From assembly GCA_014729085.1 (NCBI GenBank), contig WJKM01000008.1, positions 163 to 64,162 on the forward strand: 64,000 nucleotides of DNA, written 5' to 3'. Position numbers and translations under genes: made by a program. Below the pieces are notes generated by a model. That model saw only the letters and a list, made by a program, of their open reading frames with translations, had not been told where the DNA came from and ran no database searches. Every line of letters starts with the position of its first letter. Position 1 is the first letter of the stretch. The stretch comes from Candidatus Dojkabacteria bacterium. GTDB lineage: Bacteria > Patescibacteriota > Dojkabacteria > B142 > WJKM01. This document shows, piece after piece, positions 1-64,000 of this stretch.

Positions 1-153
1 ATAATTTGATTGACTTGCTTCACTTTTATCTGGAGCTTTACTTTCTCTAATGTTGTAAAGGATTCCAAATGTCAATAAAATTGTAACAAAAAGGATTATA
101 AAGATGAATACCACTTTTTTATTACTATTTTGAACTGTGAGAGAATTTTTCAT
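1..153 (-). CDS. N-terminal fragment of a membrane-anchored secreted protein (signal-anchor, then a KSEAS motif); the 3' part lies beyond the window
   Basis: Reverse complement of 1-153 is one open frame: MKNSLTVQNSNKKVVFIFIILFVTILLTFGILYNIRESKAPDKSEASQSNY. It has a basic N-terminus, a TM helix and the same post-TM SEAS motif seen in 176..1327 and the 39922-43289 family. The ATG is at 153..151. Confidence 0.4.
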   Translation of the reverse strand, partial: MKNSLTVQNSNKKVVFIFIILFVTILLTFGILYNIRESKAPDKSEASQSNY

Positions 154-175
154 AATTTAAAATTTGAATATTTAC

Positions 176-1327
176 TTAACAACCATTTTTATATTTGTCT
201 ATAAAATTTTTAAAGTCATTTATGTCAATTATTTCATTCTCATCAGTATCTTTACTGCCACAATCTCCTATAGCTGTAGTATTACTACATGATTTCCCAT
301 ATAGTTCTTTAAAAGAGCTAAAGTCCGTAATATCTACCTGGAAATTTGAGTTTGTATCTATTGGACCACAACTGGGTTGAAGATTACTAGGTGAAGGAAT
401 GATAGTTGCTGAAATTACTTCTGTTTGTGTTAGGGTTGGAGTATTTGGTTGGGTTACAGTTGGATCTGTTGTAGTTCCAGTATATTCCATCTTTGCGATA
501 ACTGGAAAGTGGTCAGAGGATTTCATATTGTGATCAATATAGGCTTCAACCACCTTCCATTCTGAATTCTTTGAAACAAAAATATGATCAATTGTGGTTG
601 AATTTTCTCCTTTGCCACCGGATAGCTTATGCCATACCTCATCATTTACGCTATCTGTACATTGATCTGCTAATACTGGATTACATGCCTCGTAGAAATT
701 GGTTAAAAAGTTAGTGTAACATGAGGCTTTTTCGGACATATTAAAATCACCCAATAGAAATTTATTGTTGTTTTCATAATTCTTTTGAATTTTCAGTAAT
801 TCAAGATTACTTTTACATGGGTTTTTTGTGTTTGGGTGTATATTAAATAATCTTACTATATGTCCGGAAGGAAGAGTAACCTGGAAAGTCATAATTCTAC
901 GATCTTGAGCATCTGAATACGTTTGATAGTCTTCTATTGGGTAACGGCTAAAAATTGCCATATAATCTAATTCTTGTTTGGAGTTCATCTCCCACCCTTT
1001 TTCCTTTAATTGTTTTTTTAAAGTTTTATAATTATTGTTTGTATATATTTCCTGCATACAAATAAAATCTGGTTGTTTTGAGGCTATGTAATCAGTAATT
1101 TCATTCATTCTTTGTTCCAACTTTTTATAAAGTACATTGAAAGACATGAGTGTTATTTCCTCTTTTGCGAAGGAGTCTGATGCCTCACTTAATTCCGGAG
1201 CAGTTGATTGGTTTCTAATACTTTGGGAAATAAGTAAGATAATAATTAGTAAGGCTATTAATAAAAATACTATTAAAACTGAAGAACCCATTCTTTTTCT
1301 ATTATATTTATTAAAAGAGTTCATCAT
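176..1327 (-). CDS. Secreted endonuclease/exonuclease/phosphatase (EEP) family protein with a C-terminal Cys-bracketed dockerin-like double EF-hand module
   Basis: N-terminal TM anchor. The EEP hallmarks are present (ITLMSFNVL, LGDFNMSE, SDHFPVIAKMEY). The C-terminus reads CGPIDTNSNFQVDITDF...CGSKDTDENEIIDINDFKNFIDKYKNGC, i.e. two DxNxNxxxDxxD calcium loops. Confidence 0.6.
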   Translation of the reverse strand: MMNSFNKYNRKRMGSSVLIVFLLIALLIIILLISQSIRNQSTAPELSEASDSFAKEEITLMSFNVLYKKLEQRMNEITDYIASKQPDFICMQEIYTNNNYKTLKKQLKEKGWEMNSKQELDYMAIFSRYPIEDYQTYSDAQDRRIMTFQVTLPSGHIVRLFNIHPNTKNPCKSNLELLKIQKNYENNNKFLLGDFNMSEKASCYTNFLTNFYEACNPVLADQCTDSVNDEVWHKLSGGKGENSTTIDHIFVSKNSEWKVVEAYIDHNMKSSDHFPVIAKMEYTGTTTDPTVTQPNTPTLTQTEVISATIIPSPSNLQPSCGPIDTNSNFQVDITDFSSFKELYGKSCSNTTAIGDCGSKDTDENEIIDINDFKNFIDKYKNGC

Positions 1328-1788
1328 TTACTTGTACAATTATTTAGTTTATTCATTCTTATAAATTCATGTAGGTCGACTATGTTGATTCGTCCATTTG
1401 AATCAGCATCTTTGGGTCCGCAACCGTTATATTTTGGTATGTCAGAACAAGTTTTCTGATATACTTTAGTGAAATTGGTAAAATCGTCCAGATCTATTTT
1501 TTCGTTTTGATTTTCATCAATTGGGCCACAAAGTACTTTTTTTTCTATAATTTCTCCACTTTGATCTAAAATTTCACCACTTTCAGAGAGTAAGTGTTTA
1601 TTAAAAGTATTGTCTATAGAGGCTAGATTTATATTTTCTGATACTTTGATTACTTCGTCTTCAACCTGCCTATTTTTTTTCATAGTTATACTCATAACTA
1701 TTGCAGGTAAACAAATTACTAAGGTAATCAATAAGCTTAAAGCTGGTTTTTTTAATTTCTGTTTTTGATTTTTCGTGAATTTGAACAT
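1324..1788 (-). CDS. Small membrane-anchored protein made essentially of a dockerin-like double EF-hand module
   Basis: N-terminal TM, then CGPIDENQNEKIDLDDFTNF...CGPKDADSNGRINIVDLHEFI. There is a 4-nt ATGA start/stop overlap with 176..1327, suggesting translational coupling. Confidence 0.5.
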   Translation of the reverse strand: MFKFTKNQKQKLKKPALSLLITLVICLPAIVMSITMKKNRQVEDEVIKVSENINLASIDNTFNKHLLSESGEILDQSGEIIEKKVLCGPIDENQNEKIDLDDFTNFTKVYQKTCSDIPKYNGCGPKDADSNGRINIVDLHEFIRMNKLNNCTSK

Positions 1789-1818
1789 AAACTTATCGTA
1801 TTATATTAAAAGCCGTAA

Positions 1819-3057
1819 CTAATCGCATCCATGTTTATATAAATTAATAAAATTTTGGAAATCTATGATATCAATCAAACCGTTTCCATCCGAATCTTTA
1901 CTTCCGCAACCTCCGATTTGAATTGTATCAGTGCAGTTCTTTCCGTATATATTTTTAAAGGATTCAAAGTCTGTTATATCTACTTCAAAATTTGAATTTG
2001 TATCTATTGGTCCACATGTTTGCCCAATAACAGTAGGAACCGGTGAGGAAGTTTCAGTTGGATTTAAAGATGAAGTTGGTTTTATACTTGAAGTTGGATT
2101 TAAAGATGAAGTTGGTTTTGTACTTGAAGTTGGACTTTGAGTTATTGTATTAGTTGGGCTTGTTGTGATGGAGTTTATTGAAAATCTTCCAATTACTGGG
2201 TAATGGTCAGAAATTTTTTGGTTGTAATCTGTTTTTACTTCGATTACTTGTAAGTTCGTATTATGGAAAATATAATCAATTGCATATCCTCCGGAACTGG
2301 GATCCCCTACAGTTACTTCACAAGTCTTATTGCTAGATTGAGTACATGCATCTGTATAAAGTTTAGATAATTCTGGATAACAATATCTATCTTTTGTGAA
2401 GTTATAATCTCCAAGTATAAATGTATTTCGATCTTGATATTGTTTAACTACTCCCTTAAATTGATCAAAATAATCGTGATCCTTATTACAAGCTGGTACT
2501 GGGTGAGGATGATGATTAATCACCCATATATTGTTTCCTGAATTAGGGCTAATTTTGGCAGCTTGAATTACATGTTGTTCTCCACCGTAGGGAGAATCAA
2601 AAATATAGTTTTTATGATCAAGAATTGGGTATTTACTAAATATCGCATTGGATAGTGTTATTCCATCAATTTTAAGATTTTTCCTTTTTTTTACAATCAC
2701 ATACATCGGATAATTTTTTTCCTCTAATTTGGGTATTAGAAATTCATTTAAAGGTTTCCCATCTCTATCAAAAGGAAATTCTTGGAAGCCAATAATATCT
2801 ATTTCATTGTTAATAATGTAGTCGGCAAGCCCGTTAATATAGTTAGCATAATTTTTATTTTGTGTGGGATGCGAAACACGTAGATTAAATGTCATAAATG
2901 TTAGTTCATTTTCTTTGTTTTCTGAAGCTTTATCTCTAAAATCTAAGTTTTGCCTAGATATTTGATTAGCAAAGACTATGAATATTAAAAGGATTATGAA
3001 TAGGCCTAAAACTATAAATGATTTATATTTGGATTTTATACTATGAATCGTTTTCAT
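1819..3057 (-). CDS. Secreted EEP-family nuclease/phosphatase paralog with a Ser/Thr/Pro linker and C-terminal dockerin-like module
   Basis: EEP motifs are LTFMTFNL, GFQEF, LGDYNFTKD and SDHYPVIGRF. The linker is TSSLNPTSSIKPTSSLNPT. The C-terminus reads CGPIDTNSNFEVDITDFESF...CGSKDSDGNGLIDIIDFQNFINLYKHGC. Confidence 0.6.
   Translation of the reverse strand: MKTIHSIKSKYKSFIVLGLFIILLIFIVFANQISRQNLDFRDKASENKENELTFMTFNLRVSHPTQNKNYANYINGLADYIINNEIDIIGFQEFPFDRDGKPLNEFLIPKLEEKNYPMYVIVKKRKNLKIDGITLSNAIFSKYPILDHKNYIFDSPYGGEQHVIQAAKISPNSGNNIWVINHHPHPVPACNKDHDYFDQFKGVVKQYQDRNTFILGDYNFTKDRYCYPELSKLYTDACTQSSNKTCEVTVGDPSSGGYAIDYIFHNTNLQVIEVKTDYNQKISDHYPVIGRFSINSITTSPTNTITQSPTSSTKPTSSLNPTSSIKPTSSLNPTETSSPVPTVIGQTCGPIDTNSNFEVDITDFESFKNIYGKNCTDTIQIGGCGSKDSDGNGLIDIIDFQNFINLYKHGCD
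2057..2137. repeat. Near-perfect 36-bp tandem direct repeat (2.25 copies, 1 mismatch) encoding the SSLNPTSSIKPT linker of 1819..3057
   Basis: Units at 2057-2092 and 2093-2128 differ at a single base; a partial third copy runs 2129-2137. The repeat is in frame (12 aa per unit). Confidence 0.7.
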
Positions 3058-4171
3058 ATTGTAATTTAATACTATCTATGGTTTTTTGAAAGTACGTTAG
3101 GTTGTGGATACTTGCTAGCCTCCAACCAACTGCATCGTTGATTTTTATAAGGTGTCTTAGATAGGCCCGAGTAACAGTTGAGCAACATTCACATTTACAA
3201 TTTGGATCTACAGGTTTATTTGAAAACTTATATCTTTTGCCTTTAATGTTTAAAACAGAATAATTATTAAAATCCTTATTTCCATGTCCTTTAGAAACAT
3301 ATAAGTATCCATGCCGTCCATTTCTTGTTGGTAAAACGGTATCAAAAATGTCCCATCCGACTTTTGTTGAAAAGATCATGTCGTCGGGTGACCCCACTCC
3401 CATAGCATATTTTATTTTATCATCAGGGATTAAATTAGACACATATTCCAGCATTTCATGATGAAATCCGCGAGGAGCATTTGAACGCCAGTCCTTTTCT
3501 TTATGGATTGGAGGTCCACCAAAGTTATAAAGATCAAAGCCAATTGAAAGAAGTTCTTCTGCACTTTGTTTTCTGAGATCTTTGTTGTTCCCACCTTGAA
3601 TAACAGCTCCTATTAAAGGTCTTTTAATTTTAGGATTATTAAAGTCTTGCTCGGTTAAATGATGTAGTTCGAGAAACTTGTCTTTTGATCTTTTAGCCCA
3701 TTGAGTATTTCTTTTTATAGCCTGTTTGAGCTGGGAGGTGGGGGCATCATGTTGAACAGGAACGTCCAATACAGTTACGATATCTGTTCCTAAATTGAAC
3801 TGTATAATCTGAGATATTTCAGGACTTAGAAAGTGGTATTTACCATTTTCTGGGTCTATAAACGAGCAACCCGCATCAGTTATTGCATTCTTATTGCCTG
3901 GCCTTCTATAAATTAAAGAGAATACCTGGTATCCTCCGCTGTCGGAAAGAATTGGTTTATTCAATCCAAAGAAGCCATGTACTCCTCCCATCTGATCTAT
4001 GTATTCACTTCCTCTCTTTTGTTCAAGATGCAAGGTTGTAGTAACAATTTGATTGGTGCCTGTTTTTTCCAAATCATCCCATGTTAATGCTTTTATAGTT
4101 CCATAAGTCGCATCTGGAAAGAAGGCCGGTGTTTCAATTTTTCCATGATTAGTATGAATAAATTTTTTCAT
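3041..4171 (-). CDS. tgt: Queuine tRNA-ribosyltransferase (tRNA-guanine transglycosylase)
   Basis: TIM-barrel TGT-like sequence with the C-terminal zinc site CKCECC...H (CxCxxC-x-H) and a typical length of 376 aa. The 3' end overlaps the start of 1819..3057 by 17 nt. Confidence 0.85.
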   Translation of the reverse strand: MKKFIHTNHGKIETPAFFPDATYGTIKALTWDDLEKTGTNQIVTTTLHLEQKRGSEYIDQMGGVHGFFGLNKPILSDSGGYQVFSLIYRRPGNKNAITDAGCSFIDPENGKYHFLSPEISQIIQFNLGTDIVTVLDVPVQHDAPTSQLKQAIKRNTQWAKRSKDKFLELHHLTEQDFNNPKIKRPLIGAVIQGGNNKDLRKQSAEELLSIGFDLYNFGGPPIHKEKDWRSNAPRGFHHEMLEYVSNLIPDDKIKYAMGVGSPDDMIFSTKVGWDIFDTVLPTRNGRHGYLYVSKGHGNKDFNNYSVLNIKGKRYKFSNKPVDPNCKCECCSTVTRAYLRHLIKINDAVGWRLASIHNLTYFQKTIDSIKLQYENDS

Positions 4172-4300
4172 TTTACTTAATTATGATTAAATACTTTATA
4201 ATTATATATAAAATTAACTTTTGCAAATAGGATAATAAAAGTTATTCGATTTTAATATAATTGGTAATAAATAGATATTTTAAAATTTGAGAATATAAAT

Positions 4301-5143
4301 ATGTATATTACAATAGATGTTGGAGGAACAAATTCAAGAATTACCTCATTTGAGTCATTAACCAATCCTGAAATTGGAGAGATAATAAGTTTTAAAAATG
4401 AAGATAGTTATAATTCGGACATGACAAAGATTATTAAGGCAATAGAGCAAATTGGGGGTTCAGGAGTAGATAAGATTGGAATATGTGTCCCGGCAGTTAT
4501 TGATAAGAAGAAGGAAAAAATCATTTCATGCAGTAATTTGATGGATTGGATAAATAAACCTATTAGAAATGATTTAATCCAGCGTTTTAATTGTCCTGTT
4601 TTTTTAGAAAATGATGCAGTAGCATCTGCTTTAGCGGAAGCTTATTTTGGATATGGAAAAAGAAAAGATTTTATACTGGTAATTTGGGGCACTGGAATTG
4701 GAGGCACAGCTGTAAAATTTTTCAAGGGAAATCCTTTAGTTGAACCATTTGAACCCGGGCATCATATATTAGATTTCGATGGTCCTGAGTGTACATGTGG
4801 TCAAAAAGGATGTATACAACTGAGTTGTGGCGGTTCTGGAATTCAATATACTTTTAAGAAAACAGCCGAAAATTTAAATGAGAAAGAATGGACCCTTGTA
4901 CTTAGAGATTTTGCTCATTGCCTTATGAATATTATCATGATGCGTCCTACGAATTTAATTATATTAGGTGGAGGTATAGCAATTAATCAATTTTCAAGAA
5001 TAAATAAACTAAAAAAAATACTTGAGGAAAAGTTAACTGTTTATCCTGTTCCTGAAATCAAGATATCAAAGTTAAGAGAAAATTTAGGGTTATTCGGTTC
5101 ATTAGCATTGATAAATTTAAATATTGAAAAGAAACATGTTTAA
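4301..5143 (+). CDS. ROK-family sugar kinase (glucokinase-like)
   Basis: N-terminal ITIDVGGTNSRI ATP-binding motif and the ROK zinc motif GHHILDFDGPECTCGQKGCIQ. Confidence 0.75.
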   Translation: MYITIDVGGTNSRITSFESLTNPEIGEIISFKNEDSYNSDMTKIIKAIEQIGGSGVDKIGICVPAVIDKKKEKIISCSNLMDWINKPIRNDLIQRFNCPVFLENDAVASALAEAYFGYGKRKDFILVIWGTGIGGTAVKFFKGNPLVEPFEPGHHILDFDGPECTCGQKGCIQLSCGGSGIQYTFKKTAENLNEKEWTLVLRDFAHCLMNIIMMRPTNLIILGGGIAINQFSRINKLKKILEEKLTVYPVPEIKISKLRENLGLFGSLALINLNIEKKHV

Positions 5144-5615
5144 GTATTTATTAAAGTTGTTTGAGAAGAGAGATATAGGTATTGAGTTGGATAAGTCTTT
5201 AGCACGTTGGGAAGTTCAAGGAATTAAAGATTACCCTTCTCTATTTAAAAATTTAGGTCAAATAATTCCTGATGATTCTGTTTTATATTTTGAAGGAGGT
5301 TCTCCAAGTAACGATTTGCTCGAATTCCTTCAGAAGAATAAGATTACTGATGATGTTAAAATTAAATTTGGTACAATATTTCCCAGACCAACAGTTTATA
5401 AAATACCGGCAACTAATAAAAACCTTCGTACATTATCAAAAATCACCGAAGGTTATGCAGAGCCTGAGGTAGCAGTCCATTTTCACGTTTATAAAGATGA
5501 TAAGCTATTAGTTGAATGGTTTGATGCATTTTTTCAATCAATGTTATTATCTTCTATTTTTTCCGAAAAAAAAGTACAAAATTTTACAAAGAGTATAGGA
5601 GCTACATATAAATAA
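5124..5615 (+). CDS. Hypothetical protein
   Basis: 163-aa ORF with no recognisable motif. It overlaps the ROK gene end by 20 nt; an alternative start is Met5 at about 5136. Confidence 0.4.
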   Translation: MKRNMFKYLLKLFEKRDIGIELDKSLARWEVQGIKDYPSLFKNLGQIIPDDSVLYFEGGSPSNDLLEFLQKNKITDDVKIKFGTIFPRPTVYKIPATNKNLRTLSKITEGYAEPEVAVHFHVYKDDKLLVEWFDAFFQSMLLSSIFSEKKVQNFTKSIGATYK

Positions 5616-5885
5616 AATAATTGCGAGATTTGAAATCATACCAAAGAGTACAACAACTCACGTACAAGTTGGATTATTAACAGAAATTGATAAAGATAAT
5701 AACTGAAAAAAATATGATTAGTGAAAGAGTGTCGATGTCTCTTGATGATATTAAGAATTCAATTTAGGAGAATAGTTTTAAATGGTCTAAAGCACAATAC
5801 AGGTTATAGGATCTCTTCACCAAAGTTAATAGAAAGTAAAATGATGATTTTAAAATTTGTTAATTAAATTAAAAAATTATTAATA

Positions 5886-6215
5886 ATGAAGTTAACTACA
5901 GCGGGTAATATTCAGAGCTCAAATGTCAGTGAAGAAGAATTAAGAGAAGCTTTTGCAAATGATAGGGAAAGAGGAGAATTCATAATTCTGAGTCAAGGGC
6001 CTCAGCAATATATCCAAGCAGCAGGTGAAGGAAATGATCCTTATACATTAGAGTATAGAGATGGAGACCGAGAAAGGCATTTTCAATGTACCTCTCCGGT
6101 AACCAAGGATAAGGTAGAAACTGTTTTTATTCAGTATTTGAAGAGAGATGAGTCCTGGAAAACCGATTTTTCATGGGAAAAAATGGATTTTAGACCTTGG
6201 TGGAAGTTTTGGTGA
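5886..6215 (+). CDS. Hypothetical small protein
   Basis: 109-aa ORF after a 270-bp intergenic region. No motif recognised. Confidence 0.35.
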   Translation: MKLTTAGNIQSSNVSEEELREAFANDRERGEFIILSQGPQQYIQAAGEGNDPYTLEYRDGDRERHFQCTSPVTKDKVETVFIQYLKRDESWKTDFSWEKMDFRPWWKFW

Positions 6216-6220
6216 ATTAA

Positions 6221-6844
6221 TTGTTTTTATTATTTACTATGGTTTTAAGCCTTTCAGACATAAGAGCAAATCCTGAAATTTTAACATTTAAAATTAGATT
6301 AAACTCTAAAGAAAAATTAACTCTTCGACCATTGGAGAAAGATGATTGCGAGTTATTGAATAGATTTCTTGAAGGTTTATCTGAACAGACTCGTGAATTC
6401 TACATCTATCCAAGTTATGATTTTTCTATGGCTAAAGAGTTATGTGATGCAATTAATCGTTATGATAAACTACGCTTTGTTCTCAATATTCATCCAAAGG
6501 AAGAGATTATTGCTCTTTTCGAATATAGTTTTGATATTCCCGAATCCGATCGAAATCGGTTTAAAAAATATGAAATAAATCTAAGTTTAGATAGGGATTG
6601 TAGGCTTGGCCCTTGTATCTCTGATGTTTTTCAAAATCGGGGTATTGGATCAGCCATTTTTCCTTATCTTATTGAAATAGCAAAACGTTTTCAGCAGAAG
6701 AGAATAATTCTCTGGGGAGGAGTATTTAAGGAAAATAAACTTGCAATAACCTTTTATGAAAATAATGGTTTTGAACATCTTGGGGAATTTGTTAACAGTG
6801 AAAATAAAGTATGTTTAGATATGATTTACAAAATATTCAATTAA
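6221..6844 (+). CDS. GNAT-family N-acetyltransferase
   Basis: Motif A is QNRGIGSAIFPYLIEIAKRF. The motif B region is AITFYENNGFEHLG. Confidence 0.6.
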   Translation: MFLLFTMVLSLSDIRANPEILTFKIRLNSKEKLTLRPLEKDDCELLNRFLEGLSEQTREFYIYPSYDFSMAKELCDAINRYDKLRFVLNIHPKEEIIALFEYSFDIPESDRNRFKKYEINLSLDRDCRLGPCISDVFQNRGIGSAIFPYLIEIAKRFQQKRIILWGGVFKENKLAITFYENNGFEHLGEFVNSENKVCLDMIYKIFN

Positions 6845-6893
6845 TTTAGATATTATATTTCATAGACATAATTTAGCTATTAGATAGATTAAG

Positions 6894-7520
6894 ATGAAAT
6901 TTTATCTTTCGTCATACAAATTAGGAAATGAGTATAAAAAATTGCAAAAAATGATATCAAAGACCAATCAAAAGCTCGCATATATCTCAAACGCTTTAGA
7001 TTTTTCAAATGATATTAATAGAAGAAAAAAAAGTGTAGAATCGGACATAAACGATTTACAGAGATTTAATGTTTCTATTCAAAAAGTTGATCTTAGAGAA
7101 TATTTTGGTAAAAGACAAAAATTACAGGAAATAATTCGCGAATATGATTTATTGTGGGTCAGAGGTGGTAATACCTTTGTTTTAAGACAAGCTATGAAAT
7201 TAAGTGGATTTGATGAAATATTATTAGCAATGTGGAAAAATCAAGAGAAAAAAATATATGGAGGGTATAGTGCAGGAGTATGCGTTCTAACTCAAACATT
7301 ACGAGGGATCGAATTAGTGGATGATGTAAGTCAAAAACCTTATGGTACAGATGTTGAAGTTATATGGAATGGTTTGGGAATTTTAGATTATCAAGTTGCT
7401 CCTCATTATAAGTCGGATCATCCAGAAACTGAGGATGTTGATAGATTGGTGAATTATTATATTGAAAATAAGATTTTATTTAAAGCTTTAAGGGATGGGG
7501 ATGTAATAACTATTGAGTAA
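6894..7520 (+). CDS. Peptidase S51 (dipeptidase E / cyanophycinase-like) family protein
   Basis: LWVRGGNTFVLRQAM and the nucleophile motif YGGYSAGVCVL, followed by a downstream His. Confidence 0.55.
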   Translation: MKFYLSSYKLGNEYKKLQKMISKTNQKLAYISNALDFSNDINRRKKSVESDINDLQRFNVSIQKVDLREYFGKRQKLQEIIREYDLLWVRGGNTFVLRQAMKLSGFDEILLAMWKNQEKKIYGGYSAGVCVLTQTLRGIELVDDVSQKPYGTDVEVIWNGLGILDYQVAPHYKSDHPETEDVDRLVNYYIENKILFKALRDGDVITIE

Positions 7521-7524
7521 GTTT

Positions 7525-8322
7525 TCAATCAAATTCATTGTAGATTTTAATCCAGGTTTTAAATTCAACTTCAGCTGACCTGAGGTTTTCATGGAGTTTA
7601 AGATTATTAAAAATAGTTTTCCAGTTTGTATCCTTATATATTGATTTTAATGTGTTTATAAGTTTTTTCCTTGGTGTCCGAAAAGCGTTTTTTAAAAATT
7701 TGGAGAAATTAACAGGATTGTCAATTTTTTCTAGACAATGTGGTCTAATTTGGATGACGGCTCCATGAACTTTAGGTCGAGGATGGAAATATTGTTTATC
7801 CACTGTGAATTCATATGTTATGTCCGAAAAGATGTGGGCGTAATTACTTAGAAATGTAGCTTTTGGGGGTTTTGCTGTGTAAGCTTCTGCAACTTCTTTT
7901 TGAATAATGAAGATACATTTTTTTGGTTTAAAGTTAGTTTCTACAAATTTGCTTATGATAGGCTTTGAAATATTGTAAGGTAATGAACCAAATACTTTAT
8001 AGGAAGTCCCTTTGTACCGTTTAAGATCGAAATTTAAGATATCTTCATTTATTATCTCAATATTACAATTAAACTGTTCGAGAAGAGCAGGACTAAATTT
8101 GTCTTTTAAAAATGATACGAGTTCTGAGTCGATTTCTACAAGATCTACTTGTGATACATTTGGGATTATACCTTCTGTAAAACGACCGTCCCCTGGACCA
8201 ATTTCTAAAATCGTGTCCGATTCCTTCATTTCTAGTAACTCCAAAGTATCAATAATTACTTTAAAATTCTTAATAAAGTTTTGCCCAAACTTTTTTTTAA
8301 AATCATGATTTTTTTTAAGCAT
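7525..8322 (-). CDS. rsmA: 16S rRNA (adenine1518/1519-N6)-dimethyltransferase
   Basis: KKKFGQNFIKN at the N-terminus and the SAM motif ILEIGPGDGRFTEGI, with KsgA-like length. Confidence 0.85.
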   Translation of the reverse strand: MLKKNHDFKKKFGQNFIKNFKVIIDTLELLEMKESDTILEIGPGDGRFTEGIIPNVSQVDLVEIDSELVSFLKDKFSPALLEQFNCNIEIINEDILNFDLKRYKGTSYKVFGSLPYNISKPIISKFVETNFKPKKCIFIIQKEVAEAYTAKPPKATFLSNYAHIFSDITYEFTVDKQYFHPRPKVHGAVIQIRPHCLEKIDNPVNFSKFLKNAFRTPRKKLINTLKSIYKDTNWKTIFNNLKLHENLRSAEVEFKTWIKIYNEFD

Positions 8323-8334
8323 ATATTTTTTAAC

Positions 8335-9132
8335 TTATTTTACGTATCGGTCTAGAATATATTTATGGGCTTGAATTTCTTCTTTATTGTCTAAAGGTTC
8401 AAGTTTAATACTTCTATCATTATATTTTCTTACTAATGCAAGCCATATCAAATAATCTGCAAAGTGCGGATTTTTCGGAAGAAAGGAGCCGTGCATATAG
8501 CTTCCAAATACATTTCTATATCTGGCACCTTCATATTTTGCCGAATAATTATTACCAAAGCCTTTGATTGTATTTGCAAGAGGCTTAACTTTGTCACTTG
8601 TGAAATAAGTTTGTCCCCAATGATTTTCAAATCCAACTAGAGTATGTAAAATTTTTATGTCCTTAGTATAGATTTTTTTTATTTCGTTATATATATCATG
8701 GTCTAATTCAGCAATTAGATTTCCTATACATCTGTTTTTTACTTCTTTTCCAGGCGCTTTAGTTTCTATATCTATTATGCCAAGTCCTTTTGTGTTTTTG
8801 CCATCCCCCATTAAAAAAGAATGTCCTATAAGTTGATACCCTCCGCAAACACCTAGTAATACTGTATTATTTTCAATATCTTCTTGAATAGTCTTGTATT
8901 TGGTTTTATGAAAGTCGTCAACTATTAGAATTTGGTCATTATCTTGTCCTCCCCCAATGAAATATATGTCTGTTTTTGATGGTTCTATTTTATCTTCTAA
9001 ACCCAGATTATTTATTTGAAAGTCAATCCCATGCCATTCACACCTTCGTTCTAAACATATAATATTTCCGATATCACCATAGAGATTTAGGTGTTTAGGA
9101 TAGAGATGTGCGATTGTTAAATTCAAGTTCAT
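8335..9132 (-). CDS. gatD: CobB/CobQ-type glutamine amidotransferase, lipid II isoglutaminyl synthase subunit GatD
   Basis: GATase1 nucleophile motif LLGVCGGYQLIGH and catalytic His in YMHGSFLP. It lies directly downstream of the MurT-like gene. Confidence 0.7.
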   Translation of the reverse strand: MNLNLTIAHLYPKHLNLYGDIGNIICLERRCEWHGIDFQINNLGLEDKIEPSKTDIYFIGGGQDNDQILIVDDFHKTKYKTIQEDIENNTVLLGVCGGYQLIGHSFLMGDGKNTKGLGIIDIETKAPGKEVKNRCIGNLIAELDHDIYNEIKKIYTKDIKILHTLVGFENHWGQTYFTSDKVKPLANTIKGFGNNYSAKYEGARYRNVFGSYMHGSFLPKNPHFADYLIWLALVRKYNDRSIKLEPLDNKEEIQAHKYILDRYVK

Positions 9133-9209
9133 GTTTTTAGATTAAAAGACGTAAAGCTATAAATTTTAAATAATGAAGCACATATATATTTTAATTGTTG
9201 TCGGGTAAG

Positions 9210-10514
9210 TTATTCCAGTTTTTTACCGAGTAATTTTCTAAACTTAAGCATGGCTGTATAAGTAGGCAATACAAAAATTGTGTCATTATTATTTGCATTA
9301 TTAAAGGATTTTTCTATACATTTGTTAATATCTTCATCTAGAAAATATTCGGAATATTCATTTAGAGCATATTTAAGCCTTACCTGTAAATCCTTTGCTC
9401 GTGTACCGCCTAAAATCATCCACGTTATATCAGATTTATTTAATAACTCAAATCTAGCATCCCATATCCAAGAAATATCTTTCCCATCAGCTGTGTTGTC
9501 ATTTAAAAGTAAAATCAGTTTTAAATTCTTAACACTTCGAATCAAATCAAGATTAAGACTATAACCCGCAGGGTTCTTGACAAGAAGCATTCTAAAATTT
9601 ACTGTTTTTTCTTTATCCTTTTTAGTAATTAGTTCCCCTCGTCCGAATGCCGGATTAAATTTATTTATTCCTTTCTTTATAATATTATTTTTAATGTCAA
9701 GCAGTTTTGAAACAGTGATTGCAATAAGAACATTATAAACATGAAAATATCCGTATGCATTTAAAGTTTGAGTGTCAAATTTTATTTGTTTGTTATTGAT
9801 TTTGCCTAAAACTTCAAATTCTGAAGTAAGATTAGGTGTAACTTTTAGATTTTTTGCTTTTATATAATTTGGTACTTTGGATTTTTGTTTTGTTCTTTCT
9901 CCCTCGTACGGTAGTTCTTTAGAGAATTGATCTGGTAACGAAACATAATATGTATCATTAGGTAGTTTTTTTGTTAACTGTGAAGTTCGGGGATCGTCAT
10001 AATTTAAAATTATTTTTGCATTCGGACATTGTTCGATACCCTTTCTAATATATTTTTGTGTAATGTCTACTTCTCCATAGGCATCTAATTGATCTCTATA
10101 TAGATTTGTAACGGCAATAATCTTAGGATTTAGAACTTTGGCTATTTTTGGTAAAGTACCCTCCTCTATTTCAAAAACAGCATGTGTGCAATCAATTTTT
10201 CCAGTCAAACTGCATTGTTTTAAGATCTCTGAAAGTATTCCTCTACTTAGATTTGCACCTGCAGAATTTATAATGATATTTATGTCCGCTTCCTTGAAAA
10301 TTGAATTTAAAAGGGTTTGCGTTGTTGTTTTTCCATTTGTCCCAGTAATAATAATAATGTTTGGAATTTGACTTACTAGTTTTTGTAAAGTCCTGGGAAA
10401 ATATTTTTCTATAATTCTACCAGGTAAAGCTGTTCCGGAGCCTTCACCGGTGACTTTAAGAAACCAAGTAAGTATTTTCGAAAAGATTATTATAGGTATT
10501 AGTGTTAAGTACAT
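9210..10514 (-). CDS. murT: Mur-ligase-family lipid II isoglutaminyl synthase subunit MurT
   Basis: Mur ligase P-loop ITGTNGKTTTQTLL, followed by a C-terminal DUF1727-like region. It is paired with gatD. Confidence 0.7.
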   Translation of the reverse strand: MYLTLIPIIIFSKILTWFLKVTGEGSGTALPGRIIEKYFPRTLQKLVSQIPNIIIITGTNGKTTTQTLLNSIFKEADINIIINSAGANLSRGILSEILKQCSLTGKIDCTHAVFEIEEGTLPKIAKVLNPKIIAVTNLYRDQLDAYGEVDITQKYIRKGIEQCPNAKIILNYDDPRTSQLTKKLPNDTYYVSLPDQFSKELPYEGERTKQKSKVPNYIKAKNLKVTPNLTSEFEVLGKINNKQIKFDTQTLNAYGYFHVYNVLIAITVSKLLDIKNNIIKKGINKFNPAFGRGELITKKDKEKTVNFRMLLVKNPAGYSLNLDLIRSVKNLKLILLLNDNTADGKDISWIWDARFELLNKSDITWMILGGTRAKDLQVRLKYALNEYSEYFLDEDINKCIEKSFNNANNNDTIFVLPTYTAMLKFRKLLGKKLE

Positions 10515-10616
10515 CTAATTTATTAATTTACAATAAATAATATTATACTTGTTTATTGTAACAGATAGTATGAAAATTCTTACGAAATTTATTAAGATTT
10601 AGGTTGTTTGAAAGTA

Positions 10617-11699
10617 TTATTCGTTTATGGTTGTAAAATTGATAGTAGGTGTAATGCTATCGGGAACCTCTTTACAGTATAAAGTTTCGGCAACTTCGAA
10701 TCCAGGCCTATAATTTAAATAATTCCTCCATTCTGCTGCTTCTCTTACAAATTCACAACGATTTTCGGGATTGCATAAATCATTTGTAATTAAATTTGAA
10801 GGTCCCAAAGCTCTCATATCTTCTTCGGTCAAGTAGCATAGTGTATGAAAATCAATTAATCCGTTTTCTGCAGTTATAAGTTCTTCATTTAAAACAACAG
10901 TTGCTAAGCCTAGTAATTCTTGCAATTGTGCATCTGAAAAAGTTTCGGAGTTTATTAGTACTTCTGTTTGGTCTGGTAACAAATTTTCAATATAGGATTG
11001 AAGTGCATCTGAATTTTCAGTTCCAAGATTTGCTAATGTTGTAAGATAAATTGCAAATAATTTGGCATCTTCTGGATCTTCTAGTGTAAAGGGCCTTAGA
11101 TAACTCTGAAGTTCAGTTTCAAATACTCCTGCGTTCTCTGTTGCTTCCATATATGTTCCGTAGGTTTCTTTAGCGAACGTAGCCGTAATTTCATTGTTTT
11201 CTGTTTCTTCCCAAACCCCTACGTGGTCAAAAATTATTCCTAACGGATCGGAATTAACATCCTCTTCTCCATAGCCAAATGGGGTATAAGTTGCATAACT
11301 TCCTTCTGGATCTAGATATCCGTCCCAATAGACATTATCTGGGAGTTGAGCATCTTCTCTGCCAAGTGCACATTTTGCGAATTCTGCAGTAAGGTCATAA
11401 CTTGGAACTCCAGTGTTTTCTCTATCAGCTATAGTTGTAATTATGTTTAAATATGATGCATCAACATAAGGATTAGAGCAAGGTTCACCTAAATTGGACA
11501 TAAATTCCTCTATTGGGTTAGGTGTTGGAGCCGTTTCTATTTCTACTGGTTCGGGCGATATAGGTGCAGAAGTCGATCTAGAGTCTTGAGTTTCTAATGC
11601 TTCTGAGGTCATAATCCCCTCACCAGCGCAAGCCAATCCTAGGCTAGATAAAAGAATTACCCATAATATTTTATTATCTAATAATTTTTCTTGTTCCAT
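10617..11699 (-). CDS. Secreted hypothetical protein (probable lipoprotein), acidic
   Basis: N-terminus is MEQEKLLDNKILWVILLSSLGLACAGEG, a signal peptide with a lipobox-like LAC. No catalytic motif recognised. Confidence 0.5.
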   Translation of the reverse strand: MEQEKLLDNKILWVILLSSLGLACAGEGIMTSEALETQDSRSTSAPISPEPVEIETAPTPNPIEEFMSNLGEPCSNPYVDASYLNIITTIADRENTGVPSYDLTAEFAKCALGREDAQLPDNVYWDGYLDPEGSYATYTPFGYGEEDVNSDPLGIIFDHVGVWEETENNEITATFAKETYGTYMEATENAGVFETELQSYLRPFTLEDPEDAKLFAIYLTTLANLGTENSDALQSYIENLLPDQTEVLINSETFSDAQLQELLGLATVVLNEELITAENGLIDFHTLCYLTEEDMRALGPSNLITNDLCNPENRCEFVREAAEWRNYLNYRPGFEVAETLYCKEVPDSITPTINFTTINE

Positions 11700-11795
11700 A
11701 GTGTTTATGCTAAATATATCCTTATTATATCTTGGTGGTTTTTATACTTTCAATTTGTTTGCATATTTGTAAACATAGTTTTAATAAGAAATAAA

Positions 11796-11822
11796 AAAGG
11801 GAGCCATTGGCTCCCTTTTAAG
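11796..11822 (-). terminator. Rho-independent terminator for 11838..12656
   Basis: Minus strand reads GGGAGCCAATGGCTCCC (7-bp GC-rich stem, 3-nt loop) followed by TTTTTTATTT. Confidence 0.6.
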
Positions 11823-11837
11823 TGTGAATCTCCTATA

Positions 11838-12656
11838 TTATTTCGTTTTATTTGTTAATGATTTGGTTAAGAAATTACTTAAAGTTTTCATATAGGAGTC
11901 TACCGGATAGTCTTCAGAATCTAATGGGTTTGTTCTTTCTTCTAATTCATCACCATCTTTAAATCCATCTCCGTCGGTATCCGCTAACGTTGGATCAGTA
12001 ATGTATCTGGCCCATGGTACAATATGCCCCCCTGTATGTCCTTCTTCACCATGATTAACCCAAGTTCCTTGTACCATTTTTCTAACCCATTCTACCTCTT
12101 CATTATCATCAATTCTGTCATTATCGCTATCTTTATCTTCTGGATCAGTACCTATTGCAACTTCATATCCATCAGGTAACCCATCTTCGTCAACATCTGG
12201 GTTGTATTCATCGGGATCTTCAGTTCCGATCAGTCCGTCTCTGTCATAATCTTCAGAGCTGGCATTTGGGTTGTTTGGATTAGTTCCTGCACGTAATTCA
12301 TCACCATCACTTACTCCATCCCCGTCACTATCCCATTTCAACGGATCAGTAATATATCTGGCATCTTCAACAAATCTACCGTCTACTGGTGTTCCGTTTA
12401 GTATCTTTTTATCCCAAAGTAATTCATCCCCATCAGTAATTCCATCTCCATCAGTATCAGGGTTTTCAGGATCAGTACCTATTGCAACTTCATATCCATC
12501 ACAAAGTCTGTCGCCATCTGAGTCCCAGTTGTTTGGATCTGGGTCTACCTCATTTAGTAAACCATCTAGATCATGATCAGTCGGCTGATAGGTTGGATCG
12601 TTGGTTGGAATATTTTCTAGTCTCCATTGCCACTGTGGTATTGGTAAATCCTCCAT
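11838..12656 (-). CDS. Thrombospondin type-3-like (TSP3) acidic calcium-binding repeat protein
   Basis: Many DxDxDGxxDxxE repeats ([48 protein letters not shown]). No N-terminal signal peptide in the called ORF. Confidence 0.6.
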
Positions 12657-12802
12657 TGTAATTAAAATTAAAAATTAAACTATGCTTTAATCCTAAATAT
12701 AGATATAATTGTTAGTAAATTAATTAAACTTAATATTATAGGATTATTAGATATATATCTATTCTATAGGTTTTTTTTAAGATCTTAAAATAGTTTGCAA
12801 AA

Positions 12803-13627
12803 ATGCACATAGACGCAATTAAAAATTTTCTTGAAAAGCTTGGACTTTCACAAGATGAAATTAAGATTTATCTAACATTGCTTATAAAAGGAAATTTATC
12901 AGTTTCTTCCATATCTCAAGAAAATAAAATTGAAAGAACAAAAGTTTATAGAATACTGGATAAGTTAATAAGTAAGGGATTTATCAATAAAATAGCCACT
13001 GAACTTGGAGATCTATTTCAGCCGGCTGGTTTTGAGGCTATTAAGTTAGCCGTATTAGCTAGAGAAAAAGAATTAGAGAGTCTTAAAGCGGAATTTTCAA
13101 ATTTTAAAAAGGATATAGAATTAGCTCAGAAAGCAGAAAAGACAATAGGTACAGATGTTAAATTTTATATGGGGAAGAGGGGAATAAAACAGATGGTTTG
13201 GAATGTAACTAAAGCAAATACTGAAATAAAAAAAATATTAAATAAAACGGCAATTAAATTTCTTGGTAAGAACTTCTGGAATGAGTTTCGAAATGCAAAT
13301 AGAATAAACGGACAATCTGCTCGAGCTCTTTACTCCAAGGAATACCTGGATAGTCTAGGTGAATTAAAAGCTGAATATACAGACGAAATGGTTGCACATT
13401 CAATACACCAAACTTACAAGTTTCTTCCCAAAGAAGTATTTGAAATTCGAAATTATGTTTTTCTATACAATGATAAGGTTGCAATCTTTAATTGGAGTCA
13501 AAACGAAATTTATGGAATAGAGATAAAGAGTAGAGATGTTTCTACCATGCTGAATCAAGTTTATGAGATGCTTTGGAATATTGCAGGCGAGGAACATACA
13601 ATCGATAAGATTTTAAAACAAGTATAG
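12803..13627 (+). CDS. TrmB-family transcriptional regulator (paralog 1 of 3)
   Basis: N-terminal wHTH reads IKIYLTLLIKGNLSVSSISQENKIERTKVYRILDKLISKGFINKI. The conserved C-terminus is VAIFNWS...IYGIEI. Confidence 0.65.
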   Translation: MHIDAIKNFLEKLGLSQDEIKIYLTLLIKGNLSVSSISQENKIERTKVYRILDKLISKGFINKIATELGDLFQPAGFEAIKLAVLAREKELESLKAEFSNFKKDIELAQKAEKTIGTDVKFYMGKRGIKQMVWNVTKANTEIKKILNKTAIKFLGKNFWNEFRNANRINGQSARALYSKEYLDSLGELKAEYTDEMVAHSIHQTYKFLPKEVFEIRNYVFLYNDKVAIFNWSQNEIYGIEIKSRDVSTMLNQVYEMLWNIAGEEHTIDKILKQV

Positions 13628-13661
13628 ATTATTTAATCATTATAAATTTAACAATATAAAT

Positions 13662-14489
13662 ATGCACCTAGATAAAGTAAGAAGTTTTCTAGAAAAGTTA
13701 GATTTAACTCATGAGGAAATAAAAATTTATTTAGCTTTGATTAAGCATGGGAATCTTTCCGCATCAGATTTGTCCAAGGAAACTAAGGTAGAAAGAACCA
13801 AAGTTTATCGTTTGTTGGATGATTTAATCGGGAGGGGTTTTGTTAATAAAATTGGGACTGAATCAGGTGATGTATTTCAAGCAGAAGGCGAAGAGTCCGT
13901 TAAATTAATTCTTTTAGAAAAAGAAAGAGAGTTAGAAAATTTAAAAAATTCTTTAGATGCAGTACAAGAAAATTACAAACTTCTTAAATCGGGAAGAGAA
14001 ATCAAAACAGATGTTAGATTCTTTATGGGTAAACGTGGTGTAAAACAAATGGTTTGGAATGTTACGAAAGCTAAATCAGAAGTTCGTAAAATGTTAAATA
14101 AAACTGCTTTAAAATATTTTGGACGAAAGTTTTGGAAGGAATATAAAAAGTCGGTAAAAAAGGGAGGACAACAGCATAAAGCATTATATTCAGAAGATTA
14201 TATCGAAAGTTTAAAAGGATTTAAGATCCAAAGTATTAAGCAGCAGGTTGTATCTCCTGAATATCAAACTTATAAATATATTTCAAAAGAATATCTGGAA
14301 ATTAACGATTATATATTAGTTTATGATAATAAAGTTGCTATTTTTAATTGGAGTGATGTTCATATTTATGGGATTGAGATATTAAGCGAAGGATTTGCTG
14401 CAATGCAGAAGCAGATGTTTGATATCTTATGGAATATGGGAAAAGAAGAACATAAGTTGGATAAAGTTCTAGCTAAAATTGAAGATTAA
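13662..14489 (+). CDS. TrmB-family transcriptional regulator (paralog 2 of 3)
   Basis: Clear paralog of 12803..13627 along the whole length (MHLDKVRSFLEKLDLTHEEIKIYLALIKHGNLSASDLSKETKVERTKVYRLLDDL). Confidence 0.65.
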   Translation: MHLDKVRSFLEKLDLTHEEIKIYLALIKHGNLSASDLSKETKVERTKVYRLLDDLIGRGFVNKIGTESGDVFQAEGEESVKLILLEKERELENLKNSLDAVQENYKLLKSGREIKTDVRFFMGKRGVKQMVWNVTKAKSEVRKMLNKTALKYFGRKFWKEYKKSVKKGGQQHKALYSEDYIESLKGFKIQSIKQQVVSPEYQTYKYISKEYLEINDYILVYDNKVAIFNWSDVHIYGIEILSEGFAAMQKQMFDILWNMGKEEHKLDKVLAKIED

Positions 14490-14543
14490 TAAAAACGAGA
14501 GCTTCAAAAGCTACTTTTTTTATCTATTTTTTCTCAAATATTA

Positions 14544-15083
14544 TTAAAAGCTGTTTGGATCAAGAGGATTTGTTTCATTATTTTTTTCTTCCTTGTCAGA
14601 TTTTCCGTCTCCGTCTGTATCATAGAGAGTTGGATCAGTATATACGTTAAAAATAGGACTTTGATATCTAACTTCGTCTCCATCAGTAATTCCATCTCCA
14701 TCTGTATCTGGATTTGAAGGATCGGTTGGTGAGAAATGTTTCCATATTCTTTCTCCAGCAGAATCGCGCCAACCTAGGTCTATAATACCGAAGTATTCGT
14801 CTTGATTATGTAAACCATCAGCGTCAGGGTCGTCTAGTAAGCCATAGTCAAGATTCCCAAAGTATTTAAGTTCCCATGAATCTTTAAGTCCATCGCCATC
14901 ACTATCAACATTGGCTCTGAAGTTTTCCACTGTGGCAGTCAAATCGGGGGTTGGTAATGGAGTTTCTGTTGGATCTTCAGTAGCTAGGGGAGTTTCAGTA
15001 GTAGCTCCAGTTGTACATCCTGCTATTAATAGTAATGATGCAAGTAAAGCGCTCCCCCATACTAATTTATTTTCCTGTTCCAT
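14544..15083 (-). CDS. Lipoprotein with TSP3-like calcium-binding repeats
   Basis: [26 protein letters not shown] has lipobox IAGC. Acidic repeats [24 protein letters not shown] and [12 protein letters not shown] follow. Confidence 0.6.
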
Positions 15084-15288
15084 AGTAAAAAATATTAAAA
15101 AATTAAATTATTATAAGTCTTATTGGTATATAAACATTCTATAAAGAAAGTTTGTTTTAATAAAACTGTTCACATTATTGTGTACACATGAATTTGCTGG
15201 GCTTGGGTAGTAGATTTGAGGAATTATTTCTTTATAAATTAATCTAGGGTATAATTTGTGATATATAAATATAGTTACACAATGGGAT

Positions 15289-16122
15289 ATGCATATAAAC
15301 ATTATTACTAGATTTCTAGAAAATTTAGATTTATCTAAGGAAGAAATCGAGGTATATGTTACCTTGCTTGATAATCCAGATATTTCTATTTCAGATTTAT
15401 CCCATGAACTAAGTATTAATAGATCAAAAGTATATAGAACACTGGATAGCCTTATTAATAAAGGATATGTGAATAAAGTATCATCGGAAAGTAAGGATTT
15501 ATTTAAAGCCAGAGGTTTTGAGTGTATAAAGCAGGCAGTATATGAAAAAGAAAAAGAGGTCGAAGCAATGAAAGAAGAATTAAACAAGATTGAACAGAAT
15601 TTTCAGTTGTTCGGATCAGGGGCAGATTTAAATATAGATGTAAAATTTTACCAGGGAAAACGGGGTATAAAACAGATGTATTGGAATGTCGCTAAATCCA
15701 AAACTGAAGTAAAAAAAATTTTGAATAAATCAGCTATTGGTTTTTTAGGAAGGCAGTATTGGGAAGATATGGTAAAGGAGCAAAAGTTAAATCAAACACA
15801 AATAAGGGTATTGTATTCCGAGAGTTTTTATAATTCAATAAAAAAAATAGATAAACAAAATTTCCGAAATTACTTTGCTCCTCCTAGCTTACAGACATAT
15901 AAATTTCTTCCAGAAGAAGTATTCAAGATAGAGAATTACTTCATATTATATGAAAATAGGACTACCGTGTTTAATTGGCATGAGAGAAGCATTTATGGGA
16001 TAGAAATTTTAAATCCGGAAGTTGCATCAATGTTATCGCAGATGTTCGACATCTTATGGAATATGGGAGGTAAGGAACATACAATTGAAGATTTGGAAAA
16101 AAGAATACTTCAAGAAAATTAG
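15289..16122 (+). CDS. TrmB-family transcriptional regulator (paralog 3 of 3)
   Basis: Paralog of the two upstream TrmB-like genes (EIEVYVTLLDNPDISISDLSHELSINRSKVYRTLDSLINKGYV). Confidence 0.65.
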   Translation: MHINIITRFLENLDLSKEEIEVYVTLLDNPDISISDLSHELSINRSKVYRTLDSLINKGYVNKVSSESKDLFKARGFECIKQAVYEKEKEVEAMKEELNKIEQNFQLFGSGADLNIDVKFYQGKRGIKQMYWNVAKSKTEVKKILNKSAIGFLGRQYWEDMVKEQKLNQTQIRVLYSESFYNSIKKIDKQNFRNYFAPPSLQTYKFLPEEVFKIENYFILYENRTTVFNWHERSIYGIEILNPEVASMLSQMFDILWNMGGKEHTIEDLEKRILQEN

Positions 16123-16123
16123 A

Positions 16124-19100
16124 TTAGATTTGATACTTTTTAATTATCTCCATTAGTTTAGCACTTGGCTTAATTTTTTTAACAATAGCATTTCTATTAG
16201 TGACACTACCGTATATAATTTTCAACGGAGTTTTTCCTTTATTCTGTATGATTAGTTTCTTGAGTTCCTCAATATTATTTTGGTCTTTTTCGTTGATGAT
16301 ATTGATGGTTATTGTCTTTGGATTCTTAATTTTATTTGCTTTATTTGCATCTTTTACAATCAAACTCAGTGATCCTTTCCGTTCATTTACGCGAACTGAA
16401 AGTATAAGAGGGGTAAATTCAGGTAAGTTATCTATCAATCTTTCGTAGGTTTTGGGAAACACTACCCCGTCTACATGTTCTAAAAGTCCTTCGATTCTTA
16501 CAAAAGCCATAGCTTTGGATCCTTTTTTAGTAAAAATAATTTTTTTGTCTGTAATCATTGCAAGTACTTTAGTGTCTCTTTCCTTGGAGGATTTCATTAC
16601 TGTTTCTATGGTTTCAATACTAGGGTTAAGAGCTTTGTTAAGATGTTTTTCCAAGGGATGATGAGATAAAAATGTTCCAAGAAGTTCTTGTTCCCATAGA
16701 ATTTTCTCCCTGTCTGTTTCAAGTTCAATTCCTTTTGGAAAGGGTGTAGCTTTAACTTCAGGTTCTTCGCCACCATTCATTAATGTAAATATTCCGGTTT
16801 GTCCACCTAATGCTCTTCGTTCATCATTTTGGATTTTTTCAAATACATCTGGAATAACTGCTAATAATTGTTTTCTTGCTCCAAATTGGTCCATAGCGCC
16901 TACTTTGGTTAAATATTCCAAATCTTTTTTTGTGATTTTTGAGGTCCCTACTCTTTTAATAAGATCATCTAAGTGTTTATACTTACCGTTTTTCTTTCTT
17001 TCATCTACTATGTTTTGCATGATTTTTTCACTTGTATTTTTTATAGCTCCCAATCCAAATCTTATAGATTTATTTTTTTCAATTTTAAAGTCAACATAAC
17101 TTTCGTTTATATCTGGGGATAATATGGGAATGCCCATTTCTTTAGCTTCGTTTAAATCCCTTGAGATTTTATCTGAGTTTCCTAAATCCGTCTGCATAAT
17201 TCCTGCCATAAATTCGAGTGGATAATGGGCTTTTAGATATGCTGTTTGATATGAAATTAACGAATAAGATGCTGCATGAGAACGGTTAAAACCATAATCA
17301 GCAAATGGTTCTAAATACGCAAATACTTCTTTGGCTAGTTTTTTTGAGTGTCCGTTTTTCTGTGCTCCTTGTATAAATCTTTTCTTTTCTTTTTTCATTA
17401 TTTCTGGTTTTTTCTTTCCCATAGCACGTCTTAACATATCTGCTTGCCCAAGGCTATATCCAGCAAATTTTACTGCTATTTCCATTACCTGTTCTTGGTA
17501 GATTGCGAATCCATAGGTGGATTGTAAAATCGGTTCTAAGTCTTCATGTAAATAGGTTACTTCTTGTTCTCCTTGTTTTCTTTTAATATAGTCAGGAATA
17601 TATTCCATAGGTCCTGGCCTATAAGCTGATGTCATGAAGAAAAGATCCTCCATTTCTGTTGGTTTTAAATCTCGGAGATATTTTTTCATACCGCTTGATT
17701 CGAACTGGAAAATCCCTGTTGTATCTCCCCTCTGGAATAATTCAAAAGTACTTTTATCATCTAAAGGGATGGAATCAATATCTATTTTTTTATTTTGAGT
17801 ATATTCTATTTGTTTCAGAACATTTTTTATAATTGTAAGGTTGGCAAGACCTAAGAAGTCAAACTTCATTAATCCCATATATTCTGCTACCCAACCTTCG
17901 ATTTGAGTAATAATTCTATCGCCTCCCTTAGTTTCTCTTTGTACAGGAACATAGTCTGTAACGGGATTGGGAGTTACTAGATAACCGCATGCGTGAGTGG
18001 AGACATGTCGAGCTACATTTTCAAGTTTTCTTACATACCCAGCTAACTCTTGTAGTTCTGGGGATGCTTCGATCATTTTCTTGAATTCAGGGACTTCTTC
18101 CATCATTTTGTCTATTGAATAAACCCGGCCAAATTTTACAATCACCATCTTGGAAAGTTTATCTGCAATATCTAGCTCTATACCCATTACTCTTGCTACA
18201 TCTCTTATAGCAGCCTTAGTCTTTAATCTACCAAAAGTCCCTATAAAAGAAGTATTTTCTTTTCCATAAGTTTTAGACATATATTCAAAGAGATCATCTC
18301 GTCTATCATCTTGGAAATCTATATCAAAATCGGGAGGTGAATTCCTTTCAGGATTTAAAAATCTTTCGAAGATAAGATTCCATTTTAGTGGGTCTATATT
18401 TACTATTCCTAAGACATAAGCAACCAGACTTCCGGCACCAGATCCTCTTCCGGGACCAATCAAAATATTCTGGTTACGAGCCCATTTGCAGTAGTCCTGA
18501 ACAATTAGGAAATAATCGTCATATCCTTTTTGGTCAATAATTTCAAGTTCATAGTCTAATCTCTGTTTAATTTCTTCAGATAAATCACCATATTTTTCTT
18601 TAGCTTTTTGATATGTCATTTCTTTTAGATATTGTTTTGCTGTTTTGTTTTTTGGGAGAGCATAATATTCGGGTTGAATACGATCAAATGTTATGTCATA
18701 TTTTTCGACCATCTCAGCTATTTTATTGGTGTTTCTAACAGCATCAGGAATATCTGAAAATAAATCATACATTTCCTTGGGGGATTTTACATAGAATTCT
18801 TTAGAGTCGTATTGTCTTCTCTCAGGATCGGTAAGTAGATTTCCATCGGAAATACACCATGCAATTTCTTGTATTTTCCAATCCTCTTTATCCAGATAAT
18901 GAGAATCAACTGTAGCAACGTAAGGGAGATTAAATTTATTTATTAATTCAAATTGTTTTTTCTCCAATCCTTCTAGCTCTTTAATATTGATCCTCATAAG
19001 TTCAAAATAGAAATCATCAAATTCATTTCCTAAGAAATTTACCCAGTTTTCAGCTTCTTCCTCATTACCATTCAACAGAGCTTGATTAATTGGACTACCT

Positions 19101-19519
19101 GGGCACCCAGTTAGGCAGATAATTCCTTTAGAGTACATTGCCAGAAGTTCTCTGTCTACTCTGGGACGATAGTAAAAACCTTCCTTGTGGCCTCGTGAAA
19201 CAAGCTTTACAAGATTGTGGTAACCTTCTTTGTTTTTAGCGAGCAAAGTAAGGTGGTTGTATTTTGTTCCATCCTCATCACGTTTTTTTTCAAACCTAGA
19301 ATTTGGAGCTATATACATCTCACATCCGATAATTGGTTTAATATCCAGTTCTTTTGACATATTCCAAAACTCAAATGCACCATATAAAACTCCATGATCT
19401 GTAATAGCACACGAATCCATTTTTAAGTCTTTAACCTTTTTTAATAAAGGTTTGATTTTACTGACTCCGTCTAAAAGAGAATATTCAGTATGTAAATGTA
19501 GATGACAAAATTTTTTCAT
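16124..19519 (-). CDS. dnaE: DNA polymerase III alpha subunit
   Basis: N-terminal PHP domain HLHLHTEYSLLDG, 1131 aa, with the polymerase core and a C-terminal OB region. Confidence 0.9.
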   Translation of the reverse strand: MKKFCHLHLHTEYSLLDGVSKIKPLLKKVKDLKMDSCAITDHGVLYGAFEFWNMSKELDIKPIIGCEMYIAPNSRFEKKRDEDGTKYNHLTLLAKNKEGYHNLVKLVSRGHKEGFYYRPRVDRELLAMYSKGIICLTGCPGSPINQALLNGNEEEAENWVNFLGNEFDDFYFELMRINIKELEGLEKKQFELINKFNLPYVATVDSHYLDKEDWKIQEIAWCISDGNLLTDPERRQYDSKEFYVKSPKEMYDLFSDIPDAVRNTNKIAEMVEKYDITFDRIQPEYYALPKNKTAKQYLKEMTYQKAKEKYGDLSEEIKQRLDYELEIIDQKGYDDYFLIVQDYCKWARNQNILIGPGRGSGAGSLVAYVLGIVNIDPLKWNLIFERFLNPERNSPPDFDIDFQDDRRDDLFEYMSKTYGKENTSFIGTFGRLKTKAAIRDVARVMGIELDIADKLSKMVIVKFGRVYSIDKMMEEVPEFKKMIEASPELQELAGYVRKLENVARHVSTHACGYLVTPNPVTDYVPVQRETKGGDRIITQIEGWVAEYMGLMKFDFLGLANLTIIKNVLKQIEYTQNKKIDIDSIPLDDKSTFELFQRGDTTGIFQFESSGMKKYLRDLKPTEMEDLFFMTSAYRPGPMEYIPDYIKRKQGEQEVTYLHEDLEPILQSTYGFAIYQEQVMEIAVKFAGYSLGQADMLRRAMGKKKPEIMKKEKKRFIQGAQKNGHSKKLAKEVFAYLEPFADYGFNRSHAASYSLISYQTAYLKAHYPLEFMAGIMQTDLGNSDKISRDLNEAKEMGIPILSPDINESYVDFKIEKNKSIRFGLGAIKNTSEKIMQNIVDERKKNGKYKHLDDLIKRVGTSKITKKDLEYLTKVGAMDQFGARKQLLAVIPDVFEKIQNDERRALGGQTGIFTLMNGGEEPEVKATPFPKGIELETDREKILWEQELLGTFLSHHPLEKHLNKALNPSIETIETVMKSSKERDTKVLAMITDKKIIFTKKGSKAMAFVRIEGLLEHVDGVVFPKTYERLIDNLPEFTPLILSVRVNERKGSLSLIVKDANKANKIKNPKTITINIINEKDQNNIEELKKLIIQNKGKTPLKIIYGSVTNRNAIVKKIKPSAKLMEIIKKYQI

Positions 19520-19780
19520 TTATTATTATTTTTTGTTGAAAAATACGGAAAAGCTTCACTCTAGGCTATTTTGAGATATTGAATATCAGTGTTCAAGTTT
19601 TCTCCAAGGAAAATATCATTAATTTATACCAGAAAATTACAAGAAAGTTTAGTTATGAATAATTATTGAAAATTCATTCAGAACTTATACTAGTTCTATA
19701 TTTAATTGTACAAATCTATTTTTTGTATGAAAATTTTTTGTGATTTCTTCGGTATTTTGGTACTAAAATTTATTTCTCTA

Positions 19781-20374
19781 CTAGATTTTATATTTTGCAT
19801 ACAAAACTTTATTTTTCCAGGATGAAACATTATGTGCACCATATTTTGTACCCATTAATTCTATGTTCCACGCATATTTTGAAGTATATTGACGTGAAAC
19901 TTTTGCTGTTAATACCTCAAGTGCTTCTTCAAAGGAAGAGTAGTAAACATTGTTCATGTAACCATAGCAGTTAAAATTTTTCATCGGATGTTTACATATT
20001 CCGGATTCTGCAAGCATAATGCCAACATTTAAACGATAATCTACCCCATTTTGTTTTGAAGTCTCAATAATAATTTTTGAATATCTGGGTGAAGCTATTG
20101 GAGATCCATATCTTTTTAAAAATCTTGTGAGTCTTATTACTTCATTATCAAGTTTTGTATATTTTGACTCAAAGGAATGAATTTCATTTTTATTCAAGCA
20201 CAAGTTATCTGAAATCAATTCATATGTAATATTTTTTTCTGTATTTTTATAAATTTTATGATTATAAAATTTAGGATTAGTGGAAATTACTAGATAGAAA
20301 CAGATGTAAATAAACAATATAATTAGAAATTGGAAAATAAGAATTTTTGGAATAGTTTTCAAAAATTTTTTCAT
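19781..20374 (-). CDS. Membrane-anchored hypothetical protein, possibly glucosaminidase/FlgJ-like peptidoglycan hydrolase
   Basis: N-terminal TM. GIMLAESGICKHPMKNFNCYGYM and YSSFEEALEVL weakly resemble the LESGWG / NNLFGIK core of the glucosaminidase domain. Confidence 0.35.
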   Translation of the reverse strand: MKKFLKTIPKILIFQFLIILFIYICFYLVISTNPKFYNHKIYKNTEKNITYELISDNLCLNKNEIHSFESKYTKLDNEVIRLTRFLKRYGSPIASPRYSKIIIETSKQNGVDYRLNVGIMLAESGICKHPMKNFNCYGYMNNVYYSSFEEALEVLTAKVSRQYTSKYAWNIELMGTKYGAHNVSSWKNKVLYAKYKI

Positions 20375-20575
20375 TTCAAAAGCAGTAAGAATGGGTTAAA
20401 AGATAAGATCAGAATACAAGATTTAAATAGAAGATGCAACTTTTCCTAATTTTTCATTCTATTAAATTGAATAAAGAAGTAAATACTCGATATAGTAATA
20501 TTCAAATTTTATGCTATTCATGATATAAATATTTATTCTTAAGTTCATATATTTTAATTTTTATTGTAAATTCAT

Positions 20576-21172
20576 ATGGGTGCTGCATTATTTATTCCAT
20601 TGTGTCTAATCGGAATCCTAGTCTTAGTTGTATTAGGAATTGGAGGTTGGCTTTTGGGTTTATATAATGGTTTGGTCAGACTTAAAAATATTGTTGATGA
20701 GGCATGGAGTGGTATAGATGTTCAATTAAAGCGAAGATATGATTTGATCCCCAATTTGGTCGAGACAGTAAAGGGATATGCAAAACATGAGAAAGGAACA
20801 TTCGAGAAAATTGCACAGTTGAGGTCTACTGCAATGAAAGCAGATAGTGTCGAAAAAAGAGGAAAAGCAGAAGCTGAGTTAACGAATACTTTAAAAACTT
20901 TATTTGCGGTAGCAGAAAATTATCCAGAACTTAAAGCTAATGCAAATTTCATGAGTTTACAGGAAGAGTTGTCGAAAATCGAGACAGAGATTCAAGGTGC
21001 AAGAAGGTACTATAACGGTACAGTAAGAGATTTTAATACTAAAATACAGATGTTTCCTGCCAATTTAATTGCCGGAATGCTAGGATTTAAAAAACGAGAT
21101 TATTTTGAGGCTGATGAAGATGAACGCGAAAATGTAAAAGTTGATTTCAGTGAAAATGAAGAAAAGAAATAA
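20576..21172 (+). CDS. lemA: LemA family protein
   Basis: N-terminal TM plus the conserved LemA region NIVDEAWSGIDVQLKRRYDLIPNLVETVKGYAKHEK. Confidence 0.8.
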   Translation: MGAALFIPLCLIGILVLVVLGIGGWLLGLYNGLVRLKNIVDEAWSGIDVQLKRRYDLIPNLVETVKGYAKHEKGTFEKIAQLRSTAMKADSVEKRGKAEAELTNTLKTLFAVAENYPELKANANFMSLQEELSKIETEIQGARRYYNGTVRDFNTKIQMFPANLIAGMLGFKKRDYFEADEDERENVKVDFSENEEKK

Positions 21173-21190
21173 TAGTAATGTAATGAAAAA

Positions 21191-21712
21191 ATGCACATTA
21201 TGTTAAGGCTTGAGGAGCGACAATTAAATGAATCTGAAATTAGTTTATTGATGTCTGCAATAAAGCAAATTACTAGTATTTTTTACATAAAGAAGAGTAT
21301 GTGGTCTGCGTACAAATATGTCTATGTAATAATGAAAGAATCGGAATTTATTGGTGTTTGTGTAGTAGTCCCGTTTAAAAACTGGAAAAAAATTGGGCCA
21401 ATAATAATTCTCAATGAGTTCCGTGATCAAGGATTTGGAAGAAAGGTTTTTAAGGAAGTTATTAAAAGGAACCGAAAGAGCAATCTTTTTTTAGGTAGTT
21501 CAAATCCTAAAATTCACAATATTATCAAAGATTTTGGTTGTGAATACACTAGTAGTTTTTTTAAAATTCCAAAGGAAGGTAAATATTATATTCTAAAACA
21601 TCTCTTCAAAACAATGAGTTGGAATTTTATTTTAGAATTTTTCCAAAAGTTACCGAAACGTATTCAATCTGAATATAAGTATTTTTATAAATATGGTAAA
21701 AATGTCAATTGA
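21191..21712 (+). CDS. Hypothetical protein, possible GNAT-like acetyltransferase
   Basis: Motif-A-like ILNEFRDQGFGRKVFKEVIKR. Otherwise unrecognisable. Confidence 0.4.
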   Translation: MHIMLRLEERQLNESEISLLMSAIKQITSIFYIKKSMWSAYKYVYVIMKESEFIGVCVVVPFKNWKKIGPIIILNEFRDQGFGRKVFKEVIKRNRKSNLFLGSSNPKIHNIIKDFGCEYTSSFFKIPKEGKYYILKHLFKTMSWNFILEFFQKLPKRIQSEYKYFYKYGKNVN

Positions 21713-22466
21713 AAAATTAGATTTAACAAACTCCAAAGGGTCTAAAATAAGTACTGTTTTGTCTGATTTAGGTAAAGACTTTATAGTTTTATTGTGCCAT
21801 GGCTATCCATCAAACAAACAGAGGGAGAAGTATATTAATCTAGAAAAAGTATTGAACACAGTAAGTATTTCTACATTGAGATTTGATTTCTCGGGGCAAG
21901 GAGAAAGTGGGGGGGAATTTTCTGAATTCAATTTAAGTCAAGGAATCGATGATTTGCAATCTGTTATATCTTCAATAATAGATAAAGGTTTTCAAAACAT
22001 TGGGCTTTGGGGTAATAGTTTTGGTGGAAGCGTTGCGATACAAGTCACCCCAAAGTTTCCGGAAATTAATAGTTTATGTTTGACAGCTCCGGTTATTGAT
22101 TGGAAAGACCAAAAGTCAAAAACTAAAACTAAGGAAGAAATGAATGCTTGGAAAGAAAATGGTTTCATTAGGATAAAACAAAGAGAAGAAAGCAAAACTT
22201 TAGATATTCCCTATTCTTTCTATCAAGATAGTATCCAGTACAATGGCTATAAGGCATTTTCAGAGATTCAGGTTCCAATTCTCATAATTCATGGTAACAG
22301 AGATGAAAAAGTTCCGATTTCTTTGTCTAAGAAAGCTGAAGAGTTAAATTCTAATGCTAAATTAGTAATATTAGAAGGTGCTAATCATCATTTTTCTGAC
22401 AAGAAGCATTTAGATTTGTTAATGGGATTTTCAACAGAATTCTTTTTAAGAAATAAGTTATATTAA
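21693..22466 (+). CDS. Alpha/beta hydrolase (dienelactone hydrolase / S9-like esterase)
   Basis: Nucleophile elbow GLWGNSFGGSVAI (GxSxG) and an HGNRDEKVP acid/His region. Confidence 0.6.
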   Translation: MVKMSIEKLDLTNSKGSKISTVLSDLGKDFIVLLCHGYPSNKQREKYINLEKVLNTVSISTLRFDFSGQGESGGEFSEFNLSQGIDDLQSVISSIIDKGFQNIGLWGNSFGGSVAIQVTPKFPEINSLCLTAPVIDWKDQKSKTKTKEEMNAWKENGFIRIKQREESKTLDIPYSFYQDSIQYNGYKAFSEIQVPILIIHGNRDEKVPISLSKKAEELNSNAKLVILEGANHHFSDKKHLDLLMGFSTEFFLRNKLY

Positions 22467-22483
22467 TTTTTTAAAATATTACC

Positions 22484-24499
22484 TTGAAGATCAAACTGAC
22501 TAAAGTATTCTTTATAACGATACTATTTTTATTATCCCCTCTTTTCTTTTCTCTTGCACATGCTAGATCTTATGTTTATGAAGAGGTAAAAGTTGATATC
22601 GAAATCTTAGAAGATACTACGATGATAGTTGAAGAGGAAATGACTTATAAATTTAATGGGACCTATAGAGGAGTGTTTAGAGACATTACACTAACAGATT
22701 ATGAAGATTTAGAGTTTTGTAGAGAAAATCCCGAGTATCAGTGCGGAGGTTTTAACTCTATTGAGGTGCTTGAAGTTAGAGGAGATGAGGGAAAGGTCTT
22801 AAATGAAACTGAGTATACTGTTGAAGAATATTATAATGAAGACTATGCTCAGGATAGATTAAAAATTGACTGGATGTTTGCTCCAGATGGGAATTTTTTC
22901 AATGATGAACTCTTTAAATTTACAGTGAAATATAAAGTCTATGGAGGTGTTGGCTTTTTTGAGGATTATGATTTATTTTATTGGAATACGCTTTTTCCGG
23001 ATCGAGATGTTAATATTAATAATGCAATCGTCAATATTTCACTTCCAAAAAGTATGAGTTTCCAACAGGAAGATTTGAGAGTAGAATCCGATTATGAAGG
23101 AATGTATACCTATGAATATAAAGACTTAACAAATACTCTGGAACTTACAAAACAGGATATCGTTCCCTACGAGGATTTTACCGTTATTTGGAAACTACCA
23201 AAAGGATTATTAAAGGAACCTGCAGAAATTATCGTGAATACACCTTTTCTTCCAATAGATCCAACTTACTTCATAAATGGTACTGAAAGAAAGGCTTATA
23301 ATGGAAGAATAGAAGGAGTTCCGGCTGGAAATATAGAGTTCGAAGCAAGGAGGATAGGATATCAAACTTATAATGAAAGTCTTAATCTATCCGCTGGAGA
23401 AGAAAGGGAAGTTAATATTGATATGTCCCCTACTCTACCTTTCACTATCATCTTAATGTGTGTGATGATTGTCAATTTATTAGGATGTGTTGGAATTCCA
23501 GGAAGTATTCTCTGGATATACATGCATTGGAGACGAAGAGGTAGAGATGTAGATAAACCAACAACTGTTGTACCTATTTTTCAACCCCCAGATGATATAC
23601 CGCCTTATCTATTAGGTTCACTAAAAGATGAGAAGGTTGATATGGTTGATATAACATCTACGCTTATAGATGCCGCATATAAAGGTTACATTAAAATTGT
23701 TGAAATTTCCGAAAAATCCTTCTTCAAAGAGGCGGAGTTTGAATTCATCAAGAAGAGGAATTTTTCCGATCTTGATCATGTGGAAAAAAAGATATTGGAA
23801 GATATTTTTAGTTATAAAGACAGGGTTACAACGAAAAGTCTGAAAAATTCATTCTATCTAAAAATTCCTGGAATCAAGAAAGAAATTTATAAGGAAATGG
23901 TAAACAGAGGTTATTTTAATAAAAGACCAGACCAGGTAAGGAATAAATATATTGGTTTTGCAATATTAATTATTATATTTAGTTTAATTTTGCTAACAGG
24001 TGTTTCTTTTGCTGTTATAGTTTTCACTGGAGTGCCAATAGGTATATGTTTGCCCCAATGTGCTCTTTTATTGCTTGGTGTTGCAATGATTCCAGTAGCT
24101 TTTATTATGCCTGCTAAGACTGCTAAAGGTTCGGTAATCTATATGAAAACTTTAGGTTTTAGAATGTATATGCATCATGCAGAAAGATATCGAGTCCAGA
24201 ATTTGACTCCAAAAACATTTGAAAAATATTTAAGTTATGCAATTGTCTTTGGTTTAGAAGACAAATGGGCCGAAACCTTTAAGGATATATATAAAGGTCA
24301 ACCTGATTGGTATCAGGGACAGGGTAGTTTTTCACCTACAACATTTGTTCACTCTTTAAATAGTATGTCAAGTACCACTGCTTCGGCTATGAGAAGTACT
24401 CCTTCAAGTTCGAGCGGGAGTGGATGGTCTGGAGGAGGAGGTTTTTCTGGAGGTTTCTCTGGAGGCGGAGGCGGAGGTGGAGGAGGAGGAGCTTATTAA
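22484..24499 (+). CDS. DUF2207-family membrane protein with C-terminal Gly-rich tail
   Basis: Signal peptide, a large extracellular N-domain, TM helices, then SSSSGSGWSGGGGFSGGFSGGGGGGGGGGAY, the tail characteristic of DUF2207. Confidence 0.65.
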   Translation: MKIKLTKVFFITILFLLSPLFFSLAHARSYVYEEVKVDIEILEDTTMIVEEEMTYKFNGTYRGVFRDITLTDYEDLEFCRENPEYQCGGFNSIEVLEVRGDEGKVLNETEYTVEEYYNEDYAQDRLKIDWMFAPDGNFFNDELFKFTVKYKVYGGVGFFEDYDLFYWNTLFPDRDVNINNAIVNISLPKSMSFQQEDLRVESDYEGMYTYEYKDLTNTLELTKQDIVPYEDFTVIWKLPKGLLKEPAEIIVNTPFLPIDPTYFINGTERKAYNGRIEGVPAGNIEFEARRIGYQTYNESLNLSAGEEREVNIDMSPTLPFTIILMCVMIVNLLGCVGIPGSILWIYMHWRRRGRDVDKPTTVVPIFQPPDDIPPYLLGSLKDEKVDMVDITSTLIDAAYKGYIKIVEISEKSFFKEAEFEFIKKRNFSDLDHVEKKILEDIFSYKDRVTTKSLKNSFYLKIPGIKKEIYKEMVNRGYFNKRPDQVRNKYIGFAILIIIFSLILLTGVSFAVIVFTGVPIGICLPQCALLLLGVAMIPVAFIMPAKTAKGSVIYMKTLGFRMYMHHAERYRVQNLTPKTFEKYLSYAIVFGLEDKWAETFKDIYKGQPDWYQGQGSFSPTTFVHSLNSMSSTTASAMRSTPSSSSGSGWSGGGGFSGGFSGGGGGGGGGGAY

Positions 24500-24525
24500 G
24501 TTTAAATTACCATGGATTAGAAGAA

Positions 24526-24957
24526 ATGGATCATTTAGCAATAATGAAAAAAAGCTGGGGACTTATTGACAAAATTATCAAAGGAGCAAAGATTGCGGAG
24601 TCAAGATGGTATAAAACAAAAAAAGCACCTTGGAATAGAATTACAGTTGGTGATAATCTATATTTCAAAGATTCAGGGGAAGAAGTTAAAGTTAAAGCTG
24701 ATGTAACCAAGGTTCTTCAGTTTGATAATTTGAATCCATCAAAAAGAAAAGAAATATTAGATCAATATGGTAAGGATGATTTAGGAACTTCAGATCTAGA
24801 AAACCAAATTAGGGAATATACCAAGGATAAAAAGTATTGTATTATTGTATATTTTGAGAATGTAAGGATTCTGAAATCTTTTAAAATAGATAAGACAGGG
24901 TATGGCGCAATGAGCGCTTGGATAGTCGTAGATAATATAAATAAAATTAAAATATAA
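24526..24957 (+). CDS. ASCH/PUA-like domain protein
   Basis: KIIKGAKIAESRWYKTKKAPWNRITVGDNLYF resembles the ASCH beta-barrel N-terminal motif. The track ORF begins at 24424, but that N-terminal extension (RRRFFWRFLWRRRRRW) is an alternate frame of the GGN repeat. Start chosen at ATG 24526. Confidence 0.4.
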   Translation: MDHLAIMKKSWGLIDKIIKGAKIAESRWYKTKKAPWNRITVGDNLYFKDSGEEVKVKADVTKVLQFDNLNPSKRKEILDQYGKDDLGTSDLENQIREYTKDKKYCIIVYFENVRILKSFKIDKTGYGAMSAWIVVDNINKIKI

Positions 24958-24967
24958 TATATTTATT

Positions 24968-25342
24968 ATGGATATTAAGCAGTATTTACTAGAAAGCGAG
25001 AAAACTAATTCGCATTTATTTAACCCCGATGAGAGAGCAAAAAATTTACTTCATGGTTCTATAGGTATTTCTACTGAGGCAGGTGAGTTACTTGATCATA
25101 TGAAAAAACATATATATCAGGATAGAGATTTAGATGTGGTTAATATAAAAGAGGAATTGGGCGATATAATGTGGTATATGGCAATAATTCTACGGGCCTT
25201 GAATCTTGATTTTGAAGAGATTTTAGATTTGAATATTCAAAAGTTGCGAAAAAGATATGGAGAAGAGTTTGATGAGCAGAAGGCTTTACTACGAGATTTA
25301 GATGAGGAAAGAAAAATTTTAGAGGGAAAAGAAACTAAATAA
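24968..25342 (+). CDS. MazG-like nucleoside triphosphate pyrophosphohydrolase
   Basis: EAGELLDHMKK and EELGDIMWYMAII are the classic MazG/NTP-PPase EExGD motifs. Confidence 0.7.
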   Translation: MDIKQYLLESEKTNSHLFNPDERAKNLLHGSIGISTEAGELLDHMKKHIYQDRDLDVVNIKEELGDIMWYMAIILRALNLDFEEILDLNIQKLRKRYGEEFDEQKALLRDLDEERKILEGKETK

Positions 25343-25368
25343 ATTTAATTATTTAACTAAACTACATA

Positions 25369-26232
25369 ATGTCAATAAAACAAGCTGTAATTAGCGATGC
25401 AGGTATTTCCAGTAGATTTCTACCAATTGTAAAAACTATTCCCAAATCTTTTCTTCCAATAGGTAATAAACCAATTATTCATTATTTGGTTGAAGAATGC
25501 GCGGAAGCCGGAGTGGAAAAAGTTATCATTGTTGCACGAGAAGAAACAAAAACTTTTTTTGATGATTACTTTCATAATAGCTGTGATGAGTTGGAAGAAC
25601 TATTAAAGAATATGAATAAACTTAATCGATTTAAAAGTGTTAAAAATGTATTCGATTTACCTAAGGTACAGGTGATAACTCAGGACTTAGACTTACCTTA
25701 TGGAACTGCAGCTCCTGTAATCTCTGCAAGGTCATATCTAACAGAAGAAGAGCCGTTTCTTTTTTTACATGCTGATGATTTAGTAATTGCTGATAACAAA
25801 GACTGTAAAGTTTTAGTAGATGAGTATGAAGAAAATTCTGATTATGCGGGTTATATGATTACTGAAGAAATTAGTTTAGAAAGGGTGCATCTATATGGGA
25901 TGGTAAAAACAAAGGGGCAAAACAAAGATCAATTAGATAGAATTGTGGAAAAACCAACCCAGAAAGACACTCCTTCACTTTTAGCATCTTATGGCAGATT
26001 TTTATATAAATACAAAATCTTCGAATATTTGGACATAGATAGACTTGGTAAAGATAATGAATTATGGAATGTTGATGCTTTGACTGCAATGGCACAAGAG
26101 TATCCAGTTAAAGTAGTTAAAAATAAGGGTACTTGGGTAACGACAGGAGATCCTTTGAATTATTTTAAAGCCCAGATTCTTTTTAGTAGAACGAAAAAGA
26201 AGTATTCTGAAATACTAGATAAGCCAAGCTAA
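25369..26232 (+). CDS. Sugar-phosphate nucleotidyltransferase (UTP-glucose-1-phosphate uridylyltransferase-like)
   Basis: N-terminal AVISDAGISSRFLPIVKTIPKSFLPIGNKPIIHY, the GxGxR/K nucleotidyltransferase signature. Confidence 0.65.
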   Translation: MSIKQAVISDAGISSRFLPIVKTIPKSFLPIGNKPIIHYLVEECAEAGVEKVIIVAREETKTFFDDYFHNSCDELEELLKNMNKLNRFKSVKNVFDLPKVQVITQDLDLPYGTAAPVISARSYLTEEEPFLFLHADDLVIADNKDCKVLVDEYEENSDYAGYMITEEISLERVHLYGMVKTKGQNKDQLDRIVEKPTQKDTPSLLASYGRFLYKYKIFEYLDIDRLGKDNELWNVDALTAMAQEYPVKVVKNKGTWVTTGDPLNYFKAQILFSRTKKKYSEILDKPS

Positions 26233-26243
26233 TATGGACTCTA

Positions 26244-27653
26244 ATGGCTAAATTGTTTTCTAAGAAAAAGACAAGTCTAATTTTAACTATGTTTTTAGTT
26301 ATTTTTTCAGTATTGATTGTGTTTGTTCTAAGCAGAAGAAACAAGGAGTTAAATACTAGGACAAACGCCTCAAATCAACTATCAAATTATATTATTCCAA
26401 AGAAAGTATATGTGTTGATATATAATCCAACTTTACAGCTGGAAGGTAATCCTACTCTTGTAGAATTTAAAAATTGGAATAATCCTAATGAACTAGTCCA
26501 ACAACTTGAGAATTGGTTTTTGGTCACTTCCGAAGAAAGAGTTCGTTATAACATAGTCTCTATCGAAGAAATTGATGCTATCCCTATCAAAGAAGATGGA
26601 TTTGAATATACTCAAGCTTCCTATTTAGAATGTTTAGAGGACGAAACTGAGTGTCACAAACCGGACATAGCAGATTATTCGGAAATTTTTAATAATAATT
26701 CTATATGTGAAAAATTTAATAACGGTGAGTTTGATGAATTATGGATGATTGCAGGTCCGTGGTTTGGATTTTATGAATCTAGACTAACTGGTCCAAATGC
26801 ATTTTATTATAATTCCCCTCCATTAAGAGGCACAAGTTGTAATAAACTTTTACCAATTATGGGTTTTAATTATGAAAGAGGTCTTGAGAATATGGTTCAT
26901 GATTATGGACACAGATTAGAGGATACGATGAAAAAAGTATATGGTTCATGGGATAGAAATTCATCAGCACATAATTGGAACAAGTTTGCATTAGTTGACT
27001 CCCAAGCTAATAGTTTTGATTTTAGTGGATGCGGTTTCTGTCATTTTCCACCTAATGCTATTGATGATTATGCTTATTCAGACACGAGAAACGTAAGATC
27101 TTATTGTAATCAATTTTACAATTATCCCAATTTGGACAACTTGAGTGATAATACAGATACTATTTCCTGCGATGTTTGGGGTTGTAATGAACTTGGATAT
27201 TTTAGATGGTTGTTTAGGCATATGCCGAAATATCAAGGCTATGGTCCAGATAAAAAATTAAATGATTGGTGGATGTATCTTATTGATCCCAATATTGTTC
27301 TTACAAACATAGTCCCAGATTATTGCCCAACTATTACTCCTACTCCTACTCCTACTAAAACTGCAACTAGTAGTCCCGTGATTACTGGTACCTCTACAGA
27401 AGACTCGACGCCTACAGAAGATCCGGAAACAACTATTACATATATTCCTACTTCAACTGAAATGGTTACAGAATCACCTATTGATAAAAAATCTGATTTT
27501 AACAAAGATGGAAAGGTTAATATAGTTGATTTTAGAATATTTATCGAATGCTATAAAGCTGAAACTTCGGAATGTGATTTAAATCGGGATACAAAAGTTG
27601 ATCTATATGATTTTGTTGAATTTCGCATGGATTATCTTCAAGAAAATAGTTAA
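26244..27653 (+). CDS. Membrane-anchored secreted protein with Thr/Pro linker and canonical C-terminal dockerin
   Basis: TM anchor and an unknown ~320-aa domain, then linker TITPTPTPTKTATSSPVITGTSTEDSTPTEDPETT. The dockerin reads DFNKDGKVNIVDFRIF...DLNRDTKVDLYDFVEF, a textbook DxNxDGxVNxxD pair. Confidence 0.55.
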   Translation: MAKLFSKKKTSLILTMFLVIFSVLIVFVLSRRNKELNTRTNASNQLSNYIIPKKVYVLIYNPTLQLEGNPTLVEFKNWNNPNELVQQLENWFLVTSEERVRYNIVSIEEIDAIPIKEDGFEYTQASYLECLEDETECHKPDIADYSEIFNNNSICEKFNNGEFDELWMIAGPWFGFYESRLTGPNAFYYNSPPLRGTSCNKLLPIMGFNYERGLENMVHDYGHRLEDTMKKVYGSWDRNSSAHNWNKFALVDSQANSFDFSGCGFCHFPPNAIDDYAYSDTRNVRSYCNQFYNYPNLDNLSDNTDTISCDVWGCNELGYFRWLFRHMPKYQGYGPDKKLNDWWMYLIDPNIVLTNIVPDYCPTITPTPTPTKTATSSPVITGTSTEDSTPTEDPETTITYIPTSTEMVTESPIDKKSDFNKDGKVNIVDFRIFIECYKAETSECDLNRDTKVDLYDFVEFRMDYLQENS

Positions 27654-27668
27654 ATGTTTATTGATAAT

Positions 27669-28871
27669 CTATCTATTGTTTAAATTTGCTTGTCTGCTTA
27701 TATTTAATAGAATTCCAAGAGCAATAAAAATAGTCACAGTTGAACTTCCCCCATAACTTATAAAAGGAAGAGGTATTCCAGTAACCGGTATAAGTCCGAT
27801 ATTTGCTCCTATATGTAAAAAAGCTTGTAGGGTTATCCAAATTACAATTCCACTGGATAGAAGCCTTCCGAAACGATCGGGAACTTTTTCGGCAATTTTT
27901 AAACCTCTAAAAAGTATATAAAAATAAATTGAAGTAAGGATCAGGCTTCCAACTAACCCAAACTCTTCGGCAATAACTGCAAATATATTATCGCTAAATG
28001 CTGTTTGTCCTAAATAATGAAATTTTTGTCTGGATTCGCCAAACCCCACACCAAAAAGGCCTCCGCTTCCTACTGCAATAAGTATGTTTTGTAATTGATA
28101 GCCTGTTCCTTTTGGATCCTGAACTTCTCCAGTTATTAAAAAATCTTTGTAAGTATTAACTCTTTTATATCTATAAGGAGCTAATATTGCTGCAAATATA
28201 CCGAAAAGGATTAGTATAACTAAAATAAATGCTGTCCCAATATTATGTAAGTAATCTCTTCCTGATAAAAAGTAAACAGCTAAAGATGTAAGTCCTATGA
28301 TTCCAGTTGTTGCTAAATCAGGTTCAAGTAATATTAATAAAGATATTAAAGTAAGAATTGTAATAAAAGGTATGAGATCCTTTTTAAGGTATTTTTCAAT
28401 ATCAACATTTTTAGTTTGAGATTTTTGTTTACTTGTCCAAGCAGCTAAATATATTAGAAAAGTAAGTTTGGTCAATTCGGACGGTTGAAGGTCAAATAAC
28501 TTCAGATCTATCCATCGGGTTGCACCGTTTATTGTTTTTCCTATTCCTGGAATTAATACTAGTATTAATAGTAGTATTGAAATACCCAAGCCTATGGCAA
28601 TATACTTGGGGTATTGTTTATAATCAATTATATACACAAAAAAACAGCATATAAGTCCTATTATTATATAAATACTTTGTCGGAAGAAAAAATAAAAGGG
28701 ATTATCTTTAACAGTTATGAAACTTGAACTATAAACCATTAATAACCCAAAAATTGAAAGTCCTAATATTAAAAAAAGTAATGTTTTATCAGGAGTACTC
28801 TTGGTAATTCGTCGTAAATTTTTTCTCCTTTTTAGTATTGTTTTCTTTCCTCTGACCATCTTGGCAATCAC
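27669..28871 (-). CDS. SEDS-family peptidoglycan glycosyltransferase (FtsW/RodA)
   Basis: Ten TM segments and a conserved C-terminal region PLPFISYGGSS. Confidence 0.8.
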   Translation of the reverse strand: MIAKMVRGKKTILKRRKNLRRITKSTPDKTLLFLILGLSIFGLLMVYSSSFITVKDNPFYFFFRQSIYIIIGLICCFFVYIIDYKQYPKYIAIGLGISILLLILVLIPGIGKTINGATRWIDLKLFDLQPSELTKLTFLIYLAAWTSKQKSQTKNVDIEKYLKKDLIPFITILTLISLLILLEPDLATTGIIGLTSLAVYFLSGRDYLHNIGTAFILVILILFGIFAAILAPYRYKRVNTYKDFLITGEVQDPKGTGYQLQNILIAVGSGGLFGVGFGESRQKFHYLGQTAFSDNIFAVIAEEFGLVGSLILTSIYFYILFRGLKIAEKVPDRFGRLLSSGIVIWITLQAFLHIGANIGLIPVTGIPLPFISYGGSSTVTIFIALGILLNISRQANLNNR

Positions 28872-29021
28872 AAGTAGTAAAAAGTAAAAAGTGCCTGTTA
28901 AGAAGTATGAATTCTCTTACTTTATTATTTAAATTAATTATAACTTATTGTTTAATAATTTAAAATTATATGTACAAACGTAAATTACCATTAAGCTAAA
29001 TCTAGGTGTATAATACTATCT

Positions 29022-29264
29022 ATGTCTAAAGATAATAAAAAGCATAAACCCCAATCAAAATATAAAATAAATTCCGATACAATAATCTCAGATATTGTAG
29101 AGTTATATCCAAAAGCTGCAGAATTGCTTCTAGAGGAGTATGGACTTTATTGTATTAATTGTTTTATGTCTGAATTTGAAACACTTGAGGAAGGAGCAAT
29201 ACGTCATGGTATCGATGGCAAGGATTTTGAGAAACTCTTGGAAGAAGTTAATAATCTTACCTAA
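29022..29264 (+). CDS. DUF1858 (hybrid-cluster-protein-associated redox disulfide) domain protein
   Basis: TIISDIVELYPKAAELLLEEYGLYCINCFMSEFETLEEGAIRHGID matches the DUF1858 CxxC core. Confidence 0.5.
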   Translation: MSKDNKKHKPQSKYKINSDTIISDIVELYPKAAELLLEEYGLYCINCFMSEFETLEEGAIRHGIDGKDFEKLLEEVNNLT

Positions 29265-29397
29265 TTATCCCTTTTACGCTCTAAGTTTAATCCGTTTATA
29301 TATTCTTGTATACTGGATATAGTTAAGGAACTAACGAGCTGAATATATAGAGTAATAAACTGTTAAGAATTCACTATGTTATTTAGGATCTTTTTAT

Positions 29398-31155
29398 ATG
29401 TTTAGAGTATTAAAAAGCATTTTCCGCTTAATCTACAAATACCGATATGTTTATCTAGCAGCGTTGTTATTAATTGTTATTGCGTCTATATTAACAAATA
29501 TTAGACCTCTAATAATTAGGGAAATTGTAAATGAGATAGAAAATGAGATCTACACAGATGGGTATAAACTTTTTATAATTTTAATATTTATTACTTTTAT
29601 CCAGATAATAATTAGAAGTATAGCAATATATGTATCGGATATTGTTTTATTGAAAGCTACTAAGGATCTAAGGGTGAAGGTATTTGAACATCTCCATAAA
29701 TTAGATTTTGCATATCATTCAGATAAATCTTCAGGTTCCTTAATTAGTTTATTCAAAAGAGGTGAAGGTGCTTTTCTAAGTTTTTATGACCATATAAATC
29801 TGTGGGCTTTAGAAACAATCTTAGATTTTGTTTTTATGACTTTTATTTTTTTCAGCTTGTATCCGAAATTGGTAATTGTATCCGTTTTAACTTTTGTTAT
29901 CAACGCAGTATTTATGGTATTTACTGTAAGATTGAATGTTAAAAAGAGAAAAGAAGTAAACAACTGGGAGGATAAAATAACTGGTATAACGGTTGACAAC
30001 ATGGTTGCGTTTGATACAGTAAAACATTTTGCAAACGAAAGATATGAACAATCAAGACTTGAGAAAATCATAGAAAAATGGAGACAATCTGTTATGCTTT
30101 ACTCCCAAACTTTTAGAGTCATTGATCTTTCTAATGGAGGAATTGTTACCTTGGGAATGTTGACAGTTATAGGGGTTGCACTTTTCGATTTAGTGAATGG
30201 AAATATAAATACTGGAGATTTTGTACTGGCATTAAGTTTTGCAACTTTATTTTTTCCGAAAATGATTCATCTAGTTTTTAATTTCCGAGAAGTAGCAAAA
30301 CACTATGTTGACTTAAAAAGATATCTATCTGTTTTAGAAGAACCGGTACGAATTAAAGAGACGCCTAAACCTATCGCAATAAGAAAATGGAAAGAACTTG
30401 AGCGCGAGAATAAATATGATATTAAAATGCAGGACGTCGATTTTTCTTTTGACGGAAAAGTTGATGTTTTATCGGATATTAATATAGAAATTAAGTCTGG
30501 AGAGTCGGTTGCTTTAGTAGGAAAATCAGGTGCGGGCAAAACCACAATAACTAAGCTTTTGATGAGATTTTATGATCCACAGAAAGGACAAATTAAGATT
30601 GGTGGTATTGATATTAAAGACTTACCTAAAGAGAATTTTAGAAAGAAGATAGGCTTTGTACCTCAGGAAGCAATTCTTTTTAATGATACGATTGGTTATA
30701 ACTTGGCATATGGAAGAGAGGAATTCACAATGAATGAACTTATAGGAGCTGCTAAGATTGCTAATTTACATGATTTCATTAAAAGTCTACCTGAAGGTTT
30801 TCAAACAATTGTTGGAGAAAGAGGGATTAAGCTCTCTGGTGGTCAGAAGCAAAGGCTTGCAATTGCTCGAGTTGTAATGGAGAATGCCCCAATTATTATA
30901 TTTGACGAAGCAACAAGTAATCTAGATTCAGAATCTGAAAAGATGATACAGGAGGCATTTTGGAATATTGCAAAAACTAAAACGACAATCATAATTGCAC
31001 ATCGGCTTTCTACAGTTAGGAAATCAGATCGAATAATTGTTATGGATTCAGGTAAGATTGTGGAAATTGGAACTCATAAGCAGCTTACAAATAAACAATC
31101 AGGTATCTATAAACATCTTTGGGAGTTGCAAACAAGCGGAGAGTTGAGTGAATAA
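29398..31155 (+). CDS. ABC transporter, fused permease/ATPase (ABCB-type exporter)
   Basis: Six-TM N-domain, then Walker A GKSGAGKTT, signature LSGGQKQR, Walker B IIIFDEATS and an H-loop. Confidence 0.85.
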   Translation: MFRVLKSIFRLIYKYRYVYLAALLLIVIASILTNIRPLIIREIVNEIENEIYTDGYKLFIILIFITFIQIIIRSIAIYVSDIVLLKATKDLRVKVFEHLHKLDFAYHSDKSSGSLISLFKRGEGAFLSFYDHINLWALETILDFVFMTFIFFSLYPKLVIVSVLTFVINAVFMVFTVRLNVKKRKEVNNWEDKITGITVDNMVAFDTVKHFANERYEQSRLEKIIEKWRQSVMLYSQTFRVIDLSNGGIVTLGMLTVIGVALFDLVNGNINTGDFVLALSFATLFFPKMIHLVFNFREVAKHYVDLKRYLSVLEEPVRIKETPKPIAIRKWKELERENKYDIKMQDVDFSFDGKVDVLSDINIEIKSGESVALVGKSGAGKTTITKLLMRFYDPQKGQIKIGGIDIKDLPKENFRKKIGFVPQEAILFNDTIGYNLAYGREEFTMNELIGAAKIANLHDFIKSLPEGFQTIVGERGIKLSGGQKQRLAIARVVMENAPIIIFDEATSNLDSESEKMIQEAFWNIAKTKTTIIIAHRLSTVRKSDRIIVMDSGKIVEIGTHKQLTNKQSGIYKHLWELQTSGELSE

Positions 31156-31292
31156 GTATCCTAGGTAGATCTGTTTCATGAATAGAAAGAAGTTTACTAG
31201 TTGTGTACTAAGGATTTGGTGATTTTAAGCCCATTTAATTTTTGATTGGATTGTTATTGTTTTATTTATAATTCTTATTTAGTTAATAAAGA

Positions 31293-31892
31293 ATGAAATA
31301 TATTTTAGTACGACATGGAGAAACGAAGGAAAATAAAGAAGGTATTTTTCAAGGTCAAAATGATGGAACCCTGACTAGAAAGGGTTTAGAACAAACAGAG
31401 AGAGTTGCTTCAAGACTTAAAAAGGAGAAAATTGATGCGATATTTTCGAGTGATTTAGGTAGAACAGCATATATGGCTAGAACTATTGGGAAGTATCATC
31501 CAGAAATACCTATATATTTTAATAAAAAGTTAAGAGAGAGGGATTTAGGAAGTTTTGTTGGTAAAAAGAAATCTTTAGTTGATTGGATGAATCCGCCACC
31601 TGATATAGAAACTAAAGAAGAGATGAGATATCGTCTTTCTCAGATTTTTAGAAAAATTTGTGAAGCGGATTTTGGTCAAAATATACTTTTCGTAGGTCAC
31701 AGTGGCACAAACAAACTACTCATAACTTTAATATTAGACAAACCTCTAAGCTATCTTGCAAAGATAGAGTCCCAACCAAATGCTTCAATTACAATCATAA
31801 GTGATGATGGTGAGGGAAATAACGAAATTCAAACTTTAAATGATATTAGTTATTTAAATGAAGGGGAGAAAGATATTTATTTCTCCCCTTAG
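31293..31892 (+). CDS. Histidine phosphatase (phosphoglycerate mutase-like) family protein
   Basis: ILVRHGETKEN RHG motif and the downstream GHSG His. Confidence 0.7.
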   Translation: MKYILVRHGETKENKEGIFQGQNDGTLTRKGLEQTERVASRLKKEKIDAIFSSDLGRTAYMARTIGKYHPEIPIYFNKKLRERDLGSFVGKKKSLVDWMNPPPDIETKEEMRYRLSQIFRKICEADFGQNILFVGHSGTNKLLITLILDKPLSYLAKIESQPNASITIISDDGEGNNEIQTLNDISYLNEGEKDIYFSP

Positions 31893-31903
31893 ACGATTTA
31901 AAC

Positions 31904-32563
31904 CTAGTTCAATTGGAACATACTCATAGCAGATTGAAGGTCTTGAATTTCCTCTTTTGTACTATCTTCTTCGTAAGCTGTTGCGGCGGTATATATTGTT
32001 GATTCATCAGCTTTCCATAGAGCTTTAGTTTCGATTACCATGATGAAACCATCTCCCATATCAGCGGTTACCTTCGAAGTACACATTTCAGTTCCACCCT
32101 TTGAAGAATGTTCAGAGGATAGTATTTCACCAGTATAGACTGAGGATACTCCATTAGCCATTTCATCGCAAGCATTCTTGTCCCCCTCACCTATTTCTGA
32201 TCCAAGATCCATTTGGTTGGCTCCAATATTATTAGCACCACCAAGGTCATTCATCTCAGTTGATCGGAAGGATAGTTCTTGTTGAGGGTTATCATAGGCT
32301 TCATAGTAGCTTGGATAGTAAAAAGTGTATCCATCTCCAGCTGTAGAGTCAAGATTCTCATTATCTGTCTCAACCTCTTCAGAATCGTCTGCATCCATAT
32401 CTTCCTCGTCCTCAATATCTGCTTCGGTTTCAATTGGAGTTTCGTCTTCTGGGTTTCTGTCCGTTGTATCATCTGATCCAGGTGTACAACCTAAAACAAG
32501 AAAAGCAAGAAGAGCAACGAAAATTGCAAGCACTATGCTTAATCGTTTCTTTTTGATTTGCAT
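31904..32563 (-). CDS. Acidic lipoprotein, hypothetical
   Basis: MQIKKKRLSIVLAIFVALLAFLVLGCTPG has lipobox VLGC. It is followed by an extremely acidic D/E-rich region. Confidence 0.5.
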   Translation of the reverse strand: MQIKKKRLSIVLAIFVALLAFLVLGCTPGSDDTTDRNPEDETPIETEADIEDEEDMDADDSEEVETDNENLDSTAGDGYTFYYPSYYEAYDNPQQELSFRSTEMNDLGGANNIGANQMDLGSEIGEGDKNACDEMANGVSSVYTGEILSSEHSSKGGTEMCTSKVTADMGDGFIMVIETKALWKADESTIYTAATAYEEDSTKEEIQDLQSAMSMFQLN

Positions 32564-32760
32564 TTAAATTATTTAAAAATTAAATTAGCTTCTTTCTGCT
32601 AGTTATTTACTAATATTAGCAGATTAGATTAAGAAAAGCACATAATCCTCGCTACGCTCGGAATTATTTGCCTTCATCCCGTAAAACAGGATTTCGGCAG
32701 CTTGTATGTAAAAATGTAAATTTTACAAAATTTCTAATTTCCGTAACAAGCAACTATGTA

Positions 32761-34416
32761 TTATACATTAGTAAATTCATAGACTCGTTTTAGTATTTGT
32801 TGGTATGAAGGATGATCCTCTTTTAGTTTTTTAGGTTGCCAATATACGCACCCCTTAGATTCGTCAGCTGTATAGACTTCTTCTAAATCAATTTTTTCAT
32901 CGAGTAAGGCTTGGGTTATATCAGTTGACGTTTGATGATAACCACATATTTGGTGGGGTATTAATTCGATGTTTTTTAATTTTTCATTATAGTAATGAAG
33001 ATTTACTGCTATACCTTGTCTTGTTTCGAGTTCATGAGTTTGGTCAAATATAAAATTTCCAAGGCTGTAAATTATGGGAGTATTTTTGTAAAATTCAATA
33101 CTTTGCACCCAATGAGGATGGCTACCAATTATTAAATCAGCCCCATTGTCAACGAGAGCATGAGCGAGTTCGATTTGATGTTTGGTTGGTTTATTCGTAT
33201 ATTCGACTCCCCAGCTCATGTAAATTATGGAGTAGTCAGCATTATACCCATAATCTGCTTCTTGTGATTTTAATCTTTTAATTGCTTCAACGTTTGTTTT
33301 ATTTACAGACAGCATACTCTCAGAAATTTTTGAAAAGGTATAAGTACCATATCTTTCATTTTTATCTATAGGTTCTGGAAGTCCAGTTTCTGGGTTCTCT
33401 TTAAAATTCCAAGGCCAAGTGGGTATCCAGTAGTAGGAAGCAACATCTTCAGCTCCAATCATTGCATATGTTTTCCCATTTAAAGTTTTTGTCGCAATAT
33501 TTAAGTTATTAGATGGTGATACTTTGGTACTTATGAAACCTGTACCGGTGACTTCAATAGTATTTTTTTCTAATAGTTCAATAGTATTTTGCATCGCTTT
33601 TTGACCAGCATCTCCAGCATGATTTCCTGCAGTTGAAATGAAATCGAATCCTACTTCTCCGAGACCTTCTGCTACTTTCTCATCCCCAGTAAACATCATA
33701 CACCCGGTGCATGGGGTTGGATCTCCAAGAAGCGAATTTTCCAGTAGAGCAATTGAAATATCTGCAGATTCAATGTCTTTTCTGAAAAAATCGAAAAGAT
33801 ATGTGTAGTCTTCATATTTATTTAATCCTAAACGATCCACTGCTCTGGCCGGTATGATTTCTCCTGCAGCAAAAAAAGTCATAATTTGTTCACGGTCTGT
33901 AATGTAATCCTCATTAATTTCTTGGTATCTTTTTATTGTATTCTGTAAAGGATATTTAGACGCTTGAAATCCTTCCGACCAGAAATATTGATTGTCGATA
34001 CTTATAGTTTTGTAATTAGGTTTAACTTGGCTAGGTGTCAACAATGCAATATTCCCTTTCTCTAATTCCGTTTCAATTTCAGAATAGTCAACTATTGAAA
34101 CAAGGTTTATTAATTTATTTGGAAGAAATTCTTTATTTATATATGGGGTTATAAGATTTTGTTTTTTAAGTTCAGAATAAGTGTAGTTGTTTTTGGGATT
34201 GGTAAATTTTGTAACTGCTAGAAAAAAAATGTTGTAATTTTTAAGATTATCTTCGATTTCTCTCAGGTACACTGCCTTTTCGTTTTCAATATCTATCATT
34301 GCCTTCCCTTTTTCTTGAATGAAAAAAAATATTAAAACAACAAAGCTTGCACCTATTACAATTAGTAAAATTGTTTTAATAACTTTCTTAATGTTTACTG
34401 ATTTATATTCACGCAA
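32761..34416 (-). CDS. CapA-family (PGA_cap) metallophosphatase-like protein
   Basis: N-terminal TM. Motifs are GDPTPCTGCMMFTGDE, TAGNHAGDAG, GSHPHWVQ and LGNFIFDQ, as in poly-gamma-glutamate CapA. Confidence 0.7.
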   Translation of the reverse strand: MREYKSVNIKKVIKTILLIVIGASFVVLIFFFIQEKGKAMIDIENEKAVYLREIEDNLKNYNIFFLAVTKFTNPKNNYTYSELKKQNLITPYINKEFLPNKLINLVSIVDYSEIETELEKGNIALLTPSQVKPNYKTISIDNQYFWSEGFQASKYPLQNTIKRYQEINEDYITDREQIMTFFAAGEIIPARAVDRLGLNKYEDYTYLFDFFRKDIESADISIALLENSLLGDPTPCTGCMMFTGDEKVAEGLGEVGFDFISTAGNHAGDAGQKAMQNTIELLEKNTIEVTGTGFISTKVSPSNNLNIATKTLNGKTYAMIGAEDVASYYWIPTWPWNFKENPETGLPEPIDKNERYGTYTFSKISESMLSVNKTNVEAIKRLKSQEADYGYNADYSIIYMSWGVEYTNKPTKHQIELAHALVDNGADLIIGSHPHWVQSIEFYKNTPIIYSLGNFIFDQTHELETRQGIAVNLHYYNEKLKNIELIPHQICGYHQTSTDITQALLDEKIDLEEVYTADESKGCVYWQPKKLKEDHPSYQQILKRVYEFTNV

Positions 34417-35462
34417 GGATTTGAATTTGCAAAATTAATATTTTCTTTTTCAACAAACTTTTTAATCTGCATATTGATTTCATCCTTAGTATTAATGAAA
34501 TCGTTGAAATTGTCGTTTTTCATATAATAGACAACTTCTGTAATAATTGAATATTGATTAATTTCTGAGATAGTAACTCTAATATTGTCTTTTTCCGTCA
34601 TTTTTTGATTATTAATAATTTCTGAGATGCGCGTCTTGAGATGAGAAATTTTTTGACTTTCAGTATTTGTATCTAGATATAGATTGAAGCTAACTCTACG
34701 TTTATCTCTATTACTAAAATTATATATTCTGGAATTTAAAATATCATCGTTTGGAATAAGTAGGTCTTCCCCGCTTATAGTTTTAATAGAGGTATTTTTG
34801 AACCCAATTTTTTCTACAGTTCCCTTTTGGTCTTTATCAAGTTTGATAAAGTCTCCAATTTTGAAAGGTTTATTGACGAGTATAATAAATCCACTAAAAA
34901 TATCTTTGAGAATATTCTGTACAGCTAGTGCTATTGCAACACCTCCTACTCCTATACTTGTGATTAAGGAACTAATGTCATAACCGATGTTTGAGAGGAA
35001 TAATAATATACCAAGAATCCAAACTACAATTATCAAAAATTTTGAAATGAAAGTATACAATGATCTGGACTCTGGATGTTGCGGTTCATGTTCTTCTGCA
35101 TAGGATTCAAAAAAGGCTTTGATTGCACCTTGAACTAAGAAAATAATCTGAAGAGTTAAGGCAGATTGGAAAACTAACGTTAAAAGTGTGTTCAAGCGTG
35201 CTTCGATTTTTAATGAGAAAGATATTAGATATCCAATGAGAATTAATAATAAAGGAAATTTAATTTGTTTTAATATCTCCATTAAAAATTTATTAATTCT
35301 AGAACCTGTTAGCAAAGTTTTTGTTTTTTGTTTCTTGATTAAATAATTCAGATAAATACGAAGCAATATTATAAACAAGAGTAAAAAAAGAATTGTGTTT
35401 AAAAGATCACGGGTAAGGTAAATCGAAATTTGTTTTTGAATCTGATAGGCTATTTCTGTCAT
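34395..35462 (-). CDS. Small-conductance mechanosensitive channel (MscS family)
   Basis: Multi-TM N-terminus, then the MscS beta-domain region FKIGDFIKLD...GTVEKIGFKNTSIKT. Confidence 0.7.
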   Translation of the reverse strand: MTEIAYQIQKQISIYLTRDLLNTILFLLLFIILLRIYLNYLIKKQKTKTLLTGSRINKFLMEILKQIKFPLLLILIGYLISFSLKIEARLNTLLTLVFQSALTLQIIFLVQGAIKAFFESYAEEHEPQHPESRSLYTFISKFLIIVVWILGILLFLSNIGYDISSLITSIGVGGVAIALAVQNILKDIFSGFIILVNKPFKIGDFIKLDKDQKGTVEKIGFKNTSIKTISGEDLLIPNDDILNSRIYNFSNRDKRRVSFNLYLDTNTESQKISHLKTRISEIINNQKMTEKDNIRVTISEINQYSIITEVVYYMKNDNFNDFINTKDEINMQIKKFVEKENINFANSNPCVNINQ

Positions 35463-35575
35463 GGTTTTTCTAGAAACTAAAAATTTACTAGTTATTATAT
35501 ATTAATCTAAATTTCTTGTTATATAAAGTTTAGCAGGTTAGAATTATTTAATATTTATTTAAGGTAGAGTTAGTT

Positions 35576-36739
35576 ATGAAGAATGACTTCAAGACTATAT
35601 CATTTGCTCATGCATCTTATGGAGTTCTTTCAAAGTTAATTAGTATTTTTGGTATTGTATTTTTTTATAAAATATTTGATTTTTCTCTATCTAAGACCTT
35701 ATTTCTTTTCGGTGTAATTTTTACATCTTATGGAATTTTAGTTAGATATTCTACCGGGATGCTGGGGAAGATAGGAATGAGCAAAAGTGCCCGTTTTGGT
35801 TTGATTGCATTTGGTCTCACTTTTTGCTGTCTTGCTCTTTTTGATAAAACTCAAAATACTCTATTTTTATTATTATTTATAATATCTAATGTACTTGGAA
35901 AATTGTTTTATCACATACCTTCACAAATTTTTAGAGTTGAGACCATAAAAAGCGGAGAGTTGGGAGATAAATTGGGTTTTATGAAGATCTTGTGGGATAT
36001 TGTCGGATTTTTAACACCAATAGCAGGAGGTTTTTTAAGTGAATACCTTGGAAGTGTAGGACTTCTGATATTAGTTTTTATTGCCTTGGTACCGTCAATG
36101 TATTTTTATTCCAAATTAGAAAATATTAAATATAACTTTACATTAAAGTCAGGACATTTTTTTAAGGATAGAACATATAGGAATTTACTGAAGCTTTCAT
36201 TTATTGCAAGTTTTCAGAATCCTGTAATTTATATTTGGCCTATCTGGATATTTGTTAGTTTGAATTCAAGTTTTAAAAATTTAGGAATCTTTTCTTCAAT
36301 TGTAATGTTTTTTTCATTAATCTTAATAAAAATTTTTGGTAAATATCTGGACAAACACAACAAAAAAGATGCATTAATTAAATTGATTTTTTTTAGAGGG
36401 CTTGATTTTATTTTGAAATTTCTAAGTATTAACCAAATTATTTTATTTGTATCTGATATATATGGAAAAATCAATCGAGCATTGTTCTCAATTGCACATG
36501 ATACATATCTTTTTAGTTGGTACGAACACCATGATTCAAAACAGCTGTTTGATGAGAGAATTGCACTAAGGGAATTTGCATTGAATATTTTAATAGGTTT
36601 GTATTTGCTTTCATTATCATTCTTGAATTTATTTTTTTACTTTTCCATCAATTCAATTTTTCTGCTGTTTGGAATAATATATTTTATATTATATTTGAAA
36701 TTTGAATTGTGGGATAGTTTTAGAAATGAAGGTTCCTAA
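35576..36739 (+). CDS. Polytopic membrane protein, hypothetical (transporter-like)
   Basis: About 10-12 predicted TM helices; no diagnostic motif. Confidence 0.45.
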   Translation: MKNDFKTISFAHASYGVLSKLISIFGIVFFYKIFDFSLSKTLFLFGVIFTSYGILVRYSTGMLGKIGMSKSARFGLIAFGLTFCCLALFDKTQNTLFLLLFIISNVLGKLFYHIPSQIFRVETIKSGELGDKLGFMKILWDIVGFLTPIAGGFLSEYLGSVGLLILVFIALVPSMYFYSKLENIKYNFTLKSGHFFKDRTYRNLLKLSFIASFQNPVIYIWPIWIFVSLNSSFKNLGIFSSIVMFFSLILIKIFGKYLDKHNKKDALIKLIFFRGLDFILKFLSINQIILFVSDIYGKINRALFSIAHDTYLFSWYEHHDSKQLFDERIALREFALNILIGLYLLSLSFLNLFFYFSINSIFLLFGIIYFILYLKFELWDSFRNEGS

Positions 36740-39700
36740 TTTTTTTCATAACTTCTTTGATAAGCTTCTTCAGATTTTCAATATCTTGCCGAGGAATTTC
36801 GAAGCTAACTTTTTTGAAATCCTTTTTTTTGCTTTTTATGAAGTCAAGTTCGCATTTTCTAACTACATATGGAAATCTGGAATCAAGTTCAGAAATTAAC
36901 TTATAAAATACAAGTTGCCGATATAGATTTGATTTTTCATCTCCATCTATTGGCTTTGTTATTACGCCTTTAGTCTTAGGTTTGCTCGTTTTATAATCGA
37001 TAACTTTCACCTGTTTTGAGGTCTTATCAATCCATTCAATTTTATCTATCTTTGCGATTAGAGGAATATCTCCAAGATAAACTCCACTACCGTAGAAACT
37101 ATATTCTAAGGCAACTGGAATGACAAAATCATCTTTATAATAGTCGTACCAGTTGGAAAGGATATCATTTCCCTCAGATAGTGTTTCTTCAAACTCTTCA
37201 TGCCCTAGAAATTCTTTTTGTAGAGTCTTTTTAAAAAATTCAAGTAATATAGATTTATCTAGAATCTTATTGGAATTTTGTTTTGAAGAACGCATATAAT
37301 TTCTAAAAAAGAATTCCAATGCTGAATGTACAGCTGTTCCTAAGGCCTGGCCTTTTGTTTTGACTTTAGGCATTCGTAATAAATTATTATAAAGAAACTT
37401 TTGAGGATCCTCTAAATAATTATTTAGGGCTGTAACTGATAATTTGAAATCTTTAAGTATTTCTTTTAGATATATTCTTTCTTTTTTGTCCAGATTTAAT
37501 TTTGTTGGGGTGTTAAATTCTAGAAGTAGGACATCTTCTATTGTATTTTCTAAATCTTGAGTATCTGTTTTGTGAATTAAGTTTTTGTCCAGTTCTTCTA
37601 AAAATTGCGAGGGTGTTGCCTGTGAAGTTCGTTGATCCTTATTGTATTCTTCGGAAAAGCTTAAAAATATTTTGTTTTTTGCTCTTGTTAAGGCAACATA
37701 AAAAAGACGTCTCTCTTCTTCAAGTTTTTCTTTTTTGTCTATTCCTGGTAATAACTCTATCAAGTCAGGTTTTTCTATATTCTCTGTTGACTTATGATTT
37801 AAATTAGTATTAATAAGTTTAATTTTGTTTATAACCCGCATGTTGCTCCAAGTTTTCTCTATTACTTTTGGTATAAAGATATGTTCGAATTCGAGACCCT
37901 TTGCTGCATGAGCAGTAAGCATATTAACTCCTTTGTCCTGTGATTTAAATGTTTCTTTTTCAAGTTTGATATTTGCTTCTTCAAGAACATCACAGTCTTT
38001 TAGAAAGTTAGGCATTTTGTAATCTTTTTTCTCTCTAGTTCTGGTTTTTATAAAATCAAAAATTGTTTTTAAAGAATTTAGATCATCTAAATTTTTTGTA
38101 GACTTTATGAATTTCAAAAGGTTTGATTCATTAATTACTAAGTCAAAAAATTGTACAAAAGAGAGGTTTTGGTCAGCTTGTTTCCACTCAAGCATTTTTT
38201 CAGCTAGTTTCTTTATTTCTTTTGAGTGTTGAATTCCTGCCTCCTGGAGTAAGTTTTCATCTAACATACAATCAAATAGGGTTTTGTTTCTAATTTTTTT
38301 ATTGTATCCAACAAATCGATACAGTTTGAATACATCCAATCTATTTAGTTCTAAAAAATTAAAAAGAAGTATATCTATTAAATGGTCATTTATGTTCGGA
38401 TTATCAATTGCTTTAAATAGTTTAATAAGCTGAACTATAATTTCTTCTTCAAGGATGTTGCTTTTTGCAATCAAGTTAACAGGTATATCTGATCTTAATA
38501 AAAAGTCAAGAATTTCTTCTCCATCTGAATGTTTCCTGTAGATTATGGCTATTTCATTTGGATCTGTCCCCTTTTTAATTAAGGATTTGATTTTTTCACA
38601 GATAGCAAAGTATTCTATTTCGTTCCTTGAAAATTTGGACAAGACTATTGCCTCTTGGTTATCTGTCTGACGTCCGGAAGTCAAATTTTTATCCAGTTTT
38701 TTTATTTTATTTGTCAAACGTTGAGAATTTTTTTTGATTAGGGAGGAAGCAAAATCTATGATTTGTTGATTTGATCTGTAGTTTGTATGAATAGTTATTA
38801 CTTTTGATCTTGGATAAGTCTGCTTGAATTCTAGTATGTTTTCTAGATTGGCACCTTGAAATCTATATATTGACTGATCATCGTCTCCTACAACAAATAT
38901 ATTTGGATAATCATCCCAGCTTCCTAAAGTCTTAATAACTTCATTTTGTGCTCCATTAGTATCTTGGTATTCATCAACCAAAATATATAGATATTGCTCT
39001 TGATAGTAAGCAAGTAGTTCATCGTCGGTTTTCAATTTATCAGTTACAAAGGAAATCATATCTGTAAAGTCATATTTACCTTTCTCTTTTAAGTTTTTTT
39101 CATACAATTTATATAAATTTAGTAATTCAATATTTTTTGATATATCTTTATATGCTTTTGACCACTTCCCATAAGGTTTATTAGTTCTTGGATTGATTTT
39201 TTTTAGTTCATTAAATACTTTGATTGTTTGAATTATCATGTTTTCAAATTTTTCTATATTTATATATTCCCTTTTTAAGGTGGAAATGAGATGAACGATA
39301 TCCTTCTGGTAATAAAAAGGTGCATAGAATGGTTTTAAAATTTTCTTGTTAGAATTCTTTAAGTCTTTTTGAATATTTTTGTCTTTAAAATATTTACTGA
39401 ATTTTTTATATGTCTTGGAAGGATCATGATTATCTAATAATTGTTGAATTATTTTGTATTTATCTAATTCATCAAGTTGCGTTAGGTTATTATGAAAGGC
39501 AAATTTTTCCGGAAATGTTTGAATTACTTCGTTACAAAAGCTATGAAAAGTTGATATTTTTACTTTGTATGCATCACTCCCGATAAATTCTATAAGTCTT
39601 TGTCGCATATTGTAAGTAGCTGTTTCGGTAAAGGTCATTGCTAAAATATTTTGCGGTTTGGTATCAGTTTTTTTAAGAATATTGGCAATCCTTAGAGCAA

Positions 39701-39815
39701 GAATTTGCGTCTTCCCAGTTCCTGGACCTGCTACTACTAAAACGGGTCCTTGGAGTGAATCTACAGCTTTCTTTTGATCTTCGTTTAGTTGCTTATAAGC
39801 AGGTTTAAATTTCAT
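36720..39815 (-). CDS. UvrD/PcrA-type SF1 helicase fused to C-terminal RecB-family PD-(D/E)xK nuclease (AddA-like)
   Basis: Walker A VVAGPGTGKTQIL and UvrD motifs. The C-terminus has IAKIDKIE...VIDYKTSK (D...DxK) and the YRQLVFY QhxxY motif of RecB/Cas4 nucleases. Confidence 0.8.
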   Translation of the reverse strand: MKFKPAYKQLNEDQKKAVDSLQGPVLVVAGPGTGKTQILALRIANILKKTDTKPQNILAMTFTETATYNMRQRLIEFIGSDAYKVKISTFHSFCNEVIQTFPEKFAFHNNLTQLDELDKYKIIQQLLDNHDPSKTYKKFSKYFKDKNIQKDLKNSNKKILKPFYAPFYYQKDIVHLISTLKREYINIEKFENMIIQTIKVFNELKKINPRTNKPYGKWSKAYKDISKNIELLNLYKLYEKNLKEKGKYDFTDMISFVTDKLKTDDELLAYYQEQYLYILVDEYQDTNGAQNEVIKTLGSWDDYPNIFVVGDDDQSIYRFQGANLENILEFKQTYPRSKVITIHTNYRSNQQIIDFASSLIKKNSQRLTNKIKKLDKNLTSGRQTDNQEAIVLSKFSRNEIEYFAICEKIKSLIKKGTDPNEIAIIYRKHSDGEEILDFLLRSDIPVNLIAKSNILEEEIIVQLIKLFKAIDNPNINDHLIDILLFNFLELNRLDVFKLYRFVGYNKKIRNKTLFDCMLDENLLQEAGIQHSKEIKKLAEKMLEWKQADQNLSFVQFFDLVINESNLLKFIKSTKNLDDLNSLKTIFDFIKTRTREKKDYKMPNFLKDCDVLEEANIKLEKETFKSQDKGVNMLTAHAAKGLEFEHIFIPKVIEKTWSNMRVINKIKLINTNLNHKSTENIEKPDLIELLPGIDKKEKLEEERRLFYVALTRAKNKIFLSFSEEYNKDQRTSQATPSQFLEELDKNLIHKTDTQDLENTIEDVLLLEFNTPTKLNLDKKERIYLKEILKDFKLSVTALNNYLEDPQKFLYNNLLRMPKVKTKGQALGTAVHSALEFFFRNYMRSSKQNSNKILDKSILLEFFKKTLQKEFLGHEEFEETLSEGNDILSNWYDYYKDDFVIPVALEYSFYGSGVYLGDIPLIAKIDKIEWIDKTSKQVKVIDYKTSKPKTKGVITKPIDGDEKSNLYRQLVFYKLISELDSRFPYVVRKCELDFIKSKKKDFKKVSFEIPRQDIENLKKLIKEVMKKIRNLHF

Positions 39816-39921
39816 GTTGTATTTCCAACTTTAATTAAAGCTTTACCTTATAGGTAGATGATATTATAATTTGATTAAACAATAAAGCGTAAGAAATAAT
39901 TAAACCTACCAAGGTATCTTC

Positions 39922-40896
39922 ATGAAATTTAAATTCACAAATATTGGTGAAGATAGAAAAAGTAAACAGAAGTTAATTGTTGTTCTACTTTTATGTTTTC
40001 TTTTTTTAGTAATTGCCAATTCTATAGTTTTTGTTAGCAACTACTCAAAATATACAAGAACTGAAAAAACAGAAGCTTCCGATATAGAAAGTAAGTATTG
40101 GAATCATGATTTGTTTGATGGGCGATTGGAAGCGGTAAGCTGTGAACGTATAGTTGGATGGATAGGAACTAAAGATGATTTGATGGCACAGATGCCAGTT
40201 TTTTTTACTATAGGAGGTCCTTATGAGGGAAATGGAGTTGTGTTTAATCCCAATACAATAGCAGATATAAAACGAGAGAAAGCTGTATGTGATTTTTTGG
40301 ATGGTACTCTTAGTATGGCTGAAGAATGTGTTACCTGCGAAGGTACATCTTGTAATCATGGGTTCGAAATCAATCTTCCCAATTATACCGACTCTCCAAT
40401 TTTTAATAATAGCTCTAATAATAAGGTTTACGCTTATGGTGTTTATAAAGGACAAATTGCAGCTATTATGGATGGTCCTAGTTTTTCAAAATTTTTTCTT
40501 GAAATTCCGGAAAATTGTGGCGATGGATGGGATGGAAATTCAGATGAAATACCTACTTATACTGAAACTCCTACACCAGGCCCGGTTGAAATTCCCGAGG
40601 GCGTTAATTTTGATTTTAATTTAGATACTTTGATTGATCTGAATGATTTTACTTTATTTGCAAATGGTTATAGGGAGTGTAACAAACCGGATAATCCTGA
40701 CTCACAAAATTCTCCCGAATGCGAAATGTATAAAAGTACAGATGCTACTTTTGATTTCGATTTTAATGATGATCAAAAAGTTGATTTGAATGATTTCGTC
40801 ATTTTCGCACAAGTATATAAAGTTTGTAATAAACCAGGAGATACAGCAGCTCAAGACTCGACAGATTGTAATCAATATAAGGGAGGAGATAACTGA
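39922..40896 (+). CDS. Membrane-anchored secreted protein with C-terminal dockerin-like double EF-hand module (family member 1)
   Basis: TM, then the NYSKYTRTEKTEAS motif and an unknown ~190-aa domain. The dockerin-like part is DFNLDTLIDLNDFTLFANGY...DFNDDQKVDLNDFVIFAQVYKVC. Confidence 0.55.
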   Translation: MKFKFTNIGEDRKSKQKLIVVLLLCFLFLVIANSIVFVSNYSKYTRTEKTEASDIESKYWNHDLFDGRLEAVSCERIVGWIGTKDDLMAQMPVFFTIGGPYEGNGVVFNPNTIADIKREKAVCDFLDGTLSMAEECVTCEGTSCNHGFEINLPNYTDSPIFNNSSNNKVYAYGVYKGQIAAIMDGPSFSKFFLEIPENCGDGWDGNSDEIPTYTETPTPGPVEIPEGVNFDFNLDTLIDLNDFTLFANGYRECNKPDNPDSQNSPECEMYKSTDATFDFDFNDDQKVDLNDFVIFAQVYKVCNKPGDTAAQDSTDCNQYKGGDN

Positions 40897-41174
40897 TATA
40901 ATTCGATAAAATATTTATTGAAATTATTAGAAAAAAAAGGATTATTTTTACTAATCATAAACCAATTTAACCAACAACTATATTTTACTGATCGCAAATG
41001 CAATGTCTGGATTTCTAATAATACTGTGTAAATTATAATTTTTGGGGGTCCTAGTGCCGTTTTAAGATTAGAAGTTCGATTTGCTTACCTGTAGGTAGAT
41101 TGACCTACCGGAGAGGTACAATTGGACAATCTGATTTGAGAGAGGTATATATTTTTATAAGTAGAGTATAAAGT

Positions 41175-42566
41175 ATGAAGAAACTAAAATTCAAAAAAAT
41201 AGATGATAAGCAGACATATAGGAAACTTCTGCTGACAATATTTTTATTTGTCTTGGTAATTGTATTTTCAGTTTCAATTTATTTTGTACATAACTATTCA
41301 AAGTATAGTGAAATTAAAAAGAGTGAGGCAGCTGGCAATAATTGCTGTAATGAACCGGATTATAAAGTATGCGATGAAGACCATGAATGGGATGAAGGAT
41401 ATTATGCTTGTTTAAACGAAGAATGTGAGAAATGCGGTGGGGCTTCATGGGGTTCATGTAATGAAAATTGCAAGTGTGATCCTGGTGAGGATCATGTTAA
41501 GTGTCCTTCTGATTGTACAGATGAAGGTGTGGATGTACTAAAGCAAATAAATTTTGATTTTAATCTTGACGAAATTTTGGACTTATCTGATTTCACCCTA
41601 TTTGCTGAGGGATATAAGATTTGTAATTCAACGACAACAGAAAGTCCGCAAACAACCGAAGAATGTAAAGATTATAAAGAAGCAGACAGATCTTATGATT
41701 TTGATTTTAATGAAGATACTTGGCTTGACTTAAAAGATTTTGTTCATTTTGTTGAAGCATATAAAGTATGCAATTCAACGACACAAGACAATTCTCAAGA
41801 TAGTATCGAATGCAAGAAACTTAAGGGATTAGGACCTGAACCTACATGCGAAATTAGTCCAACATCTACTGCAGAACCCACTAGTGACCCAACAGATGAT
41901 CCTAGTCCAACAGCAGAACCAACAAATCCTCCTGATTTTGAGGATCCTGAAGGTAGTACTTCAATTGGTGGCGATTTTGAAGGTGAGTTCTATCATGATG
42001 GAGCTCCTGAATTGTATATTGCTAAGGACTGGAAAACCTGGTATGAAGATGGCTGTACAGCCGGGAAGTGTGGTACTTTTAATTGTGATGGGAGTCCAGC
42101 TTATTGCAGACGTCCTGAATTTAAAAAAGCGGATGGTACAAGGTTTAGAAATAGGGTAAGAACTGGACAGTATTCTCAGCAATGGTTTAATACTTTCGGT
42201 ACACATAATGCAGGTATTTATAGAAAAGTAAATGTTGGAACCGATAAACAGCTTAAAATGCAAGCATATGGATCGCAATGGACAGATGATGGTAGTGGTG
42301 GGTCAACCATTATGAATGGTAGAATTGGTATAGATCCAACTGGAGGCACGGATCCTAATAGTGATTCAGTTATATGGACAGACTGGACTCCCCTACCAAA
42401 TGTCAAACCCGAAGACAGTGGTGAATGGAAGAAGCTTGAAATAGAGGCTACGAGCGAAGTTGATGAAGTGACAATTTTCATTATGTCGAATAATCAGTAT
42501 CCCCTTACAAATAATGATGTCTATTGGGATGATGTTATATTATATATTGATGGTGAAAAAATCTAA
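41175..42566 (+). CDS. Membrane-anchored secreted Cys-rich protein with internal dockerin-like module and C-terminal CBM-like beta-sandwich domain (family member 2)
   Basis: TM and NYSKYSEIKKSEAA, then a Cys-rich EGF-like stretch. The dockerin-like part is DFNLDEILDLSDF...DFNEDTWLDLKDF. A PT linker follows, and the C-terminus ends ...NNDVYWDDVILYIDGEKI. Confidence 0.55.
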   Translation: MKKLKFKKIDDKQTYRKLLLTIFLFVLVIVFSVSIYFVHNYSKYSEIKKSEAAGNNCCNEPDYKVCDEDHEWDEGYYACLNEECEKCGGASWGSCNENCKCDPGEDHVKCPSDCTDEGVDVLKQINFDFNLDEILDLSDFTLFAEGYKICNSTTTESPQTTEECKDYKEADRSYDFDFNEDTWLDLKDFVHFVEAYKVCNSTTQDNSQDSIECKKLKGLGPEPTCEISPTSTAEPTSDPTDDPSPTAEPTNPPDFEDPEGSTSIGGDFEGEFYHDGAPELYIAKDWKTWYEDGCTAGKCGTFNCDGSPAYCRRPEFKKADGTRFRNRVRTGQYSQQWFNTFGTHNAGIYRKVNVGTDKQLKMQAYGSQWTDDGSGGSTIMNGRIGIDPTGGTDPNSDSVIWTDWTPLPNVKPEDSGEWKKLEIEATSEVDEVTIFIMSNNQYPLTNNDVYWDDVILYIDGEKI

Positions 42567-42581
42567 ATTATTTATTGATTA

Positions 42582-43289
42582 ATGAAGAAGTTATATCAAA
42601 AGAATCAGGTCAAAAAAATTTTGGTCATAATTCTATTTTCAATTCTCCTTATTACCTTATTTCTTTCTGCTTTATTTGTTCAAAATTATTCTAGATATAG
42701 TGAGGTTAAGGAATCTGAGGCCTCTTCCTCAAAACCGAATATAGATTTCAATACAGATAAGAATATAGACTTAAATGATTTCAGAAATTTTGTAGAGGTT
42801 TATAGAATATGTAATAGTTCTGACACAGATAATCCACAGAATAGCTCTCAATGTATCTCACAAAAAGCTGATTATGATTTAGATGATAATGGGAAAGTTG
42901 ATATTCAGGATTTTGTTGTATTTGCAGATGGATACAAGATTTGTAATAAGCCTGGAGATTCGAATGCACAGGATTCTAATGAATGTAAGGCATATAAAGG
43001 AAGTGAGGACGATATAACCATTGAACCTTCCCCTACTAGTACAGAAGACTTAGATGGAGAATGCACTTGCCATGTAACAGGTAAAGGTTGTGGGAAGAAG
43101 GGTTTATTTAAAGGTTGCGAAGATTTTGATGAAACTGAGTCAAGATGTGTGAAAGAGAACGAATGTACCGAATCCAATTGTTGTACTGAGGCAGAAAAGG
43201 TTGCTGAACAAGAAGCCGAAAATAGAGGAGCTGTTCTAGAAAGTTTTGAATGTAATGCAGAGGTGCAGTGGACAGAAGGGGGCTGTTGA
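42582..43289 (+). CDS. Membrane-anchored secreted protein with dockerin-like module and Cys-rich C-terminus (family member 3)
   Basis: TM and NYSRYSEVKESEAS. The dockerin-like part is DFNTDKNIDLNDFRNF...DYDLDDNGKVDIQDFVVF. The C-terminal 100 aa contain about 14 Cys. Confidence 0.5.
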   Translation: MKKLYQKNQVKKILVIILFSILLITLFLSALFVQNYSRYSEVKESEASSSKPNIDFNTDKNIDLNDFRNFVEVYRICNSSDTDNPQNSSQCISQKADYDLDDNGKVDIQDFVVFADGYKICNKPGDSNAQDSNECKAYKGSEDDITIEPSPTSTEDLDGECTCHVTGKGCGKKGLFKGCEDFDETESRCVKENECTESNCCTEAEKVAEQEAENRGAVLESFECNAEVQWTEGGC

Positions 43290-43355
43290 TGACTTTTAAT
43301 AATTAAATTGATTAAAACACGATTGAGTCGTGTTTTTGTTTTATAATAAGTTATT

Positions 43356-44912
43356 ATGGCTAATCGAATGAATTCGAGTTTAAAACAGAAAATAGAAGAA
43401 GCCCCTTCTCTACCAGGCTGTTATTTGTGGAAAGATAAAAAGGGTAAGATTCTATATATAGGTAAGGCCGTCAATCTATCAAACCGTGTTAATTCATATG
43501 TGCAAAATTATAAACGACTTGATCCGAAAATACGGAAAATGGTGGATAAGATTGCAGACATTGATTATTATACTGTTGATAGCGAAGTAGAGGCACTTAT
43601 TCTAGAAACTAATCTGATTAAAAAATACAAGCCTAGATATAATAAACTCATGAAAGATGATAAGAATTATTCATGGGTCATGATTGATTGGTATAACGAT
43701 CTTCCTTCAATAAATTTAGTTAGAGAAAAAGATGATAAGAAAGCAGAGTATTATGGTCCGTATCCCAATAGATCTCCTGTATTTAAAGTTCTAAGAAGAT
43801 TGAGAAAAATATTCCCTTATTGTGGAAAGCTCCCAAAGAACAATAAGAATAAAACGAAGCCCTGTTTTGATTATCATATTGGTTTGTGTTCAGGAATTTG
43901 TGCCGGATTAGTATCCAAAAAAGAACATAGACAGCATATTAATGCTATAAGGAAATTTTTTAAAGGAAAGAGAATGAAAATGATCAATAATATGAAGAAG
44001 CAGATGAATAAGAAATCAGATAAGTTAAATTTTGAAGAGGCTGCAGAGCTAAGAGATAAGATTAATGACTTGGAGTATGTTACTCAGAGAATTAAGATAG
44101 GTAAAGAGATAGATGAGATAAAGCTTCAAACACTAAAAAAGGACTATCCTAAAGAAGCATTGAAGACCTTGATTAATAAGTTAGATTTTTCTGGTTTAAA
44201 GTATAAGAGAAACTTTCGAATTGAATGTTACGACATTTCAAATATCTCAGGTACAAATGCAGTGGGAAGTATGATTGTTTTTCAAGATGGCAGACCTGTT
44301 AAAAATCAGTATAGAAAGTTTAAGATAAGAAATAAAGCAACACCGGATGATTTTGCAATGATGCAGGAAGTAATAAAAAGACGTTTGAAATATTTGAGTT
44401 CAAATTATAAAGCAAAAAAGAGTGATTCATCTTTTAGGACTAAACCTAATTTAATAATTGTTGATGGCGGTAAAGCTCAATTGTCATCTGCATATGAGGT
44501 TTTAAAACGGAAAGGGCTTGAAGACAAGATTTATACGATTGGACTTGCAAAAAAGTTTGAAGAAATATACAAAATTAAAATAAATAACAGGAAAGAAGAA
44601 GATAAATCAAAAATAGTCAAAATTAAATTTAAAAAGATTAGATTTTCTAAAAGGTCAAAGGAATTATATTTGATTCAAAGAATCCGGGATGAAGCACATA
44701 GATTTGCCATAGGCTATCACAGAAAGATTCGTAGTAAAGGGCAAACAAAATCCATACTTGATGATATTCCGGGAGTTGGGAAAGTCACTAAAAGGCGCTT
44801 GATTGAAGCTTTTGGAAATGTGAATAAGATAAGAAAAGCTAGTAAAGAGGAACTCCAAACAGTAATTAGAAACAAAAGGACTGTTGAAGCAATTAAGAAG
44901 ATCTTAACTTAA
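43356..44912 (+). CDS. uvrC: Excinuclease ABC subunit C
   Basis: GIY-YIG motif GCYLWKDKKGKILYIGKAVNLSNRVNSY, a central endonuclease region and a C-terminal HhH IPGVGKVTKRRLIEAFG. Confidence 0.8.
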   Translation: MANRMNSSLKQKIEEAPSLPGCYLWKDKKGKILYIGKAVNLSNRVNSYVQNYKRLDPKIRKMVDKIADIDYYTVDSEVEALILETNLIKKYKPRYNKLMKDDKNYSWVMIDWYNDLPSINLVREKDDKKAEYYGPYPNRSPVFKVLRRLRKIFPYCGKLPKNNKNKTKPCFDYHIGLCSGICAGLVSKKEHRQHINAIRKFFKGKRMKMINNMKKQMNKKSDKLNFEEAAELRDKINDLEYVTQRIKIGKEIDEIKLQTLKKDYPKEALKTLINKLDFSGLKYKRNFRIECYDISNISGTNAVGSMIVFQDGRPVKNQYRKFKIRNKATPDDFAMMQEVIKRRLKYLSSNYKAKKSDSSFRTKPNLIIVDGGKAQLSSAYEVLKRKGLEDKIYTIGLAKKFEEIYKIKINNRKEEDKSKIVKIKFKKIRFSKRSKELYLIQRIRDEAHRFAIGYHRKIRSKGQTKSILDDIPGVGKVTKRRLIEAFGNVNKIRKASKEELQTVIRNKRTVEAIKKILT

Positions 44913-45039
44913 AATTCTTCGAAAATATATTTGAAAAATCCGTTTTTTAGGCAACCTTCTCTCTTCGATATTCGTAAGCAAAGTTTAAGGAATCCATTTT
45001 AGGTGTAACATTTTTTTTTGCTTTACGTCTTATCATTAG

Positions 45040-46320
45040 TTGCGGAAAGAATTATTTAGGAATTTTCGCATATATTTAATATTTTATTTCAAAATTATGG
45101 AACAACTTCCAGTCTTTGATTTCTACAACGATCAAGCTATAGATACTCCAGATTTTCCCTCAAGTTTAATAGAAGCAGATATAGATGGAGATGGTGACTT
45201 AGACATCTTGGCATTAAATGCGCAGAGAGTAGACAGTGTAGATGGTGATTATTTTAATCACTATATTTTACTTAACGAAGAAGGCAAATTCCAATTCGAA
45301 AACCCTCTCATGTTTCAATCTGGTGAGAGACTTGGGGATGCAGCCTTTGGAGATTTAGATAACGACGGTGATTTAGATATTTACACAACATCCTATTGGA
45401 GAGGTGAAGATAGTGTATATCTAAACACAGGTAATCAGTTTAATATTTTAAATCAGAATGAGACTTATGAACATGAAGATGGTTTAGTTGAGCTTGTAGA
45501 TATAGATGATGATGGAGATTTGGATGCAATTGTGACAACGCAGTCTCATAATTACCAAGATCCACCTCAAAACCCAACCCAAGTAAGGTTGAATGATGGT
45601 AGTGGCCAGTTTGCAAATTCTGTAACCCTTGGTAGGAGCTCAAGGACTGTTGATACTGCAATTGCAGATGTGGACGGTGATGGTGATCAAGATTATTTTC
45701 AAAGATCATATGAGAGAGGTTTGGAATTTTTTGAAAATCAGGGGGATGGCAGTTTTGCTGAGGGTGAAGCTATAAATATAGGGACCACAATCTACTCTTT
45801 TGATTTAGGAGATATTGATGGAGATGGTAAGGATGATTTAGTTGTATTGCATCAAGATAAGCCTGAAGAAGTACTAGAGATGGGAGCTTTATCATGGTTG
45901 GAACGGAATGGAGATAGTTGGCAAATTGAAGGTGATCATTTTTGGAATGGATTAATTCCTTATAATCAGGATATAGAACTTGGAGATGTAGATGGAGATG
46001 GGGATTTTGATGTTTTAATTGGTGGTGGAGCAGAAAAAAGTTATTTTCCGGAAGTTCATTATGATGTTCAACCTGCGAGGGTGGTGCATAATGCCGGTTT
46101 ATCTCCCTTTGAAAATGTAGTGGAGAAAGAGTTAAAGAGAAATAATATAGAAACTCCAATAATTGATCCATATGATTTGAGTTTAGTTCTAGCTGATATT
46201 GATGGAGACGGTAAAGATGAACCGATTATATCTAGTTTTTTTAATGAAGGGCAGGATATAACAATATGGGATAATGATCCATTATTATTTTTACCGGTAG
46301 TAGTTAGAAATTTTAGCTAA
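45040..46320 (+). CDS. FG-GAP / VCBS-type repeat (beta-propeller) protein
   Basis: Repeated DIDGDGDLDI, DLDNDGDLDI, DIDDDGDLDA, DVDGDGDQD and DIDGDGKDD calcium-binding propeller repeats. The start is ambiguous: Met20 at 45097 is an alternative, and there is no obvious signal peptide. Confidence 0.55.
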   Translation: MRKELFRNFRIYLIFYFKIMEQLPVFDFYNDQAIDTPDFPSSLIEADIDGDGDLDILALNAQRVDSVDGDYFNHYILLNEEGKFQFENPLMFQSGERLGDAAFGDLDNDGDLDIYTTSYWRGEDSVYLNTGNQFNILNQNETYEHEDGLVELVDIDDDGDLDAIVTTQSHNYQDPPQNPTQVRLNDGSGQFANSVTLGRSSRTVDTAIADVDGDGDQDYFQRSYERGLEFFENQGDGSFAEGEAINIGTTIYSFDLGDIDGDGKDDLVVLHQDKPEEVLEMGALSWLERNGDSWQIEGDHFWNGLIPYNQDIELGDVDGDGDFDVLIGGGAEKSYFPEVHYDVQPARVVHNAGLSPFENVVEKELKRNNIETPIIDPYDLSLVLADIDGDGKDEPIISSFFNEGQDITIWDNDPLLFLPVVVRNFS

Positions 46321-46335
46321 GGCATTTGTAAAATA

Positions 46336-46367
46336 AAGTAGGTCTCGATATGGAGACCTACTTTTTT
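46336..46367. terminator. Bidirectional Rho-independent terminator between convergent genes
   Basis: AAGTAGGTCTC-GATATG-GAGACCTACTT forms a perfect 11-bp stem, followed by TTTTTT on the plus strand and by a T-rich run on the minus strand. Confidence 0.6.
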
Positions 46368-46384
46368 AGGGTTAGGATATCACA

Positions 46385-48178
46385 TTAACCACAATTCTTC
46401 TGTTTATATAAAATAATAAAATTTTTAAAGTCAATAATATCAACTTTTCCGTTTCTATCACTGTCTTTTGGTCCACAACCTTCCACAATAGGTGAGTCCG
46501 AACAGGTTTTACTGTAAACATCTTTAAAAGGCTCAAAGTCATAGAGATCGACTTTATTATTATTGTTATGGTCAAGTTGACCGCAAATTACTCCTATTGG
46601 TGTACTAACCGCTGAAGATGTTACAGTAACAGTTGGAGTTGGTGTTTTAACTGTCGAAGATGTTACAGTAACAGTTGCTGTTGGAGTATTAGTTACTGAT
46701 GGACTTGTGGTAGTAGTTAAGGTAGGGCTATGTGAAGGTTCACTTGTTTGTGTTGGTGAATTAAGTACTTTACCTATTGTTATAAGATTTCCCGTCGGTT
46801 TTGGAGAAGACCAGTGTGTATAATTTCCTTCTATAAATGTTCCAATTATATCAGTAGTGAAATTTCCAATAAAATTTAATTGGCCAACTGTTAGATTGGA
46901 ACTTGTATATATTTCAGTTTCCGAAATATTGGAATTACTAATTGAGTATTTAGTTATTGTCTGGTATTGATTATTTCGTCCGTATATCTGTTTAATTCCG
47001 TCTTCTATAATTATTTCATAAGGCTGGAAAAGACCTAGATGATGGTAATTATCGATTTCCCATTTACTACCATCCCAGCTAGCTATTTCTAAGTATGGTG
47101 TATAAGGCATATTGCCAACTGTATTTATTTGTTTGAACCTTGTGAATGCAATGACTGGCTTGTTATTATAAATATCAACAGCCATTCTGGTATTCCCGCC
47201 TTCTTTTCCAAATTCCAGTTTGTTTTCATAACCAAATATTTCACAGTGCTGTTCAAATTCACTTCTGGTTATAGTACTTCCAAGGTTATGCTTTGAGGCT
47301 GAATATATATTATTATCTTCGAAGTTGAAGAATATATAATAGTGCTTATTAAAATAGTCGTTGTGATTTTGATGGATTCCAAAAGTAATATGAAGTCCTT
47401 CGGGATCGCTTTCGTAATGTATGGCTTTTGTATAAACTGTATTCCAAACATCTTCACTTTTCCCAGGGTCAATCAATTTATGAGATGTCCAGGTTTCACC
47501 ATTATCAGTTGATTTTAAATAATACTCTGGTTCATACCAATTTGAAAGCGGAGGATTAATAACACCATTCCCTTTGGTTTTTCGAAATAAATAGTATAAA
47601 TCTCCGTTTTTTGCTTTATATGCAGCTCCATATGTAGCTTCATTTGTACCGTTTATTTCATTGATTTCCCAGTTCGTAATATCAGTTGTGGAAGAGCTTG
47701 TTGCTTGAATAACCTTATGATTTGCATGCATGGAATATAAAACATGTAGTCGTCCCATACTATCCTTTAAGATCTGAGGATAATTATGTGAGTCTGGTTG
47801 AACTGGGGAGTCTAGAATTTTATGTGGCTCTGACCAATTCTCTAGATTATGATCATAATACATAATATAAGGCGAACAAGATGATAGCCCTTCTTTTTGA
47901 TCATTTGAAAAAACCACAAATGTTCGATTTGAGTCTGTATCATAAATTCCAGAATATATTTGTGTTTTTTGTCTGGCATAAGTTTCAACTATATTTTCGG
48001 CTATTATCTGTGTTTCGTATTGATCAGACGAAATTTGAGCACCGGATTTTTTAATATTCAGTTCAGATTGTTTTTCGATTTTAAAGGAAATAAGTAGAGA
48101 TGTCCCAATTAAGAATACAACTATGAAAGATAACAGAATAACGAAATGAAATTTTTTAGATGTTTCAGCTTTATGCAT
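46385..48178 (-). CDS. Membrane-anchored BNR/Asp-box (sialidase/glycoside-hydrolase-like beta-propeller) protein with Thr/Pro linker and C-terminal dockerin-like module
   Basis: TM anchor and the Asp-box YLKSTDNGETW (SxDxGxTW). The linker is TSPSVTNTPTATVTVTSSTVKTPTPTVTVTSS. The C-terminus reads CGQLDHNNNNKVDLYDFEPF...CGPKDSDRNGKVDIIDFKNFIILYKQKNC. Confidence 0.6.
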   Translation of the reverse strand: MHKAETSKKFHFVILLSFIVVFLIGTSLLISFKIEKQSELNIKKSGAQISSDQYETQIIAENIVETYARQKTQIYSGIYDTDSNRTFVVFSNDQKEGLSSCSPYIMYYDHNLENWSEPHKILDSPVQPDSHNYPQILKDSMGRLHVLYSMHANHKVIQATSSSTTDITNWEINEINGTNEATYGAAYKAKNGDLYYLFRKTKGNGVINPPLSNWYEPEYYLKSTDNGETWTSHKLIDPGKSEDVWNTVYTKAIHYESDPEGLHITFGIHQNHNDYFNKHYYIFFNFEDNNIYSASKHNLGSTITRSEFEQHCEIFGYENKLEFGKEGGNTRMAVDIYNNKPVIAFTRFKQINTVGNMPYTPYLEIASWDGSKWEIDNYHHLGLFQPYEIIIEDGIKQIYGRNNQYQTITKYSISNSNISETEIYTSSNLTVGQLNFIGNFTTDIIGTFIEGNYTHWSSPKPTGNLITIGKVLNSPTQTSEPSHSPTLTTTTSPSVTNTPTATVTVTSSTVKTPTPTVTVTSSAVSTPIGVICGQLDHNNNNKVDLYDFEPFKDVYSKTCSDSPIVEGCGPKDSDRNGKVDIIDFKNFIILYKQKNCG

Positions 48179-48188
48179 TTAGTCACAT

Positions 48189-49235
48189 TTATCTATTGGC
48201 AAGTGAATATTTAGTTGCTCTCCCCTTCCCTTCTACTTTTATTAGCTTTTTTTTCAAAAGTTCATTTAGATCTCTATAAGCTGTCATTGTCGATACATCA
48301 AACATTTGAACATAATCCTGCCTTTTAACCGATGGTATAGTTTGCAGATACTTGAGGATTTTGAGTTGTCTTTTATTCAAATTTAAAAAGGGTTGATGTG
48401 TTCTTTTCTTGTTAGTTTCAATTTGCTTAGTAATTCTTTTATACCGATTTTCAAATTCAGCAGCTATATGTTCTGTAAATTTTTCGATCCAAAAGGTAAT
48501 ATTTCCAGTTGGAGAGTTTGATGACTTTTCCCATTGTTCCTTGAATTCGTCTTGATTTAAATCAAAAAGTTTTGGAACAGATAAATAAGTAATAGTTGAA
48601 TATTCATTTTTTTGTAAAAGAAAGTCACATATTGCAATAATTGTTAGTTTGTTCAAATTTGAAAAAGGAATTATCCTGATAAGTCTGTATATAGTTACAG
48701 CAGTTCTAATTATTGGATTAATTCTATCTGTATTGTTTTTGTACCATTCGAACGTGTTGTCCAGTTCGGCTTCTATTTCATTAGTTTTTATTGATTGATC
48801 CCCATAAGTTAACCAGTCATCAAATGAAGAGTCGATATCGGTTCCGACACGGAATTTTGCCTCCCAAGGTTCCTTCCAGGAATAAATTAATAATTTATTT
48901 AGATGAAGAACTAGATCTTTGTTTATATTTACATAATTATCGTAACGATTTGATCTAATGTATTCGATAGCATTCTTAAAATTATTTAAAATCTTATTTT
49001 TCAAGTCATTTTGAGTGTCTATCTTTCCAACTAAAAACTTTTCCGTATCTTTAAGTGTTATATTTAAACCAAGCATATGTGCTGTATGGAAAATATCGAT
49101 TTTCTTTTGTTTTTTATTTAATTGGGTTTGTATCTCGTCACTTAAATCTAATTGGGATATTTTACATTTAGTAGTCTCGAGATCTATTAAATTATTTACA
49201 ATTGTATTGGTCAATTGATAGTTAATTTGCCTCAT
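48189..49235 (-). CDS. Fic-like protein with degenerate Fic motif and C-terminal winged-helix DNA-binding domain
   Basis: The C-terminus KRQLKILKYLQTIPSVKRQDYVQMFDVSTMTAYRDLNELLKKKLIKVEGKGRATKYSL is the typical Fic C-terminal wHTH. In place of HPFxxGNGR the protein has IIPFSNLNKLTIIAI. Confidence 0.4.
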   Translation of the reverse strand: MRQINYQLTNTIVNNLIDLETTKCKISQLDLSDEIQTQLNKKQKKIDIFHTAHMLGLNITLKDTEKFLVGKIDTQNDLKNKILNNFKNAIEYIRSNRYDNYVNINKDLVLHLNKLLIYSWKEPWEAKFRVGTDIDSSFDDWLTYGDQSIKTNEIEAELDNTFEWYKNNTDRINPIIRTAVTIYRLIRIIPFSNLNKLTIIAICDFLLQKNEYSTITYLSVPKLFDLNQDEFKEQWEKSSNSPTGNITFWIEKFTEHIAAEFENRYKRITKQIETNKKRTHQPFLNLNKRQLKILKYLQTIPSVKRQDYVQMFDVSTMTAYRDLNELLKKKLIKVEGKGRATKYSLANR

Positions 49236-49372
49236 TAATTATAAGTTTTATAGATTTTATGTAAATCAAGATTTCTAATATATTATACATGAAATGCTAA
49301 TTAAGCAAATATTATAATTCAAAATTATTAGCTCAAATACATATAAAATTTATGAATTTTAATTACATCAAT

Positions 49373-49831
49373 TTATGAAGAAGATTGAAAACCTGTAGTT
49401 TCTGGAGATCGATTCACAACTAACCAATATAGACCTACTTTTTTTACAACCTCAGAAAACTTGTCAAAATCTACCGGTTTTTGGATAAAACTGTTTGCAC
49501 CAAGTTCATACCCTTTTTCTATATCTGCTTGAAGATTAGAGGAAGTGAGTATGATAACAGGTATATTTTTTGTTTTAGGATTGTCTTTTATTAGCTTTAG
49601 AACCTCTAAACCATGTAGTTTGGGAAGTTTGAGATCAAGAAGAATTAATTTGGGATTTTCGTTTTTATTTCTATCTGAATATTGATTTTTACAAAATAAA
49701 AAGTCTAGCGCTTCTTCGCCATCACTAACTAAATGAATATTATTAGATATATGGTTGTTTCGGAGAGATAATAGTATTAATTCTGCATCATTTGGATCGT
49801 CTTCGATTAATAAAATTTCAACTGTGTTCAT
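49373..49831 (-). CDS. Single-domain response regulator (CheY/Rcp1-like REC only)
   Basis: ILLIEDDPNDAELI, the phospho-acceptor LILLDLKLPKLHGLEVLK, and T/K residues in ILTSS...QKP. Confidence 0.8.
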   Translation of the reverse strand: MNTVEILLIEDDPNDAELILLSLRNNHISNNIHLVSDGEEALDFLFCKNQYSDRNKNENPKLILLDLKLPKLHGLEVLKLIKDNPKTKNIPVIILTSSNLQADIEKGYELGANSFIQKPVDFDKFSEVVKKVGLYWLVVNRSPETTGFQSSS

Positions 49832-49902
49832 ATTGAATTCTTAAGATGTAGGCTATATTAAACATTGCATATTAAACAGAATGATCTGTGTGTCAACTTG
49901 AT

Positions 49903-50328
49903 TTATTTTTGCACAAGAGACCAATATAAACCTGCTTGTTTTACTGCTTCTGAGAACTGGGTAAAATCAAGAGGTTTTTGAATATAGCTATTTGCTCCTA
50001 GTTTATATCCATCAATCATATCTTTATCAAGTTCGGATGAAGTAAAAATCGCGACCGGAATATTTTTAGTATTATCATTTTCTCTGATATTTTTGAGGAC
50101 TTCTAAACCGTTAATTTTGGGAAGTTTAAGATCTAGCAGAATCAGTTGTGGTTTGTTCTCGTCAGTCCTATTTGAATATTTTCCTTGGCAATGCAGGAAA
50201 TCCAAGGCTTCCTGACCGTCAGTAACCAGATGAATTTTATTTAGAATATTATTTCGGCGCAGGGTTAGAAGAGCAAGTTCAGCATCATTTGCATCATCTT
50301 CAACTAATAATATTTCAATATTTTCCAT
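49903..50328 (-). CDS. Single-domain response regulator (REC only), paralog
   Basis: ILLVEDDANDAELA...LILLDLKLPKINGLEVLK...IFTSS...QKP. It is a paralog of 49373..49831. Confidence 0.8.
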   Translation of the reverse strand: MENIEILLVEDDANDAELALLTLRRNNILNKIHLVTDGQEALDFLHCQGKYSNRTDENKPQLILLDLKLPKINGLEVLKNIRENDNTKNIPVAIFTSSELDKDMIDGYKLGANSYIQKPLDFTQFSEAVKQAGLYWSLVQK

Positions 50329-50342
50329 GACTACAATTAAAA

Positions 50343-52811
50343 TTACAAGTTAAACTTAATATAGAAAGTCGCCCCTTTACCGGGTTTTCCGACGGCTTTT
50401 ATACTACCATTATGTTTTTCAATAATTCGTTTCACTGTAGCAAGGCCTATGCCAATACCTTCAAAATCTTTTGCTTTATGCAATCTCTGGAAAATACCAA
50501 AGAGTTGATTTTGGTATTTCATATCGAAACCTGCTCCATTATCTTTGATATAGAAACCGGTTTCATTTTGTTTTAAAGGTCCTATCTCAATCTTAGCATT
50601 TTCTGTATTGCTTGTATATTTGATTGCATTGGAGATTAGGTTACGAAATACTGTTGTCATTAATATCTCATCACATTCTAAAGTAGGTAGTTCATGTATT
50701 ATTACTTTAATTTCGTATTCGGAAATTTCATCTTCAAATTCAGATACTACTTGAGTTACTATTTCGTTAAGATCAAGCTTGGTGAGAGTAAGCGCTTTTC
50801 TTCCAATTCTAGATAGATCGAGCAATCCATCAATTAGTTTATTCATCTTTGTTATGCCATTAATAATTTTTTCAAAATATGTTTTAGCTTTGTTAGGCAA
50901 TTTATCTTTATATTCAGTATTTATTATTTGCGAAAAACCCCCTATATGTCTCAGTGGGGCTCTTAAATCATGTGATACAGAGTAGGTAAAAGCTTCAAGC
51001 TCCTCATTTGCAATTTTTAATTCCTTGGTTCTTTTACGAACCCTTTCGTCTAACTCCTTACTTAGTTTTCTATATTTTGATTCACTCAATTTCAGCTCTT
51101 TAGATGCTGTTTTTAGTTCAACAATATTTCCTATTATTTCAGAAATAGTGGTTGTTAGATTGATTGCATTGTCCGAAAATAGGTTACTATTCTTATTATC
51201 TTGTTTCGTAAGTCTGGAAAGTTCAAGTTTACCTATTATTTTGTCATTCGAACTAATAGTATGAGATATTGAATTCTCACTCTCTGAATAATTTCTAGAT
51301 AAATAGGCCTGGTTATTTACTATTATGCGTGCTGTGATTTGATCATTATTTACTGAAATTTTTGGAATTATATCCGCAATTTTTTGAATAGTCTCATTGA
51401 TTGTAAGGTCAGTTTTTTGAAGAAGTTTAGTAATATTATATAGGCAATTCAGTTCTCTAACCCGCTGGAATAATTCTTGAGTCCGCTTTTCAAGGTTTTC
51501 TTTCAATTGTTGTTCTTCGGTTACATCTTTATAAATAGCTACTATTTCTCCGGTAGATAATTTATATACATAATTATCTCTCCATCCAGCTATTCTTTTA
51601 TCTTTATACATTTTTAAGGGAAAGTGTTTGGGTTTTCCAGTTTCCCATACTTTTTGAAAAACTTCAAAAAGTCCGAATTTTTTTATACTTGGGAATATTT
51701 GTAAAACGCTTTTGCCAATTATGTCTTCTCGTTTAATTTTTTCAGTTTTTTCTGCTGCTTTATTAAAATCTTTAAAGATAAAGTCACTTCCATTATCTCT
51801 AGCCTCATATATTGCTACACAGTTGCTCATATTATCAAATAGTTCTTTAAATTTTTGTTCTGTTAAAAGTAGTTTTTCTGAGGTTTCCTTTTCGAAAGTT
51901 ATATCTCTTATAATTAACGTAAAATAGATTTCGTTTTCAAATGTATATTTACTTGGAGAAATTTCAATATTAATTATTCTTCCATATCTATCCTTACCGT
52001 ATAATCTGCTTACATTATTCTTATTTTTTATATTAGTAATTATGTTTTGAAATTTAGTTTTATTTAGCAATATTTTGGATATGTGTTTATCTAAGAGTTC
52101 GGATTCATTGTAATTAAAGATTTTTTTTGCTGCTTCGTTTAAGGATTTGATTTTAAAAGAAGAGTCGATAGAAATAATTGCTTCATTAACATTTTCTATC
52201 ACTGAATTTACGAAGTTTTCGTGTTTAGTAAATTGCTTAACTCGAATATTATTTAATGTATTTGTATTCCATTTGTATATAAGAGTAATGATGACAATGA
52301 TACTAATAAAACTAAAAATTCCATAAAAAATATCCTCTAGGGTTAAGTTTGGATGAATATATGAATATAAAGGCAGAGTTAATAAAAAAAGTAGATATGT
52401 AAAAGACAATCTTTTGATATCCTGAAATATACAGGAAATTAATACTGGTACTGCTAGAAAAGTCAACATATCTGGTAAATCTAGTCCTATATATAAAATT
52501 AGTAGAAATAAAATCCAGACTAAAATCGTGGATCCCCAGAAAATATAATTTTTTTTACTTAAAATAAAAATAATAAATAAAATAAGAATTATTAGTAAAT
52601 TTTTATCTAATAATCTAAAACTGTAGGGATTAAATATATGAGAGGATATTGTAGATAAAATTAAGAAAGACATTAATGTAAAGGACGTAAGGCTTAAGAT
52701 TTGAGATTGACGACGTAATTTAGGATCAGGAATTGTTTTAGAAGGTTTAATAATAAACTTTTTAAATTTATTAATAAATCTGAGGATTGAATTTTTAAAT
52801 TTATCCTCCAT
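50343..52811 (-). CDS. Sensor histidine kinase with polytopic N-terminal sensor, PAS domains, HisKA and HATPase_c
   Basis: About 6 TM helices and two PAS-like regions. The H-box is SHDLRAPLRHI. The HATPase N-box is NLISNAIKY and the G-boxes are KDNGAGF / GIGIGLATV. Confidence 0.8.
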   Translation of the reverse strand: MEDKFKNSILRFINKFKKFIIKPSKTIPDPKLRRQSQILSLTSFTLMSFLILSTISSHIFNPYSFRLLDKNLLIILILFIIFILSKKNYIFWGSTILVWILFLLILYIGLDLPDMLTFLAVPVLISCIFQDIKRLSFTYLLFLLTLPLYSYIHPNLTLEDIFYGIFSFISIIVIITLIYKWNTNTLNNIRVKQFTKHENFVNSVIENVNEAIISIDSSFKIKSLNEAAKKIFNYNESELLDKHISKILLNKTKFQNIITNIKNKNNVSRLYGKDRYGRIINIEISPSKYTFENEIYFTLIIRDITFEKETSEKLLLTEQKFKELFDNMSNCVAIYEARDNGSDFIFKDFNKAAEKTEKIKREDIIGKSVLQIFPSIKKFGLFEVFQKVWETGKPKHFPLKMYKDKRIAGWRDNYVYKLSTGEIVAIYKDVTEEQQLKENLEKRTQELFQRVRELNCLYNITKLLQKTDLTINETIQKIADIIPKISVNNDQITARIIVNNQAYLSRNYSESENSISHTISSNDKIIGKLELSRLTKQDNKNSNLFSDNAINLTTTISEIIGNIVELKTASKELKLSESKYRKLSKELDERVRKRTKELKIANEELEAFTYSVSHDLRAPLRHIGGFSQIINTEYKDKLPNKAKTYFEKIINGITKMNKLIDGLLDLSRIGRKALTLTKLDLNEIVTQVVSEFEDEISEYEIKVIIHELPTLECDEILMTTVFRNLISNAIKYTSNTENAKIEIGPLKQNETGFYIKDNGAGFDMKYQNQLFGIFQRLHKAKDFEGIGIGLATVKRIIEKHNGSIKAVGKPGKGATFYIKFNL

Positions 52812-52880
52812 ATAAATATTTAAGATTGAAAAATATATTTCATTTTAGCCTAATACTAATTTCATGAAAAGCTATAAATA

Positions 52881-52952
52881 AGCTGGCTATGAGATTTGAA
52901 CTCATAACCTTTCCCTTACGAAGGGAATGCTCTACCATTGAGCTAAGCCAGC
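52881..52952 (-). tRNA. tRNA-Thr (anticodon CGU)
   Basis: Minus strand: GCTGGCT-TA-GCTC-AATGGTA-GAGC-A-TTCCC-TTCGTAA-GGGAA-AGGTT-ATGAG-TTCAAAT-CTCAT-AGCCAGC-T. All four stems pair perfectly. The T-loop is TTCAAAT and the anticodon loop has CGT at positions 34-36. No CCA is encoded. Confidence 0.8.
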
Positions 52953-52998
52953 ATTTGTTGAAAATCTATTTTAATAACTAATGGGGTTTATCGTTATT

Positions 52999-53037
52999 TT
53001 CATGTCATCTAAGAATAATATCTAAGATGACATGAAA
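52999..53037. repeat. Perfect 11-bp inverted repeat (TTCATGTCATC ... GATGACATGAA) with 17-nt loop, between tRNA-Thr and the zinc-ribbon gene
   Basis: Read directly: 52999-53009 is the exact reverse complement of 53027-53037. It lies 13 nt downstream of the stop of 53051..53242 (minus) and 47 nt upstream of the tRNA 5' end. Confidence 0.5.
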
Positions 53038-53050
53038 TATGTGGAATAAT

Positions 53051-53242
53051 TTATTTTTCTTCCTCAAGCATTTCTAATGTAAAATTTTCACTCTCATCTT
53101 GATCAATTAGGGTGTATTCGATACCGCAAAATTCACATTCTACTATATCTTTGATTTTTTTTTCTTCAGAAATGGTATTTTCATTTTTACATTCATCACA
53201 GACGTAATTATTTCCATTTGATTTGATTTGAACTTCATCCAT
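53051..53242 (-). CDS. Small zinc-ribbon protein with acidic C-terminal tail (LysW/amino-group-carrier-like architecture)
   Basis: 63 aa with CDEC and CEFC (two CxxC pairs, 18 residues apart), then the acidic tail TLIDQDESENFTLEMLEEEK. It is divergent from the PLP/ATP-grasp genes. Confidence 0.45.
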   Translation of the reverse strand: MDEVQIKSNGNNYVCDECKNENTISEEKKIKDIVECEFCGIEYTLIDQDESENFTLEMLEEEK

Positions 53243-53368
53243 ATTGCTGATAAGTTTGTAATATATTAAATAGTAATGAGTTATATAGACAGTAACTTAA
53301 ATATTATACACAATAGTATAATATCATTATTTTAGATCAATTTAGTTTATACAATTATATAACATTTT

Positions 53369-54295
53369 ATGTTCAAGAAAGGAATTTGGACCTACAGTCA
53401 AATATCTGAGCTTATAGAACCTAAATATCATATTTCTTTGGGGGAAGGCGGAACTGGTATTAATGAAATTAGTTTTGAAGATCAAAAGGTATGCCTTAAA
53501 AGAGAAGATAAAAATCCAAATCAGTCATTTAAGGATAGAAGCTTGGTCTTTCAAATTGCTTTTTATTTACAGCAAGGAAAAAAACGTTTTGTAATTAGTT
53601 CTTCTGGGAATGCCGCAATAAGTGCTCTTTCCTGTTGTCAAAAGTATAATCTAGAACTTGATATATTCGTATCTAACAAAATTGAAGATTATAAATTGAA
53701 AAAAATAACTGATATTATAGATATAAAATTTGTTCATAAATCAAAGAGGCCAAAATCCGATGCAATGAAGTTTTCGAGGAAAACTGGAGCTGTTAACTTA
53801 AGAGGTTCCAAGGATGAAAAGGCGGTAATTGGTTTTCAAACAATTGCCTTCGAACTTATTAAGCAGATGCCAAATGCCGATGCTGTATTCATCTGTTGTA
53901 GTTCGGGTACAAGTACTGTAGGCATTTGGCAGGGTTATCAAGTATATAATTTTGAGGGTATATATCCACAAATTCATATTGTCCAAACAAGTAAAATTCA
54001 TCCAATAGCAAAAGAGTTTGATACTGATTTTAAGATTACCAAATCATCATTAGCAGGAGCTGTTTGTGACCGTGTTGCACACAGAAAATTACAAGTATTG
54101 GAGATTATTAGAGAATCAAATGGATCGGGTTGGGTTGTTAGTGATCAAGAATTAATAATTGTAAAAAAAAATCTAAGTGCAAAGGGAATAGAGATTGAAG
54201 GATATAATGCATATGTTTCATTTGCAGGGTTACAAAAAGCATTAAAAAACGGATTCCAGTTTGATAATCCTGTTTGTATTATTTCGGGTATTTAA
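53369..54295 (+). CDS. PLP-dependent fold-type II enzyme, cysteine-synthase/SbnA/threonine-synthase-like (beta-replacement family)
   Basis: The PLP-lysine motif is LKREDKNPNQSFKDRS. GNAAISALSCC and the glycine loop CCSSGTSTVG match OASS-family positions. At 308 aa it has OASS-like size. Confidence 0.6.
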   Translation: MFKKGIWTYSQISELIEPKYHISLGEGGTGINEISFEDQKVCLKREDKNPNQSFKDRSLVFQIAFYLQQGKKRFVISSSGNAAISALSCCQKYNLELDIFVSNKIEDYKLKKITDIIDIKFVHKSKRPKSDAMKFSRKTGAVNLRGSKDEKAVIGFQTIAFELIKQMPNADAVFICCSSGTSTVGIWQGYQVYNFEGIYPQIHIVQTSKIHPIAKEFDTDFKITKSSLAGAVCDRVAHRKLQVLEIIRESNGSGWVVSDQELIIVKKNLSAKGIEIEGYNAYVSFAGLQKALKNGFQFDNPVCIISGI

Positions 54296-54378
54296 TCCGG
54301 TTATTCAAGAAGAAAAGTTTGCGAGCTAACGATTTTACTAATTCCTCACAGCTTGCTACAGGGTAGTTTATTTTATAA

Positions 54379-55770
54379 TTGAAATTTATGGATGATCTAA
54401 ATTCGATAGTAAAAAAGATCAATAATAAGATAGGGACACGGGACTATTTCTATATTAGTAATGAAGTGGAACATGGTTTAGGATTAGCAGATTTAATACA
54501 TAACTTTAAATCAGTCTGCCTGAATTACGTTGATATAGTAGATTATCTTTATGAGGATAAGAGGGATATATTCTGTTTATTACAGCACAATCAAAAGACA
54601 AAAGTTAGGACATCAGCAGGTTTATTATCCTATTTAACTAGCAATCCTCTACCCTCCTTAATTCATGACTGGAATTTCAATGGTGCATGTTTCCAGACAT
54701 TTAAGATATCTCCTAAGTTTGAAAATTTAGTTTCTGATCTGGGTGGTGTTTTAGTAAATACACCTGCAAGGTTAAATCGTTTGTTTGAATTAAAGATAAG
54801 TCAATCTAGATTACTGGGTAAGGGCAAGATTAATATTCCCAAAACATATATTGGCGTTTTAGGAAAGTTTGATTATGACGATTTGGTAAACAAATTAGGA
54901 AGTAATTTTGTAATTCAATATAATAGAGGCCATACTGGGCAAGGGACAAAGTTTATCAAATCCCAAAAGGCTTTTAATGAAATAAAGGACTTATTTCCCA
55001 AACGTGAAGTGAGAGTCTTAGAGTATATTAAAGGACAAACATATTCTATAAATTGCTGTATGGGCAAGAATAGAATTTTTATAGGAGGTATTTATAAACA
55101 AATTACAGGAATACCTGAATTAACTTCTAAAAAGGGAGCGACAGTTGGGGGAACATGGAATCATGGCCTTCCCGAAGAAATTTTAGAAAAACTAAAGATT
55201 GAAATTTCTAAATTAGAGATTTTATTCAAACAAAATAATTATTTAGGATTGTTTGGATTTGATTTTATTTATAATTCCGAAAATCAAGAGGTAAAAATAA
55301 TTGAAATAAATGCCAGACAACAAATGACTGTTGCATTTAATTCACAGATAAATTTGCTTCAAGGATTAATACCTCTCAATTTACTGCATATTGTACAGAT
55401 TTTAAATGTAGATATAGATGTGGATATTGATGAGTACAATAAAATAGGAATGGAAGAGATTGATGCAGGGCAGCTATATTTTAGAAATCAAGCAGATATA
55501 AGCACAGATATAAAAAAAGAGATAAGAACAGGTGAATACAAACCTCAAATAGATAGTTTTGATCATGATTCTATAATAAAACAAACTTATAAAATAAAAG
55601 AAATATCTGAAGAAAATGTCTTGTTGTATACTAGAAAATACCAAGAAGAAATTTCCCCAGGCCATGAAGTAGCTAGAATTCAAGTAAAAAATAACTTATT
55701 CGATAAATCGGGAAAATTAGATACTAAATATGTAAAGTTTGTTTCACAAGTTGGTAACAGTTGTATATAA
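54379..55770 (+). CDS. ATP-grasp superfamily ligase
   Basis: Motifs FVIQYNRGHTGQGTKFI (Gly-rich ATP loop), RVLEYIKG and GLFGFDFIYNSENQEVKIIEINARQQ (compare E-x-N motif of RimK/LysX). Confidence 0.6.
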   Translation: MKFMDDLNSIVKKINNKIGTRDYFYISNEVEHGLGLADLIHNFKSVCLNYVDIVDYLYEDKRDIFCLLQHNQKTKVRTSAGLLSYLTSNPLPSLIHDWNFNGACFQTFKISPKFENLVSDLGGVLVNTPARLNRLFELKISQSRLLGKGKINIPKTYIGVLGKFDYDDLVNKLGSNFVIQYNRGHTGQGTKFIKSQKAFNEIKDLFPKREVRVLEYIKGQTYSINCCMGKNRIFIGGIYKQITGIPELTSKKGATVGGTWNHGLPEEILEKLKIEISKLEILFKQNNYLGLFGFDFIYNSENQEVKIIEINARQQMTVAFNSQINLLQGLIPLNLLHIVQILNVDIDVDIDEYNKIGMEEIDAGQLYFRNQADISTDIKKEIRTGEYKPQIDSFDHDSIIKQTYKIKEISEENVLLYTRKYQEEISPGHEVARIQVKNNLFDKSGKLDTKYVKFVSQVGNSCI

Positions 55771-55787
55771 ATTAATTGATACAGTAA

Positions 55788-56561
55788 ATGCAAAAGATAC
55801 CTAAATTGCTACAAAAACAAATTGATAAGTATTTTAACCTCCAAATTGGGAGTAAATCGGTAGTTTGTCCTTATTATATTAATCCAAAAGTAATGGTTGG
55901 TAATTTGCGGGTTATGGCAGGTAAAGGAAGTCCGAGAGAAATTGAGCATGAGACAAAAGTATGGGCAAAAGTGAAAGGCTTTGATCTTAAGAAAGCAACT
56001 TCTAAAGAAATTAGAAAATTTATGATTGAAACACATATTGGTATAGATTGCTCAGGATTCATTTCTCAAGTCCTTTCTTTGTATTTGAAGGAAAATAATT
56101 TACCCCCTTTAATCAAACTATTAAAATTCAAGAATAATAATCTCGGTAGTAAAATAAGAAGGTTTCTTAGGCCTATCGAAAATATTGGGGCCAAGACCTT
56201 GACATCCAAGGCAAATACAGTAGAAATAAAAGATTTAAACGATATTTCTGCAGGAGACTTAATTAGAGCTAAAGGAAAACAAAGAAATGCATTTCATGTA
56301 GCAATGATTGTTGAAGTAAAGAGGAATTCGGCAGGTGAGATTCAAATTTTTGAATATGTTAATTCGCATAGATATTATGAGGATCAAAACGGTGTTAGGT
56401 ATGGAAAAGTAGAAATAACTGATCCTGATGGCGAGTTGAAAAAACAGAATTGGTTAGATGAGTTGAATGGGAGAAATTATTTTTTGGAGGATTTATTAGT
56501 GGATTACGAAGATAACGGAATTAGGAGGTTAAGATTTGCAGACGAGATAGGACTGTATTAG
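55788..56561 (+). CDS. NlpC/P60-like (papain-fold) cysteine hydrolase/amidase
   Basis: The catalytic Cys is in HIGIDCSGFISQVL. The downstream segment GDLIRAKGK...NAFHVAMIVEV supplies the His, in the C40-family order. Confidence 0.45.
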   Translation: MQKIPKLLQKQIDKYFNLQIGSKSVVCPYYINPKVMVGNLRVMAGKGSPREIEHETKVWAKVKGFDLKKATSKEIRKFMIETHIGIDCSGFISQVLSLYLKENNLPPLIKLLKFKNNNLGSKIRRFLRPIENIGAKTLTSKANTVEIKDLNDISAGDLIRAKGKQRNAFHVAMIVEVKRNSAGEIQIFEYVNSHRYYEDQNGVRYGKVEITDPDGELKKQNWLDELNGRNYFLEDLLVDYEDNGIRRLRFADEIGLY

Positions 56562-56841
56562 AAAAATATTGATTATCAAAGTTGCAGCAATGCTAGTAAG
56601 AAGATATACCCAAAATAGTTTGCCTAGCGTTGCCAAACAAATTAATTGATTAAAACTCCAAATTTATATAATAACTTGATTAATTAAAGCTTTATTTAAA
56701 ATTTGATTAAAATAAAGCTATTAATTGCAACACGTTTATGTTGTCTCTCTTTAAAGTTCTTTCTTCTGAGGTTAGAATCCTACAAAAATATGGTAAAAAC
56801 TTAGAATCTAATTGAAATAATTTTATTCTCATTAAAAATCT

Positions 56842-56868
56842 TTAGCACTTGACGTTTTGGACTGCTAA
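56842..56868. promoter_or_regulatory. CIRCE operator (HrcA binding site) overlapping a sigma70-like promoter of hrcA-grpE
   Basis: TTAGCACTT-N9-GACTGCTAA has one mismatch per arm against the consensus TTAGCACTC-N9-GAGTGCTAA. The -35 TTGACG is at 56849-56854; a 17-bp spacer precedes the -10 TATATT at 56872-56877. Confidence 0.7.
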
Positions 56869-56892
56869 TGATATATTTTGTTTGTATTTTAG

Positions 56893-57648
56893 TTGCAATT
56901 TTCTATGAACGATATTGAATTAACACAAAGACAAATAAAGCTTTTGAAAGCTATTTTGAGTGAATTTATGGATACAGCTGAAGCTGTCGGGTCTTCTCAT
57001 CTACCTACTAAATATAATATTAAAGTTAGTCCAGCAACCATAAGAAATGAAATGATGCAACTTGGCAATATGGGATTATTAAGTAAAAGCCATGTTTCTT
57101 CCGGACGAAAACCAACTTCAAGAGCTTTTAGGTTTTTTATTGATGAATTATTGGATGACTTAGAAGAGATTAAAGGAGAAAGAGAAGCGAAAATACGAGA
57201 AACTATATTTCAACATCGCTTTAGTGTTGATAGGCTTTTATATGAAGCAGTTAGAAAGCTAAACGAAATTACTAACAATATATCCATAGCTGTTTTTGAA
57301 GATAGGGTTTATCATTCTGGAATTTGTGAGCTTGTAAACTACCCTGAATATCAGCAACATAGACGGTTGAAAAGCTTATTACAAGTGCTAGAAGATGTAC
57401 AAACTTTAACTGATTTATTCCAAAAGCACGCTCAGGAAGATAATGATGTTTATATATTAATTGGAAAAGATGACACTGGACTAAGTTCATTTGAAAGAAC
57501 TTCAATTGTCTTTGGCAAACTTTATTTACATGGAAACCAGGTAGGTTATTTAGCTGTAATTGGTCCTGACAGAATAGATTATTCTCAAGTTATCCCATCA
57601 GTCAAATGGATGATTAAAACTGTCAATAAAAGTGTTCAAGGATGGTAA
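56893..57648 (+). CDS. hrcA: Heat-inducible transcription repressor HrcA
   Basis: N-terminal wHTH region IRNEMMQLGNMGLLSKSHVSSGRKPT and HrcA-like length. The track start at 56893 is TTG; the first ATG is 56905. Confidence 0.85.
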   Translation: MQFSMNDIELTQRQIKLLKAILSEFMDTAEAVGSSHLPTKYNIKVSPATIRNEMMQLGNMGLLSKSHVSSGRKPTSRAFRFFIDELLDDLEEIKGEREAKIRETIFQHRFSVDRLLYEAVRKLNEITNNISIAVFEDRVYHSGICELVNYPEYQQHRRLKSLLQVLEDVQTLTDLFQKHAQEDNDVYILIGKDDTGLSSFERTSIVFGKLYLHGNQVGYLAVIGPDRIDYSQVIPSVKWMIKTVNKSVQGW

Positions 57649-57694
57649 TTCTTCTTTTTAAATAACCAATAGATTAACTATTAAGTAAATATTT

Positions 57695-58261
57695 ATGTCT
57701 AAAAAACAAAAGGAAAAGTCAAATAAAAAAGAACAAAAAAAATCAGTCAAAAAAGATAAGGATCAAAAGGATGTAAGTAAAAAAGTTGATAATAAAAACT
57801 TAGAAGAAAAAATTAAAGATTTGGAAGAAAGACTGCAGGAAGAAAAAGAAAGTAGACTTGTTGCACTAGCAGATTTTGAAAACTATAAGAAGAGAGTTCA
57901 AGCTGAAAAGGAACAGCTTAATCTTCTTGCAAATGCGACAGTATTAAATCTTGTTCTCGAAGTACTTGATGATCTCCAAAGAGCAATGCAGGATATGGAG
58001 GAAGTTCCAGCAGGTTTGTCAATGATTGAGGGTAAGATTACTAATCTTTTAGAAGAACAAGGCTTAGAACAAATCAATGTAGAAGAAGGGGATGAATTCG
58101 ACCCCAAATTAATGGAGGCTCTTGGAACCGTAACTGTTGAAGATAAAGAGAAAGATGGAAAAGTAATTCATTTAGAAAGAAAAGGATATAAATTTAAAGA
58201 TAAAGATATAATTGTGAGAGGAGCGAGGGTGATTGTTGGAAAAAAAGAAACGAAATCTTAA
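57695..58261 (+). CDS. grpE: Nucleotide exchange factor GrpE
   Basis: Lys-rich N-terminus, coiled coil, ALADFENYKKRVQAEKEQ and a C-terminal beta-domain. Confidence 0.85.
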   Translation: MSKKQKEKSNKKEQKKSVKKDKDQKDVSKKVDNKNLEEKIKDLEERLQEEKESRLVALADFENYKKRVQAEKEQLNLLANATVLNLVLEVLDDLQRAMQDMEEVPAGLSMIEGKITNLLEEQGLEQINVEEGDEFDPKLMEALGTVTVEDKEKDGKVIHLERKGYKFKDKDIIVRGARVIVGKKETKS

Positions 58262-58282
58262 TTTAATTAATCCATTTGACTT

Positions 58283-58789
58283 ATGCAAGTATTAATCTAC
58301 TCAGATGTCCATGATAATGTTTTAAATTTACAAAGAGTATTTAGTAAGGCAAAAAACCTTGGTGTTAAGAAAGCTTTGGCTCTTGGAGATTTTGGAAGTC
58401 CTAATGCCATCCGAGCAATTATTGAAAACGGTTTACCAACCAAAGCGGTTTTCGGAAATACAGATGGAGAAAAAGTCATGAGTTTCAAACTGGCTTCTGA
58501 AAGTAATGGTATTTTGTCTATAACTCCTAAAACAAGCGATATTATTGAAATGAGTAATAAAAAGGTATACATTGATCATTTCCCGGATATTGCCCCTACC
58601 TTAGCTGTATCAGGAGAATTTGATGCGGTTTTTTATGGACATACTCATGAAATTGAATATGAAAAATTAGAGAATGGATGTATCCTTGCAAATCCTGGAG
58701 AAGTAGGGGGTTATATCACAGGCAAATCAACGTTTTTGGTTTGGAATACAAAACTGGATGAAATAAAGGAATATGAATTAAACATATAA
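58283..58789 (+). CDS. Metallophosphoesterase (YfcE/MJ0936-like phosphodiesterase)
   Basis: MQVLIYSDVHDN, LGDFGSP, GNTDGE and GHTHEIEY, the calcineurin-like metal-binding motifs. Confidence 0.7.
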   Translation: MQVLIYSDVHDNVLNLQRVFSKAKNLGVKKALALGDFGSPNAIRAIIENGLPTKAVFGNTDGEKVMSFKLASESNGILSITPKTSDIIEMSNKKVYIDHFPDIAPTLAVSGEFDAVFYGHTHEIEYEKLENGCILANPGEVGGYITGKSTFLVWNTKLDEIKEYELNI

Positions 58790-58825
58790 AATTCTCCGTT
58801 TCATTTTTTTAAATTAGACACTTAC

Positions 58826-59872
58826 ATGAAGGATCTAAATATAAACTTTACTTCTGAGAAGATCCGATCTGTTCAGTCTGTATATATTGCTTGTAAGTTG
58901 TTAATGGAAAGAAAATACTATACATATGGTTTTATTCCTGCGACAGACCATTTCTTTCAAAATCAAAAAACGATTGTTTTTCCGGATATTGAATACAGTT
59001 TATACAATAATTTTTGGGAAGCAATAAGGGAAATAAATTTGAAAAAACTTCCTGTAGATGGAAAACTGATTAAATTTTTAAGTGAATCCATAGATCATTA
59101 TTACAAGAAAAGTGAACTTGAAGAAAAAAGACTTGATCTTATTGAATTTTGGAATTCCATTGAAAATGAATTTATTGAATTCCTCAATAATAATTTTCCT
59201 GGATTAAAAGATAAAGAGATAAACCTGGATTTGGGTATTAAGTTATTTGGAGCTCCAATTGACTTTGAAAAGCCTTCCTGTTTTGCACAAAATAAATGTA
59301 AGGGGTATGCAGGAATTCGTTTTGATATGCCTGTTGAAAAAATAATTTTGTCAGTATTTTCCTTATTATTCTCAGATTATTTAAAAGAGAAACAAATCTA
59401 TAGATGGAGAGAACAAAAATCTATACTTGATTTTCTAACAAATACATTTATAGAGGTACTTGGTCTAGACTGCTCAAAGATATTAGGGACAATTGAGTCT
59501 TTAGAACAACTAAAGGTGGAAAAAAAATTAATTAGTAATTCCAGGGAATTCATAAATAAAAATAAAATACCAATTCAGCATATATTCTCTAAAGAGAAAG
59601 GAAAGATTATGCTTTTTGGGGCTTGTTTAAATGATGGTACTTACACTAAAGATGAAATTTCTATTTTAGATGAATTTTTAGAAAAAGATAATAATATATT
59701 AACTTATGATGAAATTGCAGATATAGTATGGGCAGAAAAAGCTACTGAGAGGTTTTCTTTATCTACTATTAGTAAACGTATAGAAAGGCTTAGAAACAAG
59801 CTCTTCGAAGATGGTTTACCAAAATCAGAAATTATTGCAGTCAGAGGAATAGGTTATTATTTGAAAAATTAG
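58826..59872 (+). CDS. Protein with unknown N-terminal domain and C-terminal OmpR/PhoB-type winged-helix DNA-binding domain
   Basis: The C-terminus LTYDEIADIVWAEKATERFSLSTISKRIERLRNKLFEDGLPKSEIIAVRGIGYYL matches trans_reg_C. There is no REC domain at the N-terminus. Confidence 0.5.
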   Translation: MKDLNINFTSEKIRSVQSVYIACKLLMERKYYTYGFIPATDHFFQNQKTIVFPDIEYSLYNNFWEAIREINLKKLPVDGKLIKFLSESIDHYYKKSELEEKRLDLIEFWNSIENEFIEFLNNNFPGLKDKEINLDLGIKLFGAPIDFEKPSCFAQNKCKGYAGIRFDMPVEKIILSVFSLLFSDYLKEKQIYRWREQKSILDFLTNTFIEVLGLDCSKILGTIESLEQLKVEKKLISNSREFINKNKIPIQHIFSKEKGKIMLFGACLNDGTYTKDEISILDEFLEKDNNILTYDEIADIVWAEKATERFSLSTISKRIERLRNKLFEDGLPKSEIIAVRGIGYYLKN

Positions 59873-59884
59873 TTAAGGTAAAAC

Positions 59885-60364
59885 TTAGGGTTCAGATTCG
59901 ATAATCCCTGGATTGCATTTTTCGGAAGAACCGCAATTTACAAATCTTATGTAATTCCCTGCGTCCAACTCTGACTGAAGAAAATCTGCGTAGCTTTGAG
60001 CCTGTGGATTAAAAGTATTATCCTCTGAATTGTATGGATCCCACATCTCCTGAAGTGGAACTCCTTCCTCAGAAAAATGGCCTAGAGTAATATTAGGGTC
60101 ATTTGTAATGCAAAGAGCGACATTGTCTCTAAGATCAATTGGACCGATATTTGCATCTCTTATAGGATCTGTAGCTATTTTTCCTTCATAACAAGTTACT
60201 CCTTCAGTCTCGAAAATTACATCTCCGGGAGCGCTTGATCCATTAACTGGATCTTGAGTTCCATCCGTACTGTCTTCGGGATTTGCTGAGGCACATGCAC
60301 CAAGTAAAGAAGACAAAAATAGTATTAATCCCATTTCTTTCCATGGCAATCTTTCTTGTTCCAT
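59885..60364 (-). CDS. Small secreted lipoprotein, hypothetical
   Basis: MEQERLPWKEMGLILFLSSLLGACASANPEDS has lipobox LGAC. Confidence 0.5.
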   Translation of the reverse strand: MEQERLPWKEMGLILFLSSLLGACASANPEDSTDGTQDPVNGSSAPGDVIFETEGVTCYEGKIATDPIRDANIGPIDLRDNVALCITNDPNITLGHFSEEGVPLQEMWDPYNSEDNTFNPQAQSYADFLQSELDAGNYIRFVNCGSSEKCNPGIIESEP

Positions 60365-60481
60365 ATTTTGAAATTAAAATTTAATATAAATATTATATAG
60401 GTTGTTTGTGTTTTTTTATTGACAATTAATCGACAGGAGTAATAAGATCAAAATTATTATTTCAATTGAAAATTTTAATAG

Positions 60482-60508
60482 TTAGCACTTGACTAAAGTG
60501 ACTGCTAA
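60482..60508. promoter_or_regulatory. CIRCE operator overlapping a sigma70-like promoter of dnaK
   Basis: TTAGCACTT-N9-GACTGCTAA, with the same arms as the hrcA copy. The -35 TTGACT is at 60489-60494; a 17-bp spacer precedes the -10 TATATT at 60512-60517. The 40 nt are nearly identical to 56842-56880. Confidence 0.7.
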
Positions 60509-60568
60509 TGATATATTTATTTTGCCTCAAAGACAATTTTTATAGTTAAATTATTATTATTAAGATTA

Positions 60569-62530
60569 ATGGCAAAAATAATCGGAATTGACCTTGGAAC
60601 CACAAATTCATGCATGGCTGCAGTTGAAGGTGGCTCTCCAAATGTTATTTCAAACAAAGAAGGTGGTAGGTTAACTCCTTCTGTAGTAGCACTTACAGCA
60701 GATGAAAAAGACGAAGTAGTTGTTGGTATTACTGCAAAAAATCAAATGGTTACAAACCCTGAACAGACTTTTTATTCAATAAAACGACTAATCGGGAGAA
60801 GATGGGATGATCCTGAAGTTAAAAAAGATAAGGATCTTCTACCATTTGAAATGCGTAAAAGCGATAAAGGCGGTCTTGAGATTCAATATGGAGATGAATG
60901 GGTTACACCAGAAGCAGTTTCTGCAAGAGTTTTAGCTAAACTAAAAGCTGATGCAGAGGCTTATTTCGGAGAAACAATAAATGAAGCAGTAATTACAGTA
61001 CCTGCATATTTTGACGACTCACAAAGACAAGCTACCAAAAATGCAGGAAAGATTGCTGGCTTTGATGTAAAGAGAATTATAAATGAACCAACTGCTGCTG
61101 CTATTGCATATGGTTTGAATGAATCAGAAGATAAGACTATATTAGTTTACGACCTTGGGGGAGGAACTTTTGACGTTTCTATTCTTGAGGTTGGTGAAGG
61201 TGTAGTTGAAGTATTATCTACGAACGGAGATACGCATTTAGGTGGAGACGATTTTGATCAAGAAATAATAAACATGCTTGTCAAGGATTTTAAAAATGAA
61301 CAAGGAATTGATCTTAAAGATGATGCTGCTGCTTTACAGAGATTAAAGGAAGCTGCTGAGGCTGCGAAGATAACATTGTCTTCTAGTGAGAAAACAGAAA
61401 TTAATCTTCCGTATATAACCGCAGATGCAAAAGGACCTAAACATCTAAAGAAAACTTTAACAAGGTCGGATCTTGAGAAACTAGTTGACGACTTGATACA
61501 GGAAACCTTGGAGCCTATTAAAAAAGCCATGAAAGATGCAAAGGTAGAGAATGATGATTTGGATGATATTGTGCTTGTTGGTGGTATGACCCGTATGCCA
61601 GCAATTAAGAGATTAGTAGAGGATTATTTTGGGAAAAAACCACATGAAGGGGTAAATCCAGATGAGGTTGTCGCAGTTGGTGCGGCAATTCAAGCTGCTG
61701 TTCTAGCAGGAGATAGTTCAGTAAAAGACATTACATTACTTGATGTTACACCGCTTACACTTGGAATTGAGACCATGGGAGGAGTTAGAACACCATTGAT
61801 TCCAAGAAATACAACTATTCCAACCGAGAAAACGCAAGTATTTTCTACTGCTGCTGATAATCAGCCAGCTGTTGAGGTGCATGTACTTCAAGGAGAAAGA
61901 GAAATGGCAGCAGACAATAAAACACTTGGTAAATTCATTTTAGATGGAATTCCACCGGCACCAAGAGGTGTTCCTCAAATTGAGGTTACTTATAAAATTG
62001 ATGCAAATGGTATTTTGAATGTTTCTGCAAAAGATAAGGCAACAGGCAAAGAGCAGAATATAACTATTAAAGCTTCTACGCAAATGGAGGAAGATGAGAT
62101 AGACAAAATGGTAGAAGAAGCATCAAAGCATGCAGCAGAAGACAAGAAAAAGAAAGAAAAGGCTGAGATAAAAAACAATGCTGATACATTGGTATTCCAG
62201 ACCAAAAAACTAATTGAAGATATGGGAGATAAAATTGACAAAAAAGACAAAAAGGAATTAGAAAAAGATTCCGAGGCCCTTCAAAAGTTAATTGCAGAAG
62301 AAGATTTTGATAAGGATGAGGTAAAGAAAAAGACAGAGGAGTTAACAAAGAAACTACAGGACAAAGGAGCTAAGATGTATGAAAAAGTAGCTAAAGAAGA
62401 AGCTGCAAAAAAGTCCAAAGAGGAAAAAAAAGAAAAAAAAGACAAGAAGAAAAAAGATAAAAAGAAGGCTAATGATAAAAAAGATGATGACGACGCAGAA
62501 GAAGGCGAAGTAGTTGATGAAGATAAATAA
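60569..62530 (+). CDS. dnaK: Molecular chaperone DnaK (Hsp70)
   Basis: [33 protein letters not shown] and a Lys/Glu-rich C-terminal tail. Confidence 0.95.
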
Positions 62531-62556
62531 GTAGTGTAAAAAGAGTAGTTATTGAT

Positions 62557-62596
62557 AAGCTGGAGCAATCTTGAAGATTGCTCCAGCTTTTGTTTT
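62557..62596 (+). terminator. Rho-independent terminator of dnaK
   Basis: AAGCTGGAGCAATCTT-GA-AAGATTGCTCCAGCTT forms a perfect 16-bp stem, followed by TTTGTTTT. Confidence 0.7.
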
Positions 62597-62705
62597 CAGA
62601 GGAAAAAATTAGTTTGCAGTTGGATGTCTAAATGTAAATTATGTAATTAAAAAATTATTATAAGTTATGATATAATTGTAAAGTTATTTATTAAATTAAT
62701 CAAAT

Positions 62706-62969
62706 ATGGAGCAAGACATAAGAGAATTGGATCTTCGAATGAATAGTGCTGAAGGAGGCGGGTTAGTTGCTACTTCCGTTAAACCGCCTTATTGTGCTCT
62801 AGCATGTAGCAATCCTGATGCAGAGGCAGTTATAGACTGTCCGACACTATCTATTAATTGTCTCGATTGCACCCGTCTTTCAAATTTAAGAGGTGATCGT
62901 TCTGATGAAAAACTATTTGAGATTATGGATGCAATTAGACAAGATGGTTATGCATATACTTCACCATAA
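62706..62969 (+). CDS. Small Cys-rich hypothetical peptide (87 aa) in a GC-elevated island
   Basis: MEQDIRELDLRMNSAEGGG-LVATSVKPPYCALACSNPDAEAVIDCPTLSINCLDCTRLS... has six Cys. A GGG follows an EL-containing N-terminal segment, which is leader-like. Local GC is about 44%. Confidence 0.3.
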   Translation: MEQDIRELDLRMNSAEGGGLVATSVKPPYCALACSNPDAEAVIDCPTLSINCLDCTRLSNLRGDRSDEKLFEIMDAIRQDGYAYTSP

Positions 62970-63324
62970 TAAATTTATAGCTCATATCATTCTTTTCATT
63001 TTTATAGAATTGTAAATTATGATCTACTTTCAATCAAATACTTGGAATATAGAAACTTTACAATGCGTCAGTTGCTATTTTGATTTATTACGGAGGATTG
63101 TCTTTGTCAACATTGTGGGGATGGTGGTGACTTTGGAAGAGTGAGAGAACAGTTGAAGAGTACAGATGAGAGATTGGTAATTTGTGCAACAAAGGGGAAA
63201 CGGTGTGAGGAAGTATGTGTTTTCGGCTTGGACTAAGTCAACTAACATCTGCAGGTTTAACTACAATTATGCCTGAGTTTGTATAGTATTATAACCTGAA
63301 ATTAATTGTACGAATAAAAGATAT

Positions 63325-64000
63325 TTAATTCTCCCTCATCTCAATATAATATTCAAATGAATCAATATCCCACGCAACTCTTTCTATTACATCGGTTAAT
63401 TTAAAATGAAATCCAAATGCATCTGCCTCCTGGGTACTATTGTTGGAGCAGTCTACCTGCAGGTGAATTCTTTGAGACTGTCCATCTTTTGCTACATTGA
63501 GTTCAATAAATTTCATTTTTTCGGACGTTGTACAGTGGATTCCAAAATTATGAGATGTCATACTTATACCCTCTTCCAAAATAGTATGGGAATCATTTCT
63601 TTTCATCATAAAATTATATACAGCTTTTGGTTTTTCAGGTTCTGGATCTAGAGGAGTATAACTGTTGTGAATGATTTGAATAATATGGGCTACTTCTCCC
63701 CTGTTGGTTATGTGTTTTACATTGGCTTCGGTAATAGTTGGAGGGCGAGCATTAAATAAATCCATACGGTTTAAGTATTCCATAAGTTCGGCATTTTTAT
63801 CTATATTATGATTTTCATCAAGTGTGCGCATTGCTATCTTCAAAGCTTCTCCGTATGTAATGTTATTTTCTGGTTTGAAAGTTCCATCTGTAAAGCCTTT
63901 AATTATGTCTTCTTCTTTTGCTACACAAATATATGTGGAAAATGGGTGGCCGTCATAATCCCAGTTTTGACATTCTTCTCGTTCCTGGAGTCCTGCTGTG
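63325..64000 (-). CDS. SLH (S-layer homology) domain-containing surface protein, N-terminus beyond window
   Basis: The reverse frame is open to position 64000: ...CQNWDYDGHPFSTYICVAKEEDIIKGFTDGTFKPENNITYGEALKIAMRTL matches the SLH consensus (GIIxGYxDGTFxPxxxITRAEfa). The track start at 63843 is an internal TTG. Confidence 0.5.
   Translation of the reverse strand, partial: TAGLQEREECQNWDYDGHPFSTYICVAKEEDIIKGFTDGTFKPENNITYGEALKIAMRTLDENHNIDKNAELMEYLNRMDLFNARPPTITEANVKHITNRGEVAHIIQIIHNSYTPLDPEPEKPKAVYNFMMKRNDSHTILEEGISMTSHNFGIHCTTSEKMKFIELNVAKDGQSQRIHLQVDCSNNSTQEADAFGFHFKLTDVIERVAWDIDSFEYYIEMREN

Follow-up and report, generated by a model that had tools for sequence, protein, structure and literature searches.

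Organization of the locus

The sequence analysed here, hereafter the window, is a 64-kb stretch of a contig from a MAG of Candidatus Dojkabacteria (CPR). Near its right end, two convergent genes delimit a slot of 794 nt (62531-63324). The left anchor is dnaK (60569..62530, plus strand; 653 aa in the ORF list), whose product is 100% identical to the NCBI entry 'molecular chaperone DnaK [Candidatus Dojkabacteria bacterium]' and 77-80% identical to its next relatives. The right anchor is the 3' part of a gene for an SLH-domain surface protein (63325..63999, minus strand), with its stop codon at 63325-63327 and a frame that stays open until it runs off the window end. Both anchors are conserved. 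The upstream neighbours encode a metallophosphoesterase, a winged-helix (Trans_reg_C) regulator and a 159-aa ORF without Pfam or NCBIfam match, and the only tRNA gene of the window (tRNA-Thr) lies 10 kb away.

Within the slot, dnaK is followed by an intrinsic terminator (62557..62599, plus strand) made of a perfect 16-bp hairpin (inverted repeat I1, 100% complementary) and then TTTTGTTTTC. This is the sole terminator-like site within 62400-63500, and a scan of this interval predicted no intrinsic terminator for the SLH gene. Further along the plus strand, a promoter-like site (62647..62676; TTAAAA, 18 nt, and the extended -10 TG-n-TATAAT) lies 30 nt 5' of the ATG of ORF87 (62706..62969), which encodes 87 aa and ends in TAATAA. 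Next come an AT-rich spacer of ~26% GC in which all frames lack coding signal (62970..63062) and a G-rich, C-poor patch (63070..63240; GC 41.5%, GC skew 0.58), hereafter patch 2. Read from the sequence, an ATG with five further codons (MRQLLF) and then TGA (63063..63083, plus strand) precede, in the same frame, an open frame of 50 codons with six Cys (63084..63236, plus strand), probably not a native gene. The 355-nt spacer from ORF87 to the SLH gene, where both transcripts converge, is the third-longest inter-ORF gap in the window of an otherwise compact genome.

Composition of the interval

An earlier note on this DNA had described a GC-raised, G-rich and C-poor island of about 0.6 kb in this region. 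The local GC values that it gave (about 42-44%) are right: we find 44.0% in 62706-62805 and 42.0% in 63101-63200, for a window mean of 31.4%, and the G-rich string that it quoted is located at 63116-63153. At the 720-nt scale, however, there is no coherent island. The GC content of 62600-63320 is 33.1%, a value equalled or exceeded by 29% of all 720-nt windows, and the composition profile resolves two GC peaks split by the AT-rich spacer, ORF87 being the first and patch 2 the second. As 100-nt windows, these peaks rank merely in the top 2.4% and top 5.2%. The mean GC content is 32.4% for genes, with a maximum of 40%, and 24% for intergenic DNA. Enrichment in G with depletion in C applies to the second peak (skew 0.60), but not to ORF87, whose skew of 0.12 equals the window average. 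A strong purine skew of the whole interval was not recovered, the purine content over 62600-63320 being 53.8%.

The segment 63084-63236 contains 52 G and 13 C, and its skew of 0.60 falls in the top 0.7% of 153-nt windows. Windows of 150 nt that combine a GC content of at least 40% with an absolute skew of at least 0.5 amount to 0.4% of the window. Eleven other places share this composition, all inside long ORFs and mostly G-rich on the sense strand, which leaves the second peak as the sole extragenic one. In the reading that we favour, the 'island' is two unrelated short patches within lineage-specific filler.

ORF87 and its coding signal

The Cys-rich ORF reported at 62706-62969 is indeed present, with five Cys among 87 residues (C30, C34, C45, C52 and C55), compared with a genome Cys frequency of 1.1%. 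It combines a start codon, 3-base periodicity and host-like codon usage. Its ATG has an AT-rich leader, and the promoter-like site agrees with the consensus at 10 of 12 positions, with TG before the -10 element; TATAAT is the most enriched hexamer upstream of the genes of the window (5.4x expectation). The codon log-likelihood score of ORF87 (0.38) is typical of real genes and was reached by 0 of 3000 shuffles, by 0.1% of off-frame windows and by 0.4% of spurious open frames. Periodicity is marked (chi-square p = 2.6e-5), and synonymous codon usage stands at the 55th percentile of real gene windows. With 40.2% GC, ORF87 has the highest GC content among the 57 genes of the window, and its GC3 is 20.7%, for a gene mean GC3 of 23.6%. 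The high GC resides in codon positions 1 and 2; it reflects the amino-acid content (Ala, Asp, Arg, Cys, Pro) and does not point to foreign DNA.

The NCBI annotation lists ORF87 under a MAG of Candidatus Dojkabacteria and calls its product hypothetical (GF362_02395). This was the sole entry retrieved, and no true homologue exists among the 5.8 billion protein clusters or 1.84 billion representatives searched. One further HMMER match, P0122, is spurious, since the score sums weak matches to the 12 repeats of a Cys-free protein of 1656 aa. A match to PHROG 3680 (E = 0.037) was too weak to retain, and tblastn found no match in phages. AlphaFold2 yielded a model with a pLDDT of 45. Foldseek searches of the PDB with this model and with that of the 50-codon frame gave no match at E < 1.

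ORF87 thus looks like a genuine, natively adapted orphan gene encoding a small cytoplasmic protein with five Cys, which may bind metal with these residues as ligands. It belongs to the lineage-specific ORFan small protein genes of variable CPR slots. Like the ORFans described from such slots in CPR/Patescibacteria, it is short, hypothetical, devoid of homologues outside its own genome, host-like in its codons and flanked by conserved anchors. We see no essential difference from them; the five Cys and the top GC content in the window are traits of its own.

Variability of the slot and horizontal acquisition

The dnaK and SLH anchors are conserved as neighbours in four relatives (L081, L083, L084 and L087), whose SLH (PF00395) orthologues downstream of dnaK are 44-55% identical to the one studied here and share the same C-terminus. 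In relatives, the next gene past the SLH gene encodes a class II aminoacyl-tRNA synthetase (HGTP_anticodon; in L081, GlyRS_ins_1 and tRNA-synt_2b domains). The slot itself holds greA, a Trans_reg_C gene and an AIM24 gene in L081, a 180-aa gene of no known family in L083 and L084, and two PRA-PH genes in L087. The synteny comparison proposed as a check therefore identifies the segment as lineage-specific and missing from the loci of relatives: blastn and tblastx searches of 87 related loci with 62531-63324 returned nothing, and neither did tblastx against the window. With a DnaK identity of only 80% for the nearest relative, this absence sets neither the direction nor the age of the change.

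The proposal of a horizontally acquired cassette of Cys-rich peptides finds little support in these data. ORF87 is host-like and not foreign at its synonymous sites, and it matches no family. Neither an integrase nor a transposase was found near the slot, and neither ORF87 nor the 50-aa peptide matched any phage, plasmid or viral-contig sequence. The 50-codon frame is atypical at synonymous sites (GC3 36%, 2.6th percentile), which fits non-coding DNA as well. We also rejected a mobile element with flanking repeats: the only candidates are AT-rich two-copy matches of 14-18 nt with inconsistent spacing, at chance level by our own estimate.

The 50-codon frame in patch 2

The Cys-rich frame without ATG at 63084-63236 translates exactly as the earlier note had quoted, six Cys included, and no ORF of at least 60 aa lies in 62970-63324, where ORFs reach at most 57 aa on the minus strand and 41 aa on the plus strand. 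Is this frame a gene? It most likely is not a working native gene. A second small Cys-rich protein encoded in patch 2, now or until very recently, is in our view unlikely. Such a protein could take three forms: the product of a 57-codon gene starting at ATG 63063 and interrupted at codon 7, where the TGA would be a nonsense mutation or an error of the assembly; a 31-aa product starting at GTG 63141; or a recently acquired or newly arisen ORF with codon usage unadapted to the host. In each case it would form a two-gene unit with ORF87 from the ORF87 promoter, since no terminator separates the two.

Several observations speak for such a gene. The probability of 50 open codons at the composition of patch 2 is 0.07-0.09 in shuffles, and six of the eight TGY triplets fall in the frame, at least six Cys being found in 0.7% of open shuffles, a test picked after the Cys had been seen; jointly, the open frame and the phased Cys codons have P = 0.0006, again chosen post hoc. 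ATG 63063, located 21 nt upstream of the 50-codon frame, has an AT-rich leader like the other genes, none of which shows a Shine-Dalgarno site. The raw codon score reaches the 22nd percentile of real windows and is attained by only 3.7% of spurious open frames, AlphaFold2 proposes from the single sequence a compact beta-alpha-beta-beta model (mean pLDDT 61.5), and the composition class of patch 2 is elsewhere seen only inside genes.

Other observations speak against such a gene. The TGA at 63081 cuts off the in-frame ATG at codon 7, and no ATG, GTG or TTG follows until the GTG at 63141. TGA is a genuine stop in this genome: it terminates six of the 57 long ORFs, and the long ORFs are uninterrupted under table 11. 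The frame has no 3-base periodicity (p = 0.65), a level matched by only 3.4% of real gene windows; its codon choice at synonymous sites is that of spurious open frames (2.6th percentile of real windows); and once stops are excluded, its codon score is explained by composition and does not rise above shuffles (P = 0.14). G is enriched at all three codon positions (42%, 34% and 28%). Controls traced the apparent 'coding-like' status of the frame to its lack of stops and to its composition. Simple codon scores can thus be misled by a G-rich stretch in an AT-rich genome, which may mimic coding potential, and stop codons, composition, periodicity and synonymous usage need separate controls in such genomes.

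Homology searches agree with these statistics. Neither the 50-aa frame nor a repaired 57-aa version has a homologue in a search of 5.8 billion clusters, in Pfam, NCBIfam, PHROGs or the PDB, or in phages, metagenome DNA and viral contigs, and the frame shows no similarity to ORF87. Two metagenome matches are spurious, being antisense to an ORF of a high-GC contig that we take, from its translation, to be pseudouridine-synthase-like. A tblastn match in L074 (E = 0.009) was likewise treated as spurious; the contig is a high-GC one from Planctomycetales, and the matching stretch sits ~0.6 kb upstream of dnaK, on the other strand. A decayed gene, as the earlier note suggested, is conceivable for the second frame, whose in-frame ATG is closed by a TGA at codon 7. 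The frame has neither homologue nor coding periodicity, and repairing stops or frameshifts reveals no known protein of the kind expected for a simple pseudogene. The second frame is in register with ORF87, and TAATAA and TGA are the only stops that separate the two; a single decayed gene of 177 codons was nevertheless rejected, because 63031-63076 loses the coding signal and TAATAA resembles a genuine end of a gene. We also rejected the idea that a frameshift had split the 50-codon frame from an upstream part beginning at ATG 63019 (frame A), since that part is non-coding-like (score -0.12, 0.8th percentile). The product of such a fusion would carry the arrangement CxxC...CxCxxC, which is zinc-ribbon-like.

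Patch 2 as a Rho-utilization site

Read on the minus strand, patch 2 would give an unstructured RNA, rich in C and poor in G, whose composition is that of a rut site. Windows of 78 nt across 63079-63228 have C/G ratios of 4-5.8, 25-29 C and 19-20 YC dimers. These rut-like windows begin ~97 nt past the stop codon of the SLH gene, and 95% of shuffles are more structured than the minus-strand RNA (z = +1.71). Patch 2 might accordingly act as a Rho-dependent terminator of the SLH gene, its RNA loading Rho so that transcription would stop before colliding with that of ORF87 and dnaK. We consider this functional role rather improbable. The lack of a predicted intrinsic terminator for the SLH gene is consistent with it, as is the absence of periodicity, which fits a non-coding compositional element, and the likeness to known rut sites extends to the length (~150 nt), the many YC dimers, the low predicted structure and the position, ~100 nt beyond the stop codon, behind a gene with no intrinsic terminator. 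On the other hand, neither the 64-kb window nor the 87 loci fetched, which represent a small part of any genome, gave a tblastn match to E. coli Rho, and no literature on Rho in this group was found. Purine-rich coding DNA trivially yields such a composition on its antisense strand: the other C-rich minus-strand windows here are antisense to plus-strand genes, and no second intergenic C-rich patch occurs downstream of genes in the window. The element is not conserved behind the SLH orthologues either, which adjoin other genes across gaps of 37-134 nt.

A two-gene unit, a non-coding RNA or peptide precursors

A bolder version of the second-gene reading would make ORF87 and a 57-codon Cys-rich ORF (63063-63236) a lineage-specific two-gene unit for small metal-binding or redox proteins directly behind the heat-shock gene dnaK, the second gene being expressed despite its UGA and not yet host-like in codon usage. 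The UGA would have to be bypassed by read-through or re-initiation, or be an assembly error, and the second gene would have to be young or foreign enough to keep non-host codon usage. We regard this as very improbable. If true, it would provide a candidate micro-protein that a CPR bacterium has only just evolved or acquired. Recoding of the TGA at 63081, for example as selenocysteine, was rejected, since TGA ends long ORFs here and no tRNA-Sec was found; the TGA is followed only by a weak hairpin rich in G-U pairs.

The earlier note had also considered a structured ncRNA. Rfam, folding and conservation all argue against it, and patch 2 is not a structured RNA. The cmscan search that had been proposed returned nothing at E <= 10 in 62970-63324; over 62400-63500, the matches at this threshold were the dnaK terminator hairpin, sR52 (62483-62525, at the dnaK 3' end) and mir-3327 (62907-62986, at the ORF87 3' end). 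The tRNA-Thr alone passes the Rfam gathering threshold in the whole window, and ARAGORN found no tmRNA. Folding energies relative to shuffles gave z = +0.68 for 63040-63320 and 0.00 for 63070-63245 (both plus strand), and blastn found no match to patch 2 in 87 related loci, plasmids or phages from which conservation or covariation could be assessed. A plus-strand non-coding RNA of an undescribed class, be it an sRNA or a 3' UTR by which ORF87 is lengthily extended, is a most doubtful reading for the same reasons. Its GC content, far above that of intergenic DNA, and its location in one of the longest gaps of a compact genome would fit such an RNA, as would co-transcription with ORF87, expected because no terminator lies between them. 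Against it stand, besides the Rfam and MFE results, the imbalance between G and C, which allows few G-C pairs, and the lack of any related sequence in any collection. Seven GGA motifs occur where ~5 are expected from composition, by our own count not a significant excess, and a CsrA sponge was dismissed for this lack of enrichment. RNase P was dismissed as well: by eye, GGGGAAACGGTGTGAGGAAG recalls the J11/12 consensus, but no RNase P model matched and the C content is far too low.

Finally, ORF87 and the second frame are almost certainly not precursors of modified Cys-rich peptides (RiPP or bacteriocin, for instance SCIFF/ranthipeptide-like or with a double-glycine leader). Both peptides are short and Cys-rich, and the acidic N-terminal part of ORF87 ends in GGG (residues 17-19) ahead of the Cys part. 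SCIFF stands for 'six cysteines in forty-five residues', and the second frame is likewise very short, with six Cys in 50 residues. However, the search against RiPP and bacteriocin models returned no match for either: Pfam (E <= 1) and NCBIfam (E <= 10) yielded no precursor model or any other family, and the same was true of PADLOC-independent RiPP or bacteriocin models and of the PDB. In ORF87, the residues that double-glycine leaders conserve (hydrophobic and Glu, as in ELxxIxGG) do not fall in register. In contrast to SCIFF/ranthipeptide and other Cys-rich RiPP precursors, the second frame has no start codon and no adjacent radical-SAM maturase, its Cys are not clustered in a C-terminal core, and it comes from a different phylum. 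No maturase, protease or transporter gene, whether radical-SAM, LanM/LanBC, cyclodehydratase or C39-peptidase ABC exporter, adjoins the slot within the window, which reaches 0.7 kb downstream, and relatives without ORF87 also have the conserved PALP and ATP-grasp pair that lies 7 kb upstream.

Other identities were rejected as well. The gene dnaJ often follows dnaK, and CQHCGDGG, downstream of dnaK, resembles one unit of the DnaJ zinc-finger repeats (CxxCxGxG). A dnaJ remnant is nevertheless not indicated: there is one imperfect motif where DnaJ has four, no J domain is present, tblastn with E. coli DnaJ was empty in the window, and the fetched Dojkabacteria loci have no dnaJ beside dnaK. A remnant of the 180-aa slot gene of L083 and L084 was rejected for lack of similarity. 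A GGAGG at 63092 ahead of an 8-codon Trp-rich mini-ORF was dismissed, because a Shine-Dalgarno-like match precedes at most two of the 57 ORFs and the motif is meaningless in this genome; the two GGAG cases, before 24424 and 63843, are both doubtful starts.

Discussion

The explanation that we favour, and to which we give about an even chance of being right, is that the locus consists of two unrelated patches in lineage-specific filler, with ORF87 a genuine orphan gene and patch 2 neither a structured RNA nor, most likely, a working gene. It builds on the observed anatomy of the slot, its composition and codon statistics, the lack of homologues and of a signal of RNA structure, and the variability of the slot among relatives. 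Under this explanation, ORF87 would be transcribed from its own extended -10 promoter just behind the dnaK terminator. Patch 2 would be ~170 nt of G-rich, C-poor sequence at the place where the ORF87 and SLH transcripts converge, perhaps a leftover fragment from gene turnover in the slot. The SLH transcript running through it would be C-rich, G-poor and unstructured, and could load Rho, thereby ending before it runs antisense into ORF87; any such terminator role is, like the relic origin, our conjecture.

The finding is one of ordinary genome filler, neither an acquired island, nor a peptide cassette, nor a structured RNA. That a candidate 'island' has been cleared, with no horizontally acquired cassette, RiPP locus or new structured RNA behind it, matters little in itself. 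The gain is modest: CPR genomes have one more orphan gene for a small protein with good support, the caution on codon scores given above applies to AT-rich genomes, and the conserved, convergent dnaK and SLH genes enclose a variable slot that holds a different cargo in each Dojkabacteria lineage.

A composite locus downstream of dnaK

dnaK (60569-62530, plus strand) is followed by a terminator, a perfect 16-bp hairpin with a T run (62557-62599), and then by a promoter-like site whose -10 element is extended (62647-62676), by the Cys-rich gene ORF87 (62706-62969, plus strand, ending in TAATAA) and by a gap of 355 nt (62970-63324). DnaK and ORF87 each have an NCBI counterpart of 100% identity in a metagenome-assembled genome of Candidatus Dojkabacteria (WS6, CPR). 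Beyond the gap lies the 3' end (from 63325) of a minus-strand gene, hereafter the SLH gene, whose frame is open up to the window end. Its SLH-type product is 44-55% identical to SLH-domain (PF00395) proteins encoded 3' of dnaK in relatives, and the alignment reaches the same C-terminus.

The earlier note described 62600-63320 as one GC-elevated, G-rich and C-poor island of 0.6 kb, and this observation is partly confirmed. Its numbers are right: 44.0% GC at 62706-62805 and 42.0% at 63101-63200 versus 31.4% for the window, no ORF of at least 60 aa in 62970-63324, and a 50-codon Cys-rich frame with the translation given. The island, however, is incoherent. GC over 62600-63320 is 33.1%, a value equalled or exceeded by 29% of all 720-nt windows, and a spacer of ~26% GC divides two peaks, one corresponding to ORF87 and the other (peak 2, ~63070-63240) to the surroundings of the 50-codon frame. 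Since genes of the window have a mean GC of 32.4% and intergenic DNA of 24%, any coding stretch stands out against 'about 30%'. The description as G-rich and C-poor applies to peak 2 (52 G and 13 C in 63084-63236; skew 0.60, in the top 0.7% of windows) but not to ORF87, whose skew of 0.12 is average. Windows of 150 nt with at least 40% GC and an absolute skew of at least 0.5 represent 0.4% of the window. They occur at 11 other places, each within a long ORF (G-rich on the sense strand in 9 cases), which makes peak 2 a true outlier in composition among non-coding DNA.

Other compositional extremes were noticed in the window. The DnaK C-terminal tail (62400-62527) consists of ~45 residues, nearly all Lys, Glu or Asp, which explains the purine and skew peak at the 3' end of dnaK; several more GC-skew peaks also occur at 3' ends of plus-strand genes. 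The spot of highest GC (24379-24611, 51%) contains GGAGG/GGAGGC repeats coding for a Gly-rich tail, located where ORFs 22484-24499 and 24424-24957 overlap by 76 nt, an overlap that suggests a mis-set start or a frameshift. The two longest inter-ORF gaps, 28872-29397 (526 nt) and 52812-53368 (557 nt), both separate divergent genes; the latter contains a tRNA-Thr(CGT) at 52881-52952, and the former has no Rfam match at the gathering threshold.

ORF87 behaves as a native, lineage-specific gene

With a codon log-likelihood score trained on 56 long ORFs of the window, ORF87 scores 0.38, the 66th percentile among real in-frame windows. A value as high occurs in only 0.1% of off-frame windows and 0.4% of spurious open frames, and never among 3000 dinucleotide shuffles. 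Its 3-base periodicity is strong (chi-square p = 2.6e-5) and its synonymous codon usage lies at the 55th percentile of real windows. By all these measures, ORF87 behaves as a native gene. Its GC content (40.2%) is the highest among the 57 genes, but its GC3 (20.7%) is ordinary, so that the excess reflects amino-acid content and not foreign DNA. The proposal of a horizontally acquired island accordingly fails for ORF87 at synonymous sites, and the one feature in its favour, that distant relatives lack the segment, is a weak one. The ORF87 leader is AT-rich and devoid of a Shine-Dalgarno site, as are those of nearly all genes in the window. GGAGG occurs mostly within long ORFs, and TATAAT is the top enriched upstream hexamer, at 5.4 times expectation. 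The genome appears to start translation without Shine-Dalgarno pairing. GGAG precedes 2 of 57 long ORF starts (24424 and 63843), both doubtful.

ORF87 retrieved only itself from 5.8 billion clusters in a word-indexed search, and itself plus one spurious repeat protein from 1.84 billion representatives in an exhaustive HMMER search. It had no match in Pfam, NCBIfam, PDB, phage genomes or viral contigs and one weak match in PHROGs (E = 0.037), and its single-sequence AlphaFold2 model was uninformative (pLDDT 45). We conclude that ORF87 encodes a real, lineage-specific small protein. Inspection of the translation by eye revealed an acidic N-terminus and no signal peptide, which suggests a cytoplasmic location; in such a location, its five Cys may bind metal. 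A cassette of Cys-rich peptides, also envisaged originally, is not supported: when compared with RiPP and bacteriocin precursors, SCIFF-type six-Cys peptides included, neither ORF87 nor the 50-codon frame has a model match or an adjoining maturase or exporter.

The nature of peak 2

It is unlikely, but still worth serious consideration, that peak 2 is a second gene or a recently disabled one. The 50-codon frame (63084-63236, plus strand) has a raw codon score of 0.22, a value attained by 0.3% of off-frame windows and by only 0.5% of shuffles. A coding reading based on this score was rejected, as controls traced the signal to composition and to the lack of stop codons; once stops are left out, the frame scores no higher than mononucleotide shuffles (P = 0.14). 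The frame lacks 3-base periodicity (p = 0.65), a flatness seen in only 3.4% of real 50-codon windows; its synonymous usage ranks at the 2.6th percentile of real windows, as is usual for spurious open frames; its GC3 of 36% falls in the top 2% of real windows; and G is enriched at every codon position (42%, 34% and 28%). No ATG, GTG or TTG was found in it before GTG 63141. ATG 63063, in the same frame, encounters a TGA at its codon 7, and TGA is a genuine stop in the window: 6 of 57 ORFs terminate with it, and under the standard code the sequence is tiled by long ORFs. What speaks for a gene is that the frame is open over 50 codons, as in 7-9% of shuffles, and that 6 of its 8 TGY triplets are in frame; just 0.7% of open shuffles have at least six Cys, in a test picked after the Cys had been seen. 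AlphaFold2 proposes a compact beta-alpha-beta-beta arrangement (pLDDT 61.5), but the five models spread widely and the fold has no match. No homologue was detected in the 5.8-billion-cluster protein search, PDB, phage genomes or viral contigs. Two DNA-level matches among 241 million metagenome contigs were spurious, being antisense to another ORF (pseudouridine-synthase-like, as we take it from its translation) in a high-GC contig. Peak 2 may still be a decayed second gene, as suggested previously, but the reading as a pseudogene of a known protein fails, nothing being homologous.

ORF87 and the 50-codon frame share no similarity. They lie in the same reading frame, offset by 378 nt (62706-63236), and TAATAA (62967-62972) and TGA (63081-63083) are the only breaks in 177 shared-frame codons. 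A single ancestral gene seems unlikely, because the coding signal falls to non-coding levels in 63031-63076. Peak 2 also includes a mini-ORF (63092-63130) with GGAGG, 7 nt, a TTG start and 8 codons (MSTLWGWW, then stop), three of them Trp. Its likeness to a trp leader peptide is superficial, and it is probably a by-product of G-richness, as Shine-Dalgarno sites are unused in this genome and no plus-strand gene lies downstream.

A selected function as a Rho-utilisation (rut) site, suggested by composition, seems still less probable. Read from the SLH strand, 63079-63228 has the composition of a rut site, with a C/G of 4-5.8 and, in each 78-nt stretch, 25-29 C and 19-20 YC dimers. This C-rich stretch begins ~97 nt beyond the SLH stop codon, its RNA is predicted to be unusually unstructured, and no intrinsic terminator was found for the SLH gene. 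Against this, the available sequence shows no rho gene, our literature search yielded nothing on Rho in this group, the element lacks conservation, and the same composition elsewhere in the genome is merely the antisense of purine-rich genes.

Peak 2 is not a structured RNA, the third explanation initially offered: it has no Rfam match at E <= 10 and no conservation, the predicted folding of its plus strand is no more stable than that of shuffles (z = +0.68 and 0.00) and that of its minus strand is less stable (z = +1.71), and 52 G versus 13 C allow few G-C pairs. In the whole window, tRNA-Thr alone attains the Rfam gathering score; a tmRNA is absent as well.

The heat-shock locus and its variable slot

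We compared the locus with contigs of the nearest DnaK relatives (only 77-80% identity in the collections) and 80 species representatives. Synteny with the relatives covers hrcA, grpE and dnaK and also, further upstream, three genes (PALP, ATP-grasp and one uncharacterised). In most Dojkabacteria loci, hrcA, grpE and dnaK are close together. In the window, this trio (PALP PLP-dependent enzyme, ATP-grasp_3 and a ~260-aa uncharacterised gene) occupies 53369-56561; the closest relatives keep it (L083, 1-2501; L084, 1-2382) with an additional DUF4153 gene ahead of hrcA. CIRCE-type inverted repeats (TTAGCACT-N11-ACTGCTAA) are located upstream of hrcA (56842-56868) and dnaK (60482-60508), with 4 matches (both strands at each site) versus 0.02 expected by chance, which would fit HrcA control of both units. 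Where grpE was detected, dnaK starts at most ~50 nt from the grpE match in most Dojkabacteria loci. In the window, three genes separate them (58283-60364), encoding a metallophosphoesterase, a 348-aa protein with a C-terminal Trans_reg_C winged helix and, on the minus strand, a 159-aa uncharacterised protein; L015 and L016 also carry an insertion here, of ~2.5-3.4 kb, and in L082 and L087 the place is taken by other genes (HD, NUDIX). With E. coli DnaJ as tblastn query, dnaJ was detected neither anywhere in the window (64 kb) nor, for the Dojkabacteria loci among L001-L024, at up to 6 kb from dnaK; the only loci with a dnaJ were L021, L025 and L026, all from other phyla.

The SLH gene is convergent to dnaK in the window and four relatives, but the contents of the slot between them change from case to case: greA, a Trans_reg_C gene and an AIM24 gene in L081, a minus-strand 180-aa uncharacterised gene in L083 and L084, two PRA-PH (MazG-like) genes in L087, and ORF87 with the gap in the window. 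In a fifth relative (L082), gap and pgk genes follow dnaK and the SLH gene is absent. The segment 62531-63324 resembles nothing in the fetched loci, plasmids or phages at the DNA or translated level, no mobility genes or meaningful flanking repeats were found around it, and neither donor nor transfer mechanism is visible. The changing contents of the slot and the lack of similar sequence elsewhere argue that the segment is lineage-specific cargo in a turnover-prone slot. The original interpretation is partly supported: the segment is lineage-specific and has one real five-Cys gene, but neither the non-coding RNA nor the peptide cassette is supported. Among the many orphan small proteins of CPR genomes, ORF87 is an ordinary case, and the finding as a whole is ordinary.
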